Part shown: positions 1-64,000 of the stretch, one piece after another | Layout of the letters: each line of letters starts with the position of its first letter | Position numbering within the stretch: position 1 is the stretch's first letter | NCBI RefSeq assembly: GCF_017348835.2 | Contig: NZ_CP071375.1 | Strand: one strand, 5' to 3' | Source: Escherichia coli | GTDB taxonomy: Bacteria > Pseudomonadota > Gammaproteobacteria > Enterobacterales > Enterobacteriaceae | Length of the DNA: 64,000 nucleotides | The notes under the pieces: model-generated | Databases searched by the model: none | The model's input: only the letters and a program-made list of their open reading frames with translations | What the model was told of the DNA's origin: nothing | Made by a program: the position numbers and the translations under genes

Positions 1-370
1 GCTGGATGCACTGGAGCAGGCGTTGTGGGCCCGTCGGCCGTCCGGCACAATCCATCACAGTGATAAAGGTTCTCAGTATGTATCGCTGGCCTACACGCAG
101 CGGCTTAAGGAAGCCGGATTACTGGCATCAACAGGGAGTACTGGCGACTCGTATGACAACGCGATGGCTGAGAGCATCAATGGTCTTTACAAAGCGGAGG
201 TAATACACCGTAAGAGCTGGAAAAACCGTGCAGAAGTGGAACTGGCCACACTAACGTGGGTGGACTGGTATAACAATCGACGATTGCTGGAAAGGCTGGG
301 CCATATTCCTCCGGCAGAAGCAGAAAAAGCTTATTATGCTTCCATCGGAAATAATGATCTGGCAGCCTGA
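1..370 (+). CDS. IS3-family transposase OrfB, C-terminal portion (5' end lies outside the window)
   Basis: Translation of ORF 23-370 shows IS3-family integrase-core C-terminal features; the reading frame is open to the window start. Confidence 0.85.
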   Translation, partial: LDALEQALWARRPSGTIHHSDKGSQYVSLAYTQRLKEAGLLASTGSTGDSYDNAMAESINGLYKAEVIHRKSWKNRAEVELATLTWVDWYNNRRLLERLGHIPPAEAEKAYYASIGNNDLAA

Positions 371-412
371 GTTCACAGATAAAACACTCTCCAGGAAACC
401 CGGGGCGGTTCA
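1..412 (+). mobile_element. Right-end portion of an IS3-family insertion sequence (IS629/IS1203-like); the window starts inside the element
   Basis: ORF 23-370 is the C-terminal part of an IS3-family OrfB transposase (YDNAMAESINGLYKAEV motif region). The sequence after its stop (c. 371-412) is the reverse complement of a TGAACCGCCCCGGGTTTCCTGGAGA-type terminal inverted repeat. Element identity below family level is from memory. Confidence 0.8.
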
Positions 413-1119
413 AAATGGTGAACTTGTCCTCGATAACAGACCACCACCCCTTCTGCACCTTTAGTCACCAACAGCATGGCGATCTCATACTCTTTTGCCA
501 GGGCGCATATATCCCGATCGTTCTGTGTTTTTCCACTGATAAGTCGCCATTCTTCTTCCGAGAGCTTGACGACATCCGCCAGTTGTAGCGCCTGCCGCAA
601 ACACAAGCGGAGCAAATGCTCGTCTTGCCATAGATCTTCACGAATATTGGGATCGAAGCTGACAAAACCTCCGGCATGCCGGATCGCCGTCATCGCAGTA
701 AATGCGCTGGTACGCGAAGGCTCGGCAGACAACGCAATTGAACAGAGATGTAACCATTCGCCATGTCGCCAGCAGGGCAAGTCTGTCGTCTCTAAAAAAA
801 GATCGGCACTGGGGCGAACCATAAACGTAAATGAACGTTCCCCTTGATCGTTCAGATCGACAAGCACCGTGGATGTCCGGTGCCATTCATCTTGCTTCAG
901 ATACGTGATATCGACTCCCTCAGTTAGCAGAGTTCTTTGCATTAACGCACCAAAAGGATCATCACCGACCCGACCTATAAACCCACTTATTCCGCCTAAT
1001 CTGGCGATTCCCACCGCAACGTTAGCTGGCGCGCCGCCAGGACAAGGCAGTAGGCGCCCGTCTGATTCTGGCAAGAGATCTACTACCGCATCCCCTAAAA
1101 CCCATACTTTGGCTGACAT
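413..1119 (-). pseudogene. cscK: cscK fructokinase (PfkB family), 3'-truncated by the IS insertion
   Basis: ORF 373-1119 begins MSAKVWVLGDAVVDLLPE, the N-terminus of csc-regulon fructokinase. The native sequence ends after ...GQVHHF (about codon 235) and the remaining residues are read from IS sequence; the C-terminal PfkB DTTGAGD-type motif is missing. Confidence 0.8.
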
Positions 1120-1334
1120 TTTTTTCCCTTAAATTCATCTGACTTACGCATAGTGATAAACCTCTTTTTCGCAAAATCGTCATGGATTTACTAAAACATG
1201 CATATTCGATCACAAAATGTCATGGTTAACGTTAACATTTGTGATATTCATCGCATTTATGAAAGTAAGGGACTTTATTTTTATAAAAGTTAACGTTAAC
1301 AATTCACCAAATTTGCTTAACCAGGATGATTAAA
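1120..1334. promoter_or_regulatory. Divergent cscK / cscA control region with two identical 12-bp palindromes GTTAACGTTAAC (c. 1225-1236 and 1289-1300) and TGTGA-containing CRP-like sequence
   Basis: Two perfect copies of the palindrome GTTAACGTTAAC about 64 bp apart in an AT-rich divergent intergenic region next to a LacI-family repressor gene; candidate CscR operators. Confidence 0.55.
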
Positions 1335-2768
1335 ATGACGCAATCTCGATTGCATGCGGCGCAAAACGCACTAGCAAAACTTCATGAGCACCGGGGTAAC
1401 ACTTTCTATCCCCATTTTCACCTCGCGCCTCCTGCCGGGTGGATGAACGATCCAAACGGCCTGATCTGGTTTAACGATCGTTATCACGCGTTTTATCAAC
1501 ATCACCCGATGAGCGAACACTGGGGGCCAATGCACTGGGGACATGCCACCAGCGACGATATGATCCACTGGCAGCATGAGCCTATTGCGCTAGCGCCAGG
1601 AGACGATAATGACAAAGACGGGTGTTTTTCAGGTAGTGCTGTCGATGACAATGGTGTCCTCTCACTTATCTACACCGGACACGTCTGGCTCGATGGTGCA
1701 GGTAATGACGATGCAATTCGCGAAGTACAATGTCTGGCTACCAGTCGGGATGGTATTCATTTCGAGAAACAGGGTGTGATCCTCACTCCACCAGAAGGAA
1801 TCATGCACTTCCGCGATCCTAAAGTGTGGCGTGAAGCCGACTCATGGTGGATGGTAGTCGGGGCGAAAGACCCAGGCAACACGGGGCAGATCCTGCTTTA
1901 TCGCGGCAGTTCATTACGTGAATGGACTTTCGATCGCGTACTGGCCCACGCTGATGCGGGTGAAAGCTATATGTGGGAATGTCCGGACTTTTTCAGCCTT
2001 GGCGATCAGCATTATCTGATGTTTTCCCCGCAGGGAATGAATGCCGAGGGATACAGTTACCGAAATCGCTTTCAAAGTGGCGTAATACCCGGAATGTGGT
2101 CGCCAGGACGACTTTTTGCACAATCCGGGCATTTTACTGAACTTGATAACGGGCATGACTTTTATGCACCACAAAGCTTTGTAGCGAAGGATGGTCGGCG
2201 TATTGTTATCGGCTGGATGGATATGTGGGAATCGCCAATGCCCTCAAAACGTGAAGGCTGGGCAGGCTGCATGACGCTGGCGCGCGAGCTATCAGAGAGC
2301 AATGGCAAACTCCTACAACGCCCGGTACACGAAGCTGAGTCGTTACGCCAGCAGCATCAATCTATCTCTCCCCGCACAATCAGCAATAAATATGTTTTGC
2401 AGGAAAACGCGCAAGCAGTTGAGATTCAGTTGCAGTGGGCGCTGAAGAACAGTGATGCCGAACATTACGGATTACAGCTCGGCACTGGAATGCGGCTGTA
2501 TATTGATAACCAATCTGAGCGACTTGTTTTGTGGCGGTATTACCCACACGAGAATTTAGACGGCTACCGTAGTATTCCCCTCCCGCAGGGTGAGACGCTC
2601 GCCCTAAGGATATTTATCGATACATCATCCGTGGAAGTATTTATTAACGACGGGGAAGCGGTGATGAGTAGTCGAATCTATCCGCAGCCAGAAGAACGGG
2701 AACTGTCGCTTTATGCCTCCCACGGAGTGGCTGTGGTGCAACATGGAGCACTCTGGCAACTGGGTTAG
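1335..2768 (+). CDS. cscA: Sucrose-6-phosphate hydrolase / invertase (GH32)
   Basis: ORF 1326-2768. WMNDPNGL GH32 motif near the N-terminus. Start moved to the second ATG (MTQSRLH...) which has AGGA 8 nt upstream, giving 477 aa. Confidence 0.9.
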   Translation: MTQSRLHAAQNALAKLHEHRGNTFYPHFHLAPPAGWMNDPNGLIWFNDRYHAFYQHHPMSEHWGPMHWGHATSDDMIHWQHEPIALAPGDDNDKDGCFSGSAVDDNGVLSLIYTGHVWLDGAGNDDAIREVQCLATSRDGIHFEKQGVILTPPEGIMHFRDPKVWREADSWWMVVGAKDPGNTGQILLYRGSSLREWTFDRVLAHADAGESYMWECPDFFSLGDQHYLMFSPQGMNAEGYSYRNRFQSGVIPGMWSPGRLFAQSGHFTELDNGHDFYAPQSFVAKDGRRIVIGWMDMWESPMPSKREGWAGCMTLARELSESNGKLLQRPVHEAESLRQQHQSISPRTISNKYVLQENAQAVEIQLQWALKNSDAEHYGLQLGTGMRLYIDNQSERLVLWRYYPHENLDGYRSIPLPQGETLALRIFIDTSSVEVFINDGEAVMSSRIYPQPEERELSLYASHGVAVVQHGALWQLG

Positions 2769-2775
2769 CATAATA

Positions 2776-3771
2776 TCAGGTGGAACAACGGATCAACAGC
2801 GGGCAAGGGATCCGCGTCACACTTCCCCCTTCACGACCTTCAATAATATGCAATGCAGCTTCCCGCCCGATAATGTCATGTGGAAGCTGAATTGTGGTCA
2901 GCGGCGGTAAAAACAGATGCCCGACGCCAACCAGATTATCAAAGCCCATTACGGCGACATCCTGCGGGATACGTACCCCCTTCGCCAGGAGAACCTGATA
3001 AGCCACAAAGGCTGCGCGATCGTTACCACATATCAGAACATCAAAATCTGGTTTGCCCGATTTGAAGTGGTCATTGAGTAAACTTGCGAGATCGGTGTAG
3101 TGATCATCACCTGTTGCCATGTGAAATTGTTTCACCTCAGCCAGATCTCGTCCAGCATCACGCCAGGCCTGCTCAAATCCCTGCCGACGATACCCTGTTA
3201 CCAACGCACTTTCCGGTAGCCAGAAGCATAACGGTTGACGATAGCCCGCCGCGAGCAAATGCTGTGTTGATTCATATTGTGCAGTGTAATCATCAGGGAT
3301 ATAACTGGGTAACGCTGGGTCATCCGCCACACAGTTCGCCAATACAATATTTTCACCATACAGAGACTCAGGCAGCGTGATATGTCGCAGCCCCATTGTA
3401 GTATAGATAATGCCATCCGGACGGTGGGCAAGCAGCTGACGTGCCGCGCGGGCAGCGTCATCTTCAGAAAAAATATTGATTAAAAAACTATTCCAGCCGA
3501 ACTCGCTGGCGGTTTGCTCAATGGCAAGCAGAATATCAACAGAGAAAGGAGTGGTAGCAGTGTCCTGCGCCAGCACGGCGAGAGTCGACGGCTTACGTCC
3601 TTGAGCGCGCATCTTACGGGCGGAAAGATCAGGAACATAATTCAGGGTCTGGATTGCCTGCAATACGCGGTCACGCGTTGCAGGACGCACAGATTCTGCA
3701 TTATGCATCACCCGGGAGACTGTCATCATCGACACTCCCGCCAGGCGTGCGACATCCTTTAATGAAGCCAT
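2776..3771 (-). CDS. cscR: LacI-family sucrose operon repressor
   Basis: ORF 2776-3957 trimmed to the internal ATG giving MASLKDVARLAGVSMMTVSRV (LacI-type HTH) and a 331-aa product; convergent with cscA. Confidence 0.88.
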   Translation of the reverse strand: MASLKDVARLAGVSMMTVSRVMHNAESVRPATRDRVLQAIQTLNYVPDLSARKMRAQGRKPSTLAVLAQDTATTPFSVDILLAIEQTASEFGWNSFLINIFSEDDAARAARQLLAHRPDGIIYTTMGLRHITLPESLYGENIVLANCVADDPALPSYIPDDYTAQYESTQHLLAAGYRQPLCFWLPESALVTGYRRQGFEQAWRDAGRDLAEVKQFHMATGDDHYTDLASLLNDHFKSGKPDFDVLICGNDRAAFVAYQVLLAKGVRIPQDVAVMGFDNLVGVGHLFLPPLTTIQLPHDIIGREAALHIIEGREGGSVTRIPCPLLIRCST

Positions 3772-4001
3772 ACCCAAGCCGTTTGTCGTAAAACGGGCAC
3801 TGTAGCAGAAACAGACGTCACTGGCGAGATCCAACGCCCTATCACCTGACACGGCAATACAATAAAAAATAACAATAATTCCCGGCCAATTGTCCCCAAT
3901 TCCGCCTCTGTTCTCGCCAACGAGTAACCATATAGGCAAGTAAGTAAAACATGCCAACTGGCATCGCCAACCTGGAGAAGAAAATATAAATATGGATCAT
4001 T

Positions 4002-4220
4002 GTGCTGCCGCTGTATCCCGACATCAGCCCGGAAATTATTGCGATTGCTATCGGTTCAGGTGCAATTGGCTGCACTATCGTTACGGACTCGCTTTTCTGG
4101 CTGGTGAAGCAATATTGCGGCGCTACGCTCAATGAAACATTTAAATACTATACGACAGCGACATTTATCGCTTCAGTCGTCGCTCTGGCGGGCACATTCC
4201 TGCTGTCATTTATCATCTAA
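4002..4220 (+). pseudogene. dsdX: 3' remnant of dsdX (D-serine/gluconate-family permease), C-terminal ~72 codons only
   Basis: ORF 4002-4220 encodes a hydrophobic C-terminal segment ending ...[12 protein letters not shown], immediately upstream of dsdA as in the dsdXA operon; no N-terminal part and no dsdC are present. Confidence 0.75.
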
Positions 4221-4237
4221 GCGCAAAGAGACGTACT

Positions 4238-5566
4238 ATGGAAAACGCTAAAATGAACTCGCTCATCGCCCAGTATCCGTTGGTAAAGGATCTGGTTGCT
4301 CTTAAAGAAACCACCTGGTTTAATCCTGGCACGACCTCATTGGCTGAAGGTTTACCTTATGTTGGCCTGACCGAACAGGATGTTCAGGACGCCCATGCGC
4401 GCTTATCCCGTTTTGCACCCTATCTGACAAAAGCATTTCCTGAAACTGCTGCCACTGGGGGGATTATTGAATCAGAACTGGTTGCCATTCCGGCTATGCA
4501 AAAACGGCTGGAAAAGGAATATCAACAACCGATCAGCGGGCAACTGTTACTGAAAAAAGATAGCCATTTGCCCATTTCCGGCTCCATAAAAGCACGCGGC
4601 GGGATTTATGAAGTCCTGGCACACGCAGAAAAACTGGCTCTGGAAGCGGGGTTGCTGACGCTTGATGATGACTACAGCAAACTGCTTTCTCCGGAGTTTA
4701 AACAGTTCTTTAGCCAATACAGCATTGCTGTGGGCTCAACCGGAAATCTGGGGTTATCAATCGGCATTATGAGCGCCCGCATTGGCTTTAAGGTGACAGT
4801 GCATATGTCTGCTGATGCCCGGGCATGGAAAAAAGCGAAACTGCGCAGCCATGGCGTTACGGTCGTGGAATATGAGCAAGATTATGGTGTTGCCGTCGAG
4901 GAAGGACGTAGAGCAGCGCAGTCTGACCCGAACTGTTTCTTTATTGATGACGAAAATTCCCGCACGTTGTTCCTTGGGTATTCCGTCGCTGGCCAGCGTC
5001 TTAAAGCGCAATTTGCCGAGCAAGGTCGTATTGTCGATGCTGATAACCCTCTGTTTGTCTATCTGCCGTGTGGTGTTGGCGGTGGTCCTGGTGGCGTCGC
5101 ATTCGGGCTTAAACTGGCGTTTGGCGATCATGTTCACTGCTTTTTTGCCGAACCAACGCACTCCCCTTGTATGCTGTTAGGCGTCCATACAGGATTACAC
5201 GATCAGATTTCTGTTCAGGATATTGGTATCGACAACCTTACCGCAGCGGATGGCCTTGCAGTTGGTCGCGCATCAGGCTTTGTCGGGCGGGCAATGGAGC
5301 GTCTACTGGATGGCTTCTATACCCTTAGCGATCAAACCATGTATAACATGCTTGGCTGGCTGGCGCAGGAAGAAGGCATTCGTCTTGAACCTTCGGCACT
5401 GGCGGGTATGGCCGGGCCTCAGCGCGTGTGCGCATCAGTAAGTTACCAACAGATGCACGGTTGCAGCGCAGAACAACTGCGTAATGCCACTCATCTGGTG
5501 TGGGCGACGGGAGGTGGAATGGTGCCGGAAGAAGAGATGGAGCAATATCTGGCAAAAGGCCGCTAA
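4238..5566 (+). CDS. dsdA: D-serine dehydratase (PLP-dependent)
   Basis: 442-aa ORF starting [15 protein letters not shown] with a PLP-lysine region (SGSIKARGG); matches DsdA length and sequence. Confidence 0.95.
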
Positions 5567-5673
5567 TTAATTTTCAATTCAGCATCGCCATCCTTTCCCT
5601 GGATGAGCGATGCTGCCGATGGCGCAGACTTAAGATCCCCGGTCTTACCCGCTATAACCCCCTGCTTTTACCA

Positions 5674-7212
5674 TCACCCAACGCCTTTCGCTGTAAACGG
5701 CGGTTTCGCAAACCAAACCAAAACCGTAAGTAAGATAAAAGCAATAGCCGCCATACGGAAAATCTCATTTGCAGAAATAGAAAGTGACTGCTGGGTTATT
5801 TCATTATTAATTTCATTAAGAACTCCTGAAAGCGAACCATAGTATTTATCCATAATTTGTGACGATGAATTAAACACGGGGTTAAATTGATCGATGGTTG
5901 CTGTCAACTGACTATGGTGTAACGATTCGCGTCGTCCCCACAGCGTCATTGTCAACGACGTACCAACTGATCCTGACAAGGTACGAAAAAAATTACTCAT
6001 ACTCGAGGCATTGGCAAATTTATTATCTGGCAACCCTGAAAACGAAATCGTTGTTAAGGGTAAAAAGAAACAGGCAACGGCGAATCCCTGGAAAAACTGT
6101 GGCAAAATGATGCCTGTAAAATCAATCGTTGGCATAAATGTCACAGAACGCCAGTAATAGCAAACCGCATACATCAAAAAACTAAATGTCACTAACAACC
6201 GCATGTCTATTTTGTTGCCATAACGTCCTATCAAAGGTGAAATTAATAGTGGCATGATGCCGATGGGCGCATAAGCAAGCCCAGCCCAAATCGCATTATA
6301 CCCCATTGTTTCCTGGAGGAACTGCGGCATAAGGACTATCGCTCCAGAGTAAAATAAATACGCGCATGTGATACTCACAATACCAATGGTGAAATTACGG
6401 GACTTAAACAAACTGAGATCAAGAATCGGGTTCTCTGAGGTTGACTCCCAAATGACTAAAGAGATCAGAGAAATAACTGATACTACTGTTAATATTATTA
6501 TTGTACTCGAGTTGAACCAATCCAGATCGCGCCCTTTATCAAGCATAATTTGCAAGCCACCAACACCAAGCACTAACAGGGTCAGTCCTGGTAGATTCAT
6601 TTTGACCGGTGAAGTCTCAGTTTCTCTTCCTTTAAGTAAGGTTAAGCATAATGTCAGGACGATAACCCCCATAGGGACATTGATTAAAAATATCCAACCC
6701 CAGCTAAAGTTATCACAAATATAACCGCCCAATATCGGCCCACATATCGGAGCGATAATCACGGTCATTGACCATAATGCCAGAGCAAATGTTCTTTTTT
6801 CTGGTGGATAATTCCTTAATAATAAACTCTGTGACAGTGGAATTAACGGCCCTGCCATTAACCCCTGAACGACTCTAAAAAATATCAGCACATCAAGATT
6901 GGTCGATAAACTACACATTAAGGAAGACAGCGAAAAAAAAGTGACTGAAAGTAAAAATAACCTTAATTCGCCTATTCTTTGTGCCAGCCTGCCAGTAACA
7001 GGGATCGCAATGGCATTTGCTACGCCAAACGAGGTGATAACCCAGGTACCTTCGTCTGTTGATGCTCCCAGAAAGCCAGATATTGTCGGTATTGCGACGT
7101 TAGAAATAGTGGAATCCAACATTTGCATAAATGTCGCTAATGACAATGCAATAGTGACGCACCATAACGTCCCACCGGTTAATGGTGCCGGAGTTGATTT
7201 AGTGATTGCCAT
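5674..7212 (-). CDS. emrY: MFS multidrug efflux permease (EmrB paralogue)
   Basis: 512-aa polytopic membrane ORF; operon partner of emrK, with stop/start overlap at 7212. Confidence 0.93.
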   Translation of the reverse strand: MAITKSTPAPLTGGTLWCVTIALSLATFMQMLDSTISNVAIPTISGFLGASTDEGTWVITSFGVANAIAIPVTGRLAQRIGELRLFLLSVTFFSLSSLMCSLSTNLDVLIFFRVVQGLMAGPLIPLSQSLLLRNYPPEKRTFALALWSMTVIIAPICGPILGGYICDNFSWGWIFLINVPMGVIVLTLCLTLLKGRETETSPVKMNLPGLTLLVLGVGGLQIMLDKGRDLDWFNSSTIIILTVVSVISLISLVIWESTSENPILDLSLFKSRNFTIGIVSITCAYLFYSGAIVLMPQFLQETMGYNAIWAGLAYAPIGIMPLLISPLIGRYGNKIDMRLLVTFSFLMYAVCYYWRSVTFMPTIDFTGIILPQFFQGFAVACFFLPLTTISFSGLPDNKFANASSMSNFFRTLSGSVGTSLTMTLWGRRESLHHSQLTATIDQFNPVFNSSSQIMDKYYGSLSGVLNEINNEITQQSLSISANEIFRMAAIAFILLTVLVWFAKPPFTAKGVG

Positions 7213-8375
7213 TAAAGTTGTCCATTATGCGAAATAATGTTGCTAATTTCTTTTTCTATCGGACTGGTATCGATAACTAAAGCCTTACTGGTATAAGCAG
7301 GCATGGAGGTCACGGTTGAAGCCAGATCAGGCATCTCAGCAATGTCTTCGTTCCTGGTATCAATAGTTGCAGTCATCGATAAACCAATGCGCAAGGGGTG
7401 TTCCATGAGTTCTTTTGGATCCAGAGAAACTTCAACCGGTACACGCTGAACGATTTTGATCCAGTTCCCTGTCGCATTTTGTGCAGGTAATAAGGAGAAC
7501 GCATTGCCGGTTCCCATATTGATCCCTGTCACCCGACCATGAAACACAACATTTTCACCATAAAGATCGCTGATAATATTGACCGATTGACCAATCCGTA
7601 CATCCGTGAGTTGTGTTTCTTTAAAGTTGGCATTAACCCACATTTGACGTGCCGGTACGACAGCCATTAACGATTGTCCGGGGCTCACTGTTTCGCCGAC
7701 CTGAACACTTCTCTGGGCAATATAGCCGGTAACCGGACTCTTAATATCCGTACGTTTAAGCGCCAACCAGGCTTCTTTAGTTGCATCCGCCGCTTCAACG
7801 ACTTGTGGCTGACGGTTTAATGGTGTGTTCATTACTAAAGCTTTATTCGCTTTATAAGCCTGGATAGCGGCATTCAATGCCGCTTTGCTACTTATTAACG
7901 TATCTTTGGTATGCTCCAGCGTTTCTTTTGAAATAACCCCCTGCTTCGCTAACGGCACTCGACGGTTATAATCTTCTAAAGATTGTTGATACTGAATACG
8001 CGCTGAAGCGACTTCGGCACTGTATTGTTTATCCTGTAAGTATAGTTTATTCGTTTGCCGAACAATATTTGCCAGATTATTTTTAGCTTTATTGAGTGCG
8101 ATAGTGGCATCAGTTTTATCCAGTGAAACTAAAATGTCACCTTGTCGAACGTAGTTCGTATCTTTATGATTAACTACAGTGACACTACCTGAGACTTGTG
8201 CAGAAATTGGATCTGCATTCCCCGTGACATAGGCGTCATCTGTACTAATCATGTCTTCTAATTCCATTGACCAATAGGCATAGGCACCTGAAAACGCAAT
8301 AAATAAAACTACCGCCAATAAAGAAAAGTATTTTCTTCTGTTAGAATGTTTTTTATTTGAATTAATCTGTTCCAC
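7212..8375 (-). CDS. emrK: Multidrug efflux membrane fusion protein (EmrA paralogue)
   Basis: 387-aa ORF with an N-terminal TM anchor and HlyD-like coiled-coil/lipoyl region; divergent from evgA. Confidence 0.93.
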   Translation of the reverse strand: MEQINSNKKHSNRRKYFSLLAVVLFIAFSGAYAYWSMELEDMISTDDAYVTGNADPISAQVSGSVTVVNHKDTNYVRQGDILVSLDKTDATIALNKAKNNLANIVRQTNKLYLQDKQYSAEVASARIQYQQSLEDYNRRVPLAKQGVISKETLEHTKDTLISSKAALNAAIQAYKANKALVMNTPLNRQPQVVEAADATKEAWLALKRTDIKSPVTGYIAQRSVQVGETVSPGQSLMAVVPARQMWVNANFKETQLTDVRIGQSVNIISDLYGENVVFHGRVTGINMGTGNAFSLLPAQNATGNWIKIVQRVPVEVSLDPKELMEHPLRIGLSMTATIDTRNEDIAEMPDLASTVTSMPAYTSKALVIDTSPIEKEISNIISHNGQL

Positions 8376-8548
8376 TTTTATCTCTCATTTCGCATAGATG
8401 AAATTTATGAATTGAATGAAAAGAGTATTCATTCTTCATATCAAACACAGTGCATGTGTTGCACATTATCCCAGGAACGTTGGAGGCCTAATTTAAATGA
8501 GGTGCAAAAAAAACAACAGAGGACTAAACCGTGGCTTTTGCAATACAA

Positions 8549-8566
8549 TTCTTACGCCTGTAGGAT
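8549..8566. promoter_or_regulatory. EvgA-box-like inverted repeat in the emrK-evgA divergent region (TTCTTACGCCTGTAGGAT)
   Basis: Matches the EvgA consensus (18-bp inverted repeat of TTCYTACA) at 7/8 plus 7/8 positions. Confidence 0.5.
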
Positions 8567-8790
8567 TAGTGAGAAGACTTATAGTGCTAATGTGAAACTA
8601 TAAATCATCGGTACAATCCCTGATTTTATTGTTGACATTTCATATATGCCGACTATTTATATGGTATACTTGTCGAATTATCTTAAAGGAAGCTCAAATT
8701 TTCTTATTTTTATTGAGAAAATGAGATGATGCCTTATGTCTGTATTACTACAGGGAGAAGGGAGATGCTTCATTGCAAAGGGAATAATCT

Positions 8791-9405
8791 ATGAACGCAA
8801 TAATTATTGATGACCATCCTCTTGCTATCGCAGCAATTCGTAATTTATTGATCAAAAACGATATTGAAATCTTAGCAGAGTTGACTGAAGGCGGAAGTGC
8901 CGTTCAGCGGGTGGAAACACTTAAGCCTGATATCGTCATCATTGATGTCGATATCCCCGGAGTTAACGGTATCCAGGTGTTAGAAACGCTGAGGAAGCGC
9001 CAATATAGCGGAATTATTATTATCGTCTCCGCTAAAAATGACCATTTTTACGGGAAACATTGTGCTGATGCTGGCGCTAATGGTTTCGTGAGTAAAAAAG
9101 AAGGCATGAACAATATCATTGCGGCTATTGAAGCTGCAAAAAATGGCTACTGCTATTTCCCCTTCTCTCTCAACCGGTTTGTTGGAAGTTTAACGTCCGA
9201 CCAGCAAAAACTCGACTCCTTATCGAAACAAGAAATTAGTGTCATGCGCTATATTCTTGATGGCAAGGATAATAATGACATTGCTGAAAAAATGTTCATC
9301 AGCAACAAAACTGTCAGCACTTATAAAAGTCGCCTGATGGAAAAATTAGAATGTAAATCACTGATGGATCTTTACACATTCGCACAACGTAACAAAATCG
9401 GCTAA
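8791..9405 (+). CDS. evgA: Response regulator (NarL/FixJ family), acid and drug resistance regulator
   Basis: 204-aa ORF with receiver domain and C-terminal LuxR-type HTH; followed by evgS 4 nt downstream. Confidence 0.95.
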   Translation: MNAIIIDDHPLAIAAIRNLLIKNDIEILAELTEGGSAVQRVETLKPDIVIIDVDIPGVNGIQVLETLRKRQYSGIIIIVSAKNDHFYGKHCADAGANGFVSKKEGMNNIIAAIEAAKNGYCYFPFSLNRFVGSLTSDQQKLDSLSKQEISVMRYILDGKDNNDIAEKMFISNKTVSTYKSRLMEKLECKSLMDLYTFAQRNKIG

Positions 9406-9409
9406 CCAC

Positions 9410-12400
9410 ATGAAGTTTTTACCCTATATTTTTCTTCTCTGTTGTGGTCTTTGGTCGACCATAAGTTTCGCAGACGAAGATTACATCGAATATCGTGGCA
9501 TCAGTAGTAACAACCGTGTCACACTTGATCCACTACGTCTGAGCAACAAGGAATTACGTTGGTTAGCGAGCAAAAAAAATCTTGTGATTGCAGTACACAA
9601 GTCCCAAACGGCTACGTTGTTGCATACCGATTCGCAGCAACGGGTTCGTGGTATTAATGCTGATTATTTAAATCTTTTAAAAAGAGCGTTAAATATCAAA
9701 CTAACACTCCGGGAATACGCCGATCATCAAAAAGCAATGGACGCGCTGGAAGAAGGTGAAGTCGATATAGTGTTATCACATTTAGTTGCTTCGCCGCCTC
9801 TTAATGATGACATTGCTGCAACCAAACCACTGATAATTACCTTTCCGGCGCTCGTCACCACCCTTCACGATTCAATGCGACCGCTTACCTCATCAAAACC
9901 AGTAAATATTGCTCGAGTAGCAAATTATCCCCCTGACGAGGTAATTCATCAATCATTTCCAAAAGCAACAATTATCTCTTTTACAAATTTATATCAGGCA
10001 TTAGCATCCGTCTCAGCCGGACAGAATGATTACTTTATTGGTAGTAACATCATTACCAGCAGTATGATTTCCCGCTATTTCACTCACTCCTTAAATGTAG
10101 TGAAATATTATAACTCACCGCGTCAATATAATTTTTTCTTGACCAGAAAAGAATCTGTCGTTCTTAATGAAGTACTCAATCGATTTGTTGATGCTTTGAC
10201 AAATGAAGTTCGCTATGAAGTATCACAAAATTGGCTTGATACAGGAAACCTGGCCTTTCTGAACAAACCATTAGAACTCACTGAACATGAAAAACAATGG
10301 ATTAAGCAGCATCCCGATTTAAAGGTGCTGGAAAATCCTTACTCCCCTCCCTATTCTATGACGGATGAAAATGGCTCGGTTCGGGGCGTTATGGGGGATA
10401 TTCTTAATATTATTACTTTGCAAACAGGTTTAAATTTTTCTCCGATCACCGTTTCACACAATATCCATGCTGGAACACAGCTGAATCCCGGCGGATGGGA
10501 TATATTACCCGGTGCTATTTATAGTGAAGATAGAGAAAATAATGTTTTATTTGCTGAAGCCTTCATAACAACGCCTTACGTTTTTGTCATGCAAAAAGCG
10601 CCTGACAGTGAACAAACATTAAAAAAAGGAATGAAAGTTGCCATTCCATATTATTATGAGCTGCATTCGCAATTAAAAGAGATGTATCCGGAGGTAGAGT
10701 GGATAAAAGTCGATAACGCCAGCGCTGCATTTCACAAGGTCAAGGAAGGTGAACTTGATGCTCTGGTCGCGACACAGTTAAATTCGCGTTACATGATCGA
10801 CCATTACTATCCTAATGAACTGTATCATTTTCTTATTCCCGGCGTTCCGAATGCATCGCTTTCGTTCGCTTTTCCTCGCGGAGAACCGGAACTTAAGGAT
10901 ATTATTAATAAAGCACTGAATGCAATCCCCCCAAGCGAAGTTCTGCGCCTGACCGAAAAATGGATTAAAATGCCCAATGTGACCATTGACACATGGGACC
11001 TCTATAGCGAGCAATTTTATATTGTTACGACATTATCCGTTTTATTAGTTGGCAGTAGCCTTTTATGGGGATTCTACCTGTTACGCTCAGTTCGTCGTCG
11101 TAAAGTCATTCAGGGTGATTTAGAAAACCAAATATCATTCCGGAAAGCGCTCTCGGACTCCTTACCGAATCCAACTTATGTTGTAAACTGGCAAGGTAAT
11201 GTCATTAGTCACAATAGTGCATTTGAACATTATTTCACTGCTGATTACTACAAAAATGCAATGTTACCATTAGAAAACAGTGACTCACCCTTTAAAGATG
11301 TTTTTTCTAATGCGCATGAAGTCACAGCAGAAACGAAAGAAAATCGAACAATATACACACAGGTATTTGAAATTGATAATGGCATCGAGAAAAGATGCAT
11401 TAATCACTGGCATACATTATGCAATCTGCCAGCCAGCGATCATGCTGTTTATATTTGTGGTTGGCAAGATATTACCGAGACGCGTGATTTAATTCATGCA
11501 CTCGAAGTAGAGAGAAATAAAGCGATCAATGCAACTGTCGCAAAAAGTCAGTTTCTGGCAACAATGAGTCACGAAATAAGAACACCAATAAGCTCCATTA
11601 TGGGCTTCCTGGAACTTCTGTCGGGTTCTGGTCTTAGCAAGGAGCAACGGGTGGAGGCGATTTCACTTGCCTACACCACCGGACAATCACTCCTCGGCTT
11701 AATTGGTGAAATCCTTGATGTCGACAAAATTGAATCGGGTAACTATCAACTTCAACCACAATGGGTCGATATCCCTACTTTAGTCCAGAACACTTGTTAC
11801 TCTTTCGGTGCGATTGCTGCAAGCAAATCGATCGCATTAAGTTGCAGCAGTACGTTTCCTGAACATTACCTGGTTAAGATCGACCCTCAGGCGTTTAAGC
11901 AGGTCTTATCAAATTTACTGAGTAATGCTCTCAAATTTACCACCGAGGGGGCAGTAAAAATTACGACCTCCCTGGTTCACATTGATGACAACCACGCTGT
12001 AATCAAAATGACGATTATGGATTCTGGAAGTGGATTATCGCAGGAAGAACAACAACAACTGTTTAAACGCTATAGCCAAACAAGTGCAGGTCGTCAGCAA
12101 ACAGGTTCTGGTTTAGGCTTAATGATCTGCAAAGAATTAATTAAAAACATGCAGGGTGATTTGTCATTAGAAAGTCATCCAGGCATAGGAACAACATTTA
12201 CGATCACAATCCCGGTAGAAATTATCCAACAAGTGGCGACTGTCGAGGCAAAAGCAGAACAACCCATCACACTACCTGAAAAGTTGAGCATATTAATCGC
12301 GGATGATCATCCGACCAACAGGCTATTACTCAAACGCCAGCTAAATCTATTAGGATATGATGTTGATGAAGCCACTGATGGTGTGCAAGCGCTACACAAA

Positions 12401-13003
12401 GTCAGTATGCAACATTATGATCTGCTTATTACTGACGTTAATATGCCGAATATGGATGGTTTTGAGTTGACTCGCAAACTCCGTGAGCAAAATTCTTCCT
12501 TACCCATCTGGGGGCTTACAGCCAACGCACAGGCTAACGAACGTGAAAAAGGGTTAAATTGCGGCATGAACTTATGTTTGTTCAAACCGTTGACCCTGGA
12601 TGTACTGAAAACACATTTAAGTCAGTTACACCAGGTTGCGCATATTGCACCTCAGTATCGCCACCTTGATATCGAAGCCCTGAAAAATAATACGGCGAAC
12701 GATCTACAACTGATGCAGGAGATTCTCATGACTTTCCAGCATGAAACGCATAAAGATCTACCCGCTGCGTTTCATGCACTAGAAGCTGGCGATAACAGAA
12801 CTTTCCATCAATGTATTCATCGCATCCACGGTGCGGCTAACATCCTGAATTTGCAAAAGTTGATTAATATTAGCCATCAGTTAGAAATAACACCTGTTTC
12901 AGATGACAGTAAGCCTGAAATTCTTCAGTTGCTGAACTCTGTAAAAGAACACATTGCAGAGCTGGACCAGGAGATTGCTGTTTTCTGTCAACAAAATAAC
13001 TAA
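9410..13003 (+). CDS. evgS: Hybrid sensor histidine kinase (periplasmic binding domains, HisKA-HATPase, receiver, HPt)
   Basis: 1197-aa ORF with a signal sequence, two periplasmic solute-binding-like domains, MSHEIRTP H-box, receiver and HPt domains. Confidence 0.95.
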   Translation: MKFLPYIFLLCCGLWSTISFADEDYIEYRGISSNNRVTLDPLRLSNKELRWLASKKNLVIAVHKSQTATLLHTDSQQRVRGINADYLNLLKRALNIKLTLREYADHQKAMDALEEGEVDIVLSHLVASPPLNDDIAATKPLIITFPALVTTLHDSMRPLTSSKPVNIARVANYPPDEVIHQSFPKATIISFTNLYQALASVSAGQNDYFIGSNIITSSMISRYFTHSLNVVKYYNSPRQYNFFLTRKESVVLNEVLNRFVDALTNEVRYEVSQNWLDTGNLAFLNKPLELTEHEKQWIKQHPDLKVLENPYSPPYSMTDENGSVRGVMGDILNIITLQTGLNFSPITVSHNIHAGTQLNPGGWDILPGAIYSEDRENNVLFAEAFITTPYVFVMQKAPDSEQTLKKGMKVAIPYYYELHSQLKEMYPEVEWIKVDNASAAFHKVKEGELDALVATQLNSRYMIDHYYPNELYHFLIPGVPNASLSFAFPRGEPELKDIINKALNAIPPSEVLRLTEKWIKMPNVTIDTWDLYSEQFYIVTTLSVLLVGSSLLWGFYLLRSVRRRKVIQGDLENQISFRKALSDSLPNPTYVVNWQGNVISHNSAFEHYFTADYYKNAMLPLENSDSPFKDVFSNAHEVTAETKENRTIYTQVFEIDNGIEKRCINHWHTLCNLPASDHAVYICGWQDITETRDLIHALEVERNKAINATVAKSQFLATMSHEIRTPISSIMGFLELLSGSGLSKEQRVEAISLAYTTGQSLLGLIGEILDVDKIESGNYQLQPQWVDIPTLVQNTCYSFGAIAASKSIALSCSSTFPEHYLVKIDPQAFKQVLSNLLSNALKFTTEGAVKITTSLVHIDDNHAVIKMTIMDSGSGLSQEEQQQLFKRYSQTSAGRQQTGSGLGLMICKELIKNMQGDLSLESHPGIGTTFTITIPVEIIQQVATVEAKAEQPITLPEKLSILIADDHPTNRLLLKRQLNLLGYDVDEATDGVQALHKVSMQHYDLLITDVNMPNMDGFELTRKLREQNSSLPIWGLTANAQANEREKGLNCGMNLCLFKPLTLDVLKTHLSQLHQVAHIAPQYRHLDIEALKNNTANDLQLMQEILMTFQHETHKDLPAAFHALEAGDNRTFHQCIHRIHGAANILNLQKLINISHQLEITPVSDDSKPEILQLLNSVKEHIAELDQEIAVFCQQNN

Positions 13004-13007
13004 ATAG

Positions 13008-13042
13008 TGGCTCCCACAATGTTCAAATGTGGGAGCTATTTA
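13008..13042. terminator. Bidirectional intrinsic terminator between convergent evgS and yfdE
   Basis: Stem GCTCCCACA ... TGTGGGAGC immediately after the evgS stop, followed by a T-rich run. Confidence 0.6.
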
Positions 13043-13058
13043 CCAGCACATCTTACAT

Positions 13059-14204
13059 TTATGATGAGAACTCCTGGCGAATTTGTTCCCCATGCTGGTC
13101 GAGCATTGCCGCTCCCGGCATAACATGCGGGTCCGCGCAGCCGCTGATTTTTATCGGATTACCTGGCATCATTATTCCTCCGGCTTCAATCAACATATTT
13201 CTCGCCTGAGTTTGTGGCAAATTAATGGCCTCAGCCACACTTAATAACGGCGCGACGGGCACACCAACTTCATGTATTTTGGCTAACCAAACTTCAGCTG
13301 CCTGCGTTTTTAACGTCCGCTCAATATATTGTTTAAGAATAGCCTGGTTTTGTACGCGTAAAATATTGCTGCTAAATCTGGGATCATTAACCAGTTCCGT
13401 AAGCTCCAGTGCCTGGCATAACGCAGAGAAAAGCTTGTCATTACCACAACAAATCGTAATCGGCTTATCCTGAGTATCGAAAACATCAAAAGGTGCCATG
13501 TAGGGGTGGCGATTTCCCAAACGTTGTGGTGACTTCCCAGTCGCGATATATGCCATCAGCCCGTGCTCCAGAAAACTCAGAGTAGCATCAAACATCGCTA
13601 TATCGACATGCGCCCCTCTCTGGCTCTTTTCGCGGCCATAAAGTGCACTCACTATTCCGCTGAATAAATAGACACCGCCGCATAGATCCGCAAGAGAGGT
13701 ACCAACACGCACTGGCGGAGCATCAGGGTACCCTGTTTCCATCATTATCCCGCTCATTGCCTGAATGATGGTATCGTAGGCAGGAGCATCTTTTAGCGGA
13801 CCGGTATGTCCGAAACCTGACGATGAAGCATATATGAGGCGCGGGTTGATTTCTTGTAACCTTTCCCATGAAAACCCTAGTTTTTCCATTGTACCTGGGC
13901 GAAAATTCTCAGCTAATACATCAGCTTGTTTAAGCATATTTATAAATATACTTTTATCGTGATCATTCTTTAAATCAAGAACCACACTCTCTTTGCCATG
14001 ATTAATAAAACTGTAATAGAGTGACTGTCCATCCACATAGGGACCAAATGTGCGGGTATCATCACCATGGCCCGGCGGCTCAACTTTAATTACCCTTGCG
14101 CCCATATTACAAAGAAGTTGAGTTCCGAAAGGTCCATTAAGGACATGTGTCATATCGATAACTAATAAGCCTTCAAACGGCCCTTTGCTTTCATTATTTG
14201 TCAT
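13059..14204 (-). CDS. yfdE: Acetyl-CoA:oxalate CoA-transferase (family III CoA-transferase)
   Basis: ORF 13059-14243 trimmed to the internal ATG (MTNNESKGPFEGLLVIDMTHVLNGP), 381 aa; CaiB/BaiF family signature. Confidence 0.9.
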   Translation of the reverse strand: MTNNESKGPFEGLLVIDMTHVLNGPFGTQLLCNMGARVIKVEPPGHGDDTRTFGPYVDGQSLYYSFINHGKESVVLDLKNDHDKSIFINMLKQADVLAENFRPGTMEKLGFSWERLQEINPRLIYASSSGFGHTGPLKDAPAYDTIIQAMSGIMMETGYPDAPPVRVGTSLADLCGGVYLFSGIVSALYGREKSQRGAHVDIAMFDATLSFLEHGLMAYIATGKSPQRLGNRHPYMAPFDVFDTQDKPITICCGNDKLFSALCQALELTELVNDPRFSSNILRVQNQAILKQYIERTLKTQAAEVWLAKIHEVGVPVAPLLSVAEAINLPQTQARNMLIEAGGIMMPGNPIKISGCADPHVMPGAAMLDQHGEQIRQEFSS

Positions 14205-14277
14205 TTGCTTATGCCTTGAAAAAAGCCGAAGGTGAAAAGACACTTCGGCATTTATGTAAAATCAATAACATGATTAA

Positions 14278-15222
14278 TTATGAAACCAGTCGACTGACAT
14301 AAATCCACAAGGGAGCCGTGACGACAAAGCCCAGTACGCTCACAGCCAATGACGCTGTACCAGTGCGGGTGTAGACATTAAACCGGCTGGCAATAATGAT
14401 TCCGGAGAATGCCGGCGGTAATGCGCCTGCCAGTACCATCATCTGCAAATGTTCGCGGTTCAAATGACATGCCATACCAACGAGAAGCAGCGCCAGTGGC
14501 ATCAGAATCAGCTTCAGGAAGGTGTTATAAGCAATTTCGGCACTGAACTCGAATTTATGTGCAGCCAGAGTCAACCCCGCAGCGAATACCGCTACCCCTG
14601 AGTTAGCCTTCGCAATCAGATTAAAGGTTGGGTCCCATGCTGCCGGAATTTTTACCCCAACCAACACCAGGATCGTTGCCAGAACAGGTGCCCATACAAC
14701 TGGCTCCTTTGCCGCAGAAATTAATGCGCTCAGATTACTATTCTTCTTACCATCCGCTCCTGAGGAAGGATTCAGCAAATACAGACCAATAGGAATAGTA
14801 ATTGCGTTAACAATAATAGAAATAATTGCTACCACTAAACCTGTTGATACGGAATCACCATAAATAGGATCGAGAACTGCAAACCCCAGGAATCCAATGG
14901 TAGGTGAACCTGCAATTAATGCACATACAGCTGCTTCTGCATGAGTACGTTTAAAAAATTTGTAGCAACCGAACCAGGAGAAAAAGAAACATCCGACAAT
15001 AACCACAAGTGATACAAGGGTCAGACGAGTGTCCGCAAAAATCATTTCCCTGTTTGCCCGGGTAATAGATACAAATAGAGCCGCAGGAAGCGCGTAGTTT
15101 AATACCAGTTTATTAAATGCCCGAGCTTGATCTTCTGAAAATGTTTCTCGTCTGCCGCTAAAATAACCCAACAGCATGATTACGATAATAGGCAATAAAT
15201 CGCCAATAAAAAATGTTAGCAT
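14278..15222 (-). CDS. yfdV: AEC-family transporter
   Basis: 314-aa polytopic membrane ORF located between yfdE and oxc. Confidence 0.9.
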
Positions 15223-15291
15223 AATAGTATTTCCGATAAGGGTCCCCTCACCATCGCATAATGAGTTGGCAAGAGGAGACGATGTCAGTAT

Positions 15292-16986
15292 TTAATTACC
15301 AGCGACTTGTTTTGGGTTCAGTTTGGTAATATGGCCACTTTCAGTTCCTGCTGCAGGGTCGATGACCATATTAATAATGGTCGGTTTGCGCGACTGAATA
15401 CCGGTGGTTAAAGCATGACGAAGTTCATCTGTCGTGGTGACGTTATAGCCAACGCCACGAAACGCATCCATTAATTTGTCATACCTTGCATGGTGCAACA
15501 GATCTGTTGGTGATGGTGCACCAGCGCCACTGAGATCAACACCGTCTCCTCTGTAGATGCCGCCATTATTAAAAATAACGATCGTTACCGGCAGGTTATA
15601 TCGACAAATCGTTTCAATTTCCATCCCACTGAAACCAAAAGCACTATCACCTTCAATGGCGACAACCGGAGAACCAGAAGTCACGCTAGCACCGATGGCA
15701 TAGCCCATACCGATGCCCATGACACCCCAGGTACCACAATCCAGACGACGACGTGGTTTATACATATCAATAATATTTCGTGCATTATCCAGGGTATTTG
15801 CCCCTTCATTAACTAAATAAATATCCTGGTTCTCGCGCAATACATCGCGCACAGCACTTAATGCATTAAAGTAATTTAATGGTTGGGTATCTGTACTTAA
15901 TTTTTCATGCATTTTTTGTGCATTTTGCTGCTTGTGGATATTTAAAATATCGCGCCATACCAGTGGAGTCGTAAATGTGTTTTGTTTCAGTTCTGCCAGC
16001 ATACCTTGCATACTGGATGCAATATCACCAACGACTGGCACAGCAATGGGGCGGTTGCTGTCAATTTCCTGCGGTTCAATATCCAGTTGAATAAACTGTG
16101 TATCTGCCGCCCATCCTTTTTTACCGTGTGCCAGTAACCAATTCAGTCGTGCACCAACAAGCATGACAACGTCAGCATTTGCCAGGGCAAACGAACGCGC
16201 AGCTGCCGCAGAAAGTGGATGCGTATCTTCGAGGATCCCTTTCGCCATAGACATTGGCAGGAATGGAATCTGGGCACTTTCAATAAATTCACGAAGCTGT
16301 TCATCAGCTTGTGAATACGCCGCGCCTTTGCCAAGGATAACTAATGGTCGTTCAGCTTTTGCTAAAAGCGAAATTGCGCTAGCGACTGACTTCGGGCATG
16401 GCAATAATGCTGGCGACGGATTTTCAACTTTTACAATCGTGGTTAACGCTTCGTCTTTTTCCATCGTCGCGGCCAGGACATTTGCTGGCAAATCAAGATA
16501 AACTCCGCCAGGGCGACCCGATATCGAGACCCGGATAGCGCGTGCCAATGCAATGCCAAGATCCTGCGGCTGATTAACGCGAAATGCTGCTTTGGCATAC
16601 GGTTTTGCCGCATTCATTTGGTCCAGCTCTTCATAATCACCTTGCTGTAGGTCGACGATCGCGCGGTCGCTGGAGCCGCTAATCATGATCATCGGAAAAC
16701 CATTTACCGTTGCGTTGGCCAATGCGGTCAAACCATTGAGGAATCCTGGCGCAGACACTGTCAGGCAGATCCCTGGTTTTTGGGTAAGAAAACCGCTTGC
16801 CGCAGCGGCATAGCCTGCCGACTGCTCATGACGAAAACCAATATAACGAATGCCTTCCGCCTGGGCATGGCGCGCCATATCCGTCACAGGAATACCTACA
16901 ACACCATAAATAGTGTCAATATTATTCTGTTTTAATGCTTCAACGATGATATGCATACCATCTGTCATTTGAAGTTGATCTGACAT
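15292..16986 (-). CDS. oxc: Oxalyl-CoA decarboxylase (ThDP-dependent)
   Basis: 564-aa ORF with ThDP-enzyme architecture. Confidence 0.93.
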   Translation of the reverse strand: MSDQLQMTDGMHIIVEALKQNNIDTIYGVVGIPVTDMARHAQAEGIRYIGFRHEQSAGYAAAASGFLTQKPGICLTVSAPGFLNGLTALANATVNGFPMIMISGSSDRAIVDLQQGDYEELDQMNAAKPYAKAAFRVNQPQDLGIALARAIRVSISGRPGGVYLDLPANVLAATMEKDEALTTIVKVENPSPALLPCPKSVASAISLLAKAERPLVILGKGAAYSQADEQLREFIESAQIPFLPMSMAKGILEDTHPLSAAAARSFALANADVVMLVGARLNWLLAHGKKGWAADTQFIQLDIEPQEIDSNRPIAVPVVGDIASSMQGMLAELKQNTFTTPLVWRDILNIHKQQNAQKMHEKLSTDTQPLNYFNALSAVRDVLRENQDIYLVNEGANTLDNARNIIDMYKPRRRLDCGTWGVMGIGMGYAIGASVTSGSPVVAIEGDSAFGFSGMEIETICRYNLPVTIVIFNNGGIYRGDGVDLSGAGAPSPTDLLHHARYDKLMDAFRGVGYNVTTTDELRHALTTGIQSRKPTIINMVIDPAAGTESGHITKLNPKQVAGN

Positions 16987-17039
16987 GATTAATAACCTCG
17001 AAATTTTTATAAATTGGGAGCCAGAAGCCCCCGTTAATA

Positions 17040-18290
17040 TCAGATGGCGTGGTTTTGCTTCATTGCAGCAATTTCATCGTCGCTATAACCCAGCTCCTGC
17101 AATACAGCAGCGGTATGTTCACCTAATAGCGGCGCAGCTTTAATATCTGGCGTAAAGGCAGAGAATTTCATTGGACAACCAACTGTCAGATATTTTCCAC
17201 GCAACGGTTGTTCCACTTCGACAACACTGCCACTTTGGCGTAAAGAGGGATCAAGTGAAATTTCTTTCATACTTAAAACCGGTGCACAAGGAATATCAAA
17301 CTGAGTCAAATAGGCCACCGCTTCATGTTTATCAATAGTGACAGTGTATTTTTCGATTTCAGCAAAAATATCGAAAATATGTGGCTGTCGGGCATGGGCT
17401 GTACTGTATGCCGGATCGGTAATCCAATCTGGTTTGCCGATGGCTTTACAGGTGTTTTCCCAGTTTTGCTCCTGAATAGTGAAATAAATATAGGCGTTAG
17501 GATCTGTTTCCCAGCCTTTACATTTCAGGATCCAGCCAGGCTGACCGCCACCACCCGCATTACCACCGCGGGGAACTGCATCACCAAATGTGCCATTCGG
17601 ATACTGCGGGTATTCTTCCAGATAACCCAATTTATCGAGACGCTGCTGGTCGCGTAATTTCACGCGGCAAAGGTTCAATACGGCATCCTGCATTGACATG
17701 GTGACTCGTTGCCCACGCCCCGTTTTTTCTCGATGCAGCAAAGCAGCAAGTAAACCGATCAGTAAATGCATTCCGGTGTTGCTGTCACCCAACGCTGCAG
17801 CGCTTACCAGCGGCGGACCGTCCCAAAAACCCGTAGTAGATGCCGCGCCACCCGCTGCCTGAGCAACGTTTTCATAGGCTTTTACATTCACATAAGGCGA
17901 ACACTCATCAAACCCTTTGATCGAACCAAAAATCAGACGTGGATTGATTTCTTGAATATGCTCCCAAGTGAAGCCCATATGATCAATGGCCCCTGGATGA
18001 AAGTTCTCGACTAAGATATCAGCTTCGCGGATCAGCTTTTCCATTACCTCTTTGCCTTCCGCTGTTTTGGTATTTAATTCAATAGAACGTTTGTTACTGT
18101 TAAGAATGGTGAAGTAAAGCGCATCGATATCAGGAATATCTCGCAGCTGGTGACGCGTTACGTCACCAACGCCGGGGCGTTCAATTTTAATGACGTCAGC
18201 GCCAAACCAGGCCAGCATTTGAGTACAAGATGGGCCAGATTGCACACCGGTGAAATCGAGAACTTTAATTCCTTGAAGTGGAGTTGACAT
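17040..18290 (-). CDS. frc: Formyl-CoA:oxalate CoA-transferase
   Basis: 416-aa ORF of family III CoA-transferase (paralogue of yfdE), starting [20 protein letters not shown]. Confidence 0.93.
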
Positions 18291-18540
18291 AGCAATACCT
18301 ATTAGTTAATTAAATATGTGTTAATTTAGCGTTTATTTAAGGCATAACGCCTCTATAAATAATCCGCAAAATATCGTCGTAGCTGCACTCGATATTTTCA
18401 CATTCCTGTATCAAGTACTGAAAATCATTTCATCGCTACTTCCAATTCCTTTCTGCATGGTAAGTAGTGAGGACGAAAAGAAGAATATGATAAATATTGG
18501 TTCGTGGTAATCAGAGAGAGTCGCGACATTTGTGATGTTA

Positions 18541-18558
18541 TTCTTACAACTGTAAGAA
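18541..18558. promoter_or_regulatory. Perfect EvgA-box-like palindrome TTCTTACAACTGTAAGAA upstream of frc
   Basis: 18-bp perfect inverted repeat matching TTCYTACA-N2-TGTARGAA, about 250 bp upstream of the frc start in the yfdX-frc intergenic region. Confidence 0.55.
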
Positions 18559-18801
18559 GCGCCGGTGATTTACAAGTAAGGGTATGATTACGCTTTTTAA
18601 AGCGTACCATAAAATATAACATATTAAATGATTTGTGATGACACGGGATTATTGCGGTTTACTTTGAGGAATATAAAATGCGAGTTTATAGAACCGCGAG
18701 CGCCAAATAATTTTATGACCACAACCTGTCGTATTGTGGTCATAAAAAATTGTCGGCTGGAGGGAGTTAAATCCTTTACCTCAATATACTGCCTGTCAGC
18801 A

Positions 18802-19437
18802 TTAGTTCACAAACAGTGCTTCGCTATCGACGATGATTCCATCTTCCGCACCTTTAAGCGCCAGGTTTGCCTCGTAGTATTGCTTTTTATCAAGCAGTTT
18901 CTGCGCATCAGCAAGTGCATTACGAGTCTGTTTAAGCGGCATCAGATATTGGTTTTCCATTACGCCAACACCGGCCAGGCGAAGCTCTTCCATTGCGCCC
19001 TTTTTATCCCCTTTCGCCATTTTTTCATTGGCAATTTTTATCGCGGCTTCTTTTTCGGGTGTTGCTACATAACTCTCAGAAATTCCGACAGATGCATTAA
19101 TGACAATATATTGGTCATCATTGAGATTGGTCTTTTTACCTGGCTTAGCGAACTTTGCCCATTCGGTACTGTCATCTGACAACAAAGCGGAAGCTTCATT
19201 GGTCAGTTCTTTTGCCTTTTCCGGATCGCCATGAAACAGAGCCAGGCGCGCTACCTGCACGTCACGCATCGCATATAAACCTTGTTCAGAGATACGCTCT
19301 GCTGCCGCTGCCGTTTTCTGGGTTTGCTGAACTTGCTGAGTTTGCTTTTGTGCCGCTACCGGAGCATTATCAGCAGCCCATACAGTTGAAGATGCCAGAA
19401 TTGCTGTGACCATCGTGGCCATAATTAAACGTTTCAT
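18802..19437 (-). CDS. yfdX: YfdX-family periplasmic protein (EvgA regulon)
   Basis: 211-aa ORF with a signal peptide ([21 protein letters not shown]). Confidence 0.9.
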
Positions 19438-19533
19438 ACTTACCTCATTCTTTAACAGTTTTAGAAAACGCCGCCATCATATTGGGTGAGCATGAAATGA
19501 GAAATCAGAGAGCAACGGTCATTTTGAAAGGGT

Positions 19534-19590
19534 TATCTTACAGTTGTAGTTATTATCGCAAGAAGTATTTTAGTCTTACAATTGTAGGAA
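19534..19590. promoter_or_regulatory. Two adjacent EvgA-box-like inverted repeats upstream of yfdX (ATCTTACAGTTGTAGTTA and GTCTTACAATTGTAGGAA)
   Basis: Both match the TTCYTACA-N2-TGTARGAA pattern (13-15 of 16 positions) and lie 100-150 bp upstream of the yfdX start. Confidence 0.5.
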
Positions 19591-19732
19591 TATGCTTCCT
19601 GTCACAGAGAACTATTCTTATGTACCACAAAGAGATGTCATTTATTATATCGATGTAAATATTGATTAATTATATGTAAATACAGCCATAACATCGTACA
19701 TTCTCAGTGAACCATTTTCAGGATAACTTTCT

Positions 19733-20008
19733 ATGAAAGTAAACTTAATACTTTTTAGCTTATTTTTATTGGTCTCTATTATGGCATGCAATGTTTTTGC
19801 ATTTTCCATTTCTGGTGGTGGAAGTGAGAGGAGCTATAAAGAGACGGAAAAAACATCAGCGATGACGACAACTCACTCTACAAAAATTCAGCCATCACAG
19901 GCAATTTTGTTTAAGATGAGAGAAGATGCGCCACCATTAAACCTCACAGAAGAAACCACGCCCCCTTTTCCGACAAAGGCGAATTATCTTATTCATCCTG
20001 TGCGATAG
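19733..20008 (+). CDS. ypdI: Small predicted lipoprotein
   Basis: 91-aa ORF with signal peptide and lipobox-like ...SIMAC; divergent from yfdX. Confidence 0.8.
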   Translation: MKVNLILFSLFLLVSIMACNVFAFSISGGGSERSYKETEKTSAMTTTHSTKIQPSQAILFKMREDAPPLNLTEETTPPFPTKANYLIHPVR

Positions 20009-20084
20009 CGTCTGTCACCTGGCAGGTGAACAATCATGTCTGATGCTGATGTGAACACCTGCCCAAATGAGCCATCCTGACCCA

Positions 20085-20327
20085 CTATCGCCTGCCATAC
20101 CCCACCATAAAGCGAATCATCAAGCCACAAGCCGGGGCAAGAAACATAAATATCCCCGTCACCAGTTCATTACCGCCAGTTAACCACATGGTGAAGTAAT
20201 AAATGAGTGCAGCGAGGATCACCATGCCGAAGAAAGAAGAGACCGCCGATACCACGTTCAGTACCTGACCGATGTATCCGCTTACGCAGACAATACACAG
20301 GGCGAGAAACATCCATAAATAAATCAT
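20085..20327 (-). CDS. yfdY: Small inner-membrane protein (DUF2545)
   Basis: 80-aa ORF with two hydrophobic helices. Confidence 0.8.
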   Translation of the reverse strand: MIYLWMFLALCIVCVSGYIGQVLNVVSAVSSFFGMVILAALIYYFTMWLTGGNELVTGIFMFLAPACGLMIRFMVGYGRR

Positions 20328-20679
20328 AGCTCAACCTCCTGCCGCGCTAAAAAACCTGTAACTTCAGTCACTTTAATAGTAAGACAATCCTTACCCTCTG
20401 GCAATTTTTGCTAAGCATCAATGAAAACAGCATGTTAAATGCAACACTATTGCATGCGGAAAATTTTTTACTTTGCACGATTAATAATCAGTAGCTGAAA
20501 GCAGTCAGCCAGTGATAAAGTAGAGCCACCGCATTCATGCTCCTCGTGGTTATGTCCTGACTAGTCTTTACACTCTTTACAGGAACCATTGTCGTACATG
20601 ATGGCCCAACCAATTGAGTGTACCGCTGTCGACATGGAATCTTCTGCGATACAACAATTCGTATCTACAGAAGGTAACT

Positions 20680-21600
20680 ATGTTTCCACAATGCAAATTT
20701 TCCCGCGAGTTTCTGCATCCTCGCTACTGGCTCACATGGTTTGGGCTTGGTGTACTCTGGCTTTGGGTACAGCTTCCTTATCCTGTTCTCTGCTTTCTCG
20801 GCACGCGTATTGGCGCAATGGCGCGACCATTCCTGAAACGGCGTGAATCTATCGCCCGTAAAAACCTGGAACTTTGCTTCCCGCAGCATTCTGCGGAAGA
20901 ACGCGAGAAGATGATTGCCGAAAACTTTCGTTCACTCGGCATGGCGCTGGTAGAAACCGGCATGGCGTGGTTCTGGCCCGACAGTCGCGTACGTAAATGG
21001 TTTGATGTTGAAGGGCTGGATAACCTTAAACGCGCACAAATGCAAAATCGCGGCGTAATGGTTGTCGGCGTCCATTTTATGTCGCTGGAACTGGGCGGCC
21101 GCGTGATGGGACTTTGTCAGCCAATGATGGCTACCTATCGTCCACATAATAATCAGCTGATGGAATGGGTGCAGACCCGTGGTCGCATGCGCTCTAACAA
21201 AGCGATGATCGGCAGAAATAATCTGCGCGGCATTGTCAGTGCACTGAAGAAAGGTGAAGCGGTATGGTTTGCTCCCGATCAGGATTATGGTCGTAAAGGC
21301 AGCTCCTTCGCGCCGTTCTTTGCGGTAGAAAATGTCGCCACAACCAATGGCACCTATGTTCTCTCCCGTCTCTCTGGCGCAGCCATGTTGACCGTAACGA
21401 TGGTAAGAAAAGCGGATTACAGCGGATATCGTTTGTTCATCACCCCAGAGATGGAAGGCTACCCGACAGATGAAAATCAAGCCGCTGCCTATATGAACAA
21501 GATTATCGAGAAAGAGATCATGCGCGCACCGGAGCAGTACCTCTGGATCCACCGTCGCTTTAAAACGCGCCCGGTGGGAGAATCGTCGTTATACATTTAA
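20680..21600 (+). CDS. lpxP: Lipid A palmitoleoyl-ACP acyltransferase (cold-induced LpxL paralogue)
   Basis: ORF 20614-21600 trimmed to the internal ATG (MFPQCKFSREFLHPRYWLTWFG), 306 aa; lauroyl/myristoyl acyltransferase family. Confidence 0.9.
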   Translation: MFPQCKFSREFLHPRYWLTWFGLGVLWLWVQLPYPVLCFLGTRIGAMARPFLKRRESIARKNLELCFPQHSAEEREKMIAENFRSLGMALVETGMAWFWPDSRVRKWFDVEGLDNLKRAQMQNRGVMVVGVHFMSLELGGRVMGLCQPMMATYRPHNNQLMEWVQTRGRMRSNKAMIGRNNLRGIVSALKKGEAVWFAPDQDYGRKGSSFAPFFAVENVATTNGTYVLSRLSGAAMLTVTMVRKADYSGYRLFITPEMEGYPTDENQAAAYMNKIIEKEIMRAPEQYLWIHRRFKTRPVGESSLYI

Positions 21601-21955
21601 CAAACTGCTCTGACTCTTTACCTCCTCACATAAGCCATAATAACCTCATGGTTTTTATGGCTTTTTTCTTAAGGTTTTTTCCTTCGCTGAATATCTAATT
21701 ATTACCGTCAGAAATTAAACTGTCGCCGATATGAGACACCTGTAAGTTACTAAAAGTAAATAAGAAAATGCCTCTTGTCTCGTTTCAGTTTTAGGCGTAC
21801 ATTAGCGCCGTCTCGAGCAGTTTAGCTCAGAATTCTGGGGTGATGCCCACGGTAAAATACAGGACTTTTAAGGTCGTTTTGCCCGGTGTCAACTCACTGT
21901 ATCAGGTGTAATGAAGTCATTCAGGCGTAACAGCAATTACGCGGAGAGATGTAAA

Positions 21956-22027
21956 GTGAAATATTTCTTTATGGGCATTTCTTTTATGGTCATCGTTTGG
22001 GCCGGTACTTTTGCCCTGATGATCTAA
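21956..22027 (+). CDS. ypdK: Small membrane protein (23 aa), missed by the 60-aa ORF cutoff
   Basis: GTG start preceded by GGAGA at about 8 nt; encodes MKYFFMGISFMVIVWAGTFALMI, a single predicted TM helix; followed by a terminator hairpin. Confidence 0.7.
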   Translation: MKYFFMGISFMVIVWAGTFALMI

Positions 22028-22035
22028 AAGCAAAC

Positions 22036-22066
22036 TGTGCAATGAAAAACAGGAGCCATCAGGCTC
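22036..22066. terminator. Bidirectional intrinsic terminator between ypdK and alaC
   Basis: Hairpin AACAGGAGCC-atca-GGCTCCTGTT flanked by A-run and T-run. Confidence 0.65.
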
Positions 22067-22091
22067 CTGTTTGCATTTCTGAGGTCGGTGT

Positions 22092-23330
22092 TTATTCCGC
22101 GTTTTCGTGAATATGTTTGCTGCTGGCGGGTAGTAAACCGTCGGCACGGAACATCGCTTTAATCCCACGAATCGCCTGACGAATACGGTCGCGGTTTTCA
22201 ATCAGTGCAAAGCGCACATGCGTATCACCATAGTCGCCAAAGCCGATCCCCGGCGAGACACAAACCTTCGCTTCGTTAAGTAATTTCTTGGCAAACTCCA
22301 GCGAGCCCATGGCAGCGTAAGGTTCAGGGATTTTCGCCCAGACATACATCGAAGCCTTCGGCATTTCGACCATCCAGCCCGCTTCATGCAGCCCTTTAAC
22401 CAATACATCACGGCGGCGTTTGTACTGTTCGGCAATGTCGCGCACGCACTGTTGATCGCCCTCGAGTGCCGCAATCGCCGCCACCTGCAACGGCGTAAAG
22501 GTGCCGTAATCGTGATAGCTTTTAATACGTGCCAGGACGCTGACCAGCGTTTTGTTGCCAACCATAAAGCCGATACGCCAGCCCGCCATGTTGTAGCTTT
22601 TCGACAGCGTAAAGAACTCGACCGCCACATCGCATGCACCCGGCACCTGCATGATTGACGGCGCTTTCCAGCCATCGTAGACGATATCGGCATAGGCCAG
22701 GTCATGGACCACCAGCACATCGTAGCGTTTCGCCAGCGCCACAACCTTTTCGAAGAACTCCAGTTCCACGCATTGCGCGGTTGGGTTCGACGGGAAGCCG
22801 AGGATCATCATCTTCGGTTTCGGATAACTTTCACGAATGGCGCGCTCCAGTTCGTTGAAGAAATCGACACCTTCCACCAGCGGCACTGAGCGTACCTGAG
22901 CCCCGGCAATCACCGCGCCGTAAATATGAATGGGGTAACTTGGATTCGGCACCAGCACTGTGTCACCGTGATCCAGTGTCGCCAGCATCAGATGCGCCAG
23001 GCCCTCTTTCGAACCAATAGTGACGATGGCTTCTGATTCCGGGTCGATTTCAACGTCGTAGCGATCCTGATACCAGCGGGAAATGGCGCGACGTAGCCGC
23101 GGAATACCGCGTGAAGTGGAGTAACCATGCGTGTCCGGGCGCTGGGCCACAGTACATAATTTTTCGACGATATGCGGCGGAGTCGCACCGTCCGGGTTAC
23201 CCATACTGAAATCGATAATATCTTCGCCGCGCCGACGCGCAGCCATTTTCAGTTCAGCGGTAATGTTAAAAACATAGGGCGGGAGACGATCAATGCGCGT
23301 AAAGCGACGTTCAGGGCGAGTGTCAGCCAT
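22092..23330 (-). CDS. alaC: Glutamate-pyruvate aminotransferase (PLP-dependent, class I)
   Basis: 412-aa ORF with aminotransferase class I signature (...[12 protein letters not shown]...). Confidence 0.93.
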
Positions 23331-23706
23331 AATTTCCTCAGATTAACGTTAGCGCCCGGACCGTCCGAGCGACGCTGCCACGATGGTGGCTGTTTTGAAA
23401 ATAGCCTGATTAATTTCTGTCTGTCCAGCGTTTTAGAACATTTTTATTAATGACGTTAAATGAGGAACTCTGCTTTAAAAACAGGAAATTTATCTGCGCT
23501 AACAAGAAAATTACCACTCATTTTATTAACATAATAATTTCAATAAATTTACTAACCAGAAGTGCATTATCAAGAGATGCATTGCTAATACACCATTTAT
23601 CTATCAATCCCATTTTAAAATTGTGGTTTTTCCTCAAAAACGGCCTGCTGGTCATCAGCCTTCAGGTTACCTATCATAGAGGTTTAATCCTTATTCAGAG
23701 TCACCC

Positions 23707-25404
23707 GTGCACGAAATATTCAACATGCTGCTGGCGGTCTTCGATCGGGCAGCGTTAATGCTTATCTGCCTGTTCTTTCTCATCCGTATCCGCCTGTTTC
23801 GCGAACTGTTGCACAAGTCGGCACACTCACCGAAAGAGTTGCTCGCCGTTACCGCCATTTTCTCGCTGTTCGCCCTGTTCAGCACCTGGTCCGGCGTTCC
23901 CGTAGAAGGCTCGCTGGTGAACGTACGTATTATCGCGGTGATGTCCGGCGGGATTCTGTTTGGCCCGTGGGTGGGCATCATTACCGGCGTGATTGCGGGT
24001 ATTCATCGTTATTTAATTGATATCGGCGGCGTGACGGCGATCCCCTGCTTTATCACCAGCATTCTGGCTGGTTGTATATCGGGCTGGATCAACCTGAAAA
24101 TCCCCAAAGCACAGCGCTGGCGCGTCGGTATTCTCGGCGGCATGTTGTGTGAAACGTTGACCATGATTCTGGTGATTGTCTGGGCACCAACTACCGCGTT
24201 GGGGATCGATATCGTCTCTAAAATCGGGATTCCAATGATCCTCGGCAGCGTCTGTATCGGCTTTATTGTGCTTCTGGTGCAAAGCGTTGAGGGCGAAAAA
24301 GAGGCCAGCGCCGCGCGGCAGGCCAAGTTGGCGCTGGATATCGCCAACAAAACGCTACCTCTGTTTCGCCATGTCAATAGCGAGTCATTACGCAAAGTTT
24401 GTGAAATTATTCGCGATGACATTCACGCCGATGCGGTGGCGATTACCAATACCGATCATGTGCTGGCCTATGTTGGCGTGGGTGAACATAACTATCAGAA
24501 TGGCGATGACTTCATTAGCCCGACTACCCGTCAGGCGATGAATTACGGAAAAATCATCATTAAAAACAATGATGAAGCCCACCGCACACCAGAGATTCAT
24601 TCCATGCTGGTGATCCCATTGTGGGAGAAAGGCGTTGTGACCGGAACGCTGAAAATTTACTACTGCCACGCGCATCAGATAACCTCGTCATTACAGGAAA
24701 TGGCGGTTGGTCTGTCGCAAATCATCTCCACGCAACTGGAGGTTTCACGCGCCGAGCAGCTACGTGAAATGGCAAATAAGGCAGAGCTTCGCGCCCTGCA
24801 AAGCAAAATTAATCCCCATTTCCTGTTTAACGCTTTGAACGCTATTTCATCGTCGATCCGTCTGAATCCGGATACCGCTCGCCAGCTGATCTTTAATCTG
24901 TCGCGTTATCTGCGCTATAACATTGAATTAAAAGACGATGAGCAAATCGATATCAAAAAAGAGCTGTATCAAATTAAAGACTATATTGCCATTGAGCAGG
25001 CCCGCTTTGGCGACAAGCTGACGGTTATCTATGATATTGATGAAGAGGTGAATTGCTGCATTCCCAGCCTGCTGATCCAGCCGTTGGTGGAGAATGCCAT
25101 TGTCCACGGTATCCAGCCTTGCAAAGGTAAAGGCGTTGTCACCATCAGCGTTGCAGAGTGCGGCAATCGGGTACGCATTGCGGTGCGGGATACCGGGCAC
25201 GGCATCGATCCAAAGGTGATTGAGCGGGTCGAAGCGAATGAAATGCCGGGCAATAAAATTGGCCTGCTGAATGTTCATCATCGCGTGAAGTTATTGTATG
25301 GCGAGGGGCTGCATATCCGCCGCCTGGAACCAGGAACGGAAATTGCGTTTTACATTCCTAACCAACGCACCCCAGTCGCCTCACAGGCTACGTTATTGCT
25401 TTGA
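23707..25404 (+). CDS. ypdA: LytS-type sensor histidine kinase (pyruvate-responsive two-component sensor)
   Basis: 565-aa ORF with a 5TM-LytS N-terminal domain, GAF-like region and His-kinase/HATPase C-terminus. Confidence 0.92.
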
Positions 25405-25418
25405 GCCGGAGTGATATT

Positions 25419-26153
25419 GTGAAAGTCATCATTGTTGAAGACGAATTCCTGGCACAACAGGAACTGAGCTGGCTAATTAAAGAGCACAGCCAGATGGAGA
25501 TTGTCGGCACCTTTGACGACGGTCTGGACGTGTTGAAGTTTTTGCAGCATAACCGCGTCGACGCCATTTTTCTGGATATCAATATTCCGTCGCTGGATGG
25601 TGTGTTGCTGGCGCAAAACATCAGCCAGTTCGCCCATAAACCGTTTATTGTGTTCATCACCGCGTGGAAAGAACATGCGGTAGAAGCGTTTGAACTTGAG
25701 GCGTTTGACTACATTCTCAAACCGTATCAGGAGTCTCGCATTACCGGGATGCTGCAAAAACTGGAAGCGGCCTGGCAGCAACAGCAGACCAGCAGCACGC
25801 CTGCCGCGACGGTAACGCGTGAGAATGACACCATTAATCTGGTGAAAGATGAGCGAATAATCGTCACGCCAATTAACGATATCTATTACGCCGAAGCGCA
25901 CGAGAAAATGACCTTTGTCTATACGCGGCGTGAATCCTACGTAATGCCGATGAACATTACCGAATTTTGCAGCAAACTGCCGCCGTCGCATTTTTTCCGC
26001 TGCCATCGCTCATTTTGTGTCAATCTGAACAAAATCCGCGAAATCGAACCGTGGTTTAATAACACCTATATTCTGCGGCTGAAAGATCTGGATTTTGAAG
26101 TGCCAGTCAGCCGCAGCAAAGTAAAAGAATTTCGCCAGTTAATGCATCTTTAA
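25419..26153 (+). CDS. ypdB: LytTR-family response regulator
   Basis: ORF 25401-26153 (TTG in the track) trimmed to the GTG giving MKVIIVEDEF, with GGAG 8 nt upstream, 244 aa; receiver plus LytTR DNA-binding domain. Confidence 0.9.
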   Translation: MKVIIVEDEFLAQQELSWLIKEHSQMEIVGTFDDGLDVLKFLQHNRVDAIFLDINIPSLDGVLLAQNISQFAHKPFIVFITAWKEHAVEAFELEAFDYILKPYQESRITGMLQKLEAAWQQQQTSSTPAATVTRENDTINLVKDERIIVTPINDIYYAEAHEKMTFVYTRRESYVMPMNITEFCSKLPPSHFFRCHRSFCVNLNKIREIEPWFNNTYILRLKDLDFEVPVSRSKVKEFRQLMHL

Positions 26154-26165
26154 TCGGGAACTTTC

Positions 26166-27023
26166 ATGAAAGCACCAGGCTTGCCCGCCGATCAACAATT
26201 TTTCGCCGATCTGTTCAGCGGCCTGGTGCTTAACCCGCAACTACTGGGGCGCGTCTGTTTTGCCAGCCAGCCTGCCTCGTTGCCGGTGGGCAGTTTATGT
26301 ATTGATTTTCCCCGTCTGGATATCGTGCTGCGCGGCGAATACGGCAATCTGCTGGAAGCAAAGCAGCAACGTTTGGTGGAAGGAGAAATGCTGTTTATTC
26401 CGGCGCGCGCGGCTAATTTACCGGTCAACAACAAACCGGTGATGCTGTTAAGCCTGGTGTTCGCTCCGACCTGGCTTGGGTTATCGTTTTACGATAGCCG
26501 CACCACGTCGTTGTTGCATCCTGCTCGCCAGATCCAGCTTCCCAGCCTGCAACGCGGTGAAGGTGAAGCGATGCTTACCGCCCTCACCCATCTTAGCCGT
26601 TCGCCGCTGGAGCAAAATATCATTCAGCCGCTGGTGTTAAGTTTGCTGCATCTTTGCCGTAACGTGGTGAATATGCCGCCGGGCAATTCACAGCCGCGCG
26701 GCGATTTTCTCTATCACAGCATTTGTAACTGGGTTCAGGATAATTATGCCCAGCCGCTCACCCGCGAGAGCGTGGCGCAGTTTTTTAATATCACGCCCAA
26801 TCATCTGTCAAAACTGTTTGCTCAGCATGGAACGATGCGTTTTATCGAGTATGTGCGTTGGGTGCGAATGGCGAAGGCGAGGATGATTTTGCAGAAATAT
26901 CATCTGTCAATTCATGAAGTGGCACAGCGTTGCGGTTTTCCGGATAGCGACTATTTTTGTCGCGTTTTCCGGCGTCAGTTTGGTCTGACGCCGGGAGAGT
27001 ACAGCGCCCGTTTTCAGGGCTAA
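26166..27023 (+). CDS. ypdC: AraC-family transcriptional regulator
   Basis: 285-aa ORF with a C-terminal AraC-type HTH. Confidence 0.9.
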   Translation: MKAPGLPADQQFFADLFSGLVLNPQLLGRVCFASQPASLPVGSLCIDFPRLDIVLRGEYGNLLEAKQQRLVEGEMLFIPARAANLPVNNKPVMLLSLVFAPTWLGLSFYDSRTTSLLHPARQIQLPSLQRGEGEAMLTALTHLSRSPLEQNIIQPLVLSLLHLCRNVVNMPPGNSQPRGDFLYHSICNWVQDNYAQPLTRESVAQFFNITPNHLSKLFAQHGTMRFIEYVRWVRMAKARMILQKYHLSIHEVAQRCGFPDSDYFCRVFRRQFGLTPGEYSARFQG

Positions 27024-27025
27024 CG

Positions 27026-29521
27026 TCAGAAGGTTAATTCTGTTTCCAGCAGCGTCAGGATACTTTGTGCATCTTGCGCGGCAAACAACGACTGGCGGAA
27101 GTTTTTATTCACCAGTTTACGCGCCAGCTGCGAGAAGACTTTCACATGATTCATCCCTTCGTTAGCGCCCAGCGTCAGCATGATCACCAGTTCGACTTCG
27201 CCCATTTCTGACTGCCAGTCAACCGGTTTCACCAGCCGGGCAATGCTGATACTGGAATGACGGATCCACTGCGATTTGGTGTGCGGGATCGCCACGCCAA
27301 AACCAACGCCAGTGGTGACAATCTCTTCCCGCTGCCAGACATCCTCTTCCAGCTCGAACGGATGTTCAGTGCGCCCGTTAACGCCGAGGTTACCGCACAG
27401 GAACTGGATCGCCTGCTCTTTATTGCTAAAGGCCTGATCAACGAAGATATTCTCCAGCGCCAGCAGCGGGCGAACGTCTTCTTCCGGCGTAAAGGCGGTG
27501 AGTAACGCTTCAATTTCCTGCGCGCTGCGACATTCACACGCCTGACGTGCCAGTTCCCGACACGCCTCGCTATCCAGTTGACGAAGCTGGCTTTTCACCG
27601 CCGGAATGCGCGGGCTACTCATACTCAGCTCATCCAGGCCCAGCCCAAGCAGTAGCGGCAGGTAACGACTTTCGCCTCCCAGTTCACCGCAAATGCCTAC
27701 CCATTTGCCCCGCTGATGCGCAGTGGTAACTATTTGCTGCAACATGCGCAGGAACGATGGCGTAATCGGGTTATATAGCGGCGATACGCGCGGGTTATTA
27801 CGATCGACCGCATAAAGATACTGGGTCATATCGTTGGAGCCGATACTGAAGAAATCGACCTCATCGCAGAAGTGATCGATGATGTAGCACACCGACGGCA
27901 CTTCCACCATGATACCCAGCGTAATCGTCTCTGCATGACGCAGGCCATCGCGCTTAAGCTCAACGATCGCTTTTTGGATCTCGCCCTTCACCCATAAGAT
28001 CTGATCGAGGCTGTGGACCATCGGGATCATCAACTGGGCGTTGCCGAAACTGGCGGCGCGCAAAATGGCCCGCAGTTGAGTGCGGAACAGGCCAGCAAAT
28101 TCCGGGTAAATACGTACCGCGCGATAGCCGAGGAACGGGTTCTCTTCCTGGGGAATATTCAGATAAGGAATGCTTTTATCGCCTCCGATGTCCATTGTGC
28201 GGAAGATAATCGGCTTATCGCCCGCTGCCAGTAGCACCTGCTGGTAGGCTTCAAATTGCTCCTGCTCGTCCGGCGCGCTGTCGCGATCCATATAGAGCAT
28301 TTCGGTACGGAACAGCCCGACGCCTTCCGCGCCGTTGGCAAACGCGCCAGGCGCTTCCAGAGCGGTGCCAATATTCGCCGCGATATCAATACGCTTGTTA
28401 TCACGGGAATAAGCCAGCTGCGCGGCAGCCTGCGCCTGTTGTTTTTGGCGTTTATCCGCCAGCGTCTGCGCGACCTGATAATAACCGCTCACCGCGTCAT
28501 TCGGGTTAATCGCCAGCACGCCGCACTGGGCGTCAAGCACTGCAGGTTGCCCGGCATAACGGGCAATCGCATCCAGCGGCAGGCCGCTCAGTACCGGGAT
28601 CGCCGAGGCGCGGGCCAGAATCAGGGTATGCGAGGTGCGCCCGGTTTTCTCCAGAATCATGCCCGCAAGATTTTTCAAATCAAGGCTCAAAAACTGGCTT
28701 GGGGTTAAATCTTCAGCCACCAGAATGGTCGGTTTTTCAAGCACCAGATTGTTGCGCGGCTTCAGTTCCGGCCAGGTGATATGCAGCAACTGTTCGCTGA
28801 TATCGCGAATGTCGCTAACCCGCTCGCGCAGATAATCGCTGGCAGAAGCAGATAGTTTGGCGCAAACCTGCTCCATATTGCTGATGATCGCCGCCCCCAG
28901 CCCCTGATGCTGTTCTGTCATCAGGCGACGGATATTGCCCGCGAACTCATCATCCTGAATCAGCGACAAATGGGCGCTGAGGATAGTTTTGCTTTCGCCG
29001 TCACGCTCACGCAATTGCTGGTTCAGTTGCTCGGCAAGCGTTGCCAGGCTGTGCTCCAGCCGGGTGGAGTCTTGCGCACTGGCGGGGATTGCCCGATAAC
29101 TGTCGAGGCTGTCGCTTTGTAACAGGGTCAGCGTACCCACGCCGACGCCGCTTGCCAGCACATTGCCGTACAGTAAATCCGGGTTAAGGCGGCTTAATGA
29201 ACGCGGCAGCGGATGCGCCGTCAGTTCTGCCTGCGTTGGCTGAACGCTGTCGCTGTCAATAAAGCACACCTGGATGTACTCTTCCAGCACGCGCCGCGCC
29301 TGCTCTTCATCGCTGCCGCTAATGTTCAGGCTGCAACTGTCATTAAATAAGGTGCCGGTGCCAATCAGCGCCAGCGAGCTTTTGGCATCGGCCTTTGCGT
29401 TCTGGCGATGGTTGATGAAGGTGATTTCGCTTTGCCACTGGCTGCACTGTTCTTTAAGTTCCCACGCCGGACGGGCATGAAGACCGTTAGGCAAAGGACA
29501 GAGAAATTGAATCGTTAGCAT
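27026..29521 (-). CDS. fryA: PTS multiphosphoryl transfer protein (HPr-like, Enzyme I-like and EIIA-Fru-like domains)
   Basis: 831-aa ORF with HPr-like N-terminus, PEP-utilising enzyme core and a C-terminal EIIA domain. Confidence 0.92.
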   Translation of the reverse strand: MLTIQFLCPLPNGLHARPAWELKEQCSQWQSEITFINHRQNAKADAKSSLALIGTGTLFNDSCSLNISGSDEEQARRVLEEYIQVCFIDSDSVQPTQAELTAHPLPRSLSRLNPDLLYGNVLASGVGVGTLTLLQSDSLDSYRAIPASAQDSTRLEHSLATLAEQLNQQLRERDGESKTILSAHLSLIQDDEFAGNIRRLMTEQHQGLGAAIISNMEQVCAKLSASASDYLRERVSDIRDISEQLLHITWPELKPRNNLVLEKPTILVAEDLTPSQFLSLDLKNLAGMILEKTGRTSHTLILARASAIPVLSGLPLDAIARYAGQPAVLDAQCGVLAINPNDAVSGYYQVAQTLADKRQKQQAQAAAQLAYSRDNKRIDIAANIGTALEAPGAFANGAEGVGLFRTEMLYMDRDSAPDEQEQFEAYQQVLLAAGDKPIIFRTMDIGGDKSIPYLNIPQEENPFLGYRAVRIYPEFAGLFRTQLRAILRAASFGNAQLMIPMVHSLDQILWVKGEIQKAIVELKRDGLRHAETITLGIMVEVPSVCYIIDHFCDEVDFFSIGSNDMTQYLYAVDRNNPRVSPLYNPITPSFLRMLQQIVTTAHQRGKWVGICGELGGESRYLPLLLGLGLDELSMSSPRIPAVKSQLRQLDSEACRELARQACECRSAQEIEALLTAFTPEEDVRPLLALENIFVDQAFSNKEQAIQFLCGNLGVNGRTEHPFELEEDVWQREEIVTTGVGFGVAIPHTKSQWIRHSSISIARLVKPVDWQSEMGEVELVIMLTLGANEGMNHVKVFSQLARKLVNKNFRQSLFAAQDAQSILTLLETELTF

Positions 29522-29545
29522 AACCGCTCCGGGTTAATCAGGAGA

Positions 29546-30583
29546 TCATCTGAAATCCGTCAGTTGAACAACCGTCTCACGCGTAAGACGTTGAATCAGG
29601 GCAGATAAAAGTTGCTGCATCTGCAAAATGTCGCGGCAATCGGCAATCGATGCGGCGCAATGTCCATGGCGGGTTGCTGGCCCCATCACCACTGTGGGCA
29701 CGCCGGTGCCGGTTAAGTGCACCGCCCCGCCGTCCGTGCCGCCGTTGCTGAACATATCTGCCTGCAACGGCACGCCAATTTCTGCCGCCACGGTTTCGAC
29801 CCAGGCGGTAAGTTTTGGCGGCGCAATCAGCGACTTGTCGCTTAACACCAGCATCGGGCCGTTACCAATCTGGCGATGGTTAGCCGCGCCATAATCAAAG
29901 TTTTTCGCCCAGCAGGCGGTATCAAGCACAATGGCGACGTCCGGCGACACCGCGCGGGTGGCAGTTTGCCCGCCGCGTAATCCCACCTCTTCGCTGGAAC
30001 TTGCCACCAGCCACACTTCCGCAGGCAGTTCGGCGTCGTGCAGCTCACATAGTAACGTCACCAGCAGATAGCAACCAAGGCGGTCATCAAAGGCTTTCCC
30101 CATCACTCGCTGGTGGGGGAGAACCTGAAAAGTGGTATCGAACGTGACGCGATCGCCTGGACGAATTCCCGCCTGCATCACTTCGTCATACGAGCGCGCG
30201 CCAATATCCACGCGCATGGCGCTGACGTCATTCCCCTGCCGGTCGCCGTCAAGCAGGCCTGGAATTTTGCACTCTTCACGGGTGGTGATGCGCACCGGCT
30301 GCAGCTGGCGGGCAGCCATGCGCACGTTGCCAACCGGCAGCACATCAATTGCGCCTTCGCGGGAGATACTGCGCACCATAAATCCAACTTCGTCCATATG
30401 CGCACAGATCATCACTTTCGGACCTGTCGATTCATTGAGGCGGATCAGCACCGATCCCAGCCCATCAAATCGCACTTCTTTTTGCAGGCGATCCGCTTCT
30501 TCCAGCAGGATCTGCCGCACTTCCTGTTCCGAGGAGGCGATCGCATCTGCCTCGCTCAACGCTTTCAATAGCGATAAATCCAT
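29546..30583 (-). CDS. ypdE: M42-family aminopeptidase
   Basis: 345-aa ORF of the FrvX/M42 peptidase family. Confidence 0.9.
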
Positions 30584-31668
30584 TATGCCTCTCCCGTGAG
30601 CAACACTGTTTTCGGCATGGCGTAGAGCACTTCTGCGCCTTGCGGGGTGACCAGCACAACATCCTCGATGCGCACGCCCCCTTGCCCTGGCAAATAAATC
30701 CCCGGCTCCACGGTCAGTAACATGCCTGGCTGTAGCGTCGTGGTGTCCCGCGGTGAAAAGCGCGGATCTTCGTGTACTTCAATGCCGATAGCATGACCGG
30801 TGTTATGACCGAAATAGTCGCCATAACCGGCTTCTGTAATGACCCGGCGCGCGGCGTCGTCAACCTGCTGGCAGCGCACGCCGGGGCGAATTGCAGAGAT
30901 TGCTGCGAGCTGTGCCTGCAAAACAATCTGATAGACGTTAAACAGCGGATGAGATTCGGCGCTCACCCCTTCGCCATTCACCAGCAAGGTGCGCGTCATA
31001 TCAGAGCAGTAGCCCTGATACAGCGCACCGAAATCGAGAGTGACAAACTCGCCCGCTGCAACAATCTTGTCGCTGGCTTTGCCGTGCGGCAGCGCCCCAC
31101 GCCAGCCACTGGCGACAATGGTGTCAAAAGAGGCTTTTTCCGCGCCTTGCTGACGCATAAACCACTCCAGTTCAGCGGCTATCTCGCGCTCGCTCATCCC
31201 CGCCTGAATAAAGCGGCGAATATGCTCTGCACCGCGATCGGCAATCCCACAGGCAAGGCGGATTTTCTCCACCTCCTCTGGCGTTTTGATTTGCCGCAGC
31301 ACATCCGGCGTGGCGCTAACCAGTTTCGCATTGAGTTCAGACTGCCAGCGGTGCGCGGTTTCCCAACTCACCTGCTGGCCTTCAAAACCGAGCGTTTGCA
31401 ACTGCTCATCGGCAATGATTTGCCTGGCGATGGTTGTAAGCGTGTGCGTCGCGTCAAGCAAATGCAGCTGGTAACCTTGCGTGCGGGCTTCTACATCCGC
31501 GTAATAGCGCGAGTCCACCAGAATGTGCGCACTTTCACGGCTAATCAGCACATAGCCTGATCCGGTGGAGATCCCCAGATGCGGCTGTTTGTTCTGCCGT
31601 GAGGAGAGAAGCACCGCATCCAGTTGTTGCGCCTTAAGCCAGTCACGCAGCGAAGCGAGTAATGTCAT
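30583..31668 (-). CDS. ypdF: Xaa-Pro aminopeptidase (M24B)
   Basis: 361-aa ORF with M24 metal-ligand pattern; stop/start overlap with ypdE. Confidence 0.9.
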
Positions 31669-31682
31669 CTGGATTTTCCTTC

Positions 31683-32930
31683 TTACAGGCTATCGATTAA
31701 CAATTTGCCTTTACGGAACATCATCAGACGCAGGAACACCACCATCAGCGCAGTAATGACTGCCCCCAGCGCGATCCCCGCCATGTAGACGCCGAGGTTA
31801 GTGACCAGCGGCCATGCCCAGATAGCGGATTCCGGGAACCATTGCACTGCGCCCAGCCAGACAGCGGCGGTTGAGCCGACAATCGCGCCGACCATATACG
31901 ACGGAATGGCGGTGATGGGGCTTTCCAGCGCAAACGGAATCGCACCCTCACTAATCCCCATAAACGCCAGGAACATGGCGGTCTTACCCTGCGGATAAAG
32001 TTGAGCGTTGAACAGGCGTTTGCCGGTTAAACGACGGTCGATAATGGTCGCCAGCCCCAGACCAATCGGCGGAATAACGATTGCGATAGAACGTGCGGTG
32101 ACCGGTAATACGTGGTCAGTGGTAAAGCTGAAGGCAACGAAACCTGCGGCTTTGTTGATCGGGCCACCAAGGTCGATTGCTGTCGCCGCGGCGATCCCCA
32201 TCGCATACATTAGCGCGCCCTTCTCACCTGCGGCAGTCAGCACGGTACGGATACCACCGTTGATCCAGCCGCCAAAGGGGGTGATCACGTAGTACATCGC
32301 CAGCATGACAAAAATGGCGGAAAGAATCGGGAGCAAAAATGTGGTTTTGAACGCTAACAGGAAATCCGGTAACTGGATTTTCTGGTTCATCCATTTCACA
32401 AGGTAACCGGCAACGATAGAAATAATCAGCGCACCAATGAAGGTGGACGGCACCGGCGAAGAGGTCGCCCATTGCATAGTGCTGGGATCGAAGTTCAGCA
32501 GTTGCGTCGGCTGGGTAGACATCAAGCCGCCGATAAAACCAGCCGGAAACGCCAGTTTGCCACCGATAGAGTTCGCCACAAAAGCAGCAAACATCGGAAT
32601 GGCAAAACCAAACAACACGCCGCCGAAGGACTGCGACAACCAGGCAAATTTCAGTAAGGAGAGGTCGAAACCGGAGAATTTCCCGCTATTAAGAGCATCC
32701 ATGATGCCGATATCAGCAGGAATTTTAAGCCAGCTATAAGCAATCAGCTGGCTGAAAGCGAGGATCACACCGCCCATAATTAAGGTCGGCACCATGCGTG
32801 AAATCCCTGACATCACATGCTGCGGGAGTTCACCCCAGAAGCTGCTTTTAGAGGCCTGCGGATTCTTAACTGCCGCTGCCGCACCGGATGCGCCAGGCAC
32901 AACGGTTGCACTGCGTTTTTTAATGGCCAT
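31683..32930 (-). CDS. fryC: PTS fructose-like EIIC permease
   Basis: 415-aa polytopic membrane ORF of the PTS EIIC fructose family. Confidence 0.92.
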
Positions 32931-32951
32931 AACAATTATCCCTGTCGAATA

Positions 32952-33278
32952 TTACTGTTGTTCAGAGGCAATCATCTCTTCGATTTCTTTGATGATGCCC
33001 GCAGCGTTTTTAATTGCGTCCTGCAAAGTGATTTCATAAACGTCGCGTGATTCGAAACGTTCGTTATCTTCCGGGGTAACTGCCACGGAGTGGATGATGA
33101 TGGTCGCTTCGGCGATATCCTGCGCCGTCAGGCGATTCTGGATACCGTCCGCGCCCTGGGTTTCAATTTTCACTTCATAACCGGCTTCTACCGCCGCTTC
33201 TTCCAGCGCCTGAGCGGCCATAAAAGTGTGAGCCAGGCCCATTGGGCAGGCACATAATGCAATCAGTTTCTTACTCAT
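32952..33278 (-). CDS. fryB: PTS fructose-like EIIB component
   Basis: ORF 32952-33329 trimmed to the internal ATG (MSKKLIALCACPMGLAHTFMAA), 108 aa; EIIB-Fru phosphocysteine motif CACPMG. Confidence 0.9.
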   Translation of the reverse strand: MSKKLIALCACPMGLAHTFMAAQALEEAAVEAGYEVKIETQGADGIQNRLTAQDIAEATIIIHSVAVTPEDNERFESRDVYEITLQDAIKNAAGIIKEIEEMIASEQQ

Positions 33279-33496
33279 CGTTAATTCCTCGTTCAGTGAT
33301 AGTTGACGAGTGAAATTATGAACGTGCAAAACAAATCGCCGTTACCAGACAAATAATGCATTTACTGGAGAATTAATCCCGCTGTACGGAAGTGTGACGC
33401 AGGTCGGCCTTGTGAGGGGACACAAAGAAAAATTGAATTAACTGTATGATTTAAAAGATTATCGGGAGAGTTACCTCCCGATATAACAGGAAGGAT

Positions 33497-34462
33497 TTAC
33501 AGAATGTGACCTAAGGTCTGGCGTAAATGTGCACCGGAACCGAGAAGACCCGGATTGTCATGGACGATGAGATACACCGGAATATCATGGACATATTCTT
33601 TAAAGCGCCCTTTATCTTCAAATGCGGCACGGAAACCAGAGGCTTTGAAGAACTCAAGGAAGCGCGGCACGATACCGCCCGCAATAAACACGCCCCCAAA
33701 TGTCCCGAGATTGAGCGCCAGATTGCCGCCAAAACGGCCCATAATGACGCAAAACAGCGACAACGCACGGCGGCAATCGGTGCAGCTGTCAGCCAGCGCG
33801 CGTTCGGTAATATCTTTTGGCTTGAGATTTTCTGGCAGGCGGTTGTCAGCTTTCACAATTGCGCGATACAAATTCACCAGCCCAGGGCCAGAAAGCACGC
33901 GTTCCGCCGAAACATGGCCAATTTCCGCACGCAATATTTCGAGGATAATGGCCTCTTCTTCACTATTCGGCGCAAAATCAACGTGACCGCCTTCGCCCGG
34001 CAAGCTTACCCAACGCTTATCGACATGGACCAGATGCGCAACCCCAAGCCCCGTTCCGGCACCGTAAACCGCAATAGGTTTACCTTCTACCGGTTCTGCG
34101 CCACCAAACTGAATCAGATGCTCTTTTTTCAGCATCGGAATCGCCATCGATACAGCGGTAAAATCGTTAATAATTTCCAGATGGCTAAAACCGAGATTCT
34201 TTTTCATTTCGGCAATTGAGAACGCCCAGGTATGGTTGGTCATTGCCACCCAGTCTCCGGTAATCGGGCAAGCGATGGCAATACAGCCGTCTTTCACCTC
34301 GACCTTATGTTCTTCAAGATAAACGCGAATGACCGCTTCGAGGCTGGGGTAATCAAGCCCTGAATAGGTCTTAGCCTGAGAGATTTCACCACTGGCAATA
34401 TCACACAGAGCAAGACGTGCGTTGGTGCCGCCCACATCACCGACTAATGCATACTTTGTCAT
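33497..34462 (-). CDS. glk: Glucokinase
   Basis: 321-aa ORF starting [20 protein letters not shown] (ROK-like ATP-binding motif). Confidence 0.95.
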
Positions 34463-34665
34463 TCTTCAACTGCTCCGCTAAAGTCAAAATAATTCTTTCT
34501 CACACTGTAAATACCTGGGGGCATAACAACAACGCCGGAAAGGCAGGCTCCCTGTAAATATCGATCTGGGTCACACAATTACTTTATCGTTTCAGCACCA
34601 ATTGCAGCGATGCCTTTTTGCAAGCTGGGCAAACTAAGTATCTGACCCCGCATAAGGAATAGAAC

Positions 34666-35922
34666 ATGCTCCATCCGCGAGCCAGAACCATGTTGTTATT
34701 ATCGCTCCCCGCCGTGGCAATTGGGATTGCGTCCAGTCTTATTCTGATTGTGGTGATGAAAATCGCCTCGGCATTACAGAATTTGCTCTGGCAACGACTG
34801 CCGGGAACTCTGGGGATAGCCCAGGATTCACCTCTCTGGATCATCGGTGTATTAACGTTAACGGGTATTGCAGTGGGGTTGGTTATCCGTTTCAGCCAGG
34901 GTCATGCCGGACCAGACCCCGCCTGTGAACCGCTGATCGGCGCACCGGTTCCGCCCTCTGCGCTACCAGGACTTATCGTAGCATTAATTCTCGGTCTTGC
35001 TGGCGGCGTCAGCCTGGGGCCGGAACATCCGATCATGACCGTCAATATCGCCCTTGCGGTTGCCATTGGCGCTCGTCTGTTACCGCGCGTCAACCGAATG
35101 GAGTGGACTATTTTAGCCTCTGCCGGAACCATCGGCGCGCTGTTTGGTACACCTGTTGCGGCGGCGTTGATATTTTCGCAAACCTTAAATGGCAGTAGTG
35201 AAGTTCCGCTATGGGATCGTCTTTTTGCGCCGTTAATGGCGGCAGCAGCTGGTGCACTTACTACCGGATTATTTTTCCATCCCCATTTTTCACTGCCCAT
35301 TGCGCATTACGGACAGATGGAAATGACCGATATTCTCAGCGGTGCAATTGTCGCGGCGATTGCCATCGCAGCAGGGATGGTCGCCGTATGGTGCTTACCA
35401 CGGTTGCACGCGATGATGCATCAAATGAAAAATCCGGTGCTCGTGCTGGGTATTGGCGGATTTATTCTCGGTATTCTGGGGGTTATTGGTGGACCAGTTT
35501 CGCTGTTTAAAGGACTGGATGAGATGCAGCAGATGGTGGCAAATCAGGCTTTCAGCACCAGCGATTACTTTTTACTGGCGGTGATTAAACTTACCGCCCT
35601 GGTCGTTGCTGCCGCCAGTGGCTTTCGCGGTGGACGAATTTTCCCGGCAGTGTTCGTCGGCGTGGCATTAGGGTTGATGCTGCATGAGCACGTCCCCGCC
35701 GTTCCAGCGGCAATAACCGTTTCCTGCGCTATTCTCGGCATCGTGCTGGTGGTAACACGCGATGGCTGGTTAAGTCTTTTTATGGCGGCAGTCGTTGTAC
35801 CCAATACCACATTGCTACCGCTGCTCTGTATCGTCATGCTTCCGGCATGGCTGTTATTAGCAGGTAAGCCGATGATGATGGTCAATCGTCCGAAGCAACA
35901 GCCACCCCACGATAACGTTTAA
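34666..35922 (+). CDS. yfeO: ClC-like ion channel family membrane protein
   Basis: 418-aa polytopic membrane ORF. Confidence 0.9.
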
Positions 35923-36036
35923 CAAAAAATGCTCTCCTTTATGATTTAAGAGTTATGGCGATGATACGGGGCTTTACCTCCCCGTAATATTGCGTTAACA
36001 GGCCGCTGACGGCTTCGATCGTGAAGGAGAATAACA

Positions 36037-36363
36037 ATGTTCAGGTCACTGTTTCTGGCGGCCGCCCTGATGGCATTTACCCCGCTTGCAGCAAACGCAG
36101 GTGAAATCACCCTACTGCCATCAATCAAATTACAAATTGGCGATCGCGATCATTACGGTAATTACTGGGACGGTGGTCACTGGCGAGATCGTGATTACTG
36201 GCATCGCAATTATGAGTGGCGCAAAAACCGCTGGTGGCGTCATGATAATGGCTATCATCGTGGCTGGGATAAGCGTAAAGCGTATGAGCGTGGCTATCGT
36301 GAAGGCTGGCGCGATCGTGACGATCATCGCGGAAAAGGCCGCGGACATGGGCACCGCCATTAA
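36037..36363 (+). CDS. ypeC: Secreted basic His/Arg/Trp-rich small protein (DUF2502)
   Basis: 108-aa ORF with a signal peptide followed by highly repetitive R/H/W/D-rich sequence. Confidence 0.85.
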
Positions 36364-36388
36364 ACACATTTGCCAATGGAGCACAAGG

Positions 36389-36500
<112 letters not shown>

Positions 36501-36503
36501 CAA

Positions 36504-37751
<1,248 letters not shown>

Positions 37752-37754
37752 CTA

Positions 37755-37815
37755 AAACATAGCCTTTGCTATGTTTCATGCTATGCCAAACGAGAATGAT
37801 TATCAAATTCATTTA
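37755..37815. promoter_or_regulatory. mntH promoter region: MntR-box palindrome AAACATAGC-CTTT-GCTATGTTT (c. 37755-37776) and Fur-box-like GAATGATTATCAAATTCATT (c. 37793-37815)
   Basis: Perfect 9-bp-arm inverted repeat immediately upstream of the mntH start, plus an adjacent AT-rich GATAAT-type Fur-like sequence; mntH is known to be MntR- and Fur-regulated. Confidence 0.7.
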
Positions 37816-38077
37816 AATGGGTTGTGGTGATTTCTCTGATAGACCAGGATTATGACTACGAAAAGATTGATGACTTGAATGTTATGGTTATGTTTAATGT
37901 TAGCACATTTACATAACTTTCAGCTTCCATACACAACATAGCAGAAATGTATGACAGCTCACTATTTTTGAAGCTTGTCACAGGACGTCATTATAGTGTG
38001 TGTCAGATCTCGTTTTCCTTAACCATGTTACATAGAATGTGCACGGAAATTTAACCTGCCTCATATTTGGAGCAAAT

Positions 38078-39280
38078 ATGGACCGCGTCCTTCATTTTGT
38101 ACTGGCACTTGCCGTTGTTGCGATTCTCGCACTGCTGGTAAGCAGCGACCGCAAAAAAATTCGTATCCGTTATGTTATTCAACTGCTTGTTATCGAAGTG
38201 TTACTGGCGTGGTTCTTCCTGAACTCCGACGTTGGTTTAGGCTTCGTGAAAGGCTTCTCCGAAATGTTCGAAAAACTGCTCGGATTTGCCAACGAAGGGA
38301 CTAACTTCGTCTTTGGTAGCATGAATGATCAAGGCCTGGCATTCTTCTTCCTGAAAGTGCTGTGCCCAATCGTCTTTATCTCTGCACTGATCGGTATTCT
38401 CCAGCACATTCGCGTGTTGCCGGTGATTATCCGCGCAATTGGTTTCCTGCTCTCCAAAGTCAACGGCATGGGCAAACTGGAATCCTTTAACGCCGTCAGC
38501 TCTCTGATTCTGGGTCAGTCTGAAAACTTTATTGCCTATAAAGATATCCTCGGCAAAATCTCCCGCAATCGTATGTACACCATGGCAGCAACGGCGATGT
38601 CCACCGTATCTATGTCCATCGTTGGTGCATACATGACCATGCTGGAGCCGAAATATGTCGTTGCGGCGCTGGTACTGAACATGTTCAGCACCTTTATCGT
38701 GCTGTCGCTGATCAACCCTTACCGTGTTGATGCCAGTGAAGAAAACATTCAGATGTCCAACCTGCACGAAGGTCAGAGCTTCTTCGAAATGCTGGGTGAA
38801 TACATTCTGGCAGGTTTCAAAGTTGCCATTATCGTTGCCGCGATGCTGATCGGCTTTATCGCCCTGATCGCCGCGTTGAACGCACTGTTTGCCACCGTGA
38901 CTGGCTGGTTTGGCTACAGCATCTCCTTCCAGGGCATCCTGGGCTACATCTTCTATCCGATTGCATGGGTGATGGGTGTTCCGTCCAGCGAAGCACTGCA
39001 AGTGGGCAGTATCATGGCGACCAAACTGGTTTCCAACGAGTTCGTTGCGATGATGGATCTGCAGAAAATTGCTTCCACGCTCTCTCCGCGTGCTGAAGGC
39101 ATCATCTCTGTGTTCCTGGTTTCCTTCGCTAACTTCTCTTCAATCGGGATTATCGCAGGTGCAGTTAAGGGTCTGAATGAAGAGCAAGGTAACGTGGTTT
39201 CTCGCTTCGGTCTGAAACTGGTTTACGGCTCTACCCTGGTGAGTGTGCTGTCTGCGTCAATCGCAGCACTGGTGCTGTAA
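38078..39280 (+). CDS. nupC: Nucleoside:H+ symporter (CNT family)
   Basis: ORF 38039-39280 trimmed to the internal ATG ([20 protein letters not shown]), 400 aa. Confidence 0.93.
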
Positions 39281-39290
39281 GACCATACAT

Positions 39291-39322
39291 AAAAAAGCCG
39301 GGGATAATTCCCCGGTTTTTTT
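39291..39322. terminator. Bidirectional intrinsic terminator between nupC and pdeA
   Basis: AAAAAAGCCGGGGATAATTCCCCGGTTTTTTT hairpin with flanking A/T runs. Confidence 0.8.
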
Positions 39323-39329
39323 ACGCCTG

Positions 39330-41519
39330 TTAATCAGCTAATGGCTGCGGGCGACCAATCAAATACCCTTGCAGATATTGCACCCCGAGCTTATGCAATA
39401 ACGCCTGCTGCTGTTGCGTCTCGACAAACTCCGCAACCACACTCAATGACTTCGCTTTCGCCAGATCGGTAATTGATCTCACAATCATCGCATCCAGCGT
39501 ATTCGTGACGATATCTTTCACAAAGACACCATCAATTTTGATGATATCAGCCTGCAAACGCTTTAACCGTTCGTAGTTGGCATAGCCGGTGCCAAAGTCA
39601 TCAATCGCAATCCGGAAGCCAAACTTATGCAGTTGCTCGATGTTGTACATGCTGCTTTCTGCGTTAGAAAACGCCTGCTCCTCGGTGATCTCAAGAATGA
39701 CCGCCTGCGGGGAGATGTGATAACGCTTAAACAGACGAATAATCCGCCCGGCAATATTCTTTTGTAGCAGCGTGAGCGGCATTAAATTAACTGAAAAGCG
39801 CGGGCCTTTTTTGTCGCAAGGGTGTGTTGCCAGCCACTTCAACAAGGATTCCAGCACTTGCAAATCAAAACGCGCGCTAAGGTTAAACTGAGCAATAAGG
39901 GGCAGAAACTTATCCCGGGTCATAATGCCGCCGTCATACTTCAGTCGCGCGAGGATCTCATCATAACCTTCACCCTCTTTGTTGCGAATTGGCTGGGCGT
40001 AGAGCAGCAAATCACCCTGATCTAACGCCGTGCGAATGGTATTCAGCAATAGCACTTGTTTAGTGGTCTGCCCGGAAACCATCTCCTCTCTGCTATCCAG
40101 CGCCAGCACATGATGATGTGCGCAGGATTGCTCCGCCAGCCAGCTTAACTGCCCCAACAAGGGTTGCAGGGTTTCCTGATTTCCATCAAAACGCCCCCAG
40201 GCAGCACCATAGCCCATATCCAGCCCGGTATTGTTCCAGTGAATTTGCCGACTATTCAGGATGTTAACCATATGCTGGAGTCGCCCTTCCGTTTCCGGCC
40301 CGCTCAGCACTAACAGCAGTTCACTACCCGGCAATTGATACAACTTTTCGTTTTCCTGCATCAACGGCAGCAGCGTACGGTAAATTGATCGGATACAGTG
40401 AACGCGCATCATTAACCCGTAATGACGACTCATAAACTCAAGATTATCAATGCGCAGGCAGCAAAAACTCTTGCCCGCCTCTTGCTCCGGCGCTTGTTCC
40501 AACGCACGAAAATTGGGTAGGAGCGTTAACGGATCGGTCAGCGCCTGCAAATGCCAGCGTCGATTAAGCCATTCACTGCGATGATAAATGCGCACCATAT
40601 AGAGCAGGCAAACGCTAAAGGAAATCAGCACCGCAAGAATAAATGCCAGCGAATATTCGGTTTCCACCCCTTGCAAAAAGTTCTGGTTGTAATTCAGCAG
40701 GCAAAGCGTTGAAACAGCCCAGGTGAGATTTAAAAACGGATAGCGAAGCTTACCGACCCCGAGGGTAAAGATGATGAAGAAAACGGGTACCAGGTAACCG
40801 GCAATAAAGTCGTTTTCATAAGGTGTGCACAACAGAAGTAGCAGCACGCTTAACGCTGCCAGCCAGCTTAAGGTAAATGCGCGTTTCTCTTTGCCCAACG
40901 ACGGAGCGATATCCCTGCGCCACAATATCTGCGCAAAGTGGGGACTTACAATCATGCGAGTGAGATAGTAGAAAAGCATGTTGTAAATCAGCACAGCGGT
41001 GAAAAGGCTTAGTAAATCAACAACCGTGAAAATGGCATCCGCATCGCCGAAAAAGGTGGATATCTTTAGCGGGAAATCAAAGAAGCTCCCCACAAAATAC
41101 ATGCTGCATTTGATGCCGATCGGCGTCACCAAACCAAGCCAGAACAGACGTTGCCAGACATATCGGCTGGTCAATCCATAACGCCAACGCGTCCCCAGCT
41201 GCCAGCGTAATATTGCGCAGGCACACAACACGACAAACGTCTGGCTGCCGAGCATGACCGCAGTCTGTAAAAAAGAGAGATGAAAGTTCCACAGATTGGT
41301 GCAAAACATCCCGCATAAAACGGGAACGACACCGCGCCAGCCAAAGATAAACAAGATTGACAGCATTACGCACAGTGGCATCCACGCCAGAAAGATATAA
41401 CTGGAATGGATAATGGCAAGTGGCGAAATAAAACGGGATAGCTGAATAAGTACCACGGTGAGCGTAAACGCTAGTGTGAATATCTTGATATTTTTTATCA
41501 GGTTATGCTCCACAAACAT
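39330..41519 (-). CDS. pdeA: Membrane-anchored c-di-GMP phosphodiesterase (MASE1-GGDEF-EAL)
   Basis: ORF 39330-41579 trimmed to the internal ATG (MFVEHNLIKNIKIF), 729 aa; N-terminal multi-TM sensor domain, degenerate GGDEF and EAL domain. Confidence 0.9.
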   Translation of the reverse strand: MFVEHNLIKNIKIFTLAFTLTVVLIQLSRFISPLAIIHSSYIFLAWMPLCVMLSILFIFGWRGVVPVLCGMFCTNLWNFHLSFLQTAVMLGSQTFVVLCACAILRWQLGTRWRYGLTSRYVWQRLFWLGLVTPIGIKCSMYFVGSFFDFPLKISTFFGDADAIFTVVDLLSLFTAVLIYNMLFYYLTRMIVSPHFAQILWRRDIAPSLGKEKRAFTLSWLAALSVLLLLLCTPYENDFIAGYLVPVFFIIFTLGVGKLRYPFLNLTWAVSTLCLLNYNQNFLQGVETEYSLAFILAVLISFSVCLLYMVRIYHRSEWLNRRWHLQALTDPLTLLPNFRALEQAPEQEAGKSFCCLRIDNLEFMSRHYGLMMRVHCIRSIYRTLLPLMQENEKLYQLPGSELLLVLSGPETEGRLQHMVNILNSRQIHWNNTGLDMGYGAAWGRFDGNQETLQPLLGQLSWLAEQSCAHHHVLALDSREEMVSGQTTKQVLLLNTIRTALDQGDLLLYAQPIRNKEGEGYDEILARLKYDGGIMTRDKFLPLIAQFNLSARFDLQVLESLLKWLATHPCDKKGPRFSVNLMPLTLLQKNIAGRIIRLFKRYHISPQAVILEITEEQAFSNAESSMYNIEQLHKFGFRIAIDDFGTGYANYERLKRLQADIIKIDGVFVKDIVTNTLDAMIVRSITDLAKAKSLSVVAEFVETQQQQALLHKLGVQYLQGYLIGRPQPLAD

Positions 41520-41726
41520 GAGTACACTACTCTCACTGATCGGGGTTTTCAGGCACACAAATAATAAGTTTATTCGCATCGCGAAGCAAACAGGGGCCAG
41601 CCTGTTGCCGATTTTTCATCCAATGATGCTTTCACCAGGCGGCACTAACCCGGACGTAGACTGTATTACAAAAGCGGCAAAAAGCAGAGACAAAAAACCC
41701 CCGCTTTGCAGCGAGGGTTGGAAATT

Positions 41727-41802
<76 letters not shown>

Positions 41803-41841
41803 ACGATGCGTTTACGTACCAAATTTGCTGGGTGCAAAATT

Positions 41842-41917
<76 letters not shown>

Positions 41918-41949
41918 GTCACGTAAAGCTTGTCGAGTTGACGGGCGGC

Positions 41950-41978
41950 ATCATATGAATTCCGCCCGAATGTGTCAA
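41950..41978 (-). promoter_or_regulatory. Stable-RNA-type sigma-70 promoter for the tRNA-Ala pair (TTGACA-17-TATGAT, GC-rich discriminator)
   Basis: Minus strand reads TTGACAcattcgggcggaattcaTATGATgccgcccg; consensus -35, 17-bp spacer and GC-rich discriminator typical of stringently controlled promoters. Confidence 0.65.
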
Positions 41979-42152
41979 CGGCAAATTGCAACGTGTAGTT
42001 TCAATCGCTGAAAAATCAGGCAAATGAACAATTTTGGAAAACCGCTCGCATTCAGTAGTTATTCATGTCACGGTTTCCTGTAAAGTGGTGCTATAAAATG
42101 AACTACTAATAGACCCACATACATTCAGGGAATTGTTATGTTCAAGGAGAGG

Positions 42153-42497
42153 ATGACACCAGATGAACTTGCCAGACTGACCGGCTATAGCCGCCAGACC
42201 ATTAATAAATGGGTACGCAAGGAAGGCTGGACGACGTCACCAAAACCAGGCGTCCAGGGTGGCAAAGCCCGACTGGTTCACGTCAATGAACAGGTTCGTG
42301 AATATATTCGTAATGCTGAACGTCCAGAAGGTCAGGGAGAAGCGCCTGCCCTTTCTGGTGATGCGCCGCTTGAAGTATTGCTGGTGACACTGGCGAAAGA
42401 GATGACGCCAGTTGAACAAAAACAGTTTACATCCTTGCTTCTGCGGGAAGGGATTATCGGATTGTTACAACGCTTAGGGATTCGCGATAGCAAATAA
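42153..42497 (+). CDS. yfeC: Small putative DNA-binding protein (DUF1323, HTH)
   Basis: ORF 42138-42497 trimmed to MTPDELARLTGYSRQTINKWV, 114 aa; paralogous to the adjacent yfeD. Confidence 0.85.
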   Translation: MTPDELARLTGYSRQTINKWVRKEGWTTSPKPGVQGGKARLVHVNEQVREYIRNAERPEGQGEAPALSGDAPLEVLLVTLAKEMTPVEQKQFTSLLLREGIIGLLQRLGIRDSK

Positions 42498-42498
42498 T

Positions 42499-42891
42499 AT
42501 GAAAAGATTACGCAACAAAATGACCACCGAAGAACTGGCTGAATGCCTCGGTGTGGCTAAACAAACTGTTAACCGTTGGATCAGAGAAAAAGGCTGGAAA
42601 ACGGAAAAATTTCCCGGCGTGAAAGGCGGTCGTGCCAGACTTATTCTGGTCGATACGCAAGTTTGCGAGTTTATTCAGAACACGCCAGCCTTCCATAACA
42701 CACCGATGCTTCTGGAAGCCGAAGAACCCCTTGCCGAATACGCACCGGGGATTCGCACTCCTGCTTATCGACAAATCATAAGCGCAATAGACAACATGAC
42801 TCACAGTGAGCAGGAAAAAGTTGCGCAATTTTTGTCACGCGAAGGAATTCGTAATTTCCTGGCTCGTCTCGACATAAATGAATCAGCATAA
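42499..42891 (+). CDS. yfeD: Small putative DNA-binding protein (DUF1323, HTH)
   Basis: 130-aa ORF (MKRLRNKMTTEELAECLGVAKQTVNRWIREKGW...); clear paralogue of yfeC. Confidence 0.85.
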   Translation: MKRLRNKMTTEELAECLGVAKQTVNRWIREKGWKTEKFPGVKGGRARLILVDTQVCEFIQNTPAFHNTPMLLEAEEPLAEYAPGIRTPAYRQIISAIDNMTHSEQEKVAQFLSREGIRNFLARLDINESA

Positions 42892-42894
42892 ATA

Positions 42895-42933
42895 AAAAAC
42901 GGCAGGGGTTTCTCTCCTGCCGTTTGTCTTTTA
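42895..42933. terminator. Bidirectional intrinsic terminator between yfeD and gltX
   Basis: AAAAAACGGCAGG-ggtttctctc-CCTGCCGTTTGTCTTTT hairpin. Confidence 0.75.
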
Positions 42934-42941
42934 TGCGCTAA

Positions 42942-44357
42942 TTACTGCTGATTTTCGCGTTCAGCAATAAAAGCCAGCGCTTTGTTGATACGCTCAATGC
43001 TACGTGTCTTACCGATCGCGTGAACGGTAACATCCAGTGCTGGAGACTGCCCCGCACCGGTTACGGCGACACGCAGCGGCATACCAACTTTACCCATACC
43101 CACTTCCAGCTCATCCGCCGTCGCCTGAATAGCGTGATGAACGTTTTCAGCGGTCCAGTCAGTAATCGCGGCCAGTTTGTCACGAACCACTTCCAGCGGC
43201 TGACGCGCTACCGGACGCAGATGTTTTTTCGCGGCGTCGGCATCGAACTCTGCAAAATCTTCGTAGAAATAACGGCAGCTCTGTGCCATCTCTTTCAGCG
43301 TCTTGCAGCGTTCGCCCAGCAGTTTCACCAGATCAGCCAGCTGCGGGCCGTTACGGGTATCGATATTTTCCTGCTCAATGTGCCACTGTAAGTGAGTAGC
43401 AACATACTCCGGCGGCAGCGCGTTAATGTAGTGATGGTTCAGCCACAGCAGCTTGTCGGTGTTGAACGCACTGGCAGATTTGCTGACGGCATTCAGGGTG
43501 AAGTATTTGATCATCTCTTCACGAGTGAAGATTTCCTGATCGCCGTGGGACCAGCCCAGACGCACCAGATAGTTCAGCAGTGCTTCTGGCAAATAACCGT
43601 CGTCACGATACTGCATTACGCTGACCGCCCCGTGACGTTTGGACAGTTTTTTACCGTCATCGCCGTTGATCATAGAAACGTGCGCGTAAACCGGCACCGG
43701 CGCTTTCAGGGCCTTAAGAATGTTGATCTGGCGTGGCGTGTTGTTGATATGGTCTTCGCCACGGATAACGTGGGTGATTTCCATATCCCAGTCATCGACA
43801 ACCACACAGAAGTTATAGGTTGGGGAACCATCGGTACGGCGGATAATAAGATCGTCCAGTTCCTGGTTGCTGAACTCGATCGGACCACGGATCTGATCGT
43901 CAAAAACAACAGAACCTTCCTGCGGGTTAGCAAAACGTACGACACACGGCTCATCATCAGCGTGATGCTCATGACTGTGGCGGCAGCGACCGTCATAACG
44001 CGGCTTCTCACCTTTCGCCATTTGCTCTTCGCGCAGCGCTTCCAGGCGCTCTTTAGAGCAATAGCATTTATAAGCTGTGCCCTCTTCCAGCATCTGATCG
44101 ATCACCGCGTTGTAGCGATCAAAACGTTTGGTCTGGAAGTACGGACCTTCATCCCACTCCAGGCTCAGCCAGTTCATGCCATCCATAATGGCTTCGATAG
44201 CTTCCGGCGTGGAACGCTCAAGATCGGTGTCTTCAATACGCAGCACGAACTCACCGCCGTGATTACGTGCAAAAAGCCAGGAGTAAAGAGCAGTACGCGC
44301 GCCGCCAACGTGCAGATAGCCTGTTGGGCTTGGCGCGAAGCGAGTTTTGATTTTCAT
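42942..44357 (-). CDS. gltX: Glutamyl-tRNA synthetase
   Basis: 471-aa ORF with class I aaRS HIGH (…[13 protein letters not shown]…) and KMSKS (KLSKR) motifs. Confidence 0.95.
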
Positions 44358-44570
44358 GAAATGGCCTTACGTTTAGAAAGATGCCGACAACCGGCAAATC
44401 CTGGAAAAATTGAGTGGGCGATATTCTATCACTCCCGCCTGATTCCTCAATGTAGTTCGGGTTGCAACCTTACGCATTATTGTTTTCGTTGACAAATTGC
44501 GCAACACGGTCTGTTTTGCGATCATCTTGCTTAAATTTACGACGAACGAACAATTTCTTTAGAAAATGCG

Positions 44571-44598
44571 TTGACTCATTTTGAACTCTCCCTATAAT
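44571..44598 (+). promoter_or_regulatory. Promoter of the valU-valX-valY-lysV tRNA operon (TTGACT-16-TATAAT, GC-rich discriminator)
   Basis: cgTTGACTcattttgaactctcccTATAATgcgactccac about 20 bp upstream of the first tRNA, with an AT-rich upstream region. Confidence 0.7.
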
Positions 44599-44615
44599 GC
44601 GACTCCACACAGCGG

Positions 44616-44691
44616 GGGTGATTAGCTCAGCTGGGAGAGCACCTCCCTTACAAGGAGGGGGTCGGCGGTTCGATCCCGTCATCACCCACCA
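44616..44691 (+). tRNA. valU: tRNA-Val (UAC)
   Basis: GGGTGATTAGCTCAGCTGGGAGAGCACCTCCCTTACAAGGAGGGGGTCGGCGGTTCGATCCCGTCATCACCCACCA. Confidence 0.95.
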
Positions 44692-44735
44692 ACTACTTTA
44701 TGTAGTCTCCGCCGTGTAGCAAGAAATTGAGAAGT

Positions 44736-44811
44736 GGGTGATTAGCTCAGCTGGGAGAGCACCTCCCTTACAAGGAGGGGGTCGGCGGTTCGATCCCGTC
44801 ATCACCCACCA
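44736..44811 (+). tRNA. valX: tRNA-Val (UAC), copy 2
   Basis: Identical 76-nt repeat of valU. Confidence 0.95.
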
Positions 44812-44857
44812 CTTTCTCACCAGCTAAATTTCTTGTAAAAATGTGAAGTACCGAAGT

Positions 44858-44933
44858 GGGTGATTAGCTCAGCTGGGAGAGCACCTCCCTTACAAGGAGG
44901 GGGTCGGCGGTTCGATCCCGTCATCACCCACCA
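44858..44933 (+). tRNA. valY: tRNA-Val (UAC), copy 3
   Basis: Identical 76-nt repeat of valU. Confidence 0.95.
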
Positions 44934-44937
44934 CTTC

Positions 44938-45013
44938 GGGTCGTTAGCTCAGTTGGTAGAGCAGTTGACTTTTAATCAATTGGTCGCAGGTTCGAATCCT
45001 GCACGACCCACCA
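44938..45013 (+). tRNA. lysV: tRNA-Lys (UUU)
   Basis: GGGTCGTTAGCTCAGTTGGTAGAGCAGTTGACTTTTAATCAATTGGTCGCAGGTTCGAATCCTGCACGACCCACCA. Confidence 0.95.
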
Positions 45014-45016
45014 ATG

Positions 45017-45045
45017 TAAAAAAGCGCCCTAAAGGCGCTTTTTTG
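45017..45045 (+). terminator. Intrinsic terminator of the tRNA operon
   Basis: AAAAAGCGCC-ctaaa-GGCGCTTTTTTG hairpin directly after lysV. Confidence 0.85.
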
Positions 45046-45077
45046 CTATCTGCGATTTGTAAGATTGATTTTTCTTC

Positions 45078-45104
45078 TCAAGTTCCTTGTTCTTCTACCG
45101 ATAT
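45078..45104 (+). promoter_or_regulatory. Candidate sigma-28 (FliA)-type promoter upstream of the FlxA-like ORF (TCAAGTTC-N11-ACCGATAT)
   Basis: Matches the class 3 flagellar promoter consensus TAAAGTTT-N11-GCCGATAA at 6/8 plus 6/8 positions with exact 11-bp spacing, about 30 bp upstream of the ATG. Confidence 0.45.
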
Positions 45105-45132
45105 TACCTCGTACAGTGACGAGGACTGAACA

Positions 45133-45474
45133 ATGGCCACTATCTCTTCAACTTCAATTCCTTCCATACAAACACAGAGTAGTAACAGGGCATCACAAGG
45201 TAGCGATGTTGCTTCACAAATCGCGCGGATAAGTCAGCAAATCATCAAACTCACTCAACAAATTAAAGAGATTGTAGACACTAGCGGCAGTGCTGAAGAC
45301 AAGCAAAAACAGGCCGAATTGATTCAACAGCAAATCACCCTACTGGAAACACAACTGGCGCAGTTGCAGAGACAGCAGGCAGAAAAGGCGCAGGAGAAAG
45401 AGCAGCGTTTGTCTCTGAATGTATCCCTTCTAAATCCTGTTGAAAATACGACTCATATCGATATCTATATCTGA
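45133..45474 (+). CDS. Small coiled-coil protein, FlxA-like family (113 aa)
   Basis: ATG preceded by GAGGA at about 8 nt; Ser/Thr/Gln-rich N-terminus, central Q/K/E-rich heptad coiled coil (…[35 protein letters not shown]…) and C-terminal …THIDIYI, resembling FlxA-type proteins. The 3' end overlaps the yfeR stop by 10 nt. Family assignment is from memory. Confidence 0.6.
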
Positions 45475-46391
45475 TACAACGGATCCCCTTCCCGCCCAGC
45501 CATTAGCGTATTGCCCTGGTCTCGTACCACGTCCCATAACGCTTCAGCGGCGGTGGAAAGTGAACGGTTTTTCCTGCGCACCAGCATCAACTGGCGTTCC
45601 ACCACCGGCGTAATGCGCTTTACCACCAGTGGGCTACCTTCAGGCAATGGTAGCGCCAGTGCGGGAAGAATACTGATGCCGATGCCTGCGGCTACCATCG
45701 GGAACAGCGTCGCCGGATGTCCAATCTCCTGCACAATATTCGCCTGAATACCATTGCGCGCCAGCGCTGCGTCAATCAGCGGTCGGCTGCCTGACGCGTA
45801 ATCCTGCAACACCAATTTCGCTCCCTGTAATGCCTGCCAGGGTACATAATCTTCCACGGCCAAAGCGCTATCGCGATGGCAAAGCAGAAAGAAAGGCTCG
45901 GAAAGAATCGCTTCACATTGCAGATCGCCCACTGGGCCTGGATCTATGACGATGCCAAAGTCGACATCTCCCTGGCGAATACTTTCAATCACCCACTGCT
46001 GCGGACGATCGTGCAGGACAAACTGAATATCTGGATAGCGGCGATGGCTTTCAGCAATGCATTGCGGAATAAGATGCGCGGAAATGGTCTGGCTGGCAGC
46101 GACCCGAACTTTTCCGCTCAGTTGTTGCCCCATACGCCCGGTATCGCGCAACGTGCTGTTAAGTTCATCCAGCAGTCGCTCAAGACGCAAAGCCAACTGC
46201 TGCCCTGCATCTGTAAGTACCACTTCACGCGTGGTTCTGTCCAGCAGGCGAACACCTGTATGATTTTCCAGCTCCTTCACACTGTGACTTACTGCCGACT
46301 GGCTCAGGCCGATACGCTCTCCTGCACGACTAAAACTTTTCTCCTGCGCTACTGTGACGAAAACCTTTAACTGTTTTAAAGAATAATTCAT
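45465..46391 (-). CDS. yfeR: LysR-family transcriptional regulator
   Basis: 308-aa ORF with an N-terminal LysR HTH ([38 protein letters not shown]); divergent from yfeH. Confidence 0.92.
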
Positions 46392-46480
46392 CTGTTTTCT
46401 TCATGAATGGATGCAATAAATCAATTTTATTTCTCAAACTGGAAGAAGCACAATAGAACCATCGATCATCTGGAGTCTTT

Positions 46481-47479
46481 ATGAAACTTTTTCGTATCCT
46501 CGATCCTTTCACCTTAACCCTGATCACGGTGGTGTTGCTGGCCTCTTTCTTTCCGGCCAGAGGCGATTTCGTCCCCTTCTTTGAAAATCTGACCACCGCA
46601 GCTATTGCCCTGCTGTTCTTTATGCACGGCGCGAAGTTGTCGCGTGAGGCGATTATTGCTGGCGGTGGTCACTGGCGACTGCATTTGTGGGTAATGTGCA
46701 GCACCTTCGTGCTGTTTCCGATTCTGGGTGTACTGTTTGCCTGGTGGAAACCGGTAAATGTCGACCCGATGCTCTACTCCGGTTTTCTCTACTTGTGCAT
46801 TCTCCCGGCTACCGTGCAGTCTGCAATCGCCTTCACGTCAATGGCGGGCGGTAACGTCGCGGCGGCGGTTTGTTCTGCGTCGGCATCCAGCCTGCTGGGG
46901 ATTTTCCTTTCACCATTGCTGGTTGGCCTGGTGATGAATGTTCACGGTGCAGGGGGCAGCCTTGAGCAGGTCGGTAAAATTATGCTGCAACTGTTGCTGC
47001 CGTTTGTGTTGGGGCATCTTTCCCGGCCGTGGATTGGTGACTGGGTGTCGCGCAATAAAAAATGGATTGCGAAAACTGACCAGACGTCCATTCTGTTGGT
47101 GGTTTATACAGCGTTCAGCGAAGCCGTCGTTAATGGTATCTGGCATAAAGTTGGCTGGGGATCATTGCTGTTTATCGTGGTGGTCAGCTGCGTTCTTCTG
47201 GCTATCGTGATTGTAGTTAACGTCTTTATGGCACGCCGACTAGGCTTCAATAAAGCAGATGAAATTACTATCGTCTTTTGTGGTTCGAAAAAGAGTCTGG
47301 CAAATGGCATCCCGATGGCAAACATTCTGTTCCCCACATCGGTGATCGGTATGATGGTGCTGCCCCTGATGATTTTCCATCAGATCCAATTGATGGTCTG
47401 TGCGGTGCTGGCGCGGCGATACAAACGCCAGACCGAACAGTTACAGGCACAGCAGGAAAGCAGCACCGATAAAGCTTAA
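46481..47479 (+). CDS. yfeH: Bile acid:sodium symporter (BASS)-family membrane protein
   Basis: 332-aa polytopic membrane ORF. Confidence 0.9.
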   Translation: MKLFRILDPFTLTLITVVLLASFFPARGDFVPFFENLTTAAIALLFFMHGAKLSREAIIAGGGHWRLHLWVMCSTFVLFPILGVLFAWWKPVNVDPMLYSGFLYLCILPATVQSAIAFTSMAGGNVAAAVCSASASSLLGIFLSPLLVGLVMNVHGAGGSLEQVGKIMLQLLLPFVLGHLSRPWIGDWVSRNKKWIAKTDQTSILLVVYTAFSEAVVNGIWHKVGWGSLLFIVVVSCVLLAIVIVVNVFMARRLGFNKADEITIVFCGSKKSLANGIPMANILFPTSVIGMMVLPLMIFHQIQLMVCAVLARRYKRQTEQLQAQQESSTDKA

Positions 47480-47694
47480 AGCGGACGCTTCAGGGGCTGG
47501 ACCAGTTGCGTCAGCCCCTCGGTTTTAATCAGCAGCGTGATTTGCATTAGCTCACCGAGCTTCCCTGCCGGGAACTCATCTTTGCGGGCAAACCACAGCA
47601 GATACTCCTCCGGCAGGTCGATTAAGCGACGCCCTTTGTATTTGCCAAACGGCATTATCGTATTGGCTATTTCAATCAGCTGCTCTTTTTCCAT
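47476..47694 (-). CDS. ypeB: DUF3820-family small protein
   Basis: ORF 47476-47787 trimmed to the internal ATG (MEKEQLIEIANTIMPFGKYKG), 72 aa; lies immediately downstream of ligA in the same orientation. Confidence 0.8.
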   Translation of the reverse strand: MEKEQLIEIANTIMPFGKYKGRRLIDLPEEYLLWFARKDEFPAGKLGELMQITLLIKTEGLTQLVQPLKRPL

Positions 47695-47695
47695 C

Positions 47696-49720
<2,025 letters not shown>

Positions 49721-49781
49721 TCAATGCTAAAAACCCCCGACAAGCGGGGGTTCGAAGAGGAGTTAATTTGCCTTAAGTGTA

Positions 49782-50780
49782 TCAGGCGTTGGCGTCTTTG
49801 ACTTCGCGGATGATGTCCTGGTACTCGCGCAATTTCTGCGGAGTCATCATACGGCGCTGATCGTCAAGCACGACACCGCCCACTTCATCGGCAATATGCT
49901 GCGCAGATTGCAGCATCAGCTTGAAGTTCTGCAGCTCGTCACCGTAAGACGGTACCTGCATAAAGATAGTGACACCCGGAGTAGTGAAATCCTTCATTTC
50001 AGGATCAAAGGTTCCCGGTTTCACCATATTCGCCAGGCTGAATAACGCCGGGCCGCTGCCATCCGGGCTAAGATGACGATGGTAAATATTCATATCGCCA
50101 AAAATGAAGCCCGCTTGTTGAATGCTGTTAAGAAGCAGTTCACCGTTTAGCTCGCTACCGTGATGCGCCGCGACGTTCATGATAATCACCGCTTCTTTGC
50201 GCTTCGGTTTATCCATAACTGGAGCCGGTTCCGCTACAGGCTCAGGCTGTGGTGCCGCTACGGGTTCTGCAGGCTGGAAAGCCTGTTGTGCCGGTTGCGG
50301 TGCTGAATGCACTGGCTGCGGCGCTGGCGCGACCTGTGGCGAAACTGGCTGCTGCAACGGCTGTTCAGGCTGCGGCTGATAGGCAGGCTGCTGCACGGGT
50401 TGCTGCACCGGCTGCGCTGGACGCGGAGCATGTTGCGGCGGTACCTGCGCTTCAGGCGGCTGCTGGACCGGTTGACGCGGCTGCGCAGACGCATAAGGCG
50501 GTTGGTACTGGTGTTGCGGCGACGGACGAGCAGCCTCATGCTCCTGGGCATTAGCCGGGGCATGATTCACGCGGTGAACACGAACCTCACCAACGCCCTC
50601 ATCATCTTCGACATCCTCGTCATAAGAATCGTCGTCACGTTTTGACTTCATTCGTTTTAATGGCCGATCGCGGAACATAGAAGATCGTTCTTTACGGCTG
50701 GTCCAGAAACCATGTACCAGTAAAGCGATTATGGCGATCGCGCCAACAATGATTAATATCAGACGCAAATCCTGCATCAT
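49782..50780 (-). CDS. zipA: Cell division protein ZipA (FtsZ membrane anchor)
   Basis: ORF 49782-50831 trimmed to the internal ATG ([26 protein letters not shown]), about 332 aa; N-terminal TM, long P/Q-rich linker and C-terminal FtsZ-binding domain. Confidence 0.92.
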
Positions 50781-51009
50781 TATATTCTCTGTTGTTCTAA
50801 CACCTTGCCACCACGGCAAACATTTACTCACTAAGAGTATTTGCCGATTACCTCAAGTGCAAGTGCACTATTAACTTTCACAGCACAAAGATAGATGAAA
50901 TCGTGCTTTTTGCTGTTTTTTCGAACATATCCTAACTGTCCATTGCGCAATTACCCGGTAAAATACGCACAATTTTCCTGGGATTGGTCAAAAGGAGCTC
51001 ATCCTGATT

Positions 51010-51771
51010 ATGGTTTCATCATTCACATCTGCCCCACGCAGCGGTTTTTACTATTTTGCGCAAGGCTGGAAGCTCGTCTCGCAACCTGGGATTCGGCGTT
51101 TCGTTATTTTACCGCTGCTGGTCAATATTTTGTTGATGGGGGGCGCATTCTGGTGGCTCTTTACGCAACTCGATGTCTGGATCCCGACTCTCATGAGTTA
51201 TGTTCCGGACTGGTTACAATGGCTGAGCTATCTGTTGTGGCCTCTGGCTGTCATCTCTGTGCTGTTAGTGTTTGGCTATTTCTTCTCCACGATTGCTAAC
51301 TGGATTGCCGCTCCGTTTAACGGTTTATTGGCTGAACAACTGGAAGCACGATTGACTGGCGCTACACCGCCAGATACCGGGATTTTCGGTATCATGAAAG
51401 ATGTGCCGCGAATCATGAAACGCGAATGGCAAAAATTTGCCTGGTATCTGCCGCGCGCAATTGTATTACTAATTCTTTACTTCATCCCTGGTATTGGGCA
51501 AACCGTCGCGCCGGTACTGTGGTTCCTGTTTAGCGCCTGGATGTTAGCCATCCAGTATTGCGATTACCCCTTCGATAACCACAAAGTGCCGTTTAAAGAG
51601 ATGCGCACCGCCCTGCGCACACGCAAAATCACCAATATGCAGTTTGGTGCTTTAACCAGCCTGTTTACGATGATCCCGCTGCTTAATCTGTTCATCATGC
51701 CCGTTGCCGTTTGTGGCGCGACGGCGATGTGGGTCGATTGCTATCGCGATAAACACGCGATGTGGCGGTAA
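51010..51771 (+). CDS. cysZ: Sulfate transporter CysZ
   Basis: 253-aa membrane ORF starting [20 protein letters not shown]. Confidence 0.93.
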
Positions 51772-51955
51772 CAATCTACCGGTTATTTTGTAAACCGTTT
51801 GTGTGAAACAGGGGTGGCTTATGCCGCCCCTTATTCCATCTTGCATGTCATTATTTCCCTTCTGTATATAGATATGCTAAATCCTTACTTCCGCATATTC
51901 TCTGAGCGGGTATGCTACCTGTTGTATCCCAATTTCATACAGTTAAGGACAGGCC

Positions 51956-52927
51956 ATGAGTAAGATTTTTGAAGATAACTCGCTGACTATCGGTCACACG
52001 CCGCTGGTTCGCCTGAATCGCATCGGTAACGGACGCATTCTGGCGAAGGTGGAATCTCGTAACCCCAGCTTCAGCGTTAAGTGCCGTATCGGTGCCAACA
52101 TGATTTGGGATGCCGAAAAGCGCGGCGTGCTGAAACCAGGCGTTGAACTGGTTGAACCGACCAGCGGTAATACCGGGATTGCACTGGCCTATGTAGCTGC
52201 CGCTCGCGGTTACAAACTCACCCTGACCATGCCAGAAACCATGAGTATTGAACGCCGCAAGCTGCTGAAAGCGTTAGGTGCAAACCTGGTGCTGACCGAA
52301 GGTGCTAAAGGCATGAAAGGCGCAATCCAAAAAGCAGAAGAAATTGTCGCCAGCAATCCAGAGAAATACCTGCTGCTGCAACAATTCAGCAATCCGGCAA
52401 ACCCTGAAATTCACGAAAAAACCACCGGTCCGGAGATCTGGGAAGATACCGACGGTCAGGTTGATGTATTTATTGCTGGCGTTGGGACTGGCGGTACGCT
52501 GACCGGCGTCAGCCGCTACATTAAAGGCACCAAAGGCAAGACCGATCTTATCTCTGTCGCCGTTGAGCCAACCGATTCTCCAGTTATCGCCCAGGCGCTG
52601 GCAGGTGAAGAGATTAAACCTGGCCCGCATAAAATTCAGGGTATTGGCGCTGGTTTTATCCCGGCTAACCTCGATCTCAAGCTGATCGATAAAGTCATTG
52701 GCATTACCAATGAAGAAGCCATTTCTACCGCGCGTCGTCTGATGGAAGAAGAAGGTATTCTTGCAGGTATCTCTTCTGGAGCAGCTGTTGCTGCGGCGTT
52801 GAAACTACAAGAAGATGAAAGCTTTACCAACAAGAATATTGTGGTTATTCTACCGTCATCGGGTGAGCGTTATTTAAGCACCGCATTGTTTGCCGATCTC
52901 TTCACTGAGAAAGAACTGCAACAGTAA
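51956..52927 (+). CDS. cysK: Cysteine synthase A (O-acetylserine sulfhydrylase A)
   Basis: 323-aa ORF with the PLP-lysine region (…[11 protein letters not shown]…). Confidence 0.95.
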
Positions 52928-52950
52928 TGCCAGCTTGTTAAAAATGCGTA

Positions 52951-52978
52951 AAAAAGCACCTTTTTAGGTGCTTTTTTG
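52951..52978 (+). terminator. Intrinsic terminator after cysK
   Basis: AAAAAGCACC-ttttta-GGTGCTTTTTTG hairpin. Confidence 0.85.
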
Positions 52979-53046
52979 TGGCCTGCTTCAAACTTTCGCC
53001 CCTCCTGGCATTGATTCAGCCTGTCGGAACTGGTATTTAACCAGAC

Positions 53047-53072
53047 TAATTATTTTGATGCGCGAAATTAAT
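53047..53072. promoter_or_regulatory. ptsH upstream promoter region with Mlc/NagC-type AT-rich palindrome (TAATTATTTTGATGCGCGAAATTAAT)
   Basis: Imperfect TTATTTT…AAATTAA inverted repeat about 250 bp upstream of ptsH; resembles the reported Mlc operator at ptsH P0 (from memory). Confidence 0.45.
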
Positions 53073-53310
53073 CGTTACAGGAAAAGCCAAAGCTGAATCG
53101 ATTTTATGATTTGGTTCAATTCTTCCTTTAGCGGCATAATGTTTAATGACGTACGAAACGTCAGCGGTCAACACCCGCCAGCAATGGACTGTATTGCGCT
53201 CTTCGTGCGTCGCGTCTGTTAAAAACTGGCGCTAACAATACAGGCTAAAGTCGAACCGCCAGGCTAGACTTTAGTTCCACAACACTAAACCTATAAGTTG
53301 GGGAAATACA

Positions 53311-53568
53311 ATGTTCCAGCAAGAAGTTACCATTACCGCTCCGAACGGTCTGCACACCCGCCCTGCTGCCCAGTTTGTAAAAGAAGCTAAGGGCTTCACT
53401 TCTGAAATTACTGTGACTTCCAACGGCAAAAGCGCCAGCGCGAAAAGCCTGTTTAAACTGCAGACTCTGGGCCTGACTCAAGGTACCGTTGTGACTATCT
53501 CCGCAGAAGGCGAAGACGAGCAGAAAGCGGTTGAACATCTGGTTAAACTGATGGCGGAACTCGAGTAA
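53311..53568 (+). CDS. ptsH: Phosphocarrier protein HPr
   Basis: 85-aa ORF starting [23 protein letters not shown] (His15 region). Confidence 0.97.
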
Positions 53569-53612
53569 TTTCCCGGGTTCTTTTAAAAATCAGTCACAAG
53601 TAAGGTAGGGTT

Positions 53613-55340
53613 ATGATTTCAGGCATTTTAGCATCCCCGGGTATCGCTTTCGGTAAAGCTCTGCTTCTGAAAGAAGACGAAATTGTCATTGACCGGAAAA
53701 AAATTTCTGCCGACCAGGTTGATCAGGAAGTTGAACGTTTTCTGAGCGGTCGTGCCAAGGCATCAGCCCAGCTGGAAACGATCAAAACGAAAGCTGGTGA
53801 AACGTTCGGTGAAGAAAAAGAAGCCATCTTTGAAGGGCATATTATGCTGCTCGAAGATGAGGAGCTGGAGCAGGAAATCATAGCCCTGATTAAAGATAAG
53901 CACATGACAGCTGACGCAGCTGCTCATGAAGTTATCGAAGGTCAGGCTTCTGCCCTGGAAGAGCTGGATGATGAATACCTGAAAGAACGTGCGGCTGACG
54001 TACGTGATATCGGTAAGCGCCTGCTGCGCAACATCCTGGGCCTGAAGATTATCGACCTGAGCGCCATTCAGGATGAAGTCATTCTGGTTGCCGCTGACCT
54101 GACGCCGTCCGAAACCGCACAGCTGAACCTGAAGAAGGTGCTGGGTTTCATCACCGACGCGGGTGGCCGTACTTCCCACACCTCTATCATGGCGCGTTCT
54201 CTGGAACTACCTGCTATCGTGGGTACCGGTAGCGTCACCTCTCAGGTGAAAAATGACGACTATCTGATTCTGGATGCCGTAAATAATCAGGTTTACGTCA
54301 ATCCAACCAACGAAGTTATTGATAAAATGCGCGCTGTTCAGGAGCAAGTGGCTTCTGAAAAAGCAGAGCTTGCTAAACTGAAAGATCTGCCAGCTATTAC
54401 GCTGGACGGTCACCAGGTAGAAGTATGCGCTAACATTGGTACGGTTCGTGACGTTGAAGGTGCAGAGCGTAACGGCGCTGAAGGCGTTGGTCTGTATCGT
54501 ACTGAGTTCCTGTTCATGGACCGCGACGCGCTGCCCACTGAAGAAGAACAGTTTGCTGCTTACAAAGCAGTGGCTGAAGCGTGTGGCTCGCAGGCGGTTA
54601 TCGTTCGTACCATGGACATCGGCGGCGACAAAGAGCTGCCATACATGAACTTCCCGAAAGAAGAGAACCCGTTCCTCGGCTGGCGCGCTATCCGTATCGC
54701 AATGGATCGTAAAGAGATCCTGCGCGATCAGCTCCGCGCTATCCTGCGTGCCTCGGCTTTCGGTAAATTGCGCATTATGTTCCCGATGATCATCTCTGTT
54801 GAAGAAGTGCGTGCACTGCGCAAAGAGATCGAAATCTACAAACAGGAACTGCGCGACGAAGGTAAAGCGTTTGACGAGTCAATTGAAATCGGCGTAATGG
54901 TGGAAACACCGGCTGCCGCAACAATTGCACGTCATTTAGCCAAAGAAGTTGATTTCTTTAGTATCGGCACCAATGATTTAACGCAGTACACTCTGGCAGT
55001 TGACCGTGGTAATGATATGATTTCACACCTTTACCAGCCAATGTCACCGTCCGTGCTGAACTTGATCAAGCAAGTTATTGATGCTTCTCATGCTGAAGGC
55101 AAATGGACTGGCATGTGTGGTGAGCTTGCTGGCGATGAACGTGCTACACTTCTGTTGCTGGGGATGGGTCTGGACGAATTCTCTATGAGCGCCATTTCTA
55201 TCCCGCGCATTAAGAAGATTATCCGTAACACGAACTTCGAAGATGCGAAGGTGTTAGCAGAGCAGGCTCTTGCTCAACCGACAACGGACGAGTTAATGAC
55301 GCTGGTTAACAAGTTCATTGAAGAAAAAACAATCTGCTAA
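53613..55340 (+). CDS. ptsI: PTS Enzyme I
   Basis: 575-aa ORF with phosphohistidine region (…[15 protein letters not shown]…). Confidence 0.97.
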
Positions 55341-55380
55341 TCCACGAGATGCGGCCCAATTTACTGCTTAGGAGAAGATC

Positions 55381-55890
55381 ATGGGTTTGTTCGATAAACT
55401 GAAATCTCTGGTTTCCGACGACAAGAAGGATACCGGAACTATTGAGATCATTGCTCCGCTCTCTGGCGAGATCGTCAATATCGAAGACGTGCCGGATGTC
55501 GTTTTTGCGGAAAAAATCGTTGGTGATGGTATTGCTATCAAACCAACGGGTAACAAAATGGTCGCGCCTGTAGACGGTACCATTGGTAAAATCTTTGAAA
55601 CCAACCACGCATTCTCTATCGAATCTGATAGCGGCGTTGAACTGTTCGTCCACTTCGGTATCGACACCGTTGAACTGAAAGGCGAAGGCTTCAAGCGTAT
55701 TGCTGAAGAAGGTCAGCGCGTGAAAGTTGGCGATACTGTCATTGAATTTGATCTGCCGCTGCTGGAAGAGAAAGCCAAGTCTACCCTGACTCCGGTTGTT
55801 ATCTCCAACATGGACGAAATCAAAGAACTGATCAAACTGTCCGGTAGCGTAACCGTGGGTGAAACCCCGGTTATCCGCATCAAGAAGTAA
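55381..55890 (+). CDS. crr: Glucose-specific PTS EIIA
   Basis: 169-aa ORF starting [39 protein letters not shown]. Confidence 0.97.
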
Positions 55891-55904
55891 TTCTTGCCGC
55901 AGTG

Positions 55905-55936
55905 AAAAATGGCGCCCATCGGCGCCATTTTTTTAT
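55905..55936. terminator. Bidirectional intrinsic terminator between crr and pdxK
   Basis: AAAAATGGCGCC-catc-GGCGCCATTTTTTT hairpin; overlaps the pdxK stop. Confidence 0.85.
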
Positions 55937-56784
55937 GCTTCCGCCAGCGGCGGCAAAATCAATTCATCGCTCTCATGCTGCTGGGTGTAGCGCATCACTT
56001 CCAGTACGCGCAACCCCGCTCGGTGCACTGCATCGGTTAACGCCTTCCCTTTCAGCAAACCACTGATAAGCTGAGCACAAAACAGGTCGCCAGTCCCTTT
56101 CAGGTCGGTTTTTACCCGTGAATGGGAAATGACATTCACGCTGTCGGCAGTGACCACCACCACCTGCATCTCCTGATTTTCTTCATTACCGGAGGCGCTG
56201 GTAATCACCACCCATTTTAATGTGTCTGAAAGCAGACTTTTTGCGGCAGCAATGGCACTGTCGAGATCGCGGCAATTTTTACCGGTCAGGATTTCCAGCT
56301 CAAAGATATTGGGGGTAATTCCCTGCGCTAGTGGCAGTAAATATTGTCGATACGCCTCGGGAAGGTCAGGTTTGACATAAATTCCGCTATCAATATCGCC
56401 AATCACCGGATCGACCATGATCAATAGGTCAGGATGGTCTTTGCGTAGCGCAGTCAGCCACTCGGCAAGGATTTTGATTTGCGATGCCGTTCCCATATAG
56501 CCCGTGGTTACAGCTCGAAGTTGGCGCAGCGCATCACGCTCCTGAAGCGCACGCAAATAGCCGCTAAACCATTCGTCCGGAATCGCACCACCGTAGAAAG
56601 TGTCATAATGCGGCGTATTGCTCAGCAATACCGTCGGCACGGCAAAGACATTCAGACCGTTCTGTTTGATAGCAGGCACCGCAATGCTGTTGCCTACGCT
56701 GCCGTACACTACCTGCGACTGCACGGCGACGATATCCGCCTGCAGTGCCCTGCTCTTATCGTTAAACAACAACAAACTACTCAT
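55933..56784 (-). CDS. pdxK: Pyridoxal/pyridoxine/pyridoxamine kinase
   Basis: 283-aa ORF of the PfkB-like pyridoxal kinase family. Confidence 0.93.
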
Positions 56785-56797
56785 TTAATTTTTTCTC

Positions 56798-56863
<66 letters not shown>

Positions 56864-56888
56864 CACAAAACAAGGATAAGGTAATTCA

Positions 56889-57257
56889 ATGAAGAAAATC
56901 ATTTGTCTGGTCATTACACTACTAATGACACTCCCCGCTTACGCGAAGTTAACTGCCCATGAAGAAGCCCGCATCAACGCCATGCTGGAGGGATTAGCAC
57001 AGAAAAAGGATTTGATATTTGTGCGCAACGGTGATGAACATACCTGCGATGAAGCGGTTTCTCATCTGCGTCTGAAGCTCGGCAATACCCGTAACCGCAT
57101 TAACACTGCCGAGCAGTTTATTGATAAGGTTGCTTCGTCATCATCGATTACCGGGAAGCCGTATATCGTGAAGATGCCCGGTAAGAGCGATGAGAATGCA
57201 CAGCCTTTTTTACATGCGTTAATTGCGCAGACGGATAAAACGGTGCCTGCGCAATAA
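56889..57257 (+). CDS. yfeK: Small secreted protein of unknown function
   Basis: 122-aa ORF with signal peptide ([19 protein letters not shown]). Confidence 0.85.
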
Positions 57258-57259
57258 TC

Positions 57260-58171
57260 TTAAATCCCCGCCCCCTGACTAAAATGCTCTTCCCCAAACA
57301 CCCCGGTGGAAAGGTAGCGATCGCCACGATCGCAGATGATCGCTACCACCACCGCACCAGGGTTAGCTTTTGCCACCCGCAGTGCTCCAGCAACCGCGCC
57401 GCCGGAGCTGACGCCACAGAATATTCCTTCCCGCACTGCCAGTTCGCGCATGGTGTTTTCCGCATCGCGCTGATGAATATCCAGCACCTCATCCATCAGC
57501 GAAGCGTTGAAAATCCCCGGCAGATATTCCGCAGGCCAGCGGCGAATGCCGGGAATGCTGCTGCCCTCTTCCGGTTGCAGGCCGACAATGGTCACCGGTT
57601 TGGATTGTTCGCGCATAAAGCGTGACACGCCGGTGATAGTGCCGGTTGTTCCCATGCTGGAGACAAAATGGGTAATGCGCCCGCCAGTTTGCTGCCAGAT
57701 TTCCGGCCCGGTAGTGGTGTAATGGGCGTAAGGGTTATCGGGATTATTGAACTGATCGAGCAGCTTTCCTTCACCACGATTCGCCATCTCCAGCGCCAGA
57801 TCGCGCGCACCTTCCATGCCCTGCTCTTTGGTGACAAGAATCAGTTCCGCACCATAAGCACGCATCGCCGCACGGCGTTCCTGGCTCATGTTGTCGGGCA
57901 TCAGCAATTTCATGCGATAGCCTTTAAGCGCGGCAATCATTGCCAGCGCAATGCCGGTGTTACCACTGGTGGCTTCGATTAACACATCACCCGGTTTAAT
58001 TTCCCCGCGCTTTTCCGCCTCGACGATCATCGAAAGCGCCGCACGATCTTTTACCGAACCTGCCGGGTTATTGCCTTCCAGTTTCAACCACACTTCACTG
58101 CCGTTATTCGGCCCCATTCGCTGCAACTTCACCAGAGGTGTATTGCCAATTGTTTGTTCTAATGTACTCAC
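57260..58171 (-). CDS. cysM: Cysteine synthase B (O-acetylserine sulfhydrylase B)
   Basis: ORF 57260-58249 trimmed to the GTG giving (M)STLEQTIGNTPLVKLQRM, 303 aa; PLP-lysine region (…NPAGSVKDRAA…). Confidence 0.93.
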   Translation of the reverse strand: MSTLEQTIGNTPLVKLQRMGPNNGSEVWLKLEGNNPAGSVKDRAALSMIVEAEKRGEIKPGDVLIEATSGNTGIALAMIAALKGYRMKLLMPDNMSQERRAAMRAYGAELILVTKEQGMEGARDLALEMANRGEGKLLDQFNNPDNPYAHYTTTGPEIWQQTGGRITHFVSSMGTTGTITGVSRFMREQSKPVTIVGLQPEEGSSIPGIRRWPAEYLPGIFNASLMDEVLDIHQRDAENTMRELAVREGIFCGVSSGGAVAGALRVAKANPGAVVVAIICDRGDRYLSTGVFGEEHFSQGAGI

Positions 58172-58179
58172 GATCTCTA

Positions 58180-58245
58180 TCCATACGTGGTGTTGCCTGA
58201 TGCGACGCTTGCGCGTCTTATCAGGCCTACAGGTTACAAACCTTG
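58180..58245. repeat. REP element between cysA and cysM
   Basis: GCCTGATGCGACGCTTGCGCGTCTTATCAGGCCTAC palindromic unit. Confidence 0.8.
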
Positions 58246-58304
58246 CCATTAAAAAGCCCGGATCGCGGGAAGCGCCTCCGGGCGTTTAACATTCACTCAA
58301 CCTA

Positions 58305-59402
58305 TCAGGCGCTTTGTGCGAGAGCAAGTTCCTCATCTCGGGTTTCGATACGCTCGTCGCCGTTATACAGCCGCGCATGTTGCAGACCAACGAATAAACG
58401 CTCGCCACGCTGCGGGGCATCGTCGCCATGCATCACGACCGTCAGCGGTTCGTTGTACCACCCCAGCGGCTGCACCACTAATTGGGTGTAGTGACCTTTC
58501 GGGCTGGCTTCCAGTACCTGTACCGGCAGCGGCGAATCGAGGCTGGTACGGCGGCTGATATCCACTTCCCAAGGGCGCAGGAAGAGATCCACCGGCCCCT
58601 GATATGCAGGTGTGTAGCCCAGCGGCCAGCGATGCGCGCCAACATGGAACTGCCCGCCGCGAATGGTTCCCTGCAGGCGGTTCACTTCGCCCATAAATTC
58701 GAGCACAAAACGGGTCGCCGGTTCGCGCCATACCTGATCCGGCGCGTCAGCCTGTTCAATATTGCCCTGGCTCATCACAACTACACGATCAGCTACTTCG
58801 GTCGCTTCTTCCTGATCGTGGGTCACAAAAACGCTGGTGAATTTTAGTTCTTCATGGAGTTGACGCAGCCAGCGACGCAGCTCTTTACGCACCTGCGCAT
58901 CCAGCGCGCCAAACGGTTCATCAAGCAGCAGAATTTGCGGTTCCACAGCCAGCGCGCGCGCCAGCGCCACGCGCTGTTTCTGGCCGCCGGAAAGCTGCGC
59001 CGGATAACGATCCGCCAGATGGGCAAGCTGGACCATTTCCAGCAATTTTGTCACTTTCGCTTTGATGGCTGCGGCATTCGGGCGCTCGCGACGCGGCAGC
59101 ACCGTCAGGCCAAAAGCGATATTGTCGAACACCGTCATATGGCGGAACAGCGCGTAATGCTGGAACACGAAACCGACTTTACGATCACGTGCGTGCAGGC
59201 GGCTCACGTCGGTGCCGTGGAAGCGAATATGCCCGCTGGTTTGATGCTCCAGCCCGGCGATAATGCGCAGCAGCGTGGTTTTCCCGGAACCGGACGGCCC
59301 CAGCAACGCGACCATCTGACCTGAAGGAATATCCAGTGAGATATCGTTCAGCACCTGGGTGCGACCAAAAGACTTCTTAATATTGGCAATCTCAATGCTC
59401 AT
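58305..59402 (-). CDS. cysA: Sulfate/thiosulfate ABC transporter ATP-binding protein
   Basis: 365-aa ORF with Walker A (GPSGSGKTT), ABC signature ([14 protein letters not shown]) and Walker B. Confidence 0.95.
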
Positions 59403-60267
59403 GATGCTCCTCCTGCTGCGCGCGTTTTTCCTGATTCTCCAGACGCCACTGCAACATACTCTTTAAAAACAGGGTGATAATCGCCATCAGCGTCAACAGC
59501 GCGGCGGCGGTAAAGGAGCCGACGGTGTTGTAGTCCTGCTCCAGCAATTCAATCTGTAACGGCAGCGAAAGTGTTTCGCCGCGAATCGAGCCGGAAACCA
59601 CCGACACCGCGCCAAACTCGCCAATCGCGCGGGCGTTGGTCAGCACTACGCCATAAAGCAGCGCCCAGCGGATGTTCGGCAATGTGACACGGCGGAACAT
59701 CTGCCAGCCAGACGCGCCAAGCAAAATCGCCGCTTCGTCTTCCTGGCTGCCCTGGCTTAACATCACCGGCACCAGCTCGCGCACCACAAACGGACATGTC
59801 ACAAAGATGGTGACCAGCACCATTCCCGGCCAGGAGAACATAATTTGCAGATTATGTTCATCCAGCCAGCCGCCGAGCGGGCCGTTAGAGCCGTAGAACA
59901 GCAGATACACCAGACCGGCAACCACCGGCGATACGGCAAACGGAATGTCCAGTAGCGTCAGCAGTAACTGGCGTCCAGGGAAGTTAAAGCGCGTCACCAG
60001 CCAGGCCAGCAGAATGCCGAACACCAGGTTTACCGGTACGGCAATCAGCGCGATCATCACCGTCAGCCAGATGGCGTGCAGCATATCCGGATCGGCCAGA
60101 TTCTGTAAAACCGGCATCAGCCCTTTGCTGAACGCCTGTACGAAGATATAAATCATCGGCACCAGCAGGATGAACGCCGATACCAGCATCCCGATGCCAA
60201 TCAGAAACCATTTGCCCCAGTTAATCGGGCGCGCGTCATAACGCTTCAATTGGGTAACTTCCGCCAT
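59392..60267 (-). CDS. cysW: Sulfate/thiosulfate ABC transporter permease
   Basis: 291-aa permease ORF; overlaps cysA by 11 nt. Confidence 0.95.
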
Positions 60268-61100
60268 TAATGACCTACCACACGCCGACCAAAGCGACTT
60301 TGCAGAGTGTTAATTGAGAACAGCAGCAGCAGAGATGCCGCGAGGATCACCGAAGCAATCGCGCTCGCTGCCGGGTAATCAAACTCCTGCAAGCGCACAA
60401 AAATCATCAGCGACGTCACTTCCGTCTTCCAGGCGATGTTCCCGGCGATAAATATCACCGCGCCAAACTCACCAAGACTACGGGTAAACGACAACGCCAC
60501 GCCCGCCACCAGCGCCGGAGAAAGTTCCGGCAGCACCACTTTGCAGAAACTCTGCCAGCGCGTTGCACCAAGCGTTTCCGCCGCTTCTTCATATTCCGGG
60601 CCTAACTCTTCCAGCACCGGCTGCACGGTACGCACCACAAACGGAATGCTGGTAAAGGCCATCGCCACCGCAATCCCAAGCCAGGTGTAGGTGACTTTGA
60701 TATCAAACTTCGCCAGCCATTCACCGTAAAAACCGTTCACGGAAAAGAGCGAGGCCAGCGTTAAACCGGCGACTGCCGTTGGCAGCGCAAAGGGTAAATC
60801 CATCAGCGCATCAAGCAGCGTGCGGCCAGGGAAGCGATAACGAGTTAAGATCCACGCCATCAGCAGGCCGAAAACGCCGTTAAAAATCGATGCCACAAAC
60901 GCCGACAGCAGCGTCACTTTGTAGGCTGCGACCACCTGCGGGTTGGTGATCACCTCCCAGTACTGCGCCCAGCTCATCTGGGCCAGCTGCATCACCAGCG
61001 CGGAGAGTGGCAGGAGCAAAATCAGGCAAACAAACAGCAGACTGGTGCCGAGGCTTAAGGTAAAGCCCGGCAGCACGCGTCTTGATGAAACTGCAAACAT
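60267..61100 (-). CDS. cysU: Sulfate/thiosulfate ABC transporter permease
   Basis: 277-aa permease ORF; stop/start overlaps with cysW and cysP. Confidence 0.95.
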   Translation of the reverse strand: MFAVSSRRVLPGFTLSLGTSLLFVCLILLLPLSALVMQLAQMSWAQYWEVITNPQVVAAYKVTLLSAFVASIFNGVFGLLMAWILTRYRFPGRTLLDALMDLPFALPTAVAGLTLASLFSVNGFYGEWLAKFDIKVTYTWLGIAVAMAFTSIPFVVRTVQPVLEELGPEYEEAAETLGATRWQSFCKVVLPELSPALVAGVALSFTRSLGEFGAVIFIAGNIAWKTEVTSLMIFVRLQEFDYPAASAIASVILAASLLLLFSINTLQSRFGRRVVGH

Positions 61101-62116
61101 CAGTTACGCCCCGCCGCTAACAGCTTGTCTAACTCGCCGCCGCTGGTGAAGTGGGTTTTCATCACTTCCGGCCAGGAGCCAAATTTGTCTTCCACGCGGA
61201 ACAGTTCGGTCTGCGGGAATTTATCTTTCAGTTTGTCCATGACTTCCGGGTTATTTACGCGGTAGTAATAGTCGGTGATGATGGTCTGCGCCTGCGGGCT
61301 GTAGAGCCAGTTCAGGTAGGCTTTTGCTGCTTTTTCCGTACCGTTGGCCTGCACGTTTTTATCGACCCACGCCACCGGGAATTCCGCCAGAATGTTGGTT
61401 TTCGGAATCACCACTTCAAAGCCCTGCGCTTCATACTGTTTGCGGATGTTGTTCACTTCCGACTCGAAGCTGATCAGCACATCGCCCAGGCCGCGCTCGG
61501 CAAAAGTGGTGGTCGCGCCACGACCGCCAGTATCGAACACTTCAACGTTTTTCAGGAACTGGGTCATAAACTGTTCGGTTTTGGCTTTGTCGCCACCGTC
61601 AGCTTTATCCGCTGCGCCCCATGCCGCCAGATAGGTATAACGCGCGTTACCCGACGTTTTCGGGTTCGGGAAAATCAGCTTCACGTCGGAGCGCACCAGG
61701 TCGTTCCAGTCGTGGATATTCTTCGGGTTGCCCTTACGCACCAGGAAGCCCATGGTGGAGTAGAACGGCGAGCTATTATTCGGCAGGCGCGACTGCCAGT
61801 CCGCCGGGATAAGCTTGCCTTTATCGTGCAGAATTTGTACGTCGGTCACCTGGTTATAAGTGACAACGTCGGCTTTTAAGCCCTGCAAAATTGCCAGCGC
61901 CTGTTTTGATGACCCGGCATGAGATTGTTTTATCGTCAGTTTGTCGCCGCCGTTATCTTTGGCCCATTGTTGCTCAAACGGCGGGTTCAGGGCGGCAAAC
62001 AGCTCGCGGGAGACGTCATAAGAACTGTTCAGCAGTTCCGTTGCCTGTACATGGCCCGCCAGCAGCAGAGAAGCGACCAGCGCGAGTGAGTTCTTTTTCA
62101 GTAAGTTAACGGCCAT
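61100..62116 (-). CDS. cysP: Thiosulfate-binding periplasmic protein
   Basis: 338-aa ORF with a signal peptide; first gene of the cysPUWAM operon. Confidence 0.95.
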
Positions 62117-62273
62117 TGCGCACCCTTATAAATTTAATGACTTTCTAATAGCCATCATATTTATAACGGACGTGAAAGGAGTAACGGTTTTATATACCGT
62201 TTGGTGATTTGGAAGTTGAAAAGGGAATAAGACGAAATCCTCCCCACACATGCAGGGAGGAAACAGAGGTGAA

Positions 62274-63065
62274 TCAGATGCCGACGCTAACCGTCTCCGG
62301 CAGTGTGCTGCCGCCATCAATCACATTCTGTGTACCGGTTAAATAACTTGATTCATCCGATGCGAGGAAGGCTGCCAGTTCGCCGACTTCCAGCGGATCG
62401 GCGAGGCGACGCAGCGGGATTGCTTTTGCCATTTCAGTCAGCACCGATTCTGGATCTTCCGGGTTCGACTGGCGGGCAATGCTTTCCGCCATTGGCGTGC
62501 GAACGTATCCCGGGCAGATGGCGTTAACGCGAATACCAGACTGCGCGTACTCCACCGCCAGCGATTTAGTCAGGCCAACAATCGCCGCTTTCGTTAAGGC
62601 ATACGCCGTTTCACCCGGATCGGCCACCATATCGCCAGTGACTGAAGACATCATCACAATGCGACCATCTTTGCGGGCAATCATCTCCGGCAACACCGCC
62701 TTCGTGACGTTCCATACGCCTTTAATATTGATATCAATATGGAAATCGCGATCGTCATCGCTCATATCGAGGAAACTGCCCAGACGACAAACGCCTGCGT
62801 TATTCACCAGGATATCAATGCGCCCTTCTTTTTCCTTCGCGCGTTTGATAGCTGCGGCTACCGACGCCGGGTCACGCACATCGGCGACAACCGCCGTACA
62901 GCGATGACCACGACCACACAGTTCGTCCGCCAGCTTTTCGATCTCAGGGGAGATATCCAGCAAGATTAGGTTTGCGCCATGACGCGCAAAAGTTCTGGCA
63001 ATTCCTTCGCCAATTCCCTGCAATGCGCCCGTAATCAGTGCTGTCTTGCCCGTGAGTTTACCCAT
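62274..63065 (-). CDS. ucpA: Short-chain dehydrogenase/reductase
   Basis: ORF 62274-63131 trimmed to the internal ATG (MGKLTGKTALITGALQGIGEGIA; Rossmann TGxxxGIG), 263 aa. Confidence 0.9.
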   Translation of the reverse strand: MGKLTGKTALITGALQGIGEGIARTFARHGANLILLDISPEIEKLADELCGRGHRCTAVVADVRDPASVAAAIKRAKEKEGRIDILVNNAGVCRLGSFLDMSDDDRDFHIDINIKGVWNVTKAVLPEMIARKDGRIVMMSSVTGDMVADPGETAYALTKAAIVGLTKSLAVEYAQSGIRVNAICPGYVRTPMAESIARQSNPEDPESVLTEMAKAIPLRRLADPLEVGELAAFLASDESSYLTGTQNVIDGGSTLPETVSVGI

Positions 63066-63193
63066 TTTAATGCTCTCCTTGTTAATACAGAGCGTTACAC
63101 TCCATTCCCTCTGAAAATACAGGATAAACAAAATATTGCTGCGGATCAGCTCACTAATTCAGGAAAATCTCAATCCAGTCGCTGCTTTATGCA

Positions 63194-64000
63194 TCATTTC
63201 AGGCGTTGTGTTAGCTCACTGCTGCGCTGAATCATTTTCAATGACTCCACATCATTGAGTTGCACAAGACCAACAAACAGTAAATCGGTAACAGAATTTT
63301 GCGCCGTGCGGGTAGACATCGACGAGCTACGCCATTCGGTTTCACCGGAAACGGTATCGAGCGTGAAATGCGCCAGCCGCCGCAGCGGAGAGTCAGCCAG
63401 AGAAGTAATGGCAATCACCGTTGCCCCCTGCTTTCGTGCCGCTTCTGCGCACAAGACAATCTCTTTTTTACTGCCGCTGTAAGAGATAGCGATTTGTACA
63501 TCGCCTTTTTTCAACGCCTGGGAAACGGTAGCTTGTACGTGCGTGTCGGCTTCGCAGGCCACGCGATAGCCAATTTTCATCAGTTTGAACGACAGATCGC
63601 GCCCCACCAGCGCCGATCCGCCCAGGCCCGTTATCTGGATAAACGGTGCTTTACTGATGACCTCAATGATTTTTTGCATCCGCGCGTAGTCGAACAACGC
63701 ACAGGTTTGATCCAGCGCCAGCTCTTTTTCGCGATTCAATTTGCGGGCAATCACTTCCAGCGAATCATCACTGGTAATCGAACTGTGCAGGTGCAGCGCC
63801 GTGGCATTCGTTTTCTCCCGGCTGGCACTGTATTCGCCAATTAACGCCATACGCAATTCAGTAAATCCTTGCGCGCCGAGCTTCTGGGCAAATTTCACAA
63901 TACTCGACTGGCTGATGCCGAGCTGTTTCGCCATCTTGCGCGAAGAGACGGATTTCAGCTCACTCACGTTGGCCCGCAGAAAGTCAGCAATTTTTTGCTC
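63194..64000 (-). CDS. murR: RpiR/SIS-family regulator MurR, partial (N-terminus lies beyond the window end)
   Basis: ORF 63194-63967 with SIS domain and part of the HTH (…[25 protein letters not shown]…); the frame remains open to the window end. Confidence 0.85.

Follow-up and report, generated by a model that had tools for sequence, protein, structure and literature searches.

The fryBC-ypdFE-fryA operon of Escherichia coli: a sugar phosphotransferase system with two aminopeptidases and a possible glyco-conjugate substrate

Why are the genes of a sugar phosphotransferase system (PTS) interleaved with those of two peptide-cutting enzymes? The question was raised by a 64,000-nucleotide stretch of an Escherichia coli genome (GCF_017348835.2, NZ_CP071375.1), hereafter the window, in which a sequence-only reading had placed fryB, fryC, ypdF, ypdE, and fryA on the minus strand between positions 27026 and 33278. 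All five open reading frames were found there, and every gene identity was borne out by profile searches, PDB matches, and the RefSeq annotation. The locus is the known and already annotated fryBC-ypdFE-fryA operon, a sugar-uptake system with two peptide-cutting enzymes. It is the same locus as fryBC-ypdFE-fryA (b2387-b2383) and ypdC (b2382) of E. coli K-12, structurally identical to it, with gene order, lengths, and products matching RefSeq; a 6.7-kb segment was 100% identical to E. coli PE164. The window allele was 100% identical to only 2/5426 complete E. coli genomes and 95-99% identical to the others. The operon had also been described as known from K-12 but functionally unresolved, and the literature agrees: our search found no paper assigning a substrate or reporting transport for the fry PTS, and the structures of both peptidases have been solved. 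Since the locus is annotated and these structures are available, the object itself is not new.

The PTS proteins were examined with profile models. FryB (32952..33278, minus strand; 108 aa from the annotated ATG) is a fructose-type EIIB that matched PF02302 (PTS_IIB; 1.8e-19) and TIGR00829 (92.2 bits, cutoff 76.85), and its phospho-cysteine motif CACPMGLAHT fits the active-site motif CPxGxAHT of the fructose family. A ribosome-binding site, GAGGAA, lies ahead of the ATG at 33278; a longer TTG-started frame to 33329 was rejected, as it has no ribosome-binding site and would run across the conserved -10 element described below. FryC (31683..32930, minus strand; 415 aa) is a stand-alone EIIC according to PF02378 (8.1e-14; 51.8 bits, threshold 30.7). 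Its score against the fructose-specific TIGR01427 (157.5 bits) was just below the cutoff of 157.55, which makes FryC a borderline, divergent member of the fructose family. FryA (27026..29521, minus strand; 831 aa) is a fused HPr-EI-EIIA protein, its EIIA being of the fructose/mannitol type, with five Pfam domains in the order HPr, three EI domains, and EIIA_2, and with scores of 505.9 bits against TIGR01417 (cutoff 341.7) and 141.6 bits against TIGR00848 (cutoff 103.5). It contains the HPr His15 motif, the EI phospho-His motif, and the EI PEP-binding domain, as seen in GLHARPA (residues 13-19), GRTSHTLILAR, SIGSNDMTQY, and GICGELGG, and it carries the EIIA_2 active-site histidine in GVAIPH at its C-terminus. 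Judged by their sequences, FryA (HPr-EI-EIIA), FryB (EIIB), and FryC (EIIC) make up a complete private phosphorelay in which the phospho-acceptor motifs are all intact.

In the two enzymes encoded between fryC and fryA, the catalytic residues are intact as well. YpdF (30583..31668, minus strand; 361 aa), an M24B Xaa-Pro-type aminopeptidase with PF00557 (M24) and PF01321 (Creatinase_N) domains, scored 816.8 bits against the equivalog model NF007310 (cutoff 393) and matched the solved structure PDB 5CNX, 'Aminopeptidase YpdF' (1.2e-235). D212, D223, the HxxGH histidine, the EPG glutamate, and the RIED glutamate are conserved and align with the metal ligands of Pyrococcus furiosus prolidase. YpdE (29546..30583, minus strand; 345 aa) is an M42 aminopeptidase (PF05343; 1.5e-84, 284 bits) that scored 677.9 bits against the equivalog model NF007421 (cutoff 412) and matched PDB 1YLO, the Shigella orthologue (1.9e-224). 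The two-metal ligand set of Pyrococcus horikoshii TET2 (His/Asp/Glu/Asp/His) and its catalytic Glu are matched in the alignment by H62, the FDDR aspartate, the Glu-Glu pair of SEEVG, a conserved Asp, and the RhgH histidine. On these alignments, YpdE and YpdF are cytoplasmic metallo-aminopeptidases whose metal ligands are all in place. As summarized in PMC3511314 from Zheng et al. (2005) and unpublished data, the activity of YpdE has been characterised and the enzyme is a dodecamer; the same summary, again from Zheng et al. (2005), has both enzymes acting on ordinary peptides in vitro. In view of this reported activity, YpdE and YpdF could be general peptidases.

Tight packing of the operon, with an overlap of ypdE and ypdF, had been claimed and was confirmed: fryB and fryC are 21 nt apart, fryC and ypdF 14 nt, and ypdE and fryA 24 nt, so that no gap exceeds 24 nt, and the ATG of ypdE overlaps the stop codon of ypdF by 1 nt (TAATG). 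Gene order and spacing, the overlap included, were identical in 26/26 enterobacterial loci examined. Promoter-like and terminator-like matches within the operon were no commoner than chance in a sequence scan, and a published operon table gives 'fryBC ypdF ypdE fryA' as one unit. These observations together fit a single operon. An Rfam search of the locus found nothing. On the 5' side, glk faces the operon at a distance of 218 nt, and a terminator-like hairpin (33460..33483, minus strand; a 10-bp stem, then a T-rich tail) lies 3' of glk, between it and the fry promoter. On the other side, the operon had been placed downstream of ypdA-ypdB-ypdC, which needs correction: it does adjoin ypdABC, but ypdC (plus strand) and fryA (minus strand) are convergent, their stop codons (27023 and 27026) being 2 nt apart, and ypdABC is not upstream of it.

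Which of these neighbours belongs to the operon was examined by comparison across genomes. Wherever an enterobacterial locus came with sufficient flanking sequence, the five fry genes were colinear, and ypdC stood tail-to-tail with fryA in 24/27 enterobacterial loci, including genomes without ypdA/ypdB and sites away from glk. Of the enterobacterial loci compared, those of Escherichia and the Citrobacter freundii group alone had ypdA/ypdB beside fry; in Salmonella arizonae and diarizonae the order is glk-fry-ypdC-alaC, ypdAB being absent, and in Enterobacter, Superficieibacter, Pluralibacter, Serratia sp., and Pseudenterobacter the fry block occupies other chromosomal sites. Only ypdC co-varied with the fry operon across genomes; ypdA/ypdB did not. 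These comparisons suggest that the conserved unit comprises six genes, the fry operon and ypdC, retained in 10 or more genera and in 4 or more chromosomal contexts, and that ypdA/ypdB, which do not seem to travel with it, are neighbours rather than part of the system. The product of ypdC (26166..27023, plus strand) is an AraC-family regulator with HTH_18 and HTH_AraC matches. Its AF2 model (mean pLDDT 82.5) has a beta-rich, cupin-like N-terminal domain and two HTH motifs, and the top Foldseek matches of the model were full-length Rns, CsvR, and ToxT and the RhaR regulatory domain. The modelled protein has the AraC/XylS architecture, namely a C-terminal double HTH with an N-terminal domain of the ligand/dimerisation type. 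We propose that YpdC is the dedicated regulator of the fry operon; against this, a published ChIP-exo study reported zero YpdC peaks under the conditions used.

A phylogenetic footprint upstream of fryB revealed two 16-nt direct repeats, ATTAATTCTCCAGTAA and ATTATTTGTCTGGTAA, separated by ATGC (33342..33377, minus strand), as a candidate AraC-type (YpdC) operator. Over 13 genus-level representatives, the major-base frequency of the repeats was 0.78 and 0.86, against 0.50 in the flanking spacers, which are unconserved. The motif occurred once in the window and in 0/100 shuffles. Against a role of YpdC here, three genomes retain the repeats but have no ypdC alongside. A predicted -10 hexamer, CATAAT (33315..33320, minus strand), was conserved in the alignment with a major-base frequency of 0.97 (6/6 columns at 90% or more). 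A standard sigma-70 scan upstream of fryB found no full promoter, the -35 match being absent, as would be expected of an activator-dependent promoter. Further upstream, the CRP-like site GCCGA-N6-TCACA (33393..33408, minus strand) has a perfect right half and a weak left half, and its GA-N6-TCACA part is conserved in the alignment; having 3 mismatches to the consensus, it was missed by a scan that allowed at most 2. Genomic SELEX placed fryB among the new CRP targets (PMC3105977). The arrangement of CRP-like site, two 16-nt repeats, and CATAAT -10 suggests an araBAD-like layout for the predicted fryB promoter. In araBAD, the I1-I2 direct repeats bound by AraC overlap the -35 region and CRP lies near -93. 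Counted from the predicted start site, the fry repeats would span approximately -34 to -69 and the CRP-like site would be centred near -92, likewise with a good -10 and no -35, although the repeat period is 20 nt in fry and 21 nt in araBAD.

The operon had been called cryptic, a term traditional in the literature that should not be equated with "dead". The dN/dS values of the five fry genes and ypdC, calculated against Escherichia, Citrobacter, Salmonella, Enterobacter, and Pseudenterobacter orthologues, were 0.007-0.15, similar to those of the flanking glk and alaC. Within the block, constraint was strongest on fryC and fryB (0.007-0.047), whose proteins are 92-96% identical to those of Citrobacter and Salmonella. 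Such purifying selection on all six genes indicates that the operon is not decaying. Mutant phenotypes have also been reported: a ypdE deletion of uropathogenic E. coli was outcompeted in the mouse bladder (competitive index 0.30), and a 48-bp in-frame deletion in the EI part of fryA gave better growth after prolonged culture in LB. LB is a peptide-rich medium. That the operon is a silent, functionless relic in E. coli, heading to decay, is hardly credible in this light. The tradition of calling it cryptic, the want of a known inducer, the absence of YpdC ChIP-exo peaks and of a standard sigma-70 promoter, and rare alleles in which FryC lacks 36 aa in frame or ORFs are fused would all agree with a relic. 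Against it, the locus was present at 80% coverage or more in 5415/5426 complete E. coli genomes and annotated in all of these, under the same gene names apart from fryA, which carries the label ptsP. The segment missing in the FryC deletion allele was present in 5417/5426. The low dN/dS of every gene, the intact catalytic and phospho-acceptor residues, the conserved promoter footprint, and the in vivo fitness defect of the ypdE deletion point the same way, and the selection data appear largely to have refuted decay already.

The fryA deletion bears on another explanation, in which the Fry proteins serve chiefly as a regulatory phosphorelay, as PTS-Ntr or DhaM do: FryA would sense PEP/pyruvate status and control other targets, and FryC would not work as a transporter in E. 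coli. In its favour, FryA unites EI, HPr, and EIIA in one self-contained protein and duplicates the general PTS, the deletion in its EI part alters fitness in LB, a medium not known to contain a fry substrate, and the adjacent ypdA/ypdB reportedly sense pyruvate. However, the transporter proteins FryC and FryB are the very ones under the strongest constraint, ypdA/ypdB do not co-occur with fry, and the whole unit appears to be built like a catabolic operon with a predicted inducible promoter. We consider a mainly regulatory role quite improbable.

If the unit is catabolic, its relatives may indicate the cargo. A PTS coupled to two peptidases had been regarded as unusual; it is not a K-12 oddity, the pairing being conserved and found also in Clostridia, Negativicutes, and Rahnella. 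The EIICs that share 52-57% identity with FryC group in a tight clade spanning several phyla, in which the gene after EIIC encodes either a GH38 alpha-mannosidase or an M24 peptidase. The GH38 form was found in Streptococcus suis, Pseudoleptotrichia, and a metagenome group of 406-aa EIICs, as Firmicutes/Fusobacteria operons of a PRD activator, EIIA, EIIB, EIIC, and GH38. Like fry, these have a stand-alone EIIC of about 400-415 aa (54-56% identical to FryC), EIIB as a separate protein, and the hydrolase straight after EIIC; they differ in that a single GH38 gene stands where fry has M24 and M42, the activator is of the PRD/Mga type and not AraC, and a small separate EIIA replaces the FryA fusion. 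In Clostridium and Pelosinus, the M24 form is accompanied by a PepV-like M20 peptidase and a PatB-family C-S lyase, whereas Rahnella has just the M20 beside it; on a metagenome contig its companions are M20, an unclassified class I/II aminotransferase, RidA, and a dehydrogenase. In the M20-(regulator)-EIIA/B/C-M24(-PatB) clusters of Clostridium, Pelosinus, and Rahnella, for which our literature search found no characterisation, EIIC is 52-54% identical to FryC and is directly followed by a YpdF-like M24 protein (44% identical to YpdF in Clostridium), and the cluster also encodes a second peptidase, a di-zinc enzyme of the MH clan. This second peptidase is the PepV-like M20 and not M42, the regulators are of the PRD, LacI, or RpiR type, and the PatB-family lyase (Clostridium, Pelosinus) and RidA (the metagenome contig) have no counterpart in the E. 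coli operon. The GH38-type and M24-type EIICs share 65-74% identity and were interleaved in a neighbour-joining tree computed without support values; in a small sample of close-clade contexts outside Enterobacteriaceae, 4 were of the peptidase type and 3 of the GH38 type.

The next outgroup of the clade is MngA-like, with GH38 and glycerate kinase. In the 2-O-alpha-mannosyl-D-glycerate system MngA/MngB of E. coli, the PTS imports and phosphorylates a hexosyl conjugate, which is split by a cytoplasmic hydrolase whose gene directly follows that of the transporter. Fructose-family EIIA and EIIB are common to both systems, FryC being a borderline member as to EIIC, and the same import-phosphorylate-split logic is proposed for fry. 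Nevertheless, a mannosylglycerate system of the MngA/MngB type was rejected for fry, there being no GH38 gene at the window locus and FryC, which is 36-42% identical to MngA-like EIICs, scoring 102 bits against NF007293 (MngA), far below the equivalog cutoff of 763. The fry hydrolase is a metallopeptidase pair instead of GH38, EI and HPr are built in through FryA, and the regulator is AraC-type, not GntR or RpiR. M42-family proteins, widely annotated as 'Frv operon protein FrvX', also accompany PTS components in frvABXR and sgcXBCQAER, which hold the other two M42 paralogues of E. coli, sgcX being a member of a PTS operon; both differ from fry in lacking an M24 partner and in PTS family or architecture and regulators.

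Because the relatives of FryC are followed either by GH38 or by M24 with M20, often with a PatB-type lyase, it is most likely that YpdF and YpdE act on the amino-acid portion of a glyco-conjugate that would be imported by the PTS. Neither a glycosidase nor a lyase gene was found in the E. coli fry operon, so that it appears to have no enzyme that would free the sugar from an O- or S-linked amino acid, and this counts against a conjugate. The same gap speaks for an ordinary fructose- or mannose-type sugar as the cargo, with general scavenging peptidases that are merely co-regulated, for example in carbon or nitrogen limitation, and never touch it. Peptidases are many and redundant in E. coli, the source cited above describes YpdE and YpdF as broad or Xaa-Pro aminopeptidases on plain peptides, and the phenotype of the fryA in-frame deletion was seen in peptide-rich LB. 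Still, M24 directly after this EIIC recurs in three phyla with differing regulators and second peptidases (M42 or M20), it takes the exact position of GH38 in the 65-74% identical sister systems, and the ypdF/ypdE overlap and spacing are invariant; moreover, the housekeeping YpdF-like M24 genes of Firmicutes are not PTS-linked. The count behind this, 54/55 Firmicutes loci retrieved with YpdF lacking a PTS link, also weighs against the conjugate. We regard an ordinary sugar as possible, if rather unlikely.

The missing glycosidase would also be accounted for if the M24 and M42 proteins were amidohydrolases acting on an aminoacyl- or N-acyl-amino-sugar phosphate, a sugar-N-amide rather than a glycoside, of which hydrolysis of one amide would give the sugar phosphate. 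Non-peptidase hydrolases do exist in M24 and in the MH clan (M20, M42), and among the NCBIfam models listed for the two proteins are those of ectoine hydrolase, DddP, the M42 hydrolase of the NAGGN system, and the DapE/ArgE deacylases. The best-scoring models and closest structures of YpdF and YpdE, in contrast, are genuine Xaa-Pro peptidases and TET aminopeptidases, the cited summary reports peptidase activity in vitro, and the PatB lyase of the clostridia points to a beta-substituted Cys or Ser intermediate. Such amidohydrolases seem improbable to us.

Uptake and trimming of a sugar-amino acid or sugar-peptide conjugate thus stands as our proposal for fry and ypdC, and we hold it with about even confidence. 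Transcription would start at the araBAD-like, activator-dependent promoter upstream of fryB when YpdC with its ligand binds the candidate direct repeats; FryC would import a hexose-containing conjugate with an amino-acid or peptide moiety, and FryA and FryB would phosphorylate it. YpdF and YpdE would then trim or release the amino-acid part in the cell, filling the role of the GH38 alpha-mannosidase in the sister operons, and the resulting sugar phosphate would enter central metabolism. Taken as a whole, the evidence may be best explained, at an evenly balanced estimate, by the six genes forming a catabolic module that is passed on from genome to genome as one block.

Five consecutive minus-strand open reading frames were found exactly where the sequence-only reading had placed the fry operon (27026-33278). 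Pfam analysis assigned PTS_IIB to fryB (32952-33278), PTS_EIIC to fryC (31683-32930), Creatinase_N and peptidase M24 to ypdF (30583-31668), peptidase M42 to ypdE (29546-30583), and HPr, EI (N-terminal, mobile, and PEP-binding domains), and EIIA_2 to fryA (27026-29521). YpdE and YpdF exceeded their NCBIfam equivalog cutoffs (677.9 bits versus 412 and 816.8 bits versus 393, respectively), and FryC scored right at the cutoff of the NCBIfam fructose-type EIIC model (157.5 bits, cutoff 157.55), indicating a divergent member of the family. The tight packing was confirmed as well: the junctions from fryB to fryA were 21, 14, -1, and 24 nt, with ypdF and ypdE overlapping by 1 nt (TAATG). Inside the operon, sigma-70 and terminator scans gave matches at chance level (7 versus 6.4 expected, and 10 versus 10.7), and an Rfam scan of 20000-36000 yielded no leader and no riboswitch. 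Between fryB and the glk stop codon lie 218 nt containing a terminator-like hairpin. The placement of the operon downstream of ypdA-ypdB-ypdC had to be corrected. These three genes are on the plus strand and convergent on fryA, and the 5' end of the operon is fryB; thus, the operon adjoins the regulators rather than lying downstream of them. The stop codons of ypdC and fryA are separated by 2 nt (27021-27028). As this leaves no space for a terminator, each of the two transcripts must run into the opposite gene before it ends, and antisense overlap or transcriptional interference is thus possible between the operon and YpdC, the putative regulator.

The operon had also been described as known but functionally unassigned, and this agrees with its annotation, the available structures (PDB 5CNX for YpdF; PDB 1YLO for the Shigella orthologue of YpdE), and the outcome of our literature searches. 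Since it is a textbook annotation, the finding as originally worded brings nothing new. Our literature searches, which were swamped by the surname Fry, found no substrate assignment for the operon among the papers covered. In a published operon table, "fryBC ypdF ypdE fryA" is grouped into a single unit, with weak induction in a Cpx data set. According to PMC3511314, which cites Zheng et al. 2005, the activity of YpdE has been characterised and the enzyme is a dodecamer. A BL21 derivative kept in LB for a prolonged time acquired an in-frame deletion of 48 bp in fryA, which improves growth in this medium, and a ypdE deletion mutant of UTI89 was outcompeted in the mouse bladder (competitive index, 0.30). 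A paper on a ypdF mutant and C. elegans gives no mechanism, and papers on the C. difficile Xaa-Pro peptidase were set aside as irrelevant to fry.

All the catalytic signatures of the operon were intact. FryA retained the phospho-relay motifs of HPr (GLHARPA), EI (GRTSHTLILAR, SIGSNDMTQY, and GICGELGG), and EIIA (GVAIPH), and FryB that of EIIB (CACPMGLAHT). YpdF kept every residue that aligns with one of the five metal ligands in the prolidase of P. furiosus, and YpdE every residue that aligns with the metal ligands and catalytic Glu of TET2. Orthologues for pairwise dN/dS came from two further Escherichia species and from Citrobacter, Salmonella diarizonae, Enterobacter, and Pseudenterobacter; the values ranged from 0.007 to 0.21 across the five operon genes and from 0.03 to 0.25 for ypdC, resembling glk, alaC, and ypdA within Escherichia and against Citrobacter. 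These coding-sequence comparisons indicate that the operon is under purifying selection and is not decaying. YpdF was the least constrained product, with 74-78% protein identity to Citrobacter versus 88-96% for FryA, FryB, FryC, and YpdE; its dN/dS (0.09-0.14 versus 0.007-0.06 in its operon partners) still reflects purifying selection. In one fetched locus (L006, Escherichia sp. MOD1-EC7003, around 11086), the YpdE match was 81% identical, its neighbours were 96-99% identical, and the apparent ypdF/ypdE overlap was 83 nt, which may reflect a frameshift or a recombinant segment.

Within E. coli, the 6.7-kb segment was present at a coverage of at least 80% in 5415 of 5426 complete genomes and was 100% identical in strain PE164. 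E. coli annotations use the same gene names, except that fryA appears as ptsP. Only two of the 5426 genomes, both pig-derived, were at least 99% identical to 26900-33600, the others being 95-99% identical, so that the lineage or allele in the window is uncommon. Some FryC database variants of 379-384 aa (e.g. protein entry P0072) had lost about 36 aa in frame, corresponding to residues 120-155 (32466-32573). Their number raised the suspicion of recurrent fryC inactivation, which was rejected: the segment was present in 5417 of the 5426 complete genomes, and the short alleles are therefore rare. A few entries were YpdF-FryC or FryC-YpdE fusions (P0081, P0082, and P0085).

To place the operon among other genomes, we scanned for YpdF using one genome per species and then compared ten E. 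coli proteins with all fetched loci by tblastn, two context look-ups supplying additional loci. The five fry genes were complete and colinear in all enterobacterial loci with sufficient flank (Escherichia spp., Citrobacter, Kluyvera, Salmonella enterica subsp. arizonae and diarizonae, Superficieibacter, Enterobacter, Pluralibacter, Serratia sp., and Pseudenterobacter), and the short gaps and the ypdF/ypdE overlap were kept throughout. An orthologue of the AraC-family gene ypdC lay tail-to-tail with fryA in 24 of 27 loci, the two stop codons being 0-4 nt apart in 16 of the 24 (fetched loci L002-L030). Among the loci examined, ypdA and ypdB were confined to Escherichia and to the Citrobacter freundii group, and ypdC accompanied fry without them in most other genera. 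The two Salmonella subspecies (L013 and L014) had the order glk-fry-ypdC-alaC without ypdA/ypdB, and the six-gene block occupied unrelated chromosomal sites in genera such as Enterobacter and Superficieibacter. Because ypdC tracks fry and ypdA/ypdB do not, the evolutionary unit is fryBC-ypdFE-fryA plus ypdC, and the "ypdABC" string of E. coli (23707-27023) looks like a composite joining two unrelated units. The G+C content of the operon (0.54-0.58 over 27000-32000, versus about 0.47-0.52 in the flanking genes) fits a mobile module with a patchy, multi-site distribution in Enterobacteriaceae. YpdA/YpdB is described as a pyruvate-responsive system controlling yhjX; a comparative paper on it makes no mention of ypdC or fry.

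The 175 nt upstream of fryB were aligned for 19 loci; these included 13 representatives at genus level, between most of which synonymous sites were saturated. Conserved blocks alternated with unconserved spacers. Reading along the minus strand, these were a CRP-like GA-N6-TCACA (33408-33393, major-base frequency 0.79), direct repeat A, ATTAnTTnTCnnGTAA (33377-33362, 0.78), direct repeat B (33357-33342, 0.86), a spacer of 21 nt in E. coli (0.50), and CATAAT as the predicted -10 (33320-33315, 0.97). The 29-nt core motif occurred once in the window and in none of 100 shuffles. If transcription starts about 7 nt past the -10, the repeats would run from about -34 to -69, with the CRP-like site centred near -92. 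The araBAD promoter shows the same arrangement of repeats and CRP site, and this layout would account for our plain sigma-70 scan finding no full promoter upstream of fryB. When up to 2 mismatches to the CRP consensus were allowed, sites were as frequent as expected by chance, and the conserved half-site, with its 3 mismatches, escaped the search. In the YpdC model (mean pLDDT 82.5), the N-terminal domain was cupin-like and two HTH motifs were present; a fold search matched the model to full-length AraC-family regulators, which confirmed the family and gave no hint on the ligand. We infer that YpdC binds the repeats and that YpdC and CRP control the operon. Genomic SELEX placed fryB among new CRP targets (PMC3105977); YpdC is listed as uncharacterised and had no ChIP-exo peaks in a published study. 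Three genomes kept the operon and the repeats with no ypdC after fryA (L011, Kluyvera ascorbata; L016, Citrobacter sp. MGH106, with a 1016-aa ORF in its place; and L017, C. amalonaticus); there, the regulator gene lies at a different place in the genome or the repeats serve a different protein.

FryC relatives were few (54 clusters of 50% identity at E<=1e-30). At the same threshold, the clade of FryC and P0270 had more than 600 individual homologues. The closest outside the enterobacteria were 52-57% identical to FryC and formed a tight clade, 69-84% identical to a Clostridium query, which ranged over Clostridia, Negativicutes, Tissierellales, Fusobacteria, Streptococcus suis, and Rahnella. 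Their gene contexts were of two types. The peptidase type comprised PepV-like M20, PRD/Mga activator-EIIA-EIIB-EIIC-M24, and a PatB-family C-S lyase (TIGR04350, 350.7 bits, cutoff 340) in Clostridium sp. OS1-26 and Pelosinus UFO1; LacI-M20-EIIB-EIIC-M24 in Rahnella; and RidA, an AlaDH-like dehydrogenase, RpiR, IIABC, M24, M20, and an aminotransferase on a metagenome contig. The GH38 type, PRD activator-EIIA-EIIB-EIIC-GH38 alpha-mannosidase, was found in S. suis, Pseudoleptotrichia goodfellowii, and an unassigned 406-aa EIIC group abundant in ENA metagenome assemblies. EIICs of the two types were 65-74% identical to each other and interleaved in a neighbour-joining tree. Thus, the position next to EIIC is taken either by a glycosidase gene or by an M24 gene that is accompanied by a second di-zinc peptidase. 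Fused IIABC proteins, 36-42% identical to FryC and with MngA as the best NCBIfam model, made up the next outgroup; their genes were followed by GH38 and glycerate kinase. Similarity to YpdF is not sufficient to recognise the system, since 54 of 55 retrieved Firmicutes loci with YpdF homologues had no PTS linkage. We rejected alaC as the counterpart of the clostridial aminotransferase, because the clostridial protein, a PatB-type lyase, shares only 21% identity with AlaC and because alaC is a neighbour of fry in the glk-site genomes only. PatB/MalY-family lyases within PTS operons (Clostridium, L031 11064-12248; Pelosinus, L096 11367-12539) may belong to a wider pairing of PTS and C-S lyase; E. 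coli malX-malY is another such pair, for which we know of no natural substrate.

As described in the literature, the MngA/MngB system phosphorylates mannosylglycerate through the PTS, and GH38 then forms mannose-6-phosphate and glycerate. There, GH38 cleaves the phosphorylated conjugate; in Fry, YpdF and YpdE may take the corresponding role. By this analogy, Fry-type systems would import a hexose conjugate with an amino-acid or peptide aglycone, which YpdF and YpdE would take off or trim. The metallopeptidase pair of such a family would be M24 with M42 or M20, and the Firmicutes versions would add a PatB-type beta-lyase and RidA, fitting a last beta-elimination from a Ser- or Cys-linked sugar to pyruvate and ammonia. 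Pro-rich glycoproteins would supply one candidate substrate, a conjugate of Ser/Thr/Cys with a hexosyl group that is possibly alpha-mannosyl. The E. coli operon has no PatB-type lyase, which is the main gap in the proposed model; an amide-linked aminoacyl-amino-sugar as the alternative cargo would close this gap. Keeping the glycosyl-amino acid or glycopeptide as cargo, we tentatively propose, as a possibility with the odds rather against it, that fry is the E. coli member of a cross-phylum PTS family importing such compounds, in which the metallopeptidase pair replaced the GH38 of sister systems and YpdC is the sensor acting through the araBAD-like promoter (33315-33408).

The function of fry is a remaining blank in E. 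coli carbohydrate transport, concerning an operon that nearly all E. coli genomes carry, that is under selection, and that one UPEC screen ties to colonisation of the bladder. The comparison yields a named candidate regulator, YpdC, and a defined 36-bp candidate operator, and it would narrow the substrate class to conjugates of a hexose with an amino acid or a peptide, akin to the substrates of alpha-mannoside systems. To our knowledge, glycosyl-amino acids and glycopeptides are a substrate class of no PTS. If the glyco-amino-acid reading is true, it would extend the known range of PTS cargo and account for all three E. coli M42 "peptidases" lying in PTS operons.

Follow-up and report, generated by a model that had tools for sequence, protein, structure and literature searches.

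The insertion sequence IS186 is said to prefer the target 5'-GGGG(N6/N7)CCCC (Chong et al., 1985; SaiSree et al., 2001; both as quoted in PMC6925257). In the promoter of lon, it inserts spontaneously at one identical position and in both orientations (PMC3045373), and the copies at this hot spot have been reported as very unstable, with precise excision (PMC3861542). A further copy is annotated on the chromosome of Escherichia coli K-12 MG1655 (NC_000913.3), where 'insertion sequence:IS186C' occupies 2514273-2515617 and contains insL3 (b2394), between nupC (b2393) and pdeA (b2395); this insertion has long been known. The remaining known elements that bear on this junction are the bidirectional intrinsic terminators of convergent genes, in which a stem-loop rich in G+C stands between an A-run and a T-run, after the stop codons of both genes.

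Here we compare with these systems the nupC/pdeA junction in a 64-kb stretch of E. coli DNA (the window). With respect to IS186C of MG1655, the locus and the target are the same, and the window presents the exact empty form of the K-12 site; however, the element itself is absent, and no IS186 terminal repeat occurs anywhere within the 64 kb. The lon and nupC/pdeA sites share the GGGG-N6/7-CCCC target, a single fixed position, the acceptance of either orientation and a duplication of ~10 to 12 bp. They differ in that the lon site is a promoter, where insertion results in a selectable Lon-deficient phenotype, whereas the nupC/pdeA site is a predicted terminator lying between two non-essential genes. 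As for the bidirectional intrinsic terminators, the spacer hairpin has the same G+C stem-loop, the same A-run and T-run flanks and the same place after both stops, and is structurally nothing unusual, though known here from prediction. We know of no phenotype for an IS186 insertion at the nupC/pdeA terminator, and a full-text literature search for IS186 together with nupC returned no paper. What we add is modest, namely the identity of the terminator stem with the IS186 target, the loss of this terminator that is predicted for K-12, and the occupancy of the site, in two orientations, in ~17% of the genomes surveyed.

The spacer and its predicted hairpin

In the list of open reading frames, the TAA stop of nupC falls at 39278-39280 on the + strand, and the spacer that separates it from the convergent stop codon of pdeA (Table 1) reads GACCATACATAAAAAAGCCGGGGATAATTCCCCGGTTTTTTTACGCCTG. 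A junction query of 1,049 bp is matched at 100% by the genome of strain PE164 (NZ_CP114128.1; pig, China). Within the spacer, A6 stands upstream and T7 downstream of the CCGGGG/CCCCGG core of the hairpin, and a consensus terminator scan places a U-tract 3' of the stem on each strand, viz., T7 at 39316-39322 on the + strand and CT6, the complement of the A6 at 39291-39296, on the - strand. Folded as RNA, the hairpin has a minimum free energy of -22.7 to -23.4 kcal/mol on the + strand and -24.1 to -24.4 kcal/mol on the - strand, with z-scores of -4.75 to -5.85 and, in every test, 0 of 200 dinucleotide-preserving shuffles as stable. The G+C stem begins 18 nt past the nupC stop and 15 nt past the pdeA stop. 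By its stability relative to the shuffles, its U-tract on both strands and its position after convergent stops, the hairpin has the properties of an intrinsic terminator. We accordingly describe the spacer as a predicted bidirectional Rho-independent terminator common to nupC and pdeA, which is ordinary in kind and at which transcripts of both genes probably terminate in vivo. The sequence-only reading had proposed a 49-bp spacer with one bidirectional hairpin, and the ends of the open reading frames, the folding and the terminator scan on both strands all confirm it.

Table 1. Features of the nupC/pdeA junction and of the IS3-family element, in window coordinates
Feature	Position	Strand	Sequence or description	Basis
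IS3-family element, end	1..412 (end approximate)	+	1,310 bp in full, cut by the window start; interrupts cscK	PE164 annotation
nupC CDS	38078..39280	+	nucleoside:H+ symporter	ORF list; PE164 annotation mapped at 100% identity
Spacer	39281..39329		exactly 49 bp between the convergent stops of nupC (+) and pdeA (-)	
Full predicted hairpin	39290..39323	both	15 pairs and a 4-nt loop; the A-run pairs with the T-run	
G+C core of the stem	39298..39315	both	CCGGGG, ATAATT, CCCCGG	terminator scan
IS186 preferred-target match	39300..39313		GGGGATAATTCCCC; fits GGGG(N6/N7)CCCC	pattern search
Direct repeat around IS186 in K-12 and S1	39302..39311		GGATAATTCC	junction sequences; BLAST overlap
pdeA (yfeA) CDS	39330..41519	-	c-di-GMP phosphodiesterase family; stop codon 39330-39332	ORF list; PE164 annotation

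Scanned against Rfam with a permissive E-value, the stretch 37400-42300 yielded only two tRNA-Ala genes above threshold. One of the weaker matches, to Leu_leader (RF00512), extends over the hairpin (39218-39322, +) with 28.1 bits and E = 0.0086 against a gathering threshold of 50; we attribute this match, which lies inside the nupC 3' end, to a generic likeness between a hairpin with a U-tract and the attenuator portion of the model. The permuted-tmRNA matches in the same scan are sub-threshold echoes of the tRNAs.

IS186C of K-12 and the target in the stem

Comparison of the window with K-12 by BLAST yields two alignments, 37536-39312 and 39301-42186, which flank IS186C and overlap by 12 bp, this overlap being the target duplication; nothing in the window aligns with the IS186 segment of K-12. 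An IS186 copy at this K-12 junction had been proposed in the sequence-only reading, correctly by the NC_000913.3 annotation, and the alignment with K-12 that it had suggested as a check finds IS186C between the two flanking alignments and the window empty. The left flank in K-12 ends in GCCGGGGATAATTCC, after which come the IS and then GGATAATTCCCCGG; at the left junction AAAAAAGCCGGGGATAATTCC gives way to CATAAGCGCTAACTTAAGGGTTG, and at the right junction CAACCCTTAAGTTAGCGCTTATG gives way to GGATAATTCCCCGGTTTTTTT. If the IS, which measures 1,339 bp when bounded by the 23-bp terminal repeats, is taken out of K-12 together with one direct repeat, the 49-bp spacer of the window results with no other change. 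The repeat GGATAATTCC measures 10 bp with the IS ends taken as CATAAG...CTTATG, but any length from 8 to 12 bp (at the maximum 39301-39312) is a valid reading, because the bases beside the IS ends resemble the target. The 23-bp terminal repeat of IS186, CATAAGCGCTAACTTAAGGGTTG, is nowhere to be found in the 64 kb, even when as many as 3 mismatches are tolerated.

The pattern GGGG(N6/N7)CCCC occurs once in the 64-kb window, at the hairpin, with 1.16 occurrences expected by chance; the presence of the motif is unremarkable on its own, and what is informative is solely that it coincides with the point of insertion in K-12, not any enrichment. The alignment with K-12 places IS186C inside the hairpin and not elsewhere, where it would have counted against this interpretation, and IS186 with the GGATAATTCC repeat is found at exactly the same position in K-12, 510016, S1, and 2013C-4991. 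Judged by the published target pattern, the stem of the predicted terminator is itself a perfect IS186 target, which explains the site of insertion.

The predicted structures on the two sides of the insertion differ sharply from that of the intact spacer. On the nupC side, the fold of -22.7 kcal/mol in the window compares with -10.4 kcal/mol in K-12 with IS186C (z -0.52), and on the pdeA side the corresponding values are -24.1 and -9.4 kcal/mol (z +0.10). Neither gene keeps its U-tract in K-12, and there is only a short remnant of the stem on each side. K-12 is predicted, on the basis of these folds, to have lost the shared nupC/pdeA terminator on both sides. The reference strain is unsuited to measuring the function of this terminator in vivo, since its hairpin is divided by IS186C.

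Strain background and further differences from K-12

The window represents in essence PE164 or a strain almost identical to it, the identity to PE164 being 99.995% over 40.5 kb and 100% over 23.5 kb (BLAST). A chimeric query, composed of a pdeA segment and an internal IS186 segment, had 4 matching places in the chromosome of PE164, the median for a genome being 1, which implies three IS186 copies elsewhere in PE164 and the lack of IS186 in more than half of the E. coli genomes; a second chimeric query, with the tRNA-Ala genes, is consistent with 3 copies in PE164 after subtraction of a background of 4 places per genome. In this near-identical relative, the nupC/pdeA site is empty although IS186 is present in the genome. 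Hence, the absence of IS186 claimed in the sequence-only reading holds for the junction but does not extend to the strain, which is not IS186-free to judge from the copies in PE164. The same reading had placed an IS3-family copy at cscK, and this is borne out by the 25-nt terminal inverted repeats beginning TGAACCGCCCCGGG, by the transposase C-terminus (NCBIfam IS3-family model, E = 3.5e-37), and by the split fructokinase gene, of which the 5' fragment of cscK lies at 412-1119 on the - strand (E = 1.6e-118). We presume from its size and ends that the element resembles the IS629/IS1203/IS3411 group. With IS186 missing from the junction and an IS3-family copy in cscK, the IS content does differ from that of K-12, as had been asserted, which is unsurprising.

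K-12 is without the csc genes at this locus and has dsdC and dsdX there instead. The csc sucrose locus (window 1-4002), with a LacI-family regulator gene (presumably cscR), cscA and the IS-interrupted cscK, replaces dsdC and the 5' part of dsdX of K-12, and a truncated dsdX remnant adjoins dsdA; a gene for an oligosaccharide MFS transporter (presumably cscB) is annotated in PE164 beyond the window start. Three further segments distinguish the window from K-12. Between lysV and yfeR, 407 bp (45057-45463), carrying a small gene for an FlxA-like family protein in the PE164 annotation, stand in the place of 4.56 kb with xapR, xapB, xapA, and yfeN in K-12 (2521372-2525928). Between yfeK and cysM (window 57251-57255), the window lacks the yfeS region (~960 bp, K-12 2537705-2538665), and between cysP and ucpA (window ~62229-62232) it lacks ~142 bp (K-12 2543645-2543786). 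The nupC 3' and pdeA 3' alleles at 38781-39829 are rare, with 2 of 5,426 records matching at >=99% and the others at 95-99% (typically <=98.4%); further 5' in pdeA (40300-41300), another pig strain, F2_81, has the identical sequence. The segment 38781-39829 may be recombinant.

Two variants of the junction itself were also encountered. The spacer corresponding to 39281-39329 is replaced by one of 142 bp in at least 13 complete genomes, represented by locus L006 (NZ_ABACVG020000001.1, 1001-1142), in which the hairpin occurs twice, the second copy being imperfect (CCCTGC arm), around GCCTGATAAGCGTAGCGCATCAGGC, a sequence that we take to be REP-like. This arrangement looks as if the same terminator had either received a palindromic element or been duplicated. 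In ST2747 (locus L007, NZ_CP007394.1, 3709-3908, corresponding to window ~37750-39400), nupC is wholly deleted, and pdeA, annotated as 24 nt longer (2,214 nt), directly adjoins the sequence upstream of mntH. As the deletion ends close to the hairpin that IS186 targets, an adjacent deletion mediated by IS186 is conceivable.

Occupancy of the junction and its history

Our survey covered 5,426 complete E. coli genomes from RefSeq, a sample rich in K-12 laboratory derivatives. The junction is uninterrupted, with one continuous match across it, in 4,460 of them, including members of unrelated lineages such as O157:H7, O111:H8, ST131, and IAI1-type strains. The K-12 left junction is present in 472 genomes and the right junction in 474 (~473 with the K-12 orientation), the resulting 8.7% being inflated because the collection is rich in laboratory K-12 derivatives. 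A class with IS186 at the same position and with the same repeat, but in the opposite orientation, was noticed as matches ending 23 bp into the IS and first seen in S1; its junction is found in 465 genomes, among them E. coli C, ATCC 8739, and many clinical isolates. The remaining ~25 genomes include other states, e.g., the nupC deletion in ST2747. The junction accordingly exists in three principal states, empty in ~82% of the genomes and occupied in one orientation in 9% and in the other in 9% (~17% in all). As estimated from place counts, ~940 of the ~8,460 IS186 copies (~1/9) in complete E. coli genomes are at the hairpin. At the junctions of 2013C-4991 (2872-3983) and 510016 (2756-3868), the IS186 transposase genes are annotated as pseudogenes, one frameshifted and the other with an internal stop, which suggests that some copies at this site are decaying and are probably old or immobile.

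Given that most genomes, from lineages far apart, have the junction empty, the simplest view is that this state is ancestral, and it is K-12, rather than the strain of the window, that is unusual. We consider it likely, with a probability of about 90%, that the spacer is an intact, unoccupied shared terminator, whose stem is an IS186 target hit in K-12 and ~17% of genomes, and that the window keeps the empty state. Under this proposal, transcripts arriving from either gene would end in a stem-loop and U-tract supplied by one G+C-rich hairpin between the A-run and the T-run, and the GGGG-N6-CCCC core of the stem doubles as the preferred integration target of IS186. In the occupied genomes, an IS186 inside the hairpin has duplicated ~10 bp, from the loop and the inner part of the stem, and parts each gene from its U-tract, while the window preserves the empty state, which is the common one and most likely ancestral.

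Two other accounts of the window's spacer deserve consideration. Rather than mainly a terminator, the hairpin could be what is left of a mobile element, or a site recognized by one, such as a palindrome of the REP/BIME type, that lies between the two genes by chance, and the 142-bp variant, with its doubled hairpin around the REP-like GCCTGATAAGCGTAGCGCATCAGGC, does indicate that the palindrome joins in rearrangements. However, the full anatomy of an intrinsic terminator on both strands (G+C stem, short loop and U-tract directly 3') and its location 10 to 18 nt past each stop codon are features of a terminator, and the hairpin is single-copy in the window and bears no likeness to the REP-like sequence, with no mobile-element coding capacity adjoining it; we hold such an origin to be highly improbable. 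The empty site might alternatively be secondary, with an ancestor having carried IS186 and its precise excision having restored the hairpin. Such a history would be in keeping with the instability and precise excision of IS186 at the lon hot spot (PMC3861542) and with the three IS186 copies elsewhere in PE164, which point to present or past activity of the element in this lineage. Against this, there is no footprint, the spacer being identical to the K-12 flanks minus the IS and one repeat; the empty state is that of the 82% majority, in distant lineages; and the flanks of the window, with 17 to 21 differences per 1,200 bp from the occupied haplotypes, do not make it a close relative of the sampled occupied lineages. 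Excision is therefore very unlikely in our estimate, and an ancestral empty state is most likely.

How often the intact terminator was invaded is a separate question, on which flanks of 200 bp did not separate the lineages and flanks of 1,200 bp gave partial resolution. A tentative interpretation, to which we assign somewhat less than even odds, is that the hairpin is a natural and repeatedly used IS186 hot spot, accepting both orientations on identical flanks, with each insertion removing the shared terminator; the occupied state would then have arisen more than once. The repeated use of a hot spot fits both the 510016 haplotype, in which the K-12 orientation is found on another nupC haplotype (15 of 1,200 bp different), and the two orientations of S1 and K-12. 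A rather unlikely, though by no means negligible, alternative posits a single ancient insertion that was inherited vertically and later inverted in situ to give the second orientation, in which case no hot spot would be implied. This would accord with the flanks of K-12, which match those of the oppositely oriented S1 and 2013C-4991 with 0 differences over 1,200 bp to either side, and with the near-uniform junction haplotypes within each class (99.8-100%). The divergent haplotype of 510016 argues against it, though recombination within nupC could still explain that strain, as do the perfect fit of the site to the target consensus and the documented insertion of IS186 in both orientations at one position of lon (PMC3045373).

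The importance of these observations is small beyond record-keeping, the window representing the common form of a junction that is disrupted in the K-12 reference. The presence and orientation of IS186 at this junction provide a simple three-state marker across E. coli. If the hairpin is indeed a repeatedly used hot spot, the 3' ends of nupC and pdeA in K-12 would be non-native, with read-through into or out of IS186. Data from K-12 on the terminator and 3'-UTRs of nupC and pdeA do not describe most E. coli.

Follow-up and report, generated by a model that had tools for sequence, protein, structure and literature searches.

The yfeC-yfeD locus of Escherichia coli: a conserved pair of paralogous winged helix-turn-helix genes restricted to Enterobacteriaceae

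The yfeC-yfeD pair was analyzed in a 64,000-nt stretch of E. coli DNA (contig NZ_CP071375.1), hereafter the window, whose positions are obtained by subtracting 2,476,314 from those of NC_000913.3. The RefSeq-annotated yfeC open reading frame (ORF) occupies 42153..42497 on the plus strand (114 aa plus stop), and the yfeD ORF occupies 42499..42891 on the same strand (130 aa plus stop). The junction at 42495..42501 on the plus strand reads TAA-T-ATG, with a gap of exactly 1 nt, and both ORFs were found where a first, sequence-only reading of the DNA had placed them. Upstream of the pair, the two tRNA-Ala(GGC) genes alaX and alaW lie on the minus strand at 41727-41802 and 41842-41917, respectively, according to ARAGORN and the K-12 annotation. 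Downstream, gltX (glutamate--tRNA ligase; ORF and RefSeq annotation) is located at 42942..44357 on the minus strand, convergent to yfeD. The gene order around the pair in the E. coli chromosome is pdeA(yfeA)–alaX–alaW–yfeC–yfeD–gltX–valUXY–lysV–xapR. The G+C content of yfeC and yfeD is slightly low (46-48%, compared with 49-55% for the flanks).

The pair had been described as flanked by terminators on both the tRNA and the gltX sides. On the gltX side this was borne out by a hairpin at 42897-42925, for which the plus-strand terminator scan returned a 12-bp stem with 7 G-C pairs, and direct reading of both flanks revealed a T-run past the stem on either strand. The hairpin is therefore able to serve the convergent genes yfeD (plus strand) and gltX (minus strand) and is likely a bidirectional intrinsic terminator. 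On the tRNA side, the flanking element is instead the alaWX promoter, divergent from yfeC, at 41978..41950 on the minus strand (TTGACA-17-TATGAT with a G+C-rich discriminator; 11/12 matches in the scan), which showed strong conservation between genera in the intergenic alignment. The tRNA terminator (41719..41696, minus strand) is on the far side of alaX and alaW relative to yfeC.

The similarity of the two ORFs, previously read as a tandem duplication, was confirmed over the whole length of the proteins. BLASTP aligned YfeC and YfeD with 46/124 identities (37%), 54% positives, and E = 1e-26, and both proteins matched a single Pfam family, PF07037 ('YfeC-like', formerly DUF1323), over profile positions 1-122, with 173 bits for YfeC and 205 bits for YfeD (122-position model; gathering cut-off, 22.9 bits). 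The resemblance is far beyond chance. The two-part architecture of PF07037 is present in the pair, comprising a helix-turn-helix (HTH) with a W..W.T...GV.GG.A wing and a C-terminal motif E...R-E-G...R-L. Among 26 sequences, the near-invariant columns were M8, E12, L13, A14, G18, Q22, T23, N25, W27, W33, G40, G43, G44, A46, and V55, together with E104, R114, E115, G116, R123, and L124 in the C-terminal part. The C-terminal motif reads MT..EQ..L..LL.REGI.G.L.RLGI, of which REGI..L.RLGI is common to the YfeC and YfeD groups. The pair are members, indeed founders, of PF07037 (E. coli K-12 YfeC b2398 and YfeD b2399). Compared with K-12, YfeC was 100% identical and YfeD 93% identical, and annotation and synteny were alike; however, the present strain carries a non-K-12 allele of the yfeD 3' half, with 9 amino-acid differences.

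The distribution of the pair was surveyed in one genome per species (GTDB) using conserved peptides of the family, which gave 236 confirmed matches, and the best 80 loci were kept. The best 80 of the 236 matches were all from Enterobacteriaceae, including Escherichia, Salmonella, Citrobacter, Enterobacter, Klebsiella, Raoultella, Kluyvera, and Kosakonia, as well as Leclercia, Lelliottia, Trabulsiella, Yokenella, Pluralibacter, Phytobacter, and others. A yfeC orthologue was located directly upstream of yfeD and downstream of the tRNA-Ala genes and pdeA in 80/80 of these best loci. Whether the pair is always duplicated across Enterobacteriaceae had been proposed as a check, and both genes were present in 80/80 species loci (best 80 of 236). 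Almost all of the best 80 of 236 had gltX next, on the other strand; in the exceptions, mainly Kosakonia and relatives, gltX lay outside the 3 kb of flank covered. Franconibacter, among the most distant members, showed the identical arrangement. The distance between the yfeC stop and the yfeD start was -20 to +9 nt in 79 of the best 80 (of 236) loci, with a mode of 1 nt (48/80), and yfeC was disrupted in the single outlier (L075, +50 nt). Within the species, the 1,061-bp region was present in 5,425/5,426 complete E. coli genomes, where synteny and annotation were likewise unchanged.

Mean pairwise identity was 74% among YfeC orthologues, 57% among YfeD orthologues, and 39% between YfeC and YfeD. 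No protein had its nearest neighbor in the opposite paralogue group, giving two clean orthologue groups. This separation indicates a single old duplication that would have preceded the radiation of the family, after which YfeD appears to have evolved faster; the dN of YfeD was ~1.6-2.6 times that of YfeC. The dN/dS values were 0.03-0.22 for both genes (0.07-0.22 for yfeC against other genera), thereby indicating purifying selection on yfeC and yfeD. Only 125 matches at E <= 1e-3 came out of an exhaustive HMMER search through 1.84 billion representative proteins. The full-length matches that were traced belonged to Entomohabitans, Scandinavium, Cedecea, Atlantibacter, Franconibacter, Cronobacter, and Klebsiella, all of which are Enterobacteriaceae. 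The remaining matches were fragments or unrelated multi-HTH repeat proteins aligned over the HTH only; the latter (e.g., P0161, 1312 aa, 14 stretches) were rejected as family members because they share only a generic HTH segment. No phage homologues of YfeC or YfeD were found. Record sizes and non-mobilizable typing suggest that the 13 'plasmid' matches are chromosomes under a wrong label or pieces of chromosome. Because phage homologues were not found and the plasmid matches were unconvincing, YfeC and YfeD are a lineage-restricted core-genome family of Enterobacteriaceae and not mobile DNA. An origin from a mobile element or genomic island was also rejected, given the barely low G+C content and the lack of an integrase, phage matches, or convincing plasmid matches.

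The spacer between alaW and yfeC was 234-239 bp in 79/80 loci (best 80 of 236) and aligned well. Its conserved elements are the alaWX promoter, an A/T-rich block upstream of that promoter, a palindrome, and a promoter-like block. The last of these, GTCAC-NN-TTTC-NNN-TAAA-NN-GRTG-c-TATAAA at 42067-42097, was highly conserved in the Enterobacteriaceae intergenic alignment. We infer from the alignment that this block is a candidate yfeCD promoter (42067..42099, plus strand) of the extended -10 type, with TG-c-TATAAA at 42089-42097, and that the imperfect dyad over its -35/spacer region is a candidate operator. A simple -35/-10 promoter scan did not call the candidate yfeCD promoter. Covariation of the dyad half-sites was apparent in two clades only and is not claimed. 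The palindrome, GCGAG-N4-6-CTCGC, was found in 27/80 species loci (best 80 of 236) and was degenerate in Escherichia, Salmonella, and Citrobacter. Its position in the window is 42033..42050 on the plus strand, where other genera have TTGCGAG-N5-CTCGCA and E. coli keeps only the right arm CTCGCA (42045-42050) intact; an intact GCGAG-N4-6-CTCGC palindrome was absent from the window. At the yfeC-yfeD junction, no Shine-Dalgarno sequence for yfeD was evident. Together with the 1-nt gap, this suggests that translation of the two genes is likely coupled.

Five in-frame codons, encoding MFKER, precede the annotated yfeC start at 42138..42152 on the plus strand. The yfeC ORF opens at ATG 42138, giving a product of 119 aa. 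The upstream pattern ATG-[TAC]TC-AAG-GAR-(AGG/CGG/CGA/CGT/AGA)-ATG was present in nearly all non-redundant variants across genera. The second codon of this lead encodes F/I/L, and the changes in the Glu codon (GAG, GAA) and in the Arg codon were synonymous; in two cryptic-Escherichia loci (L004 and L005), the Arg codon was replaced by ATG. Several genera have in-frame stops just before the equivalent of ATG 42138, and a Shine-Dalgarno-like AGGGA/CAGGAA is located 6 nt 5' of the upstream ATG. In addition, the lead peptide of the 119-aa YfeC resembles the seven residues preceding the conserved Met of YfeD. The coding signature, namely, synonymous codon changes in a kept frame, suggests that YfeC probably starts at 42138 as a 119-aa product and that the annotation is probably 5 codons short. 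Alternatively, the conserved AAGGA could be kept as the Shine-Dalgarno sequence of the annotated yfeC start.

The fold was predicted from an alignment-based AlphaFold2 model of YfeD (mean pLDDT, 79), which replaced a single-sequence AlphaFold2 model of YfeC that was unusable (pLDDT, 52). In the YfeD model, residues 7-61 form strand-helix-helix-strand-strand-helix, the arrangement of a winged HTH, residues 62-87 form a low-confidence linker (pLDDT, 50-69), and residues 88-123 form a two-helix hairpin (block-mean pLDDT, 87-93 over 91-120). In YfeC, the winged HTH spans roughly residues 1-55, and the conserved hairpin of C-terminal helices spans roughly residues 72-109. Searching the PDB by sequence gave no solved relative. 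The structural matches of the YfeD fold were the pSK1 Par DNA-binding domain, BldC, and the terminase small-subunit HTH, with looser matches to RacA (56 residues, 3.4 A), the Mu repressor domain, TorI, and other excisionases; Foldseek returned only generic, non-significant winged-helix matches. The N-terminal part of YfeC and YfeD is thus predicted to be an excisionase/MerR-type winged HTH. The HTH_17 and TIGR01764 sequence signals point the same way, with YfeD above the HTH_17 threshold, as does the SUPERFAMILY assignment quoted in Gao et al. (PMC8464067). The C-terminal hairpin holds the most conserved motif beyond the HTH (E104, R114-E115-G116, and R123-L124). From this conservation, and because a hairpin of 35 residues is improbable as a stable unit on its own, we infer that it serves as an oligomerization module. 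The hairpin is common to both paralogues and would therefore allow homodimers and possibly YfeC-YfeD heteromers.

The closest known systems with this type of fold are the excisionases and the MerR-like proteins. The winged-helix relatives among excisionases and recombination directionality factors (RDF) include mycobacteriophage Pukovnik Xis (4j2n), TorI (1z4h), an AlpA-type protein (8c3t), Tn916 Xis (1y6u), and the TIGR01764 family. In contrast to these, YfeC and YfeD have an additional linker and the conserved C-terminal hairpin, and they are encoded in the core chromosome with no partner integrase, att site, mobile element, or phage homologues. The TIGR01764 scores of 27.5 bits for YfeD and 18.7 bits for YfeC were below the cut-off of 28.8. 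The neighbors in the best 80 of 236 species loci were pdeA, alaX, alaW, and gltX and not those of a mobile element, and yfeC is on the promoter (5') side of alaW, whereas elements integrate at the 3' end. The MerR-type winged HTH is shared with BldC (6amk), RacA (5i41), and pSK1 Par (8csh), and an N-terminal MerR-type winged HTH, as in the MerR family, was indeed found. However, the MerR_1 scores were 12.3-12.6 bits against a cut-off of 21.6, and the PF00376 MerR model gave no reported match. Unlike MerR proper, YfeD as modeled lacks a long antiparallel coiled-coil helix for dimerization immediately behind the wing, has no effector-binding domain, and contains nothing further beyond the short hairpin. 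The RefSeq label 'MerR family' for yfeD is therefore a fold-level label and not a statement of membership. Another trait in common with RacA and Par is a separate helical region behind the HTH, which could serve multimerization. In function, the two proteins bear most resemblance to small winged-HTH proteins whose multimerization region is a distinct part, such as RacA and pSK1 Par.

The allele difference from K-12 forms a patch of ~330 bp, from 42705 to ~43030, covering the yfeD 3' half, the terminator, and the final ~90 nt of gltX. The window differed from K-12 by 11-26% per 100 nt inside the patch and by 0-2% everywhere else. At 42700-42895 (196 nt), 5,425 complete E. coli genomes formed two classes, and few genomes lay in between: identity to the window was at least 95% in 2,198 genomes, 90-95% in 44 genomes, and 80-90% (K-12-like, ~80.6%) in 3,183 genomes, so that the two allele classes account for roughly 40% and 59%. 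An equal-length piece of yfeC showed at least 95% identity in essentially all complete E. coli genomes. The K-12 allele had ~94% identity to cryptic Escherichia clades, which is a normal level. The window allele had ~85% identity to K-12, E. albertii, and the cryptic clades alike and 94.5% identity to Escherichia sp. MOD1-EC7003. Because it is equally far from the former three and close to the latter, the window allele is either an old haplotype or an import from a divergent lineage. The nine YfeD residues changed by the allele are all in the linker and the C-terminal hairpin.

The genes are named 'YfeC-like transcriptional regulator' (yfeC) and 'MerR family transcriptional regulator' (yfeD) in RefSeq and 'DNA-binding transcriptional dual regulator YfeC' and 'putative DNA-binding transcriptional regulator YfeD' in K-12. 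Gao et al. (2021) reported in vivo binding by ChIP-exo at 50 sites for YfeC-8myc and at least 36 sites for YfeD-8myc (PMC8464067). Along with the full-length paralogy, the common Pfam family, the predicted fold, and the occurrence of the pair in 80/80 species loci (best 80 of 236), these data support the reading of the ORFs as a tandem duplication of a small HTH DNA-binding protein. The description 'unknown function' is out of date, since YfeC carries a dual-regulator annotation, 50 ChIP-exo sites are on record for it, and phenotypes of its deletion have been reported. Missing expression or a predicted fold with no DNA-binding character had been named as evidence that would speak against this reading; neither applies, as both genes show expression and their fold is predicted to be of a DNA-binding kind. 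In the same study, the yfeC deletion strain showed 205 differentially expressed genes, and 16/20 directly bound genes were repressed by YfeC (PMC8464067). The literature on DUF1323, PF07037, and 'YfeC-like' yielded no structural or mechanistic study. Deletion of yfeC altered extracellular DNA release, according to a citation within PMC8464067, and reduced small-intestinal colonization and lethality in neonatal rats infected with a K1 neonatal-meningitis strain (PMC5847654), and LEE transcription was unaffected by the deletion in EHEC (PMC11508082). The genes, their paralogy, the family, and the DNA binding were thus already on record, and the sequence-only reading was correct but ordinary. The fixed synteny, the two orthologue groups, the purifying selection, the Enterobacteriaceae-only full-length family, and the modeled fold are new here.

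The published data were also considered with regard to autoregulation. In the yfeC deletion, yfeD mRNA increased 20-fold (log2 4.33, padj 5e-133; PMC8464067). The deletion construct is undescribed in that paper, and the increase could therefore have arisen from polarity or read-through in the construct. The coordinates of the published ChIP-exo table refer to NC_000913.2 and were converted for mapping to the window. The peak labelled 'yfeC' (v2 2516052-2516085) corresponds to approximately 41715-41748, that is, to the alaX 3' end and terminator. It is off the yfeC promoter and was rejected as evidence of autoregulation.

Taken together, the account that we favor, with reasonable confidence, is that yfeC and yfeD make up a coupled operon, that the two winged-HTH regulators encoded by these paralogues oligomerize through their shared C-terminal hairpin, and that YfeC is chiefly a repressor, probably of its own expression too. 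Our confidence is higher for DNA-binding regulators as such and lower for heteromers and autorepression. According to this account, the two-gene operon, fixed in the Enterobacteriaceae chromosome, would encode two small transcription factors. The N-terminal winged HTH of each would contact DNA and would be followed by a flexible linker and the two-helix hairpin, which may act as the oligomerization module for homodimers and possibly YfeC-YfeD heteromers. Transcription would start from the extended -10 promoter ~45-60 nt 5' of yfeC and would end at the hairpin shared with gltX, and yfeC and yfeD would be translated in a coupled fashion. Repression would be the main activity of YfeC at its few dozen sites in the chromosome and would probably extend to its own operon. 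Of this account, the paralogy, the fold class, the conserved anatomy of the operon, purifying selection, and, from published work, in vivo DNA binding are shown. Counting against it are the imperfect dyad of the E. coli yfeCD promoter, the position of the 'yfeC' peak at alaX, the possible construct effect on yfeD, the weak published YfeC motif, the 40% of YfeC sites that are intragenic, and the lack of a shared motif among 10 YfeC sites.

A different explanation, which we consider unlikely, is that YfeC and YfeD are architectural, nucleoid-associated, or recombination-accessory binders resembling Xis, BldC, or RacA, which coat or bend DNA cooperatively with low specificity, so that the regulon would be largely indirect or a ChIP artefact. 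The best structural matches (excisionases, BldC, RacA, pSK1 Par, and the terminase small-subunit HTH) bind cooperatively or architecturally, which is consistent with this explanation. The published YfeC motif is weak, consisting of TTC-rich inverted repeats (E 7e-10), and 40% of the YfeC sites are intragenic (PMC8464067). In our re-derivation from 10 published sites, no 7-mer occurred in at least three sites and no convincing dyad was found, so that these 10 sites lacked a common motif. Moreover, the peaks of YfeC, YfeD, and the unrelated YciT coincide at sfsB, suggesting a hyper-ChIPable locus, and the 'yfeC' peak falls on a tRNA gene. However, the sites are few (~36-50) and not hundreds, and the strongest YfeC peak, at chaB-chaC, is very sharp (signal/noise 2057; PMC8464067). 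The yfeC deletion also caused a defined transcriptome change with derepression of 16/20 bound genes, and an integrase, an att site, and a mobile context are all lacking.

An extended form of the account, in which an obligately co-expressed, Enterobacteriaceae-specific heteromeric paralogue switch represses its own extended -10 promoter through the conserved dyad at 42067-42090, and in which the deep dimorphism of the yfeD 3' half (linker plus hairpin) reflects long-term balancing selection, or else repeated import, at the surface that contacts the partner, is speculative, and we give it somewhat less credence than the architectural explanation. A related possibility, which we regard as more doubtful again, is that YfeD mainly modulates YfeC, or the reverse, with a heterodimer formed through the hairpin titrating or retargeting the partner, so that the pair is a single regulatory switch. 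This would fit the REGI..L.RLGI motif in both groups, the obligatory co-expression from a coupled operon in all genera, the ~1.6-2.6 times faster dN of YfeD, and the retention of both paralogues in nearly every genome since the duplication. Against it, YfeD retains all the invariant HTH residues and has ChIP-exo peaks of its own, largely unlike those of YfeC. Finally, a type II toxin-antitoxin pair, listed as new and of high confidence by RASTA-Bacteria (PMC2374986), repeated in PMC5847654, and in keeping with two small, adjacent, co-transcribed genes with a 1-nt gap, an HTH in one or both, and possible autoregulation, is very improbable and close to refuted, as the two partners are paralogues (37% identity) that share one DNA-binding architecture, no toxin family was above threshold in Pfam, NCBIfam, or PADLOC (YdaS_toxin was sub-threshold, 14-19 bits against a cut-off of 30, over the HTH segment only), the locus is chromosomal and fixed in every species examined and neither patchy nor mobile, and yfeC single deletions were viable in several studies.

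The toxin-antitoxin label of the pair, which is still repeated in the literature, is therefore unfounded. This correction and three others, namely, the lineage restriction, the MerR name, and the yfeC start, are modest gains that are useful for the design of experiments on these under-studied regulators. The family has been retained as a coupled pair at a single locus since its origin, which argues for paralogues that work together.

The true start of yfeC (window 42153-42497, + strand) probably lies five codons upstream of the annotated position 42153, with the additional codons at window 42138-42152. In the upstream sequence comparison, the ATG and the codons that follow it (MF/I/L-K-E-R) were kept across genera with synonymous variation, and the Arg codon was replaced by ATG in two cryptic-Escherichia loci. 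If the upstream ATG is the start codon, YfeC would be a 119-amino-acid protein. Upstream of the putative yfeC promoter, window 42033-42050 and the equivalent positions in loci L024 to L081 of the Enterobacteriaceae species set are the site of a palindrome, TTGCGAG-N5-CTCGCA. The palindrome was intact in 27 of the 80 species loci, and its left arm was decayed in Escherichia, Salmonella, and Citrobacter.

In the species representative Escherichia sp. MOD1-EC7003 (L002), an internal segment of about 234 bp is deleted from yfeC, at about 2917-2903 of that locus and equivalent to window 42167-42400. Because the deletion removes most of the HTH domain of yfeC and leaves yfeD intact, L002 is a naturally yfeC-deficient lineage. 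In Enterobacter sp. BIGb0383 (L068), three family genes are arranged in tandem at 2259-3381, with two yfeD-like copies (2609-2986 and 3001-3381) alongside yfeC, so the locus has undergone a further duplication in at least one lineage.

A divergent patch of about 330 bp was observed at window 42705-43030, extending from the 3' half of yfeD through the terminator it shares with gltX into the final ~90 nt of the latter gene. Differences from K-12 within the patch amounted to 11 to 26% per 100 nt, compared with 0 to 2% in the flanks. Among 5,425 complete E. coli genomes, this segment was dimorphic: 2,198 genomes showed at least 95% identity to the window and 3,183 showed 80 to 90% identity, with only 44 intermediates. 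Since the window's allele is alike in its identity (~85%) to K-12, to E. albertii, and to the cryptic clades, the haplotype is either old or imported. The allele causes only nine amino acid changes in YfeD.

Among the matches from the HMMER scan of representative proteins, P0161, P0171, and similar proteins are 300 to 1,300 amino acids long and are built of 3 to 14 tandem HTH units. They match the HTH segment of YfeD with E values down to 1e-12 and simultaneously match dozens of HTH Pfam families.

The lysV-xapR spacer is 452 bp long in the window versus 265 bp in K-12, and only the first ~54 nt could be aligned. It contains an ORF of 113 amino acids (window 45133-45474, + strand; Pfam FlxA-like PF14282, 52 bits), which was absent from K-12 in the spacer comparison. 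In Franconibacter, an unannotated gene of 111 to 114 amino acids occupies the equivalent position.

In the published ChIP-exo lists (Gao et al. 2021, PMC8464067), a peak at the start of sfsB (NC_000913.2 3332882-3332983; about 2860-2962 in locus L085) is common to YfeC, YfeD, and a protein unrelated to them, YciT. In the YfeC list, the peak attributed to yfeC itself maps to the 3' end of alaX, a tRNA gene. These two positions look like hyper-ChIPable sites, and this appearance calls for caution over the published regulons.

Follow-up and report, generated by a model that had tools for sequence, protein, structure and literature searches.

Introduction

Some Escherichia coli chromosomes carry, between the valU-valX-valY-lysV tRNA operon and the convergent regulator gene yfeR, a short open reading frame (ORF) that K-12 lacks. 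This locus raises three linked questions: to which family the encoded protein belongs, which promoter would read the gene, and whether it is foreign cargo beside a tRNA or an inherited part of the chromosome. They are addressed here in a window of 64,000 nucleotides from one E. coli strain (GCF_017348835.2, NZ_CP071375.1), the whole stretch of DNA that was analysed. A sequence-only reading of this window had proposed an FlxA-like coiled-coil protein behind a sigma-28-type (FliA) promoter, in a strain-variable, tRNA-adjacent slot.

Layout of the lysV-yfeR junction

The features of the locus are collected in Table 1. The hairpin that had been placed just ahead of the ORF is present, folds stably and closes the tRNA operon on the + strand. 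This lysV terminator is likely bidirectional: in a hairpin-plus-T-tract scan of both strands (45000-46600), the - strand shows no earlier convincing terminator past yfeR, the only other candidate there, at 45309, being weak. On the + strand, the same scan found no hairpin-plus-T-tract from the ORF to the far end of yfeR. An Rfam scan returned tRNAs only, with no RtT or other RNA in the spacer between lysV and the ORF, and no sigma-70-like site was found in this spacer. The 113-aa ORF itself, with its good ribosome-binding site, its ...HIDIYI ending and its last 10 nt overlapping the yfeR stop, stands as it had been described.

Table 1. Coordinates of the features at the lysV-yfeR junction (positions counted from the first letter of the window)
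Feature	Position	Strand	Basis
Sigma-70-like promoter of the tRNA operon, TTGACT-16-TATAAT	44571-44598		Upstream of the tRNAs
valU-valX-valY-lysV tRNA operon, three tRNA-Val (UAC) and one tRNA-Lys (UUU)	44616-45013	+	ARAGORN; Rfam tRNA matches
Intrinsic terminator hairpin between an A-run and a T-run	45016-45046	+, likely both	Fold dG -19.1 kcal/mol, z -6.7; hairpin-plus-T-tract scan
Allele-specific segment (promoter and nearly the whole ORF), 404 bp	45060-45463		blastn breakpoints against JME66
Putative sigma-28 (FliA) -35 element TCAAGTTC, consensus TAAAGTTT	45078-45085	+	Sequence; PWM score; TCAAG kept in related loci
Putative sigma-28 -10 element ACCGATAT, consensus GCCGATAA	45097-45104	+	Sequence; CCGATA kept in related loci
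Predicted transcription start	45112-45114	+	Inferred: 7-9 nt past the -10 element, the usual FliA promoter geometry
Shine-Dalgarno GAGGA, 7 nt 5' of the ATG	45121-45125	+	Sequence
FlxA-family gene, ATG start, 113 aa	45133-45474	+	ORF; Pfam PF14282; alignments; AlphaFold2 model; dN/dS
Tail-to-tail overlap of the FlxA-like ORF with the yfeR 3' end, 10 nt	45465-45474		ORF coordinates
yfeR, LysR-type regulator, convergent partner	45465-46391	-	ORF; annotation

Membership in the FlxA family

The ORF product matches the Pfam FlxA family (PF14282) with an i-Evalue of 9.1e-14 and 51.8 bits, residues 15-92 aligning with model positions 4-82 of 101, while its remaining Pfam matches are coiled-coil noise. 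BLASTP against K-12 FlxA gives 43% identity over 74 aa (E 2e-12), and the two C-terminal ends, ...GTIDIYV in K-12 FlxA and ...NTTHIDIYI in the window protein, have IDIY[IV] in common. The FlxA-like character first read from the sequence is thereby borne out by a protein-family search, and it agrees with the RefSeq/PGAP name of the product, "FlxA-like family protein" (WP_000201414.1). In O157:H7 Sakai the gene is labelled flxA (ECs_3279). The window thus holds, at 45133-45474, a FlxA-family gene that already carries an annotation in about 1300 complete E. coli genomes, and the founding member of this family is a known FliA target.

The family is small and uniform. An exhaustive search of 1.84 billion representative proteins returned only 80 relatives at E <= 1e-3, nearly all of them 105-125 aa long, and PF14282 is matched at E <= 0.001 by all 99 aligned relatives. 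The family alignments display a conserved start, M-T/S-T/S-I, followed by a variable low-complexity stretch of Ser, Thr, Gly and Gln, then two heptad-rich helices, the first reading ASQIxRIxxQIxKLTQQLK, a variable linker, and the conserved C-terminus G(V/I)NxP...(H/N)QIDIY(I/V). A flagellin-like identity, raised by the precomputed flagellin_C match of one relative (P0064), was rejected, as no flagellin-like Pfam signal occurs among the 99 members. Other collections add little: NCBIfam gave nothing above cut-off for the ORF product, only weak coiled-coil noise; PADLOC gave no credible defence-system match; and the sole PHROGs match, a weak one (4.6e-8), is the unknown-function family of K-12 FlxA itself. 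An exact-sequence look-up of three E. coli variants in the protein collection found none of them. Across unsaturated pairs of related loci, the dN/dS of the gene is 0.08-0.19, and the coding sequence is under purifying selection.

The candidate sigma-28 promoter

Upstream of the ORF, a spacer of exactly 11 nt lies between TCAAGTTC and ACCGATAT; the whole motif (45078-45105) ends 27 nt before the ATG. Weight matrices built from the 52 FliA ChIP-seq motifs of Fitzgerald et al. 2014 (PMC4183435, Table 2) score it at 15.6 bits when all sites are used and at 15.8 bits with the high-confidence sites, near the median leave-one-out score of validated FliA sites. It is the top FliA match on both strands of the 64-kb window. 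Markov-simulated sequence sets the chance expectation at 0.26-0.38 sites of such quality per window, and the chance for the 119-nt spacer on the correct strand is about 3e-4; judged as a sequence match, the FliA-type promoter exceeds chance. The exact N11 spacing reported by the sequence-only reading belongs to a site that scores like validated FliA sites and, as set out below, is conserved.

The agreement with the consensus is 12/16 overall and 6/8 in the -35 element, and the first base of the -10 element is A instead of the consensus G. This base is polymorphic in E. coli, being A in the window strain, REL606 and PapRG-06-3, and G in O157:H7, WP7-S17 and also Pseudocitrobacter; the G-type -10 element of O157:H7 and some other E. 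coli is GCCGATAT. An initial A is found in working promoters as well, since the validated ycgR and fliD promoters carry ACCGATAA at -10 and are strongly FliA-bound (PMC4183435). Further validated promoters that resemble the window site are those of modABC, TCAACTTC...GCCGATATT, and flgKL, TCAAGTCC... (PMC4183435).

Conservation of promoter, gene order and overlap across genera

Our comparative set comprises 80 loci from a scan of one genome per species, covering more than 20 genera, among them Pseudocitrobacter, Kluyvera, Citrobacter, Enterobacter, Buttiauxella, Lelliottia, Leclercia, Cedecea, Kosakonia, Atlantibacter, Trabulsiella, Yokenella, Pluralibacter, Siccibacter and Pantoea. The best FliA-matrix score within 200 nt upstream of the gene reaches at least 12 bits in 73/80 loci (median 15.7), a level attained by only 0.6% of the 1418 control windows drawn from the same loci, whose 99th percentile is 11.2. 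CCGATA lies no more than 80 nt upstream of the start codon in 76/80. Over 68 distinct sequences, the promoter consensus is TCAAGnTn-N11-tGCCGATAnC, with an unconserved spacer; the motif ends 25-35 nt before the ATG across related loci, and a Shine-Dalgarno-like motif follows the promoter in 73 of 76 of them.

Nearly all loci have the order gltX-valU/X/Y-lysV-(xapR-xapB-xapA in some)-flxA-like, convergent with yfeR-yfeH. The tail-to-tail overlap with yfeR is found in 68/70 loci: 42 overlap by 10 nt, 25 by 4 nt and one by 22 nt. The xapRBA genes and the FlxA-like gene occur together in Citrobacter, several Enterobacter species and an Atlantibacter, where the FlxA-like gene takes the position that yfeN has in K-12. 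Because Citrobacter and Enterobacter carry both, the K-12 arrangement is derived. The FlxA-like gene is ancestral at this position in Enterobacteriaceae and Erwiniaceae (Pantoea) and has been vertically inherited; it is an old core neighbour of yfeR, preceded by a deeply conserved putative sigma-28 promoter. This comparative evidence is the strongest in the analysis.

Distribution and variants within E. coli

The statement that the K-12 slot holds xapR-xapB-xapA-yfeN proved accurate, K-12 lacks the ORF, and a survey of complete E. coli genomes, together with a comparison of the lysV-yfeR interval, now puts figures on this. The allele-specific segment is present in 1316/5426 genomes (24%; about 76% are without it), always on the chromosome, and its carriers include REL606, BL21, HS, ATCC 11303 and O157:H7. 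The genomes with at least 80% of the segment number 1307, and so do those with at least 80% of a longer query that starts at the 3' end of valY, spans lysV and the gene, and reaches into yfeR; the agreement suggests that carriers generally keep the contiguous order lysV-flxA-like-yfeR. The carrier loci that were read contain no xap genes. In K-12-type genomes, homology to the window ends at 45059 and resumes at 45464, with about 4.4 kb in between; in the non-carrier loci read, these hold an RtT repeat, xapR, a DUF1427 gene, xapB, xapA and yfeN. K-12-type E. coli have lost the FlxA-like gene, which was replaced by yfeN beside xapRBA.

Several variants were seen. One carrier locus has an RtT repeat inserted ahead of the promoter, one strain has IS1203 within the ORF, and in strain HH97 only decayed traces of the promoter and the 5' part of the gene are left. 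Given the absence of the gene from about 76% of genomes, the IS1203 disruption and this remnant, the gene is dispensable in E. coli. It is intact in E. coli B, which we take to lack functional flagella, a point against the flagellar reading of the gene, and it is kept in O157:H7 even though yfeR (ECs_3280 in Sakai) is a pseudogene there.

Comparison with K-12 FlxA and other class 3 genes

The closest known system is K-12 FlxA (b1566), encoded in the cryptic prophage Qin, which is 110 aa long as against 113 aa here and shares its 43% identity with the window protein over the coiled-coil core. In both proteins the N-terminus is polar and of low complexity and the C-terminus carries the IDIY[IV] motif, and both genes have a sigma-28-type promoter shortly 5' of the ATG, about 22 nt away in K-12 and 27 nt here. 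They differ in location and in what has been established about them. Whereas K-12 flxA is prophage cargo, flanked by relBE-ydfV and dicC, and also occurs in one phage record, the window gene is chromosomal, syntenic and overlaps yfeR; the Qin-borne copy is a mobile paralogue. The prophage-type gene is present in 1199/5426 complete E. coli genomes, so the two genes have similar frequencies of about 22-24% each. The K-12 gene reportedly depends on FliA and is dispensable for motility, according to work attributed to Ide and Kutsukake (1997).

At the K-12 flxA promoter, a FliA ChIP-seq site has been mapped, and deleting fliA brings expression down from 280 to 2 (PMC4183435, Table 2); this demonstrated FliA dependence (PMC4183435) differs from that of the window gene, for which we infer it. 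K-12 flxA also tracks the flagellar regulon in other published data sets. A regulatory link between YfeR and FlxA that was suspected in a paper on LysR-type regulators was rejected as mere co-variation of flxA with the flagellar regulon.

Among the non-structural class 3 genes, ycgR, yhjH/pdeH, ynjH and yjcZ offer a second comparison. Like them, the window gene would be a single gene read from a sigma-28 promoter, expressed along with motility and not needed for building the flagellum, and it has the -10 variant ACCGATA in common with the ycgR and fliD promoters. YcgR and PdeH have c-di-GMP-related roles, whereas the window protein consists of a coiled-coil hairpin and is devoid of enzymatic or binding domains.

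Expression and the proposed transcription

Published data on O157:H7 bear on whether the gene is expressed. Dong and Schellhorn 2009 (PMC2907692, Table 1) list "Z3672, unknown, EDL933-specific" among only 11 exponential-phase genes changed in an rpoS mutant, where Z3672 is down 4-fold, motAB down 5- and 6-fold and yhjH down 8-fold; motAB and yhjH are FliA targets. In the numbering of its supplement, gltX is Z3665, yfeH is Z3675 and lig is Z3677 (PMC2907692). The O157:H7 Sakai annotation lists the FlxA-like gene and the yfeR pseudogene between lysV and yfeH, and comparison with the near-identical window allele identifies the FlxA-like gene as the only K-12-absent DNA in the O157 gltX-yfeH interval. 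Since the Z-numbers between gltX and yfeH and the sole O157-specific DNA there converge on it, Z3672 would be the FlxA-like gene, by gene numbering and strain specificity. If this identity holds, the data demonstrate expression of the gene and its co-variation with those of class 3. Its dependence on FliA is suggested by sequence and conservation.

The locus is probably best explained as a vertically inherited chromosomal FlxA-family gene that would be transcribed, as a monocistronic class 3 gene, from its own sigma-28 promoter. The lysV terminator would insulate the gene from the upstream tRNA operon, and RNA polymerase carrying sigma-28 (FliA) would read it from TCAAGTTC-N11-ACCGATAT, starting near 45112 and providing the GAGGA ribosome-binding site. 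As a monocistronic late flagellar gene, it would be expressed once FlhDC has acted, followed by FliA, and then upon the release of FliA as FlgM is exported after hook completion.

Alternative readings of the locus

Three other accounts of the locus were weighed. By analogy with K-12 flxA in Qin, the gene could be horizontally acquired cargo or a prophage remnant in a variable tRNA-adjacent integration slot. It does adjoin tRNA-Lys and is confined to 24% of complete E. coli genomes, its K-12 counterpart is prophage-borne and also present in an induced phage, and it is unusually close to Pseudocitrobacter, with 85-94% nucleotide identity and a dS of 0.10 to one locus from a Pseudocitrobacter metagenome-assembled genome (MAG). 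Yet the same position and the same yfeR overlap recur in Kluyvera, Citrobacter, Enterobacter, Buttiauxella, Cedecea, Kosakonia, Atlantibacter, Pantoea and others, and Citrobacter and Enterobacter carry xapRBA alongside the gene. Integrase and phage genes are lacking, as is an att duplication; the allele-specific segment, a mere 404 bp, holds this gene alone, and the window protein has no match in 50,697 phage records. No duplication of the tRNA 3' end is present in the window, such a duplication (the RtT repeat) belonging to the K-12-type allele. Acquisition as cargo is thus scarcely credible, and of the strain-variable, tRNA-adjacent slot first proposed, the variability within E. coli stands, while the notion of an island gives way to a syntenic neighbour of yfeR across Enterobacteriaceae and Pantoea. 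It is also very improbable that the sigma-28-like motif is inactive here, with the ORF silent, reached by read-through from the tRNA operon, or served by an unrecognised sigma-70 or sigma-S promoter. In favour of inactivity are the merely 12/16 consensus matches with a non-consensus first -10 base, the many K-12 FliA ChIP sites that drive no detectable transcript (PMC4183435) and the reported RpoS dependence of Z3672 (PMC2907692). These points are outweighed by a motif kept at a fixed distance from the ATG in 73-76/80 loci and more than 20 genera while spacer and flanks vary, by the strong terminator that separates the gene from the tRNAs and the lack of a sigma-70-like site in the spacer, by the strong FliA binding of validated ACCGATAA promoters (ycgR, fliD), and by the parallel change of Z3672, motAB and yhjH in a growth phase with little RpoS.

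The conserved overlap invites a third account, in which the selected function lies at the RNA level: the FliA-driven transcript would run antisense into yfeR, the yfeR transcript would run antisense across the FlxA-like gene to the lysV terminator, and transcriptional interference would couple motility with YfeR/YfeH expression, an arrangement compatible with a protein function as well. The tail-to-tail overlap of 4-22 nt in 68/70 loci speaks for it, as do the lack of a + strand terminator from the ORF through yfeR and the position of the lysV hairpin as the first convincing one on the - strand. In the absence of terminators between the two genes, each transcript may run antisense into the other, and the conserved overlap makes reciprocal interference conceivable. 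Nevertheless, selection at the RNA level as the main explanation is rather improbable, for the protein sequence is under purifying selection and has conserved N- and C-terminal motifs, the prophage paralogue keeps both the protein and a FliA promoter without a yfeR partner, and O157:H7 retains the gene despite its yfeR pseudogene. The prophage paralogue and O157:H7 both show the protein persisting where no functional yfeR accompanies it.

Predicted structure and possible function of the protein

The AlphaFold2 model, built on a 99-sequence alignment, has a mean pLDDT of 67 and consists of a helix at residues 24-49, a short turn, a helix at 54-99 and a disordered tail. Residues 1-21, the polar Ser/Thr/Gln-rich N-terminus, fall below a pLDDT of 50, a feature that is not specific to export substrates. 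The protein is therefore predicted to be an antiparallel two-helix coiled-coil hairpin with disordered ends; it is also predicted to be small and soluble, with no Sec signal peptide. In a Foldseek search against the PDB the best match had an E of 0.19 and all matches were generic helical hairpins, and a profile search of PDB sequences returned only designed coiled coils. As there is no significant structural relative, the structure points to no function. The assignment that we consider most likely, and hold weakly, is that of a dispensable accessory of late flagellar assembly.

Two placements of the protein within the flagellar programme were compared. FlgK, FliD, FliC, FlgL and FlgM are late export substrates. 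The window protein resembles FlgM and the other late flagellar type III substrates in its presumed class 3 expression, its small size, its lack of a Sec signal peptide and its disordered N-terminus; it differs from FlgM in having neither sequence nor fold similarity to it, and FliA binding and a chaperone are not part of what is known for the window protein. Its K-12 paralogue FlxA was quantified in an E. coli exoproteome, in culture medium alongside these substrates, rising with FlgK, FliD, FliC, FlgL and FlgM (PMC6391000, Table 1). At 42 C, a condition with inefficient FlgM secretion, FlxA protein and mRNA change in opposite directions (PMC6551532). By analogy, the protein could be exported as a late substrate by the flagellar type III apparatus, like FlgM, a possibility that we prefer but regard as tentative. 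About equally probable is a cytoplasmic role, in which the protein might, for example, serve some late flagellar or chemotaxis component as a small coiled-coil adaptor or regulator. The helical-hairpin fold is common to many cytoplasmic adaptors, and one of the non-significant Foldseek matches is the FliJ-like CdsO. The cytoplasmic protein CheY appears in the same exoproteome list as FlxA (PMC6391000), so lysis combined with regulon induction could account for FlxA there. Against a cytoplasmic place stand the rise of K-12 FlxA in the exoproteome together with the five late substrates, the disordered N-terminus and the lack of a known partner.

A broader and unlikely proposal is that the FlxA family as a whole comprises overlooked flagellar type III substrates, secreted after hook completion, and that the yfeR overlap couples flagellar status to YfeR/YfeH by convergent transcription. 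If this were true, secreted FlxA-family hairpins would either have an extracellular role or serve, as FlgM does, as a signal gated by secretion.

Conclusions

What this analysis adds to the existing annotation is the deep conservation of a putative sigma-28 promoter, a fixed overlap with yfeR and a chromosomal FlxA lineage that has no member in K-12. The chromosomal copy is absent from published flagellar regulon maps because K-12 is without it, and the dispensability of FlxA for motility, along with the prophage location of the K-12 copy, may explain why the family has received little attention. Carriers such as HS, O157:H7 and E. coli B are open to study, and any redundancy with the prophage copy may have hidden a phenotype. 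The FlxA family, whose K-12 copy looks like prophage cargo, has an old chromosomal lineage, and the kept sigma-28 promoter and the fixed yfeR overlap argue for a real, selected link between this lineage and the flagellar programme.

Allelic Variation Between lysV and yfeR in E. coli

The gene encoding the FlxA-like protein is present in several states in E. coli (see the table below). In the O157:H7 strains 8368 and Sakai, it is intact and has the consensus GCCGATAT as its -10 element, while the overlapping yfeR is annotated as a pseudogene. Strain CUVET18-789 carries an open reading frame broken by IS1203 after about 80 codons. The HH97 interval is without xap genes. The promoter (ACCGGAATT) and the first codons of the reading frame survive there in degraded form (86% identity), with a poly-T tract after them and a hypothetical ORF of 267 nt upstream.

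The adjoining tRNA region is also variable. K-12-type genomes, along with some carriers of the FlxA-like gene, have an RtT-sRNA-like repeat after lysV, a duplicate of the 3' part of lysV and its terminator; the window has no such repeat. tRNA-Val is present in two copies in JME66 and in HH97, and in three in the window.

Coordinates of the features in the window and in the comparison loci (L numbers, own coordinates)
Feature	Location	Strand	Remarks
lysV terminator hairpin	window 45016-45046		A-run on one side, T-run on the other
evgS-type FliA site	window 11746-11773	+	TCAACTTCAACCACAATGGGTCGATATC
Next-best FliA-matrix matches	window 9421, 55897, 58131	-	12.8-14.3 bits, all-site matrix
RtT-sRNA-like repeat	L002 7115-7240; L004 3115-3240		E. 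coli JME66; E. coli PapRG-06-3
yfeR, annotated pseudogene	L088 1006-1604; L090 10445-11371		O157:H7 strains 8368 and Sakai; internal stop
Third allele of the lysV-yfeR interval	L086 2985-3200		E. coli HH97
IS1203 (IS3 family) in the FlxA-like ORF	L003 6205-7859		E. coli CUVET18-789
yfeN-like segment, partial	L032 3465-3896		Buttiauxella massiliensis; 71% aa identity; between lysV and FlxA-like gene

Transcription Signals

The lysV terminator hairpin looks bidirectional. On the minus strand, it is the first convincing terminator 3' of yfeR, so the entire FlxA-like gene would lie antisense inside a long yfeR 3' UTR.

Elsewhere in the window, the evgS-type site ranks among the top matches to the FliA matrix, a score that is not independent because this site belongs to the matrix training set; the same sequence is an intragenic FliA ChIP-seq site in K-12 evgS (PMC4183435, Table 2). 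The next-best matches include TAAAAACTTCATGTGGTTAGCCGATTTT.

The Family Beyond E. coli

The yfeN-like segment beside the FlxA-like gene of Buttiauxella massiliensis indicates that yfeN and this gene can coexist outside E. coli. Annotation by name suggests that the FlxA family reaches Erwinia: E. amylovora EAM_2383, annotated flxA (“conserved hypothetical protein”), is among the genes listed with lowered expression in a transcriptome of pGpG signalling (PMC10802605).

The closest relationship is with Pseudocitrobacter. Across window 45133-46391 (flxA-like plus yfeR), the E. coli flxA-like gene shares 85–94% nucleotide identity with the two Pseudocitrobacter loci (L006 and L007), whereas other genera give 68–74% or no blastn alignment; for yfeR, the corresponding values are 86–87% and 72–75%. 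The flanking genes, wherever compared, show about 80% (yfeH) and 87% (gltX) identity. Between E. coli and one Pseudocitrobacter MAG locus (L006), flxA-like dS is only 0.10. These sequence comparisons hint that the flxA-like/yfeR pair may have been exchanged between the E. coli and Pseudocitrobacter lineages.

Follow-up and report, generated by a model that had tools for sequence, protein, structure and literature searches.

The gene at positions 49782..50780 on the minus strand of the Escherichia coli DNA analysed here, a 64,000-nucleotide stretch referred to below as the window, is zipA, and it encodes a 332-amino acid form of ZipA, a bitopic inner-membrane protein that binds FtsZ. The explanation that best accounts for all of the observations, to which we assign a probability of about 95%, is that the central proline- and glutamine-rich (P/Q-rich) segment of ZipA is a flexible tether, that slippage within its coding DNA has generated a series of in-frame length alleles, and that the 332-residue form is a common member of that series. 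The tether function is taken from the literature, while the identity of the gene, its composition, the allele frequencies and the junction homologies reported below are our own observations. Public databases and the literature already contain the gene, its textbook P/Q tether and the very same 332-residue allele, and the finding is in that sense an ordinary one.

Identification of the gene is secure, being supported by Pfam, TIGR02205, PDB chains and synteny with cysZ and ligA. Translation gave 332 codons and a TGA stop without interruption. Residues 198-321 of the product matched the Pfam domain ZipA_C (PF04354), scoring 156.8 bits where the cut-off is 23, and the product matched the NCBIfam equivalog TIGR02205 (septum_zipA, “cell division protein ZipA”) with 417.6 bits against 119.65, over the entire model (1-284 of 284). 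The full-length 328-residue chain of PDB entry 9iue (E. coli ZipA) also matched the window protein, and C-domain constructs of 139-144 residues (1F46, 1F47, 1F7W, 1Y2F) aligned to residues 189-332, with E-values for the PDB C-domain chains of 1e-88 to 1e-93. The mechanical list of open reading frames (ORFs) carries the zipA frame up to a GTG at 50831, giving 349 amino acids; the start is the ATG at 50780 according to the annotation of strain PE164, which differs from the window at 2 of 64,000 positions. The gene and its neighbours are arranged as follows:

49782..50780, minus strand: zipA coding sequence (translation, PF04354, TIGR02205, 100% DNA identity to the PE164 zipA, WP_001299866.1)
47696-49711, minus strand: ligA, downstream of zipA on the same strand
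51010-51771, plus strand: cysZ, divergent from zipA
51956-52927, plus strand: cysK, divergent from zipA

The cysZ / zipA-ligA gene order is also annotated in strains ER2683, PE164, ML775 and EM10-18-28. As the C-domain of the window protein is unchanged relative to the K-12 protein whose crystal structure includes the FtsZ peptide, binding of the FtsZ C-terminal peptide and an essential role in division would be expected of it as well. An Rfam scan of the whole window returned six tRNAs only and no RNA family in zipA. A hairpin following zipA gave a folding z-score of only -1.44, and the promoter/terminator scan gave no flag for it.

The 332-residue protein divides into four parts, listed here in order from the N-terminus:

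50697..50780, minus strand: residues 1-28, a short periplasmic N-terminus and single transmembrane helix (hydrophobic stretch at residues 7-26, AlphaFold2 helix, K-12 identity, domain map of PMC6904479)
50526..50696, minus strand: residues 29-85, a charged segment, R/K and then D/E (R9 D8 E7 K4; identical to K-12; low pLDDT)
50217..50525, minus strand: residues 86-188, the P/Q-rich low-complexity linker, 103 residues against 99-100 in K-12 (composition, low pLDDT, site of nearly all natural indels)
49785..50216, minus strand: residues 189-332, the globular FtsZ-binding domain (PDB matches, Pfam ZipA_C at 198-321, pLDDT 92-98)

This layout follows the published map of K-12 ZipA, in which residues 1-6 are periplasmic, 7-28 transmembrane, 29-85 charged, 86-185 P/Q and 186-328 globular (PMC6904479), and residues 1-28 of the window protein are identical to K-12 in the protein alignment. 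AlphaFold2, run on the window protein with a 43-sequence alignment, predicted a confident helix at residues 2-35 (pLDDT 85-95) and a confident alpha/beta domain from about residue 190 (pLDDT 92-98); the stretch between residue 36 and about residue 175 was given no secondary structure (pLDDT 45-62). Experimental disorder of the spacer comes from the literature and concerns the K-12 protein only (PMC6904479). In that paper the P/Q domain is characterised, with reference to Ohashi et al. (2002), as a flexible tether that is intrinsically unstructured, and the SMALP study it reports argues that the domain is more compact, and its motion more restricted, than a free-ranging chain (PMC6904479). A second FtsZ contact on ZipA has been placed on the globular domain rather than the linker (PMC8669495).

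The composition of the linker sets it apart from the remainder of the protein. Residues 86-188 comprise 32 P, 26 Q, 16 A and 10 V out of 103, such that P and Q make up 56% and P, Q, A, V and E together 86%, whereas the P+Q share of the transmembrane, charged and C-terminal parts is 4-12%. In a sliding window, entropy drops to 2.2-2.6 bits over the linker, as against 3.4-3.8 bits in the folded domain, and the linker DNA has a GC content of 66.7% against 50.4% in the rest of zipA. Nearly the whole tract is built from CAG (19), CCG (16), GCG (8) and CAA, CCT and CCA (7 each). The earlier note on this DNA had described a long, internally repetitive, low-complexity P/Q-rich tract. The P/Q richness and low complexity were borne out, and the motifs that it named are present (QPVQQP three times, PQP four times, APQP three times and QPV five times), but “repetitive” was an overstatement. 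Tandem Repeats Finder (TRF) detected no arrays between 49700 and 50900 at a minimum score of 30, and the excess of repeated k-mers over composition-preserving shuffles of the linker was marginal (P = 0.07 for k = 3, 0.04 for k = 4 and 0.045 for k = 6). A reading of the segment as a tandem-repeat tract was dropped on these two grounds. At the DNA level the repeats consist of scattered direct repeats of 10-17 nt and a single 12-bp tandem pair. The tract has a biased composition and is seeded with short direct repeats, and is not a repeat array. Because this repeat structure is weak, the label “hypermutable” should not be pushed far.

The zipA gene of the K-12-derived strain ER2683 is 987 bp long and encodes 328 amino acids, in agreement with the figures of about 332 and 328 residues that the earlier note gave for the product here and for that of K-12. 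The two alleles differ by one 12-bp indel (GTGCAGCAACCC, encoding PVQQ) and five substitutions, of which four are synonymous and one, H120R, is not. The window allele is thus identical to that of K-12 in neither length nor sequence, identity being the result that the earlier note had said would count against it. Two features mark the difference:

50385-50408, minus strand: tandem pair of 12-bp units, GTGCAGCAACCC then GTGCAGCAGCCT (PVQQ-PVQQ), from the DNA alignment; direct-repeat family D1, spacing 12
50421..50423, minus strand: codon 120, CGT (Arg) in the window and CAT (His) in K-12, from the DNA and protein alignments

The two units of the window are identical at 10 of 12 positions and differ at the other two. 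K-12 lacks one of them, which the alignment places at 50397-50408, so that where the window reads CCG GTG CAG CAA CCC GTG CAG CAG CCT (PVQQPVQQP), K-12 reads CCG GTG CAG CAG CCT (PVQQP); the junction has an exact 8-bp homology, GTGCAGCA. The unit is doubled at the same site in ZipA of both E. albertii (331 amino acids, reading QPVQQPQPVPQP) and E. marmotae (330 amino acids, reading HPVQQPQPVQQP). Because these two species have the doubled QPVQQP motif, the single unit of K-12 is more probably a derived deletion than the second unit of the window is a gain. This polarity is tentative, since it draws on two outgroup species and on protein alignment within low-complexity sequence that is inherently ambiguous.

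Frequencies of the two forms were estimated from 5,426 complete RefSeq E. coli genomes, in 5,425 of which zipA was detected. Identity bands of a whole-gene megablast cannot separate the 328- and 332-residue classes, and 100-bp junction queries were therefore used in both directions. The query centred on the tandem pair of the window matched 2,379 records at 95% identity or higher and 3,042 at 80-90%, the band that corresponds to the 12-bp gap; in a further 68 records the alignment covered less than 80% of the query. With the reciprocal K-12 query, 3,075 records matched at 95% or higher. This second query found only 5,052 records altogether, and its 80-90% count (1,975) undercounts the 332-type class, presumably because nearby SNPs cost some 332-type alleles the 28-bp seed. 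With partial matches subtracted, the 332-type with two units is carried by roughly 2,310-2,325 genomes (about 43%) and the single-unit K-12 type by about 3,040 (about 56%). Among the sampled rows, the 999-bp gene occurred in O157:H7, O145 and O25b:H4-ST131 strains, and the 987-bp form or 12-bp gap in K-12, BL21, DH5a, O111:H8 and O9:H10. The window allele is one of two major species-wide alleles.

Other natural lengths are rarer. Beyond the old 12-bp dimorphism they account for only about 1.2% of complete genomes. E. coli ZipA in a large public protein collection ranges from 295 to 375 amino acids. An annotated and intact zipA of 903 bp (300 amino acids) in the O103 strain ML775 lacks residues 122-154, and one of 888 bp (295 amino acids) in strain EM10-18-28 lacks residues 106-142. 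The 309-residue protein was found on 827 contigs and the 308-residue protein on 371. Four larger deletions were counted in the complete genomes with a concatenated junction-specific query at a stringent E-value:

300-residue type (32-residue deletion): 30 complete genomes, including O103 strain ML775
309-residue type (23-residue deletion): 22 complete genomes, including O25:H4, and 2 others in which the junction is the same but the background different
308-residue type: 3 complete genomes
295-residue type: 1 complete genome

In total, larger in-frame linker deletions occur in at least 58 complete genomes (1.1%), with about 10 of the 68 partial-coverage records left untyped. The earlier note had proposed aligning E. 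coli zipA alleles to quantify linker indels. Pairwise alignment of the best 120 protein hits located nearly all of them at residues 89-185; indels outside the linker were seen in only four single-record proteins, at residues 28, 54-55 or 80. The intact full-length proteins among these hits matched the window protein at no fewer than 81 of the first 85 and 142 of the last 144 residues, and the few hits falling below this range were an N-terminally truncated protein (P0119) and two single-contig proteins with divergent N-termini (P0015 and P0117). Length variants known from a single record, for example the 375-residue protein on one 3.5-kb contig, could be assembly artefacts.

Seven variant alleles, compared with the window allele at the DNA level, covered five deletions and two insertions. 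Every one of the five deletions is flanked by an exact direct repeat of 7-9 bp, one copy of which is kept:

12-bp deletion: flanking repeat GTGCAGCA
69-bp deletion: flanking repeat GCGCAGCCG
72-bp deletion: flanking repeat CAGCAGCC
111-bp deletion: flanking repeat CAGCAGCC
96-bp deletion: flanking repeat CGCAGCC

In each case this homology is the maximum available to a deletion of that length at any placement in the linker. At randomly chosen placements the mean homology is 1.7-1.9 bp, with 3-7.5% of placements as high as the observed value (P of 0.03-0.075 each). Both insertions are tandem duplications: the 349-residue allele carries an exact 51-bp tandem duplicate, and the 354-residue allele has three copies of a 39-bp unit that encodes 13 residues. 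In protein alignment, the 375-, 355- and 351-residue proteins also resemble duplications, of 43 and 23 residues. Junctions of this kind are what replication slippage, or recombination between short direct repeats, classically leaves behind, and they suggest that one of these processes produced the alleles. The small set of codons in the linker (CAG, CCG, GCG, CCT, CCA, CAA) creates many direct repeats of 7-9 bp in codon phase, and slippage or illegitimate recombination between them would then yield in-frame deletions and tandem duplications that the cell could tolerate. That only in-frame outcomes are seen is probably due to the codon phasing of the repeats together with what we infer to be selection on an essential gene. 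Deletions bounded by direct repeats and insertions that are tandem duplications therefore support the proposal, already made in the earlier note, that zipA is prone to in-frame length change, and the 328-, 332-, 295-, 300-, 308- and 309-residue alleles in complete genomes, with public proteins of 295-375 residues, bear it out.

Four ORFs in other frames overlap the linker, together spanning 50179..50645, and appear in the ORF list as follows:

50179-50379, plus strand: ORF of 66 amino acids
50249-50554, plus strand: ORF of 101 amino acids
50258-50563, minus strand: ORF of 101 amino acids
50307-50645, plus strand: ORF of 112 amino acids

With lengths of 66-112 amino acids, one of them might be taken for a real gene, the candidates being 50307-50645 (plus strand, 112 amino acids) and 50258-50563 (minus strand, 101 amino acids). 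One antisense frame does contain a 71-residue stop-free stretch that slightly exceeds those of most codon-shuffled linkers (P = 0.047), an unremarkable value among five frames tested. The alternative frames hold 0-4 stops each over about 102 codons of the linker, compared with 2-14 over about 143 codons of the C-domain. When the linker codons were shuffled with the flanks kept, however, 42-100% of shuffles gave longest stop-free stretches in the other alternative frames at least as long as those observed, so that these are typical or short. The translations are low-complexity Arg/Leu/Cys/Ala mirrors of the P, Q and A codons. A Pfam search of all four gave no hits at E ≤ 0.1, no Rfam family lies in the region, and the RefSeq annotation of PE164 has zipA there and none of the four. 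Moreover, substitutions among eight alleles follow the zipA frame: of the 24, 19 affect the third position of a zipA codon, and the ratio of synonymous to non-synonymous changes is 20 to 4 (9 to 3 within the linker). A coding role for any of the ORFs is therefore extremely improbable. They are judged to be non-genic by-products of the CAG/CCG/GCG codon composition, and the description of them in the earlier note as spurious stands.

Further alternatives concern the length variation itself. Assembly errors are classically found in GC-rich DNA of low complexity, and the four extra residues of the window protein could on that account be a sequencing or assembly artefact, or else a mutation private to one strain. 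This reading was refuted by the population counts, as the 12-bp unit is present in about 2,300 complete genomes, O157:H7 and O25b:H4-ST131 strains among them, the identical 999-bp gene is annotated in PE164, and the cluster of the 332-residue protein in the public collection has 3,876 member sequences; its probability is practically nil. The many natural length classes, the 12-bp tandem pair and the tandem duplications of 39-51 bp could also recall a simple-sequence contingency locus, where frequent and reversible length change in a tandem array would switch a ZipA phenotype. A locus of that kind has a head-to-tail array, whereas here TRF found none at a score of 30 or more and there are two units only, themselves different at 2 of 12 positions. 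Both major alleles are common to thousands of genomes each, and every larger deletion has one junction that recurs (in 30, 22, 3 and 1 genomes), a pattern that fits inheritance over rapid switching. The reading frame is kept in all of the variants, leaving no room for on/off switching, and such a locus is very unlikely. Less improbable, though still unlikely, is that the length of the linker is selected adaptively in particular lineages and does not drift neutrally, with selection acting for example on the distance between Z-ring and membrane or on escape from ZipA-dependent inhibitors. Deletions have become fixed in sets of genomes (32 residues in 30, including ML775; 23 residues in 22, including O25:H4), spacer length stays within 130-190 residues across 43 homologues, which suggests some constraint, and phage lambda Kil acts through ZipA (PMC3961180). 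Neutral inheritance would, however, lead one equally to expect that related genomes share a deletion, and the two major alleles exist side by side at 43% and 56%. That the natural series of tether lengths, from the deletions to duplications of 43 additional residues, might be adaptive rather than neutral is a proposal to which we give little weight; should tether length change Z-ring-membrane spacing, division timing or inhibitor sensitivity, the polymorphism would be adaptive.

The reading that we retain, a tether whose in-frame alleles arise by slippage, matters little for discovery, although it has useful by-products: the allele frequencies (about 43%, about 56% and at least 1.1% other), the junction homology for slippage and a warning on K-12 numbering. 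The 328-residue ZipA of K-12 is not a species-wide reference, as about 43% of complete genomes have the 332-residue form, and residue numbers in the FtsZ-binding domain are 4 off between the major alleles and up to 37 off in rarer ones. Gene callers should be expected to report long spurious ORFs across this GC-rich linker tract. The series from 295 to 375 amino acids represents viable isolates that have lost roughly a third of the tether or added about 40% to it, and could serve as a free data set relating tether length to Z-ring anchoring. No description of natural zipA length polymorphism or of linker-length experiments was found in the literature searched, which excluded most subscription journals, and this is no evidence of novelty.

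The role of the linker as a tether is consistent with the way in which the spacer varies among more distant relatives. Across 43 diverse full-length ZipA homologues the spacer is 130-190 residues long (median 159, sd 15), and its majority-residue fraction averages 0.31; for the C-domain the figures are 138-161 residues (sd 4.7) and 0.59. Only the window protein and its closest relative have a P/Q-rich spacer (38% P+Q over the whole spacer); in the remaining homologues P+Q amounts to 9-24% of the spacer, and E, S, A, D or K are abundant instead. In a wider search, matches in two segments placed the start of the C-domain anywhere from about residue 111 to 267. What is conserved is the presence of a disordered spacer whose length keeps to about the same order of magnitude, without conserved sequence or exact length, and this fits an entropic tether. 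In Gammaproteobacteria, ZipA is the essential anchor by which FtsZ filaments are tied to the inner membrane. The N-terminal transmembrane helix would hold ZipA in that membrane while FtsZ is bound, through its conserved C-terminal peptide, by the C-terminal globular domain, and the charged and P/Q-rich segments between them would form an unstructured flexible tether whose sequence and exact length are loosely constrained. Indels in the linker would be tolerated because the spacer is such an entropic tether.

Among known systems, the closest is the 332-residue ZipA of the pig isolate PE164 (WP_001299866.1), which is the same allele with 100% DNA identity over 999 bp. K-12 ZipA (9iue; C-domain 1F46, 1F47 and 1F7W) occupies the same locus between cysZ and ligA and has the same domain order, with no differences in residues 1-85 or the C-terminal domain in the protein alignment; the window allele departs from it in the additional PVQQ (12 bp), in Arg120 for His and in four synonymous changes. 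The other E. coli alleles likewise share the N- and C-terminal parts of the window protein, and all of their differences from it are in-frame indels in the P/Q segment, the 295-, 300-, 308- and 309-residue alleles having 23-37 fewer linker residues and the 349-, 354- and 375-residue alleles 17-43 extra. Within the same machine, the FtsZ C-terminal linker is also an intrinsically disordered, low-complexity and poorly conserved spacer, leading from a folded domain to a membrane-tethering interaction, and it is reportedly tolerant of sequence change. The FtsZ linker belongs to another protein and has another composition, whereas the ZipA spacer is anchored to the membrane directly by its transmembrane helix.

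The window is ordinary core chromosome, extending from the evgAS/emrKY region to murR. Its full-length alignment with the chromosome of E. coli strain PE164, which was isolated from a pig in Nanjing, was free of gaps and contained just 2 differences in 64,000 positions; the matching stretch there lies in reverse orientation at NZ_CP114128.1 1366522-1430521. The RefSeq annotation of PE164 was transferred onto the window to describe its left end (window 1-4220), and the two tRNA clusters were located with Rfam, their identities being those annotated in PE164.

Features of the window (left end from the PE164 RefSeq annotation)
1-370: IS3-family transposase, cut
412-1119: kinase pseudogene without its C-terminus
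1335-2768: cscA, sucrose-6-phosphate hydrolase
2776-3771: LacI-family regulator
4002-4220: dsdX remnant without its N-terminus, adjoining dsdA
41730-41917, minus strand: cluster of two tRNAs (Ala-Ala)
44616-45010, plus strand: cluster of four tRNAs (Val-Val-Val-Lys)
49725-49753, minus strand: GC-rich hairpin, AACCCCCG-CUUGU-CGGGGGUU, followed by a U-run, within the zipA-ligA gap

At the left end, the dsdC/dsdX site appears to have taken up the sucrose (csc) island. The kinase pseudogene was read as cscK-like, and looks to have been additionally truncated by the IS3 element. The tRNA clusters flank gltX in the PE164 annotation, and both are ordinary.

Downstream of zipA, a gap of 70 bp separates its stop codon from the start of the co-directional ligA. 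The hairpin within this gap resembles an intrinsic terminator or an attenuator lying between the two genes; it was not flagged by the terminator scan, and its fold z-score was only -1.44.

A nucleotide search of 5,426 complete E. coli genomes found no zipA match in one genome, two copies in another, and two matches on records labelled as plasmids, all of which could reflect misassigned replicons, duplications or assembly problems. Two of the larger linker deletions in ZipA were each common to a set of complete genomes: that of 32 aa to 30 genomes of ∼5.4-5.6 Mb from humans and cattle, including the O103 strain ML775, and that of 23 aa to 22 genomes of ∼5.0-5.2 Mb, most of them of human origin and one of them from an O25:H4 strain. 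Each deletion seems to mark a lineage.

Among the diverse ZipA homologues compared (P0124-P0270, alignment A4), the spacer between the N-terminal anchor and the FtsZ-binding domain is P/Q-rich only in Escherichia and its closest relative. Elsewhere it is rich in E, S, A, D or K, with P and Q together making up 9-24%. Spacer length remains at 130-190 aa while composition varies, indicating that composition is free to change, whereas approximate length is kept.

Follow-up and report, generated by a model that had tools for sequence, protein, structure and literature searches.

The ptsHI-crr genes encode the general PTS proteins and the central signal protein of catabolite repression, and their promoter logic is a textbook case. 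The question raised by this locus is what a perfect inverted repeat is doing in the ptsH promoter region, where an earlier note had drawn attention to it as a possible transcription-factor site. The repeat was studied in a window of 64,000 nucleotides (the whole stretch of E. coli DNA that was analysed), which contains the cysK-ptsH-ptsI-crr region of E. coli K-12 type. The favored reading, with a probability of roughly 0.55, is that the palindrome is the core of the known ptsH promoter P1 with its twin starts, that an adjacent CRP site sets the choice between the two starts, and that the symmetry is largely a by-product. As a finding, the palindrome is ordinary and largely known already. With its placement on the P1 starts, the idea of a new operator proves to be a false lead, and the combination of 80-species conservation with published 5'-end data maps the entire cysK-ptsH control region at the level of single bases.

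An intergenic region of 383 bp separates the end of cysK at 52927 from the start of ptsH at 53311. Window coordinates are converted to NC_000913.3 coordinates by adding 2,480,453. The sole mismatch to MG1655 over 52900-53700 is a C/T difference at 52916, within cysK. The intergenic region is at least 99% identical in 5417 of 5428 matching records, that is, it is fixed within E. coli. Conservation beyond the species was followed in 80 ptsH loci, one per species, from across Enterobacterales, whose upstream regions were aligned; the cysK terminator, the P0 -35 and extended -10 elements, the P1 -10 block, and the CRP-, Mlc-, and Cra-like sites listed below emerge from this alignment as phylogenetic footprints. 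The core alignment consists of the 49 sequences that share the TTTAAT element described below and that are essentially Enterobacteriaceae in the strict sense. The features that frame the region are the following.

52950 to 52977, plus strand: intrinsic terminator of cysK with a 12-bp stem and a T-run, the upstream bound of the regulatory region.
53147 to 53163, no strand: the palindrome TGACGT-acgaa-ACGTCA (TGACGTACGAAACGTCA), a perfect inverted repeat of 6+5+6, 17 bases in all.
53311 to 53568, plus strand: ptsH (HPr) coding sequence, driven by the P0 and P1 promoters.

The sequence confirms the perfect TGACGT-N5-ACGTCA repeat of the earlier note. Its symmetry centre is G53155, located 156 nt 5' of the ptsH ATG, which agrees with the distance of about 150 bp first given. 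The palindrome is statistically unremarkable. Perfect inverted repeats with 6-bp arms are abundant, with 293 in the window at spacers of 0-10 nt and 32 with a 5-nt spacer, so the palindrome is not unusual. Shuffling of the 383-bp intergenic region gives a mean of ~1.1 such 6-bp-arm repeats, and the figure of 0.12 expected holds for this one pattern alone, picked after being seen. The view that the palindrome is not a terminator also holds. An intrinsic terminator was not called at the palindrome by the terminator scan, and the stem is followed on its 3' side by AGCGGTC and not by a T-run. Full-length ptsHI-crr reads from SMRT-Cappable-seq begin at the palindrome, which is another point against a terminator. 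Additionally, no Rfam family match overlaps 53147-53163 at E-values up to 10, and a full-text literature search with the palindrome and neighbouring strings returned no match and no binding site reported there.

SMRT-Cappable-seq of MG1655, which captures triphosphorylated 5' ends only, lists ptsHI-crr starts at 2533499/2533500, 2533600, 2533607, and 2533731 in its supplementary tables (PMC6131387). The 2533600 entry comes from the M9 sheet with 74 reads and the 2533607 entry from the Rich sheet with 225 reads, the two media being M9 with 0.2% glucose and tryptone/yeast extract (PMC6131387). The coordinate convention was calibrated on 32 start sites of the same table. On the reverse strand, 11 of 11 values coincide with a purine. 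On the forward strand, a purine stands at the stated base for 5 of 21 values (a pyrimidine for 16 of 21) and at the next base for 15 of 21. Forward-strand table values are therefore taken to be one base low (0-based), on the strength of the purine excess at +1 and the 11 of 11 on the reverse strand. The calibrated starts and the promoter elements placed around them are as follows.

53011 to 53039, plus strand: probable P0 promoter, with a -35 element TTGATT (53011-16), a 17-bp spacer and a -10 element TATTTA (53034-39), assigned by conservation and geometry.
53047 to 53048, plus strand: P0 start sites, calibrated from 2533499/2533500.
53133 to 53141, plus strand: P1 -10 block GGCATAATG, present in nearly all Enterobacterales.
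53135 to 53140, plus strand: probable -10 hexamer CATAAT of the upstream P1 start, ending at -8.
53142 to 53147, plus strand: probable -10 hexamer TTTAAT of the downstream P1 start, ending at -8, placed by geometry from the mapped start.
53148, plus strand: upstream P1 start (P1b-type), a G, calibrated from 2533600, the representative P1 start in M9 with glucose.
53155, plus strand: downstream P1 start (P1a-type), a G, calibrated from 2533607, the representative P1 start in rich medium.

Both P1 starts, as mapped primary 5' ends, fall inside the palindrome and place it in the start-site region. G53148 is the second base of the left arm and G53155 is the exact centre. Counted from the upstream start, the palindrome runs from -1 to +16, and counted from the downstream start, it runs from -8 to +9. 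The two starts are 7 bp apart and lie 100 and 107 bp from P0. We take the start at 53155 to be the one named P1a and the start at 53148 to be P1b. Because it sits on both P1 start points, the palindrome is read as core-promoter and 5'-leader DNA and not as the site of a new regulator. The suggestion of a transcription-factor site gained no positive support. Comparison with mapped promoter elements, which the earlier note had proposed as a check, puts the palindrome within the characterised P1 start region, where it has a different explanation; this is largely the outcome that the note had itself named as counting against its suggestion.

The -10 assignments fit these starts, since a -10-like hexamer is found 8 nt 5' of each P1 start, within the 6-8 nt looked for. 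The final T of TTTAAT, at 53147, is also the first base of the palindrome. CATAAT has a conservation of 1.00 and is identical in 48 of 48 core species, and TTTAAT has a conservation of 0.96, a value raised artificially by the selection of the core set, which was made on similarity in this very region. The P0 elements show identities of 0.90 and 0.99, and P0 features a probable extended -10 element, TGgTATTTA (53031-39), in which the TG at 53031-32 ends the 17-bp spacer. A sigma-70 consensus scan called no promoter in the region, its thresholds being such that they miss these promoters.

The same 5'-end data contain some further observations. Another primary 5' end lies at 53279 (table value 2533731), 32 nt 5' of the ptsH ATG (PMC6131387). 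This end is 8 nt after a -10-like TAGACT (53265-70) and falls inside a conserved leader stem-loop. In M9, 21 of the 74 reads from the upstream P1 start stop at a 'novel TTS' within ptsI, at ~53891 (NC_000913.3 2534344), which yields ptsH-only transcripts, and in rich medium the entry for the downstream start continues as far as the crr terminator (PMC6131387). In a separate study, a 2023 Sci Adv paper, 17 positions around P1b of the pts promoter were mutated, and a 12-bp motif 'around P1b' is claimed as a binding site of ampicillin, in competition with CRP (PMC9995076).

The known regulators of ptsH have candidate sites elsewhere in the intergenic region. The best ones there, by simple consensus scoring, can be listed together.

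52977 to 52992, no strand: CRP-like site I, TGTGG-cctgct-TCAAA, 8 of 10 to consensus, conserved across the order.
53050 to 53072, no strand: Mlc/NagC-type operator TTATTTTGATGCGCGAAATTAAT, TT-N9-AA with AT-rich flanks, identity 0.95.
53092 to 53107, no strand: Cra (FruR)-like operator GCTGAATCGATTTTAT (GCTGAATCGATTT...), 10 of 14 to consensus, identity 0.95, overlapping CRP-like site II.
53105 to 53120, no strand: CRP-like site II, TATGA-tttggt-TCAAT, 7 of 10 to consensus, identity 0.90.

CRP-like site I is centred at 52984.5, which is about -62.5/-63.5 of P0. The Mlc/NagC-type operator occupies +3 to +25 of P0, where the Mlc footprint presumably lies at '+1 to +25 of P0'. The CRP consensus used was TGTGA-N6-TCACA, a 16-bp motif with even symmetry, and the Cra consensus is GCTGAAnCGnTTCAGC. 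The Mlc/NagC consensus is an imperfect dyad with TT-N9-AA and AT-rich positions at +/-7 to +/-11 (PMC1874608). TT-N9-AA with at least 7 of 10 AT flank bases occurs only at 53032-54 and 53049-72, and neither of these overlaps the palindrome.

These comparisons bear on the idea that the palindrome is a weak or atypical site of a known ptsH regulator, either CRP, Mlc/NagC, or Cra. The best CRP alignment that overlaps the palindrome reaches 5 of 10, and its 17-bp odd symmetry differs from the 16-bp even symmetry of a CRP site. The palindrome lacks the TT-N9-AA pattern with AT-rich flanks, and the sole match of at least 10 of 14 to the Cra consensus is the one at 53092-53107. Good CRP, Mlc, and Cra sites are present nearby. 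Judged from these motif matches, a site of a known regulator appears effectively refuted and would be very improbable, and the reluctance of the earlier note to assign the palindrome to the known CRP or Mlc sites was justified, with Cra to be added to them. Sites for Fis, PurR/RbsR, GlpR, MetJ, RutR, and a generic LacI-family protein were also considered by inspection of the sequence against consensus sequences and are unsupported; the only resemblance is that of the half-site-like CGAAACG to RbsR/PurR.

The favored reading of the palindrome as the twin-start core of P1 can be set out base by base. P1 would consist of two overlapping sigma-70 promoters with a 7-bp offset. The left arm would hold the start nucleotide and the first transcribed bases of the upstream promoter (CATAAT, G53148), and the same bases would double as the discriminator of the downstream promoter (TTTAAT, G53155). 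The spacer would carry the downstream start, and the right arm would be early transcribed sequence of both promoters. The choice of start is probably governed by CRP-like site II, centred at 53112.5, which is -42.5 when counted from the downstream start and -35.5 when counted from the upstream one. In the first of these positions the site would have class II geometry and activate the downstream start, whereas in the second it overlies the -35-like element TTGgtt and would cover the -35 region of the upstream promoter. This geometry agrees with the observed pattern of start usage, upstream in glucose minimal medium and downstream in rich medium. Most likely, the dyad symmetry is then a by-product of promoter constraints and common descent, with the side effect that upstream-start and P0 transcripts could form a small hairpin while downstream-start transcripts could not.

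Two known systems resemble this arrangement. Ryu and Garges reportedly described in 1994 a pts P1a/P1b 'promoter switch' with two close ptsH starts ~100 bp 3' of P0, in which CRP-cAMP is said to favor one P1 start and to disfavor the other (a switch from P1b to P1a). The mapped starts, 7 bp apart and 100 and 107 bp from P0, would fit that switch, as would the position of the CRP-like site and the change of start between glucose and rich medium. The gal P1/P2 promoters are sigma-70 promoters a few bp apart that share one CRP site, which activates the one positioned downstream with class II geometry and occludes the other, so that the choice of start site reports the cAMP level. The likeness in this case is an overlapping sigma-70 pair with one CRP-like site; however, the offset is 5 bp in gal and 7 bp here, and the gal model has no palindrome at the start site.

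The conservation of the palindrome was also proposed as a check. The exact repeat with 6-bp arms is rare, being present in 5 of 81 Enterobacterales sequences, but the form with 5-bp arms, TGACG-N7-CGTCA, is the usual form in most Enterobacteriaceae. The sixth pair was gained in E. coli proper through an A-to-T change at 53152, the equivalent position being an A in cryptic-clade E. coli, Citrobacter, and Salmonella. The palindrome is absent in Serratia, Hafnia, Rahnella, Yersinia, Pectobacterium, and Erwinia, where only GGCATAATG is kept. Core-set sequences match the window with a mean identity of 0.76 for the left arm, 0.70 for the spacer, and 0.84 for the right arm, compared to 0.95 for the Mlc-type operator, 0.95 for the Cra-like operator, and 0.90 for CRP-like site II. 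The variable stretch just 3' of the palindrome has a core-set mean identity of 0.38. The palindrome is under some constraint, less than the nearby operators, because its arms and spacer range over 0.70-0.84 and the operators over 0.90-0.95.

The conservation pattern contains points that stand against a pure by-product. The 0.84 of the right arm (+11 to +16 of the upstream start, +4 to +9 of the downstream start) is above the usual need of a promoter. Complementarity is kept through two-sided changes in some lineages, and the symmetry centre sits exactly on the downstream start, where repressor operators are typically located. These features raise the alternative that the palindrome is the operator of some as yet unnamed dimeric repressor that blocks RNA polymerase at both P1 starts. 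A 17-bp dyad centred exactly on +1 of the downstream start resembles the dyads of ~17 bp in +1-centred repressor operators, the arms are above background conservation in Enterobacteriaceae and are conserved above the spacer in Klebsiella and Raoultella, and E. albertii has TGATG...CATCA, in which both sides of one pair are changed. In contrast to such operators, there is here no cognate protein and no match to a known motif, either to CRP, Mlc, and Cra or, by inspection, to the others considered, and conservation is below that of three nearby operators. Mixed half-sites such as TGATA...CGTCA are common, and Enterobacter sp. kpr-6 has an unrelated palindrome in its place, the hairpin GGCGA-tactt-TCGCC. 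The core has no second TGACG-N7-CGTCA copy within the 64-kb window, and the literature searched reports no binding site here. A dedicated operator thus seems unlikely. The sole other match to the loosened core GACG-N7-CGTC within the window is at 60412.

The favored reading of a twin-start core leaves the small RNA hairpin as a side effect, and the hairpin could instead be the feature under selection, in which case the CRP-driven switch of starts would also switch mRNA stability. RNA from the upstream start, 5'-GACGUACGAAACGUC, is predicted to form a 5-bp hairpin of -5.7 kcal/mol that makes up 95% of the ensemble when folded alone. The predicted hairpin starts at +1 with 0 unpaired 5' nucleotides, within the 0-2 nt looked for, whereas RNA from the downstream start is predicted to begin in the loop and to have ~9 unpaired 5' nucleotides. 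RppH and RNase E need unpaired 5' nucleotides in E. coli mRNA decay, and 5' stem-loops of the ompA type are protective. The 5' UTR of ompA is said to contain a stabilising 5'-terminal stem-loop, as Emory, Bouvet, and Belasco reportedly found in 1992. The predicted ptsH hairpin is similar in that it begins at the first nucleotide and has no single-stranded 5' extension, but its stem of 4-5 bp is much shorter and weaker, and it is not robustly conserved.

Evidence across species points in both directions for a selected hairpin. Folding predicts a +1 hairpin at the corresponding start for 35 of the 49 core Enterobacteriaceae sequences versus 1 of 26 outgroup sequences. It is missing in the other 14 core sequences, and the losses include five Kluyvera, three Pseudocitrobacter, Buttiauxella, and Cedecea. 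Most species have just a 4-bp stem from +1 with a 7-nt loop and -3.8 kcal/mol, and the z-score in the window sequence is only -2.66 for the isolated hairpin and -0.68 in a 31-nt context. Changes that preserve pairing favor selection on the RNA, namely the double changes in E. albertii and in Enterobacter sp. kpr-6 and a G:U-compatible change in the stem in K. michiganensis. Pairing is present in 76% of the cells of the 49-sequence alignment. Of 500 shuffles, 0 attained the 5 double-change cells and 3 attained the covariation score of 0.151 versus 0.119, in a shuffle control that ignores relatedness, and covariation support for the palindrome hairpin is weak. RNAalifold on the 49 sequences found no consensus pairs at the palindrome, although it does find strong conserved stems further 3' in the same ptsH leader.

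The use of different P1 starts in different media is consistent with a role of the hairpin. Glucose-grown cells would have the hairpin 5' end and cells with active cAMP-CRP would have the free 9-nt 5' end, and the choice of start would in this way be coupled to stability that depends on RppH and RNase E. Taken over both sides of the evidence, a selected hairpin is possible but doubtful, and the coupling to mRNA stability built on it is just as tentative. If true, start switching that alters 5' structure and stability would be a neat general coupling of promoter choice to mRNA decay.

The leader 3' of the palindrome has features of its own. The proximal ptsH leader (53243-53303) is much better conserved than the palindrome across all 80 Enterobacterales loci. 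RNAalifold predicts a first stem in which GGCUAAAGU (~53243-51) pairs with ACUUUAGUU (~53268-76) around a variable loop, and a second stem in which CCaCAAC (53277-83) pairs with GUUGgGG (53297-303), covering the Shine-Dalgarno region. Most pairs of these proximal stems do not vary at all, so covariation is small. The Enterobacter cloacae complex, Lelliottia, and Huaxiibacter (L002, L008, L010, L013, L019, L038, L052) lack the variable leader segment, in that ~65 bp (53167-53231) are missing right after the retained palindrome and ...CGTCAGCG abuts CTAACAATACAGG. Rahnella-type loci (L060, L075, L078, L079) feature a different near-perfect palindrome, CCTAGATCTAGG (CTTAGATCTAGG in L078), which lies ~20 nt past the GGCATAATG block, further into the P1 leader. 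Additionally, the leader of Serratia rubidaea (L018) past GGCATAATG contains a G+C-rich hairpin followed by T8 (CCGCCGGTACGGTTTTTTTT), which resembles an attenuator or terminator.
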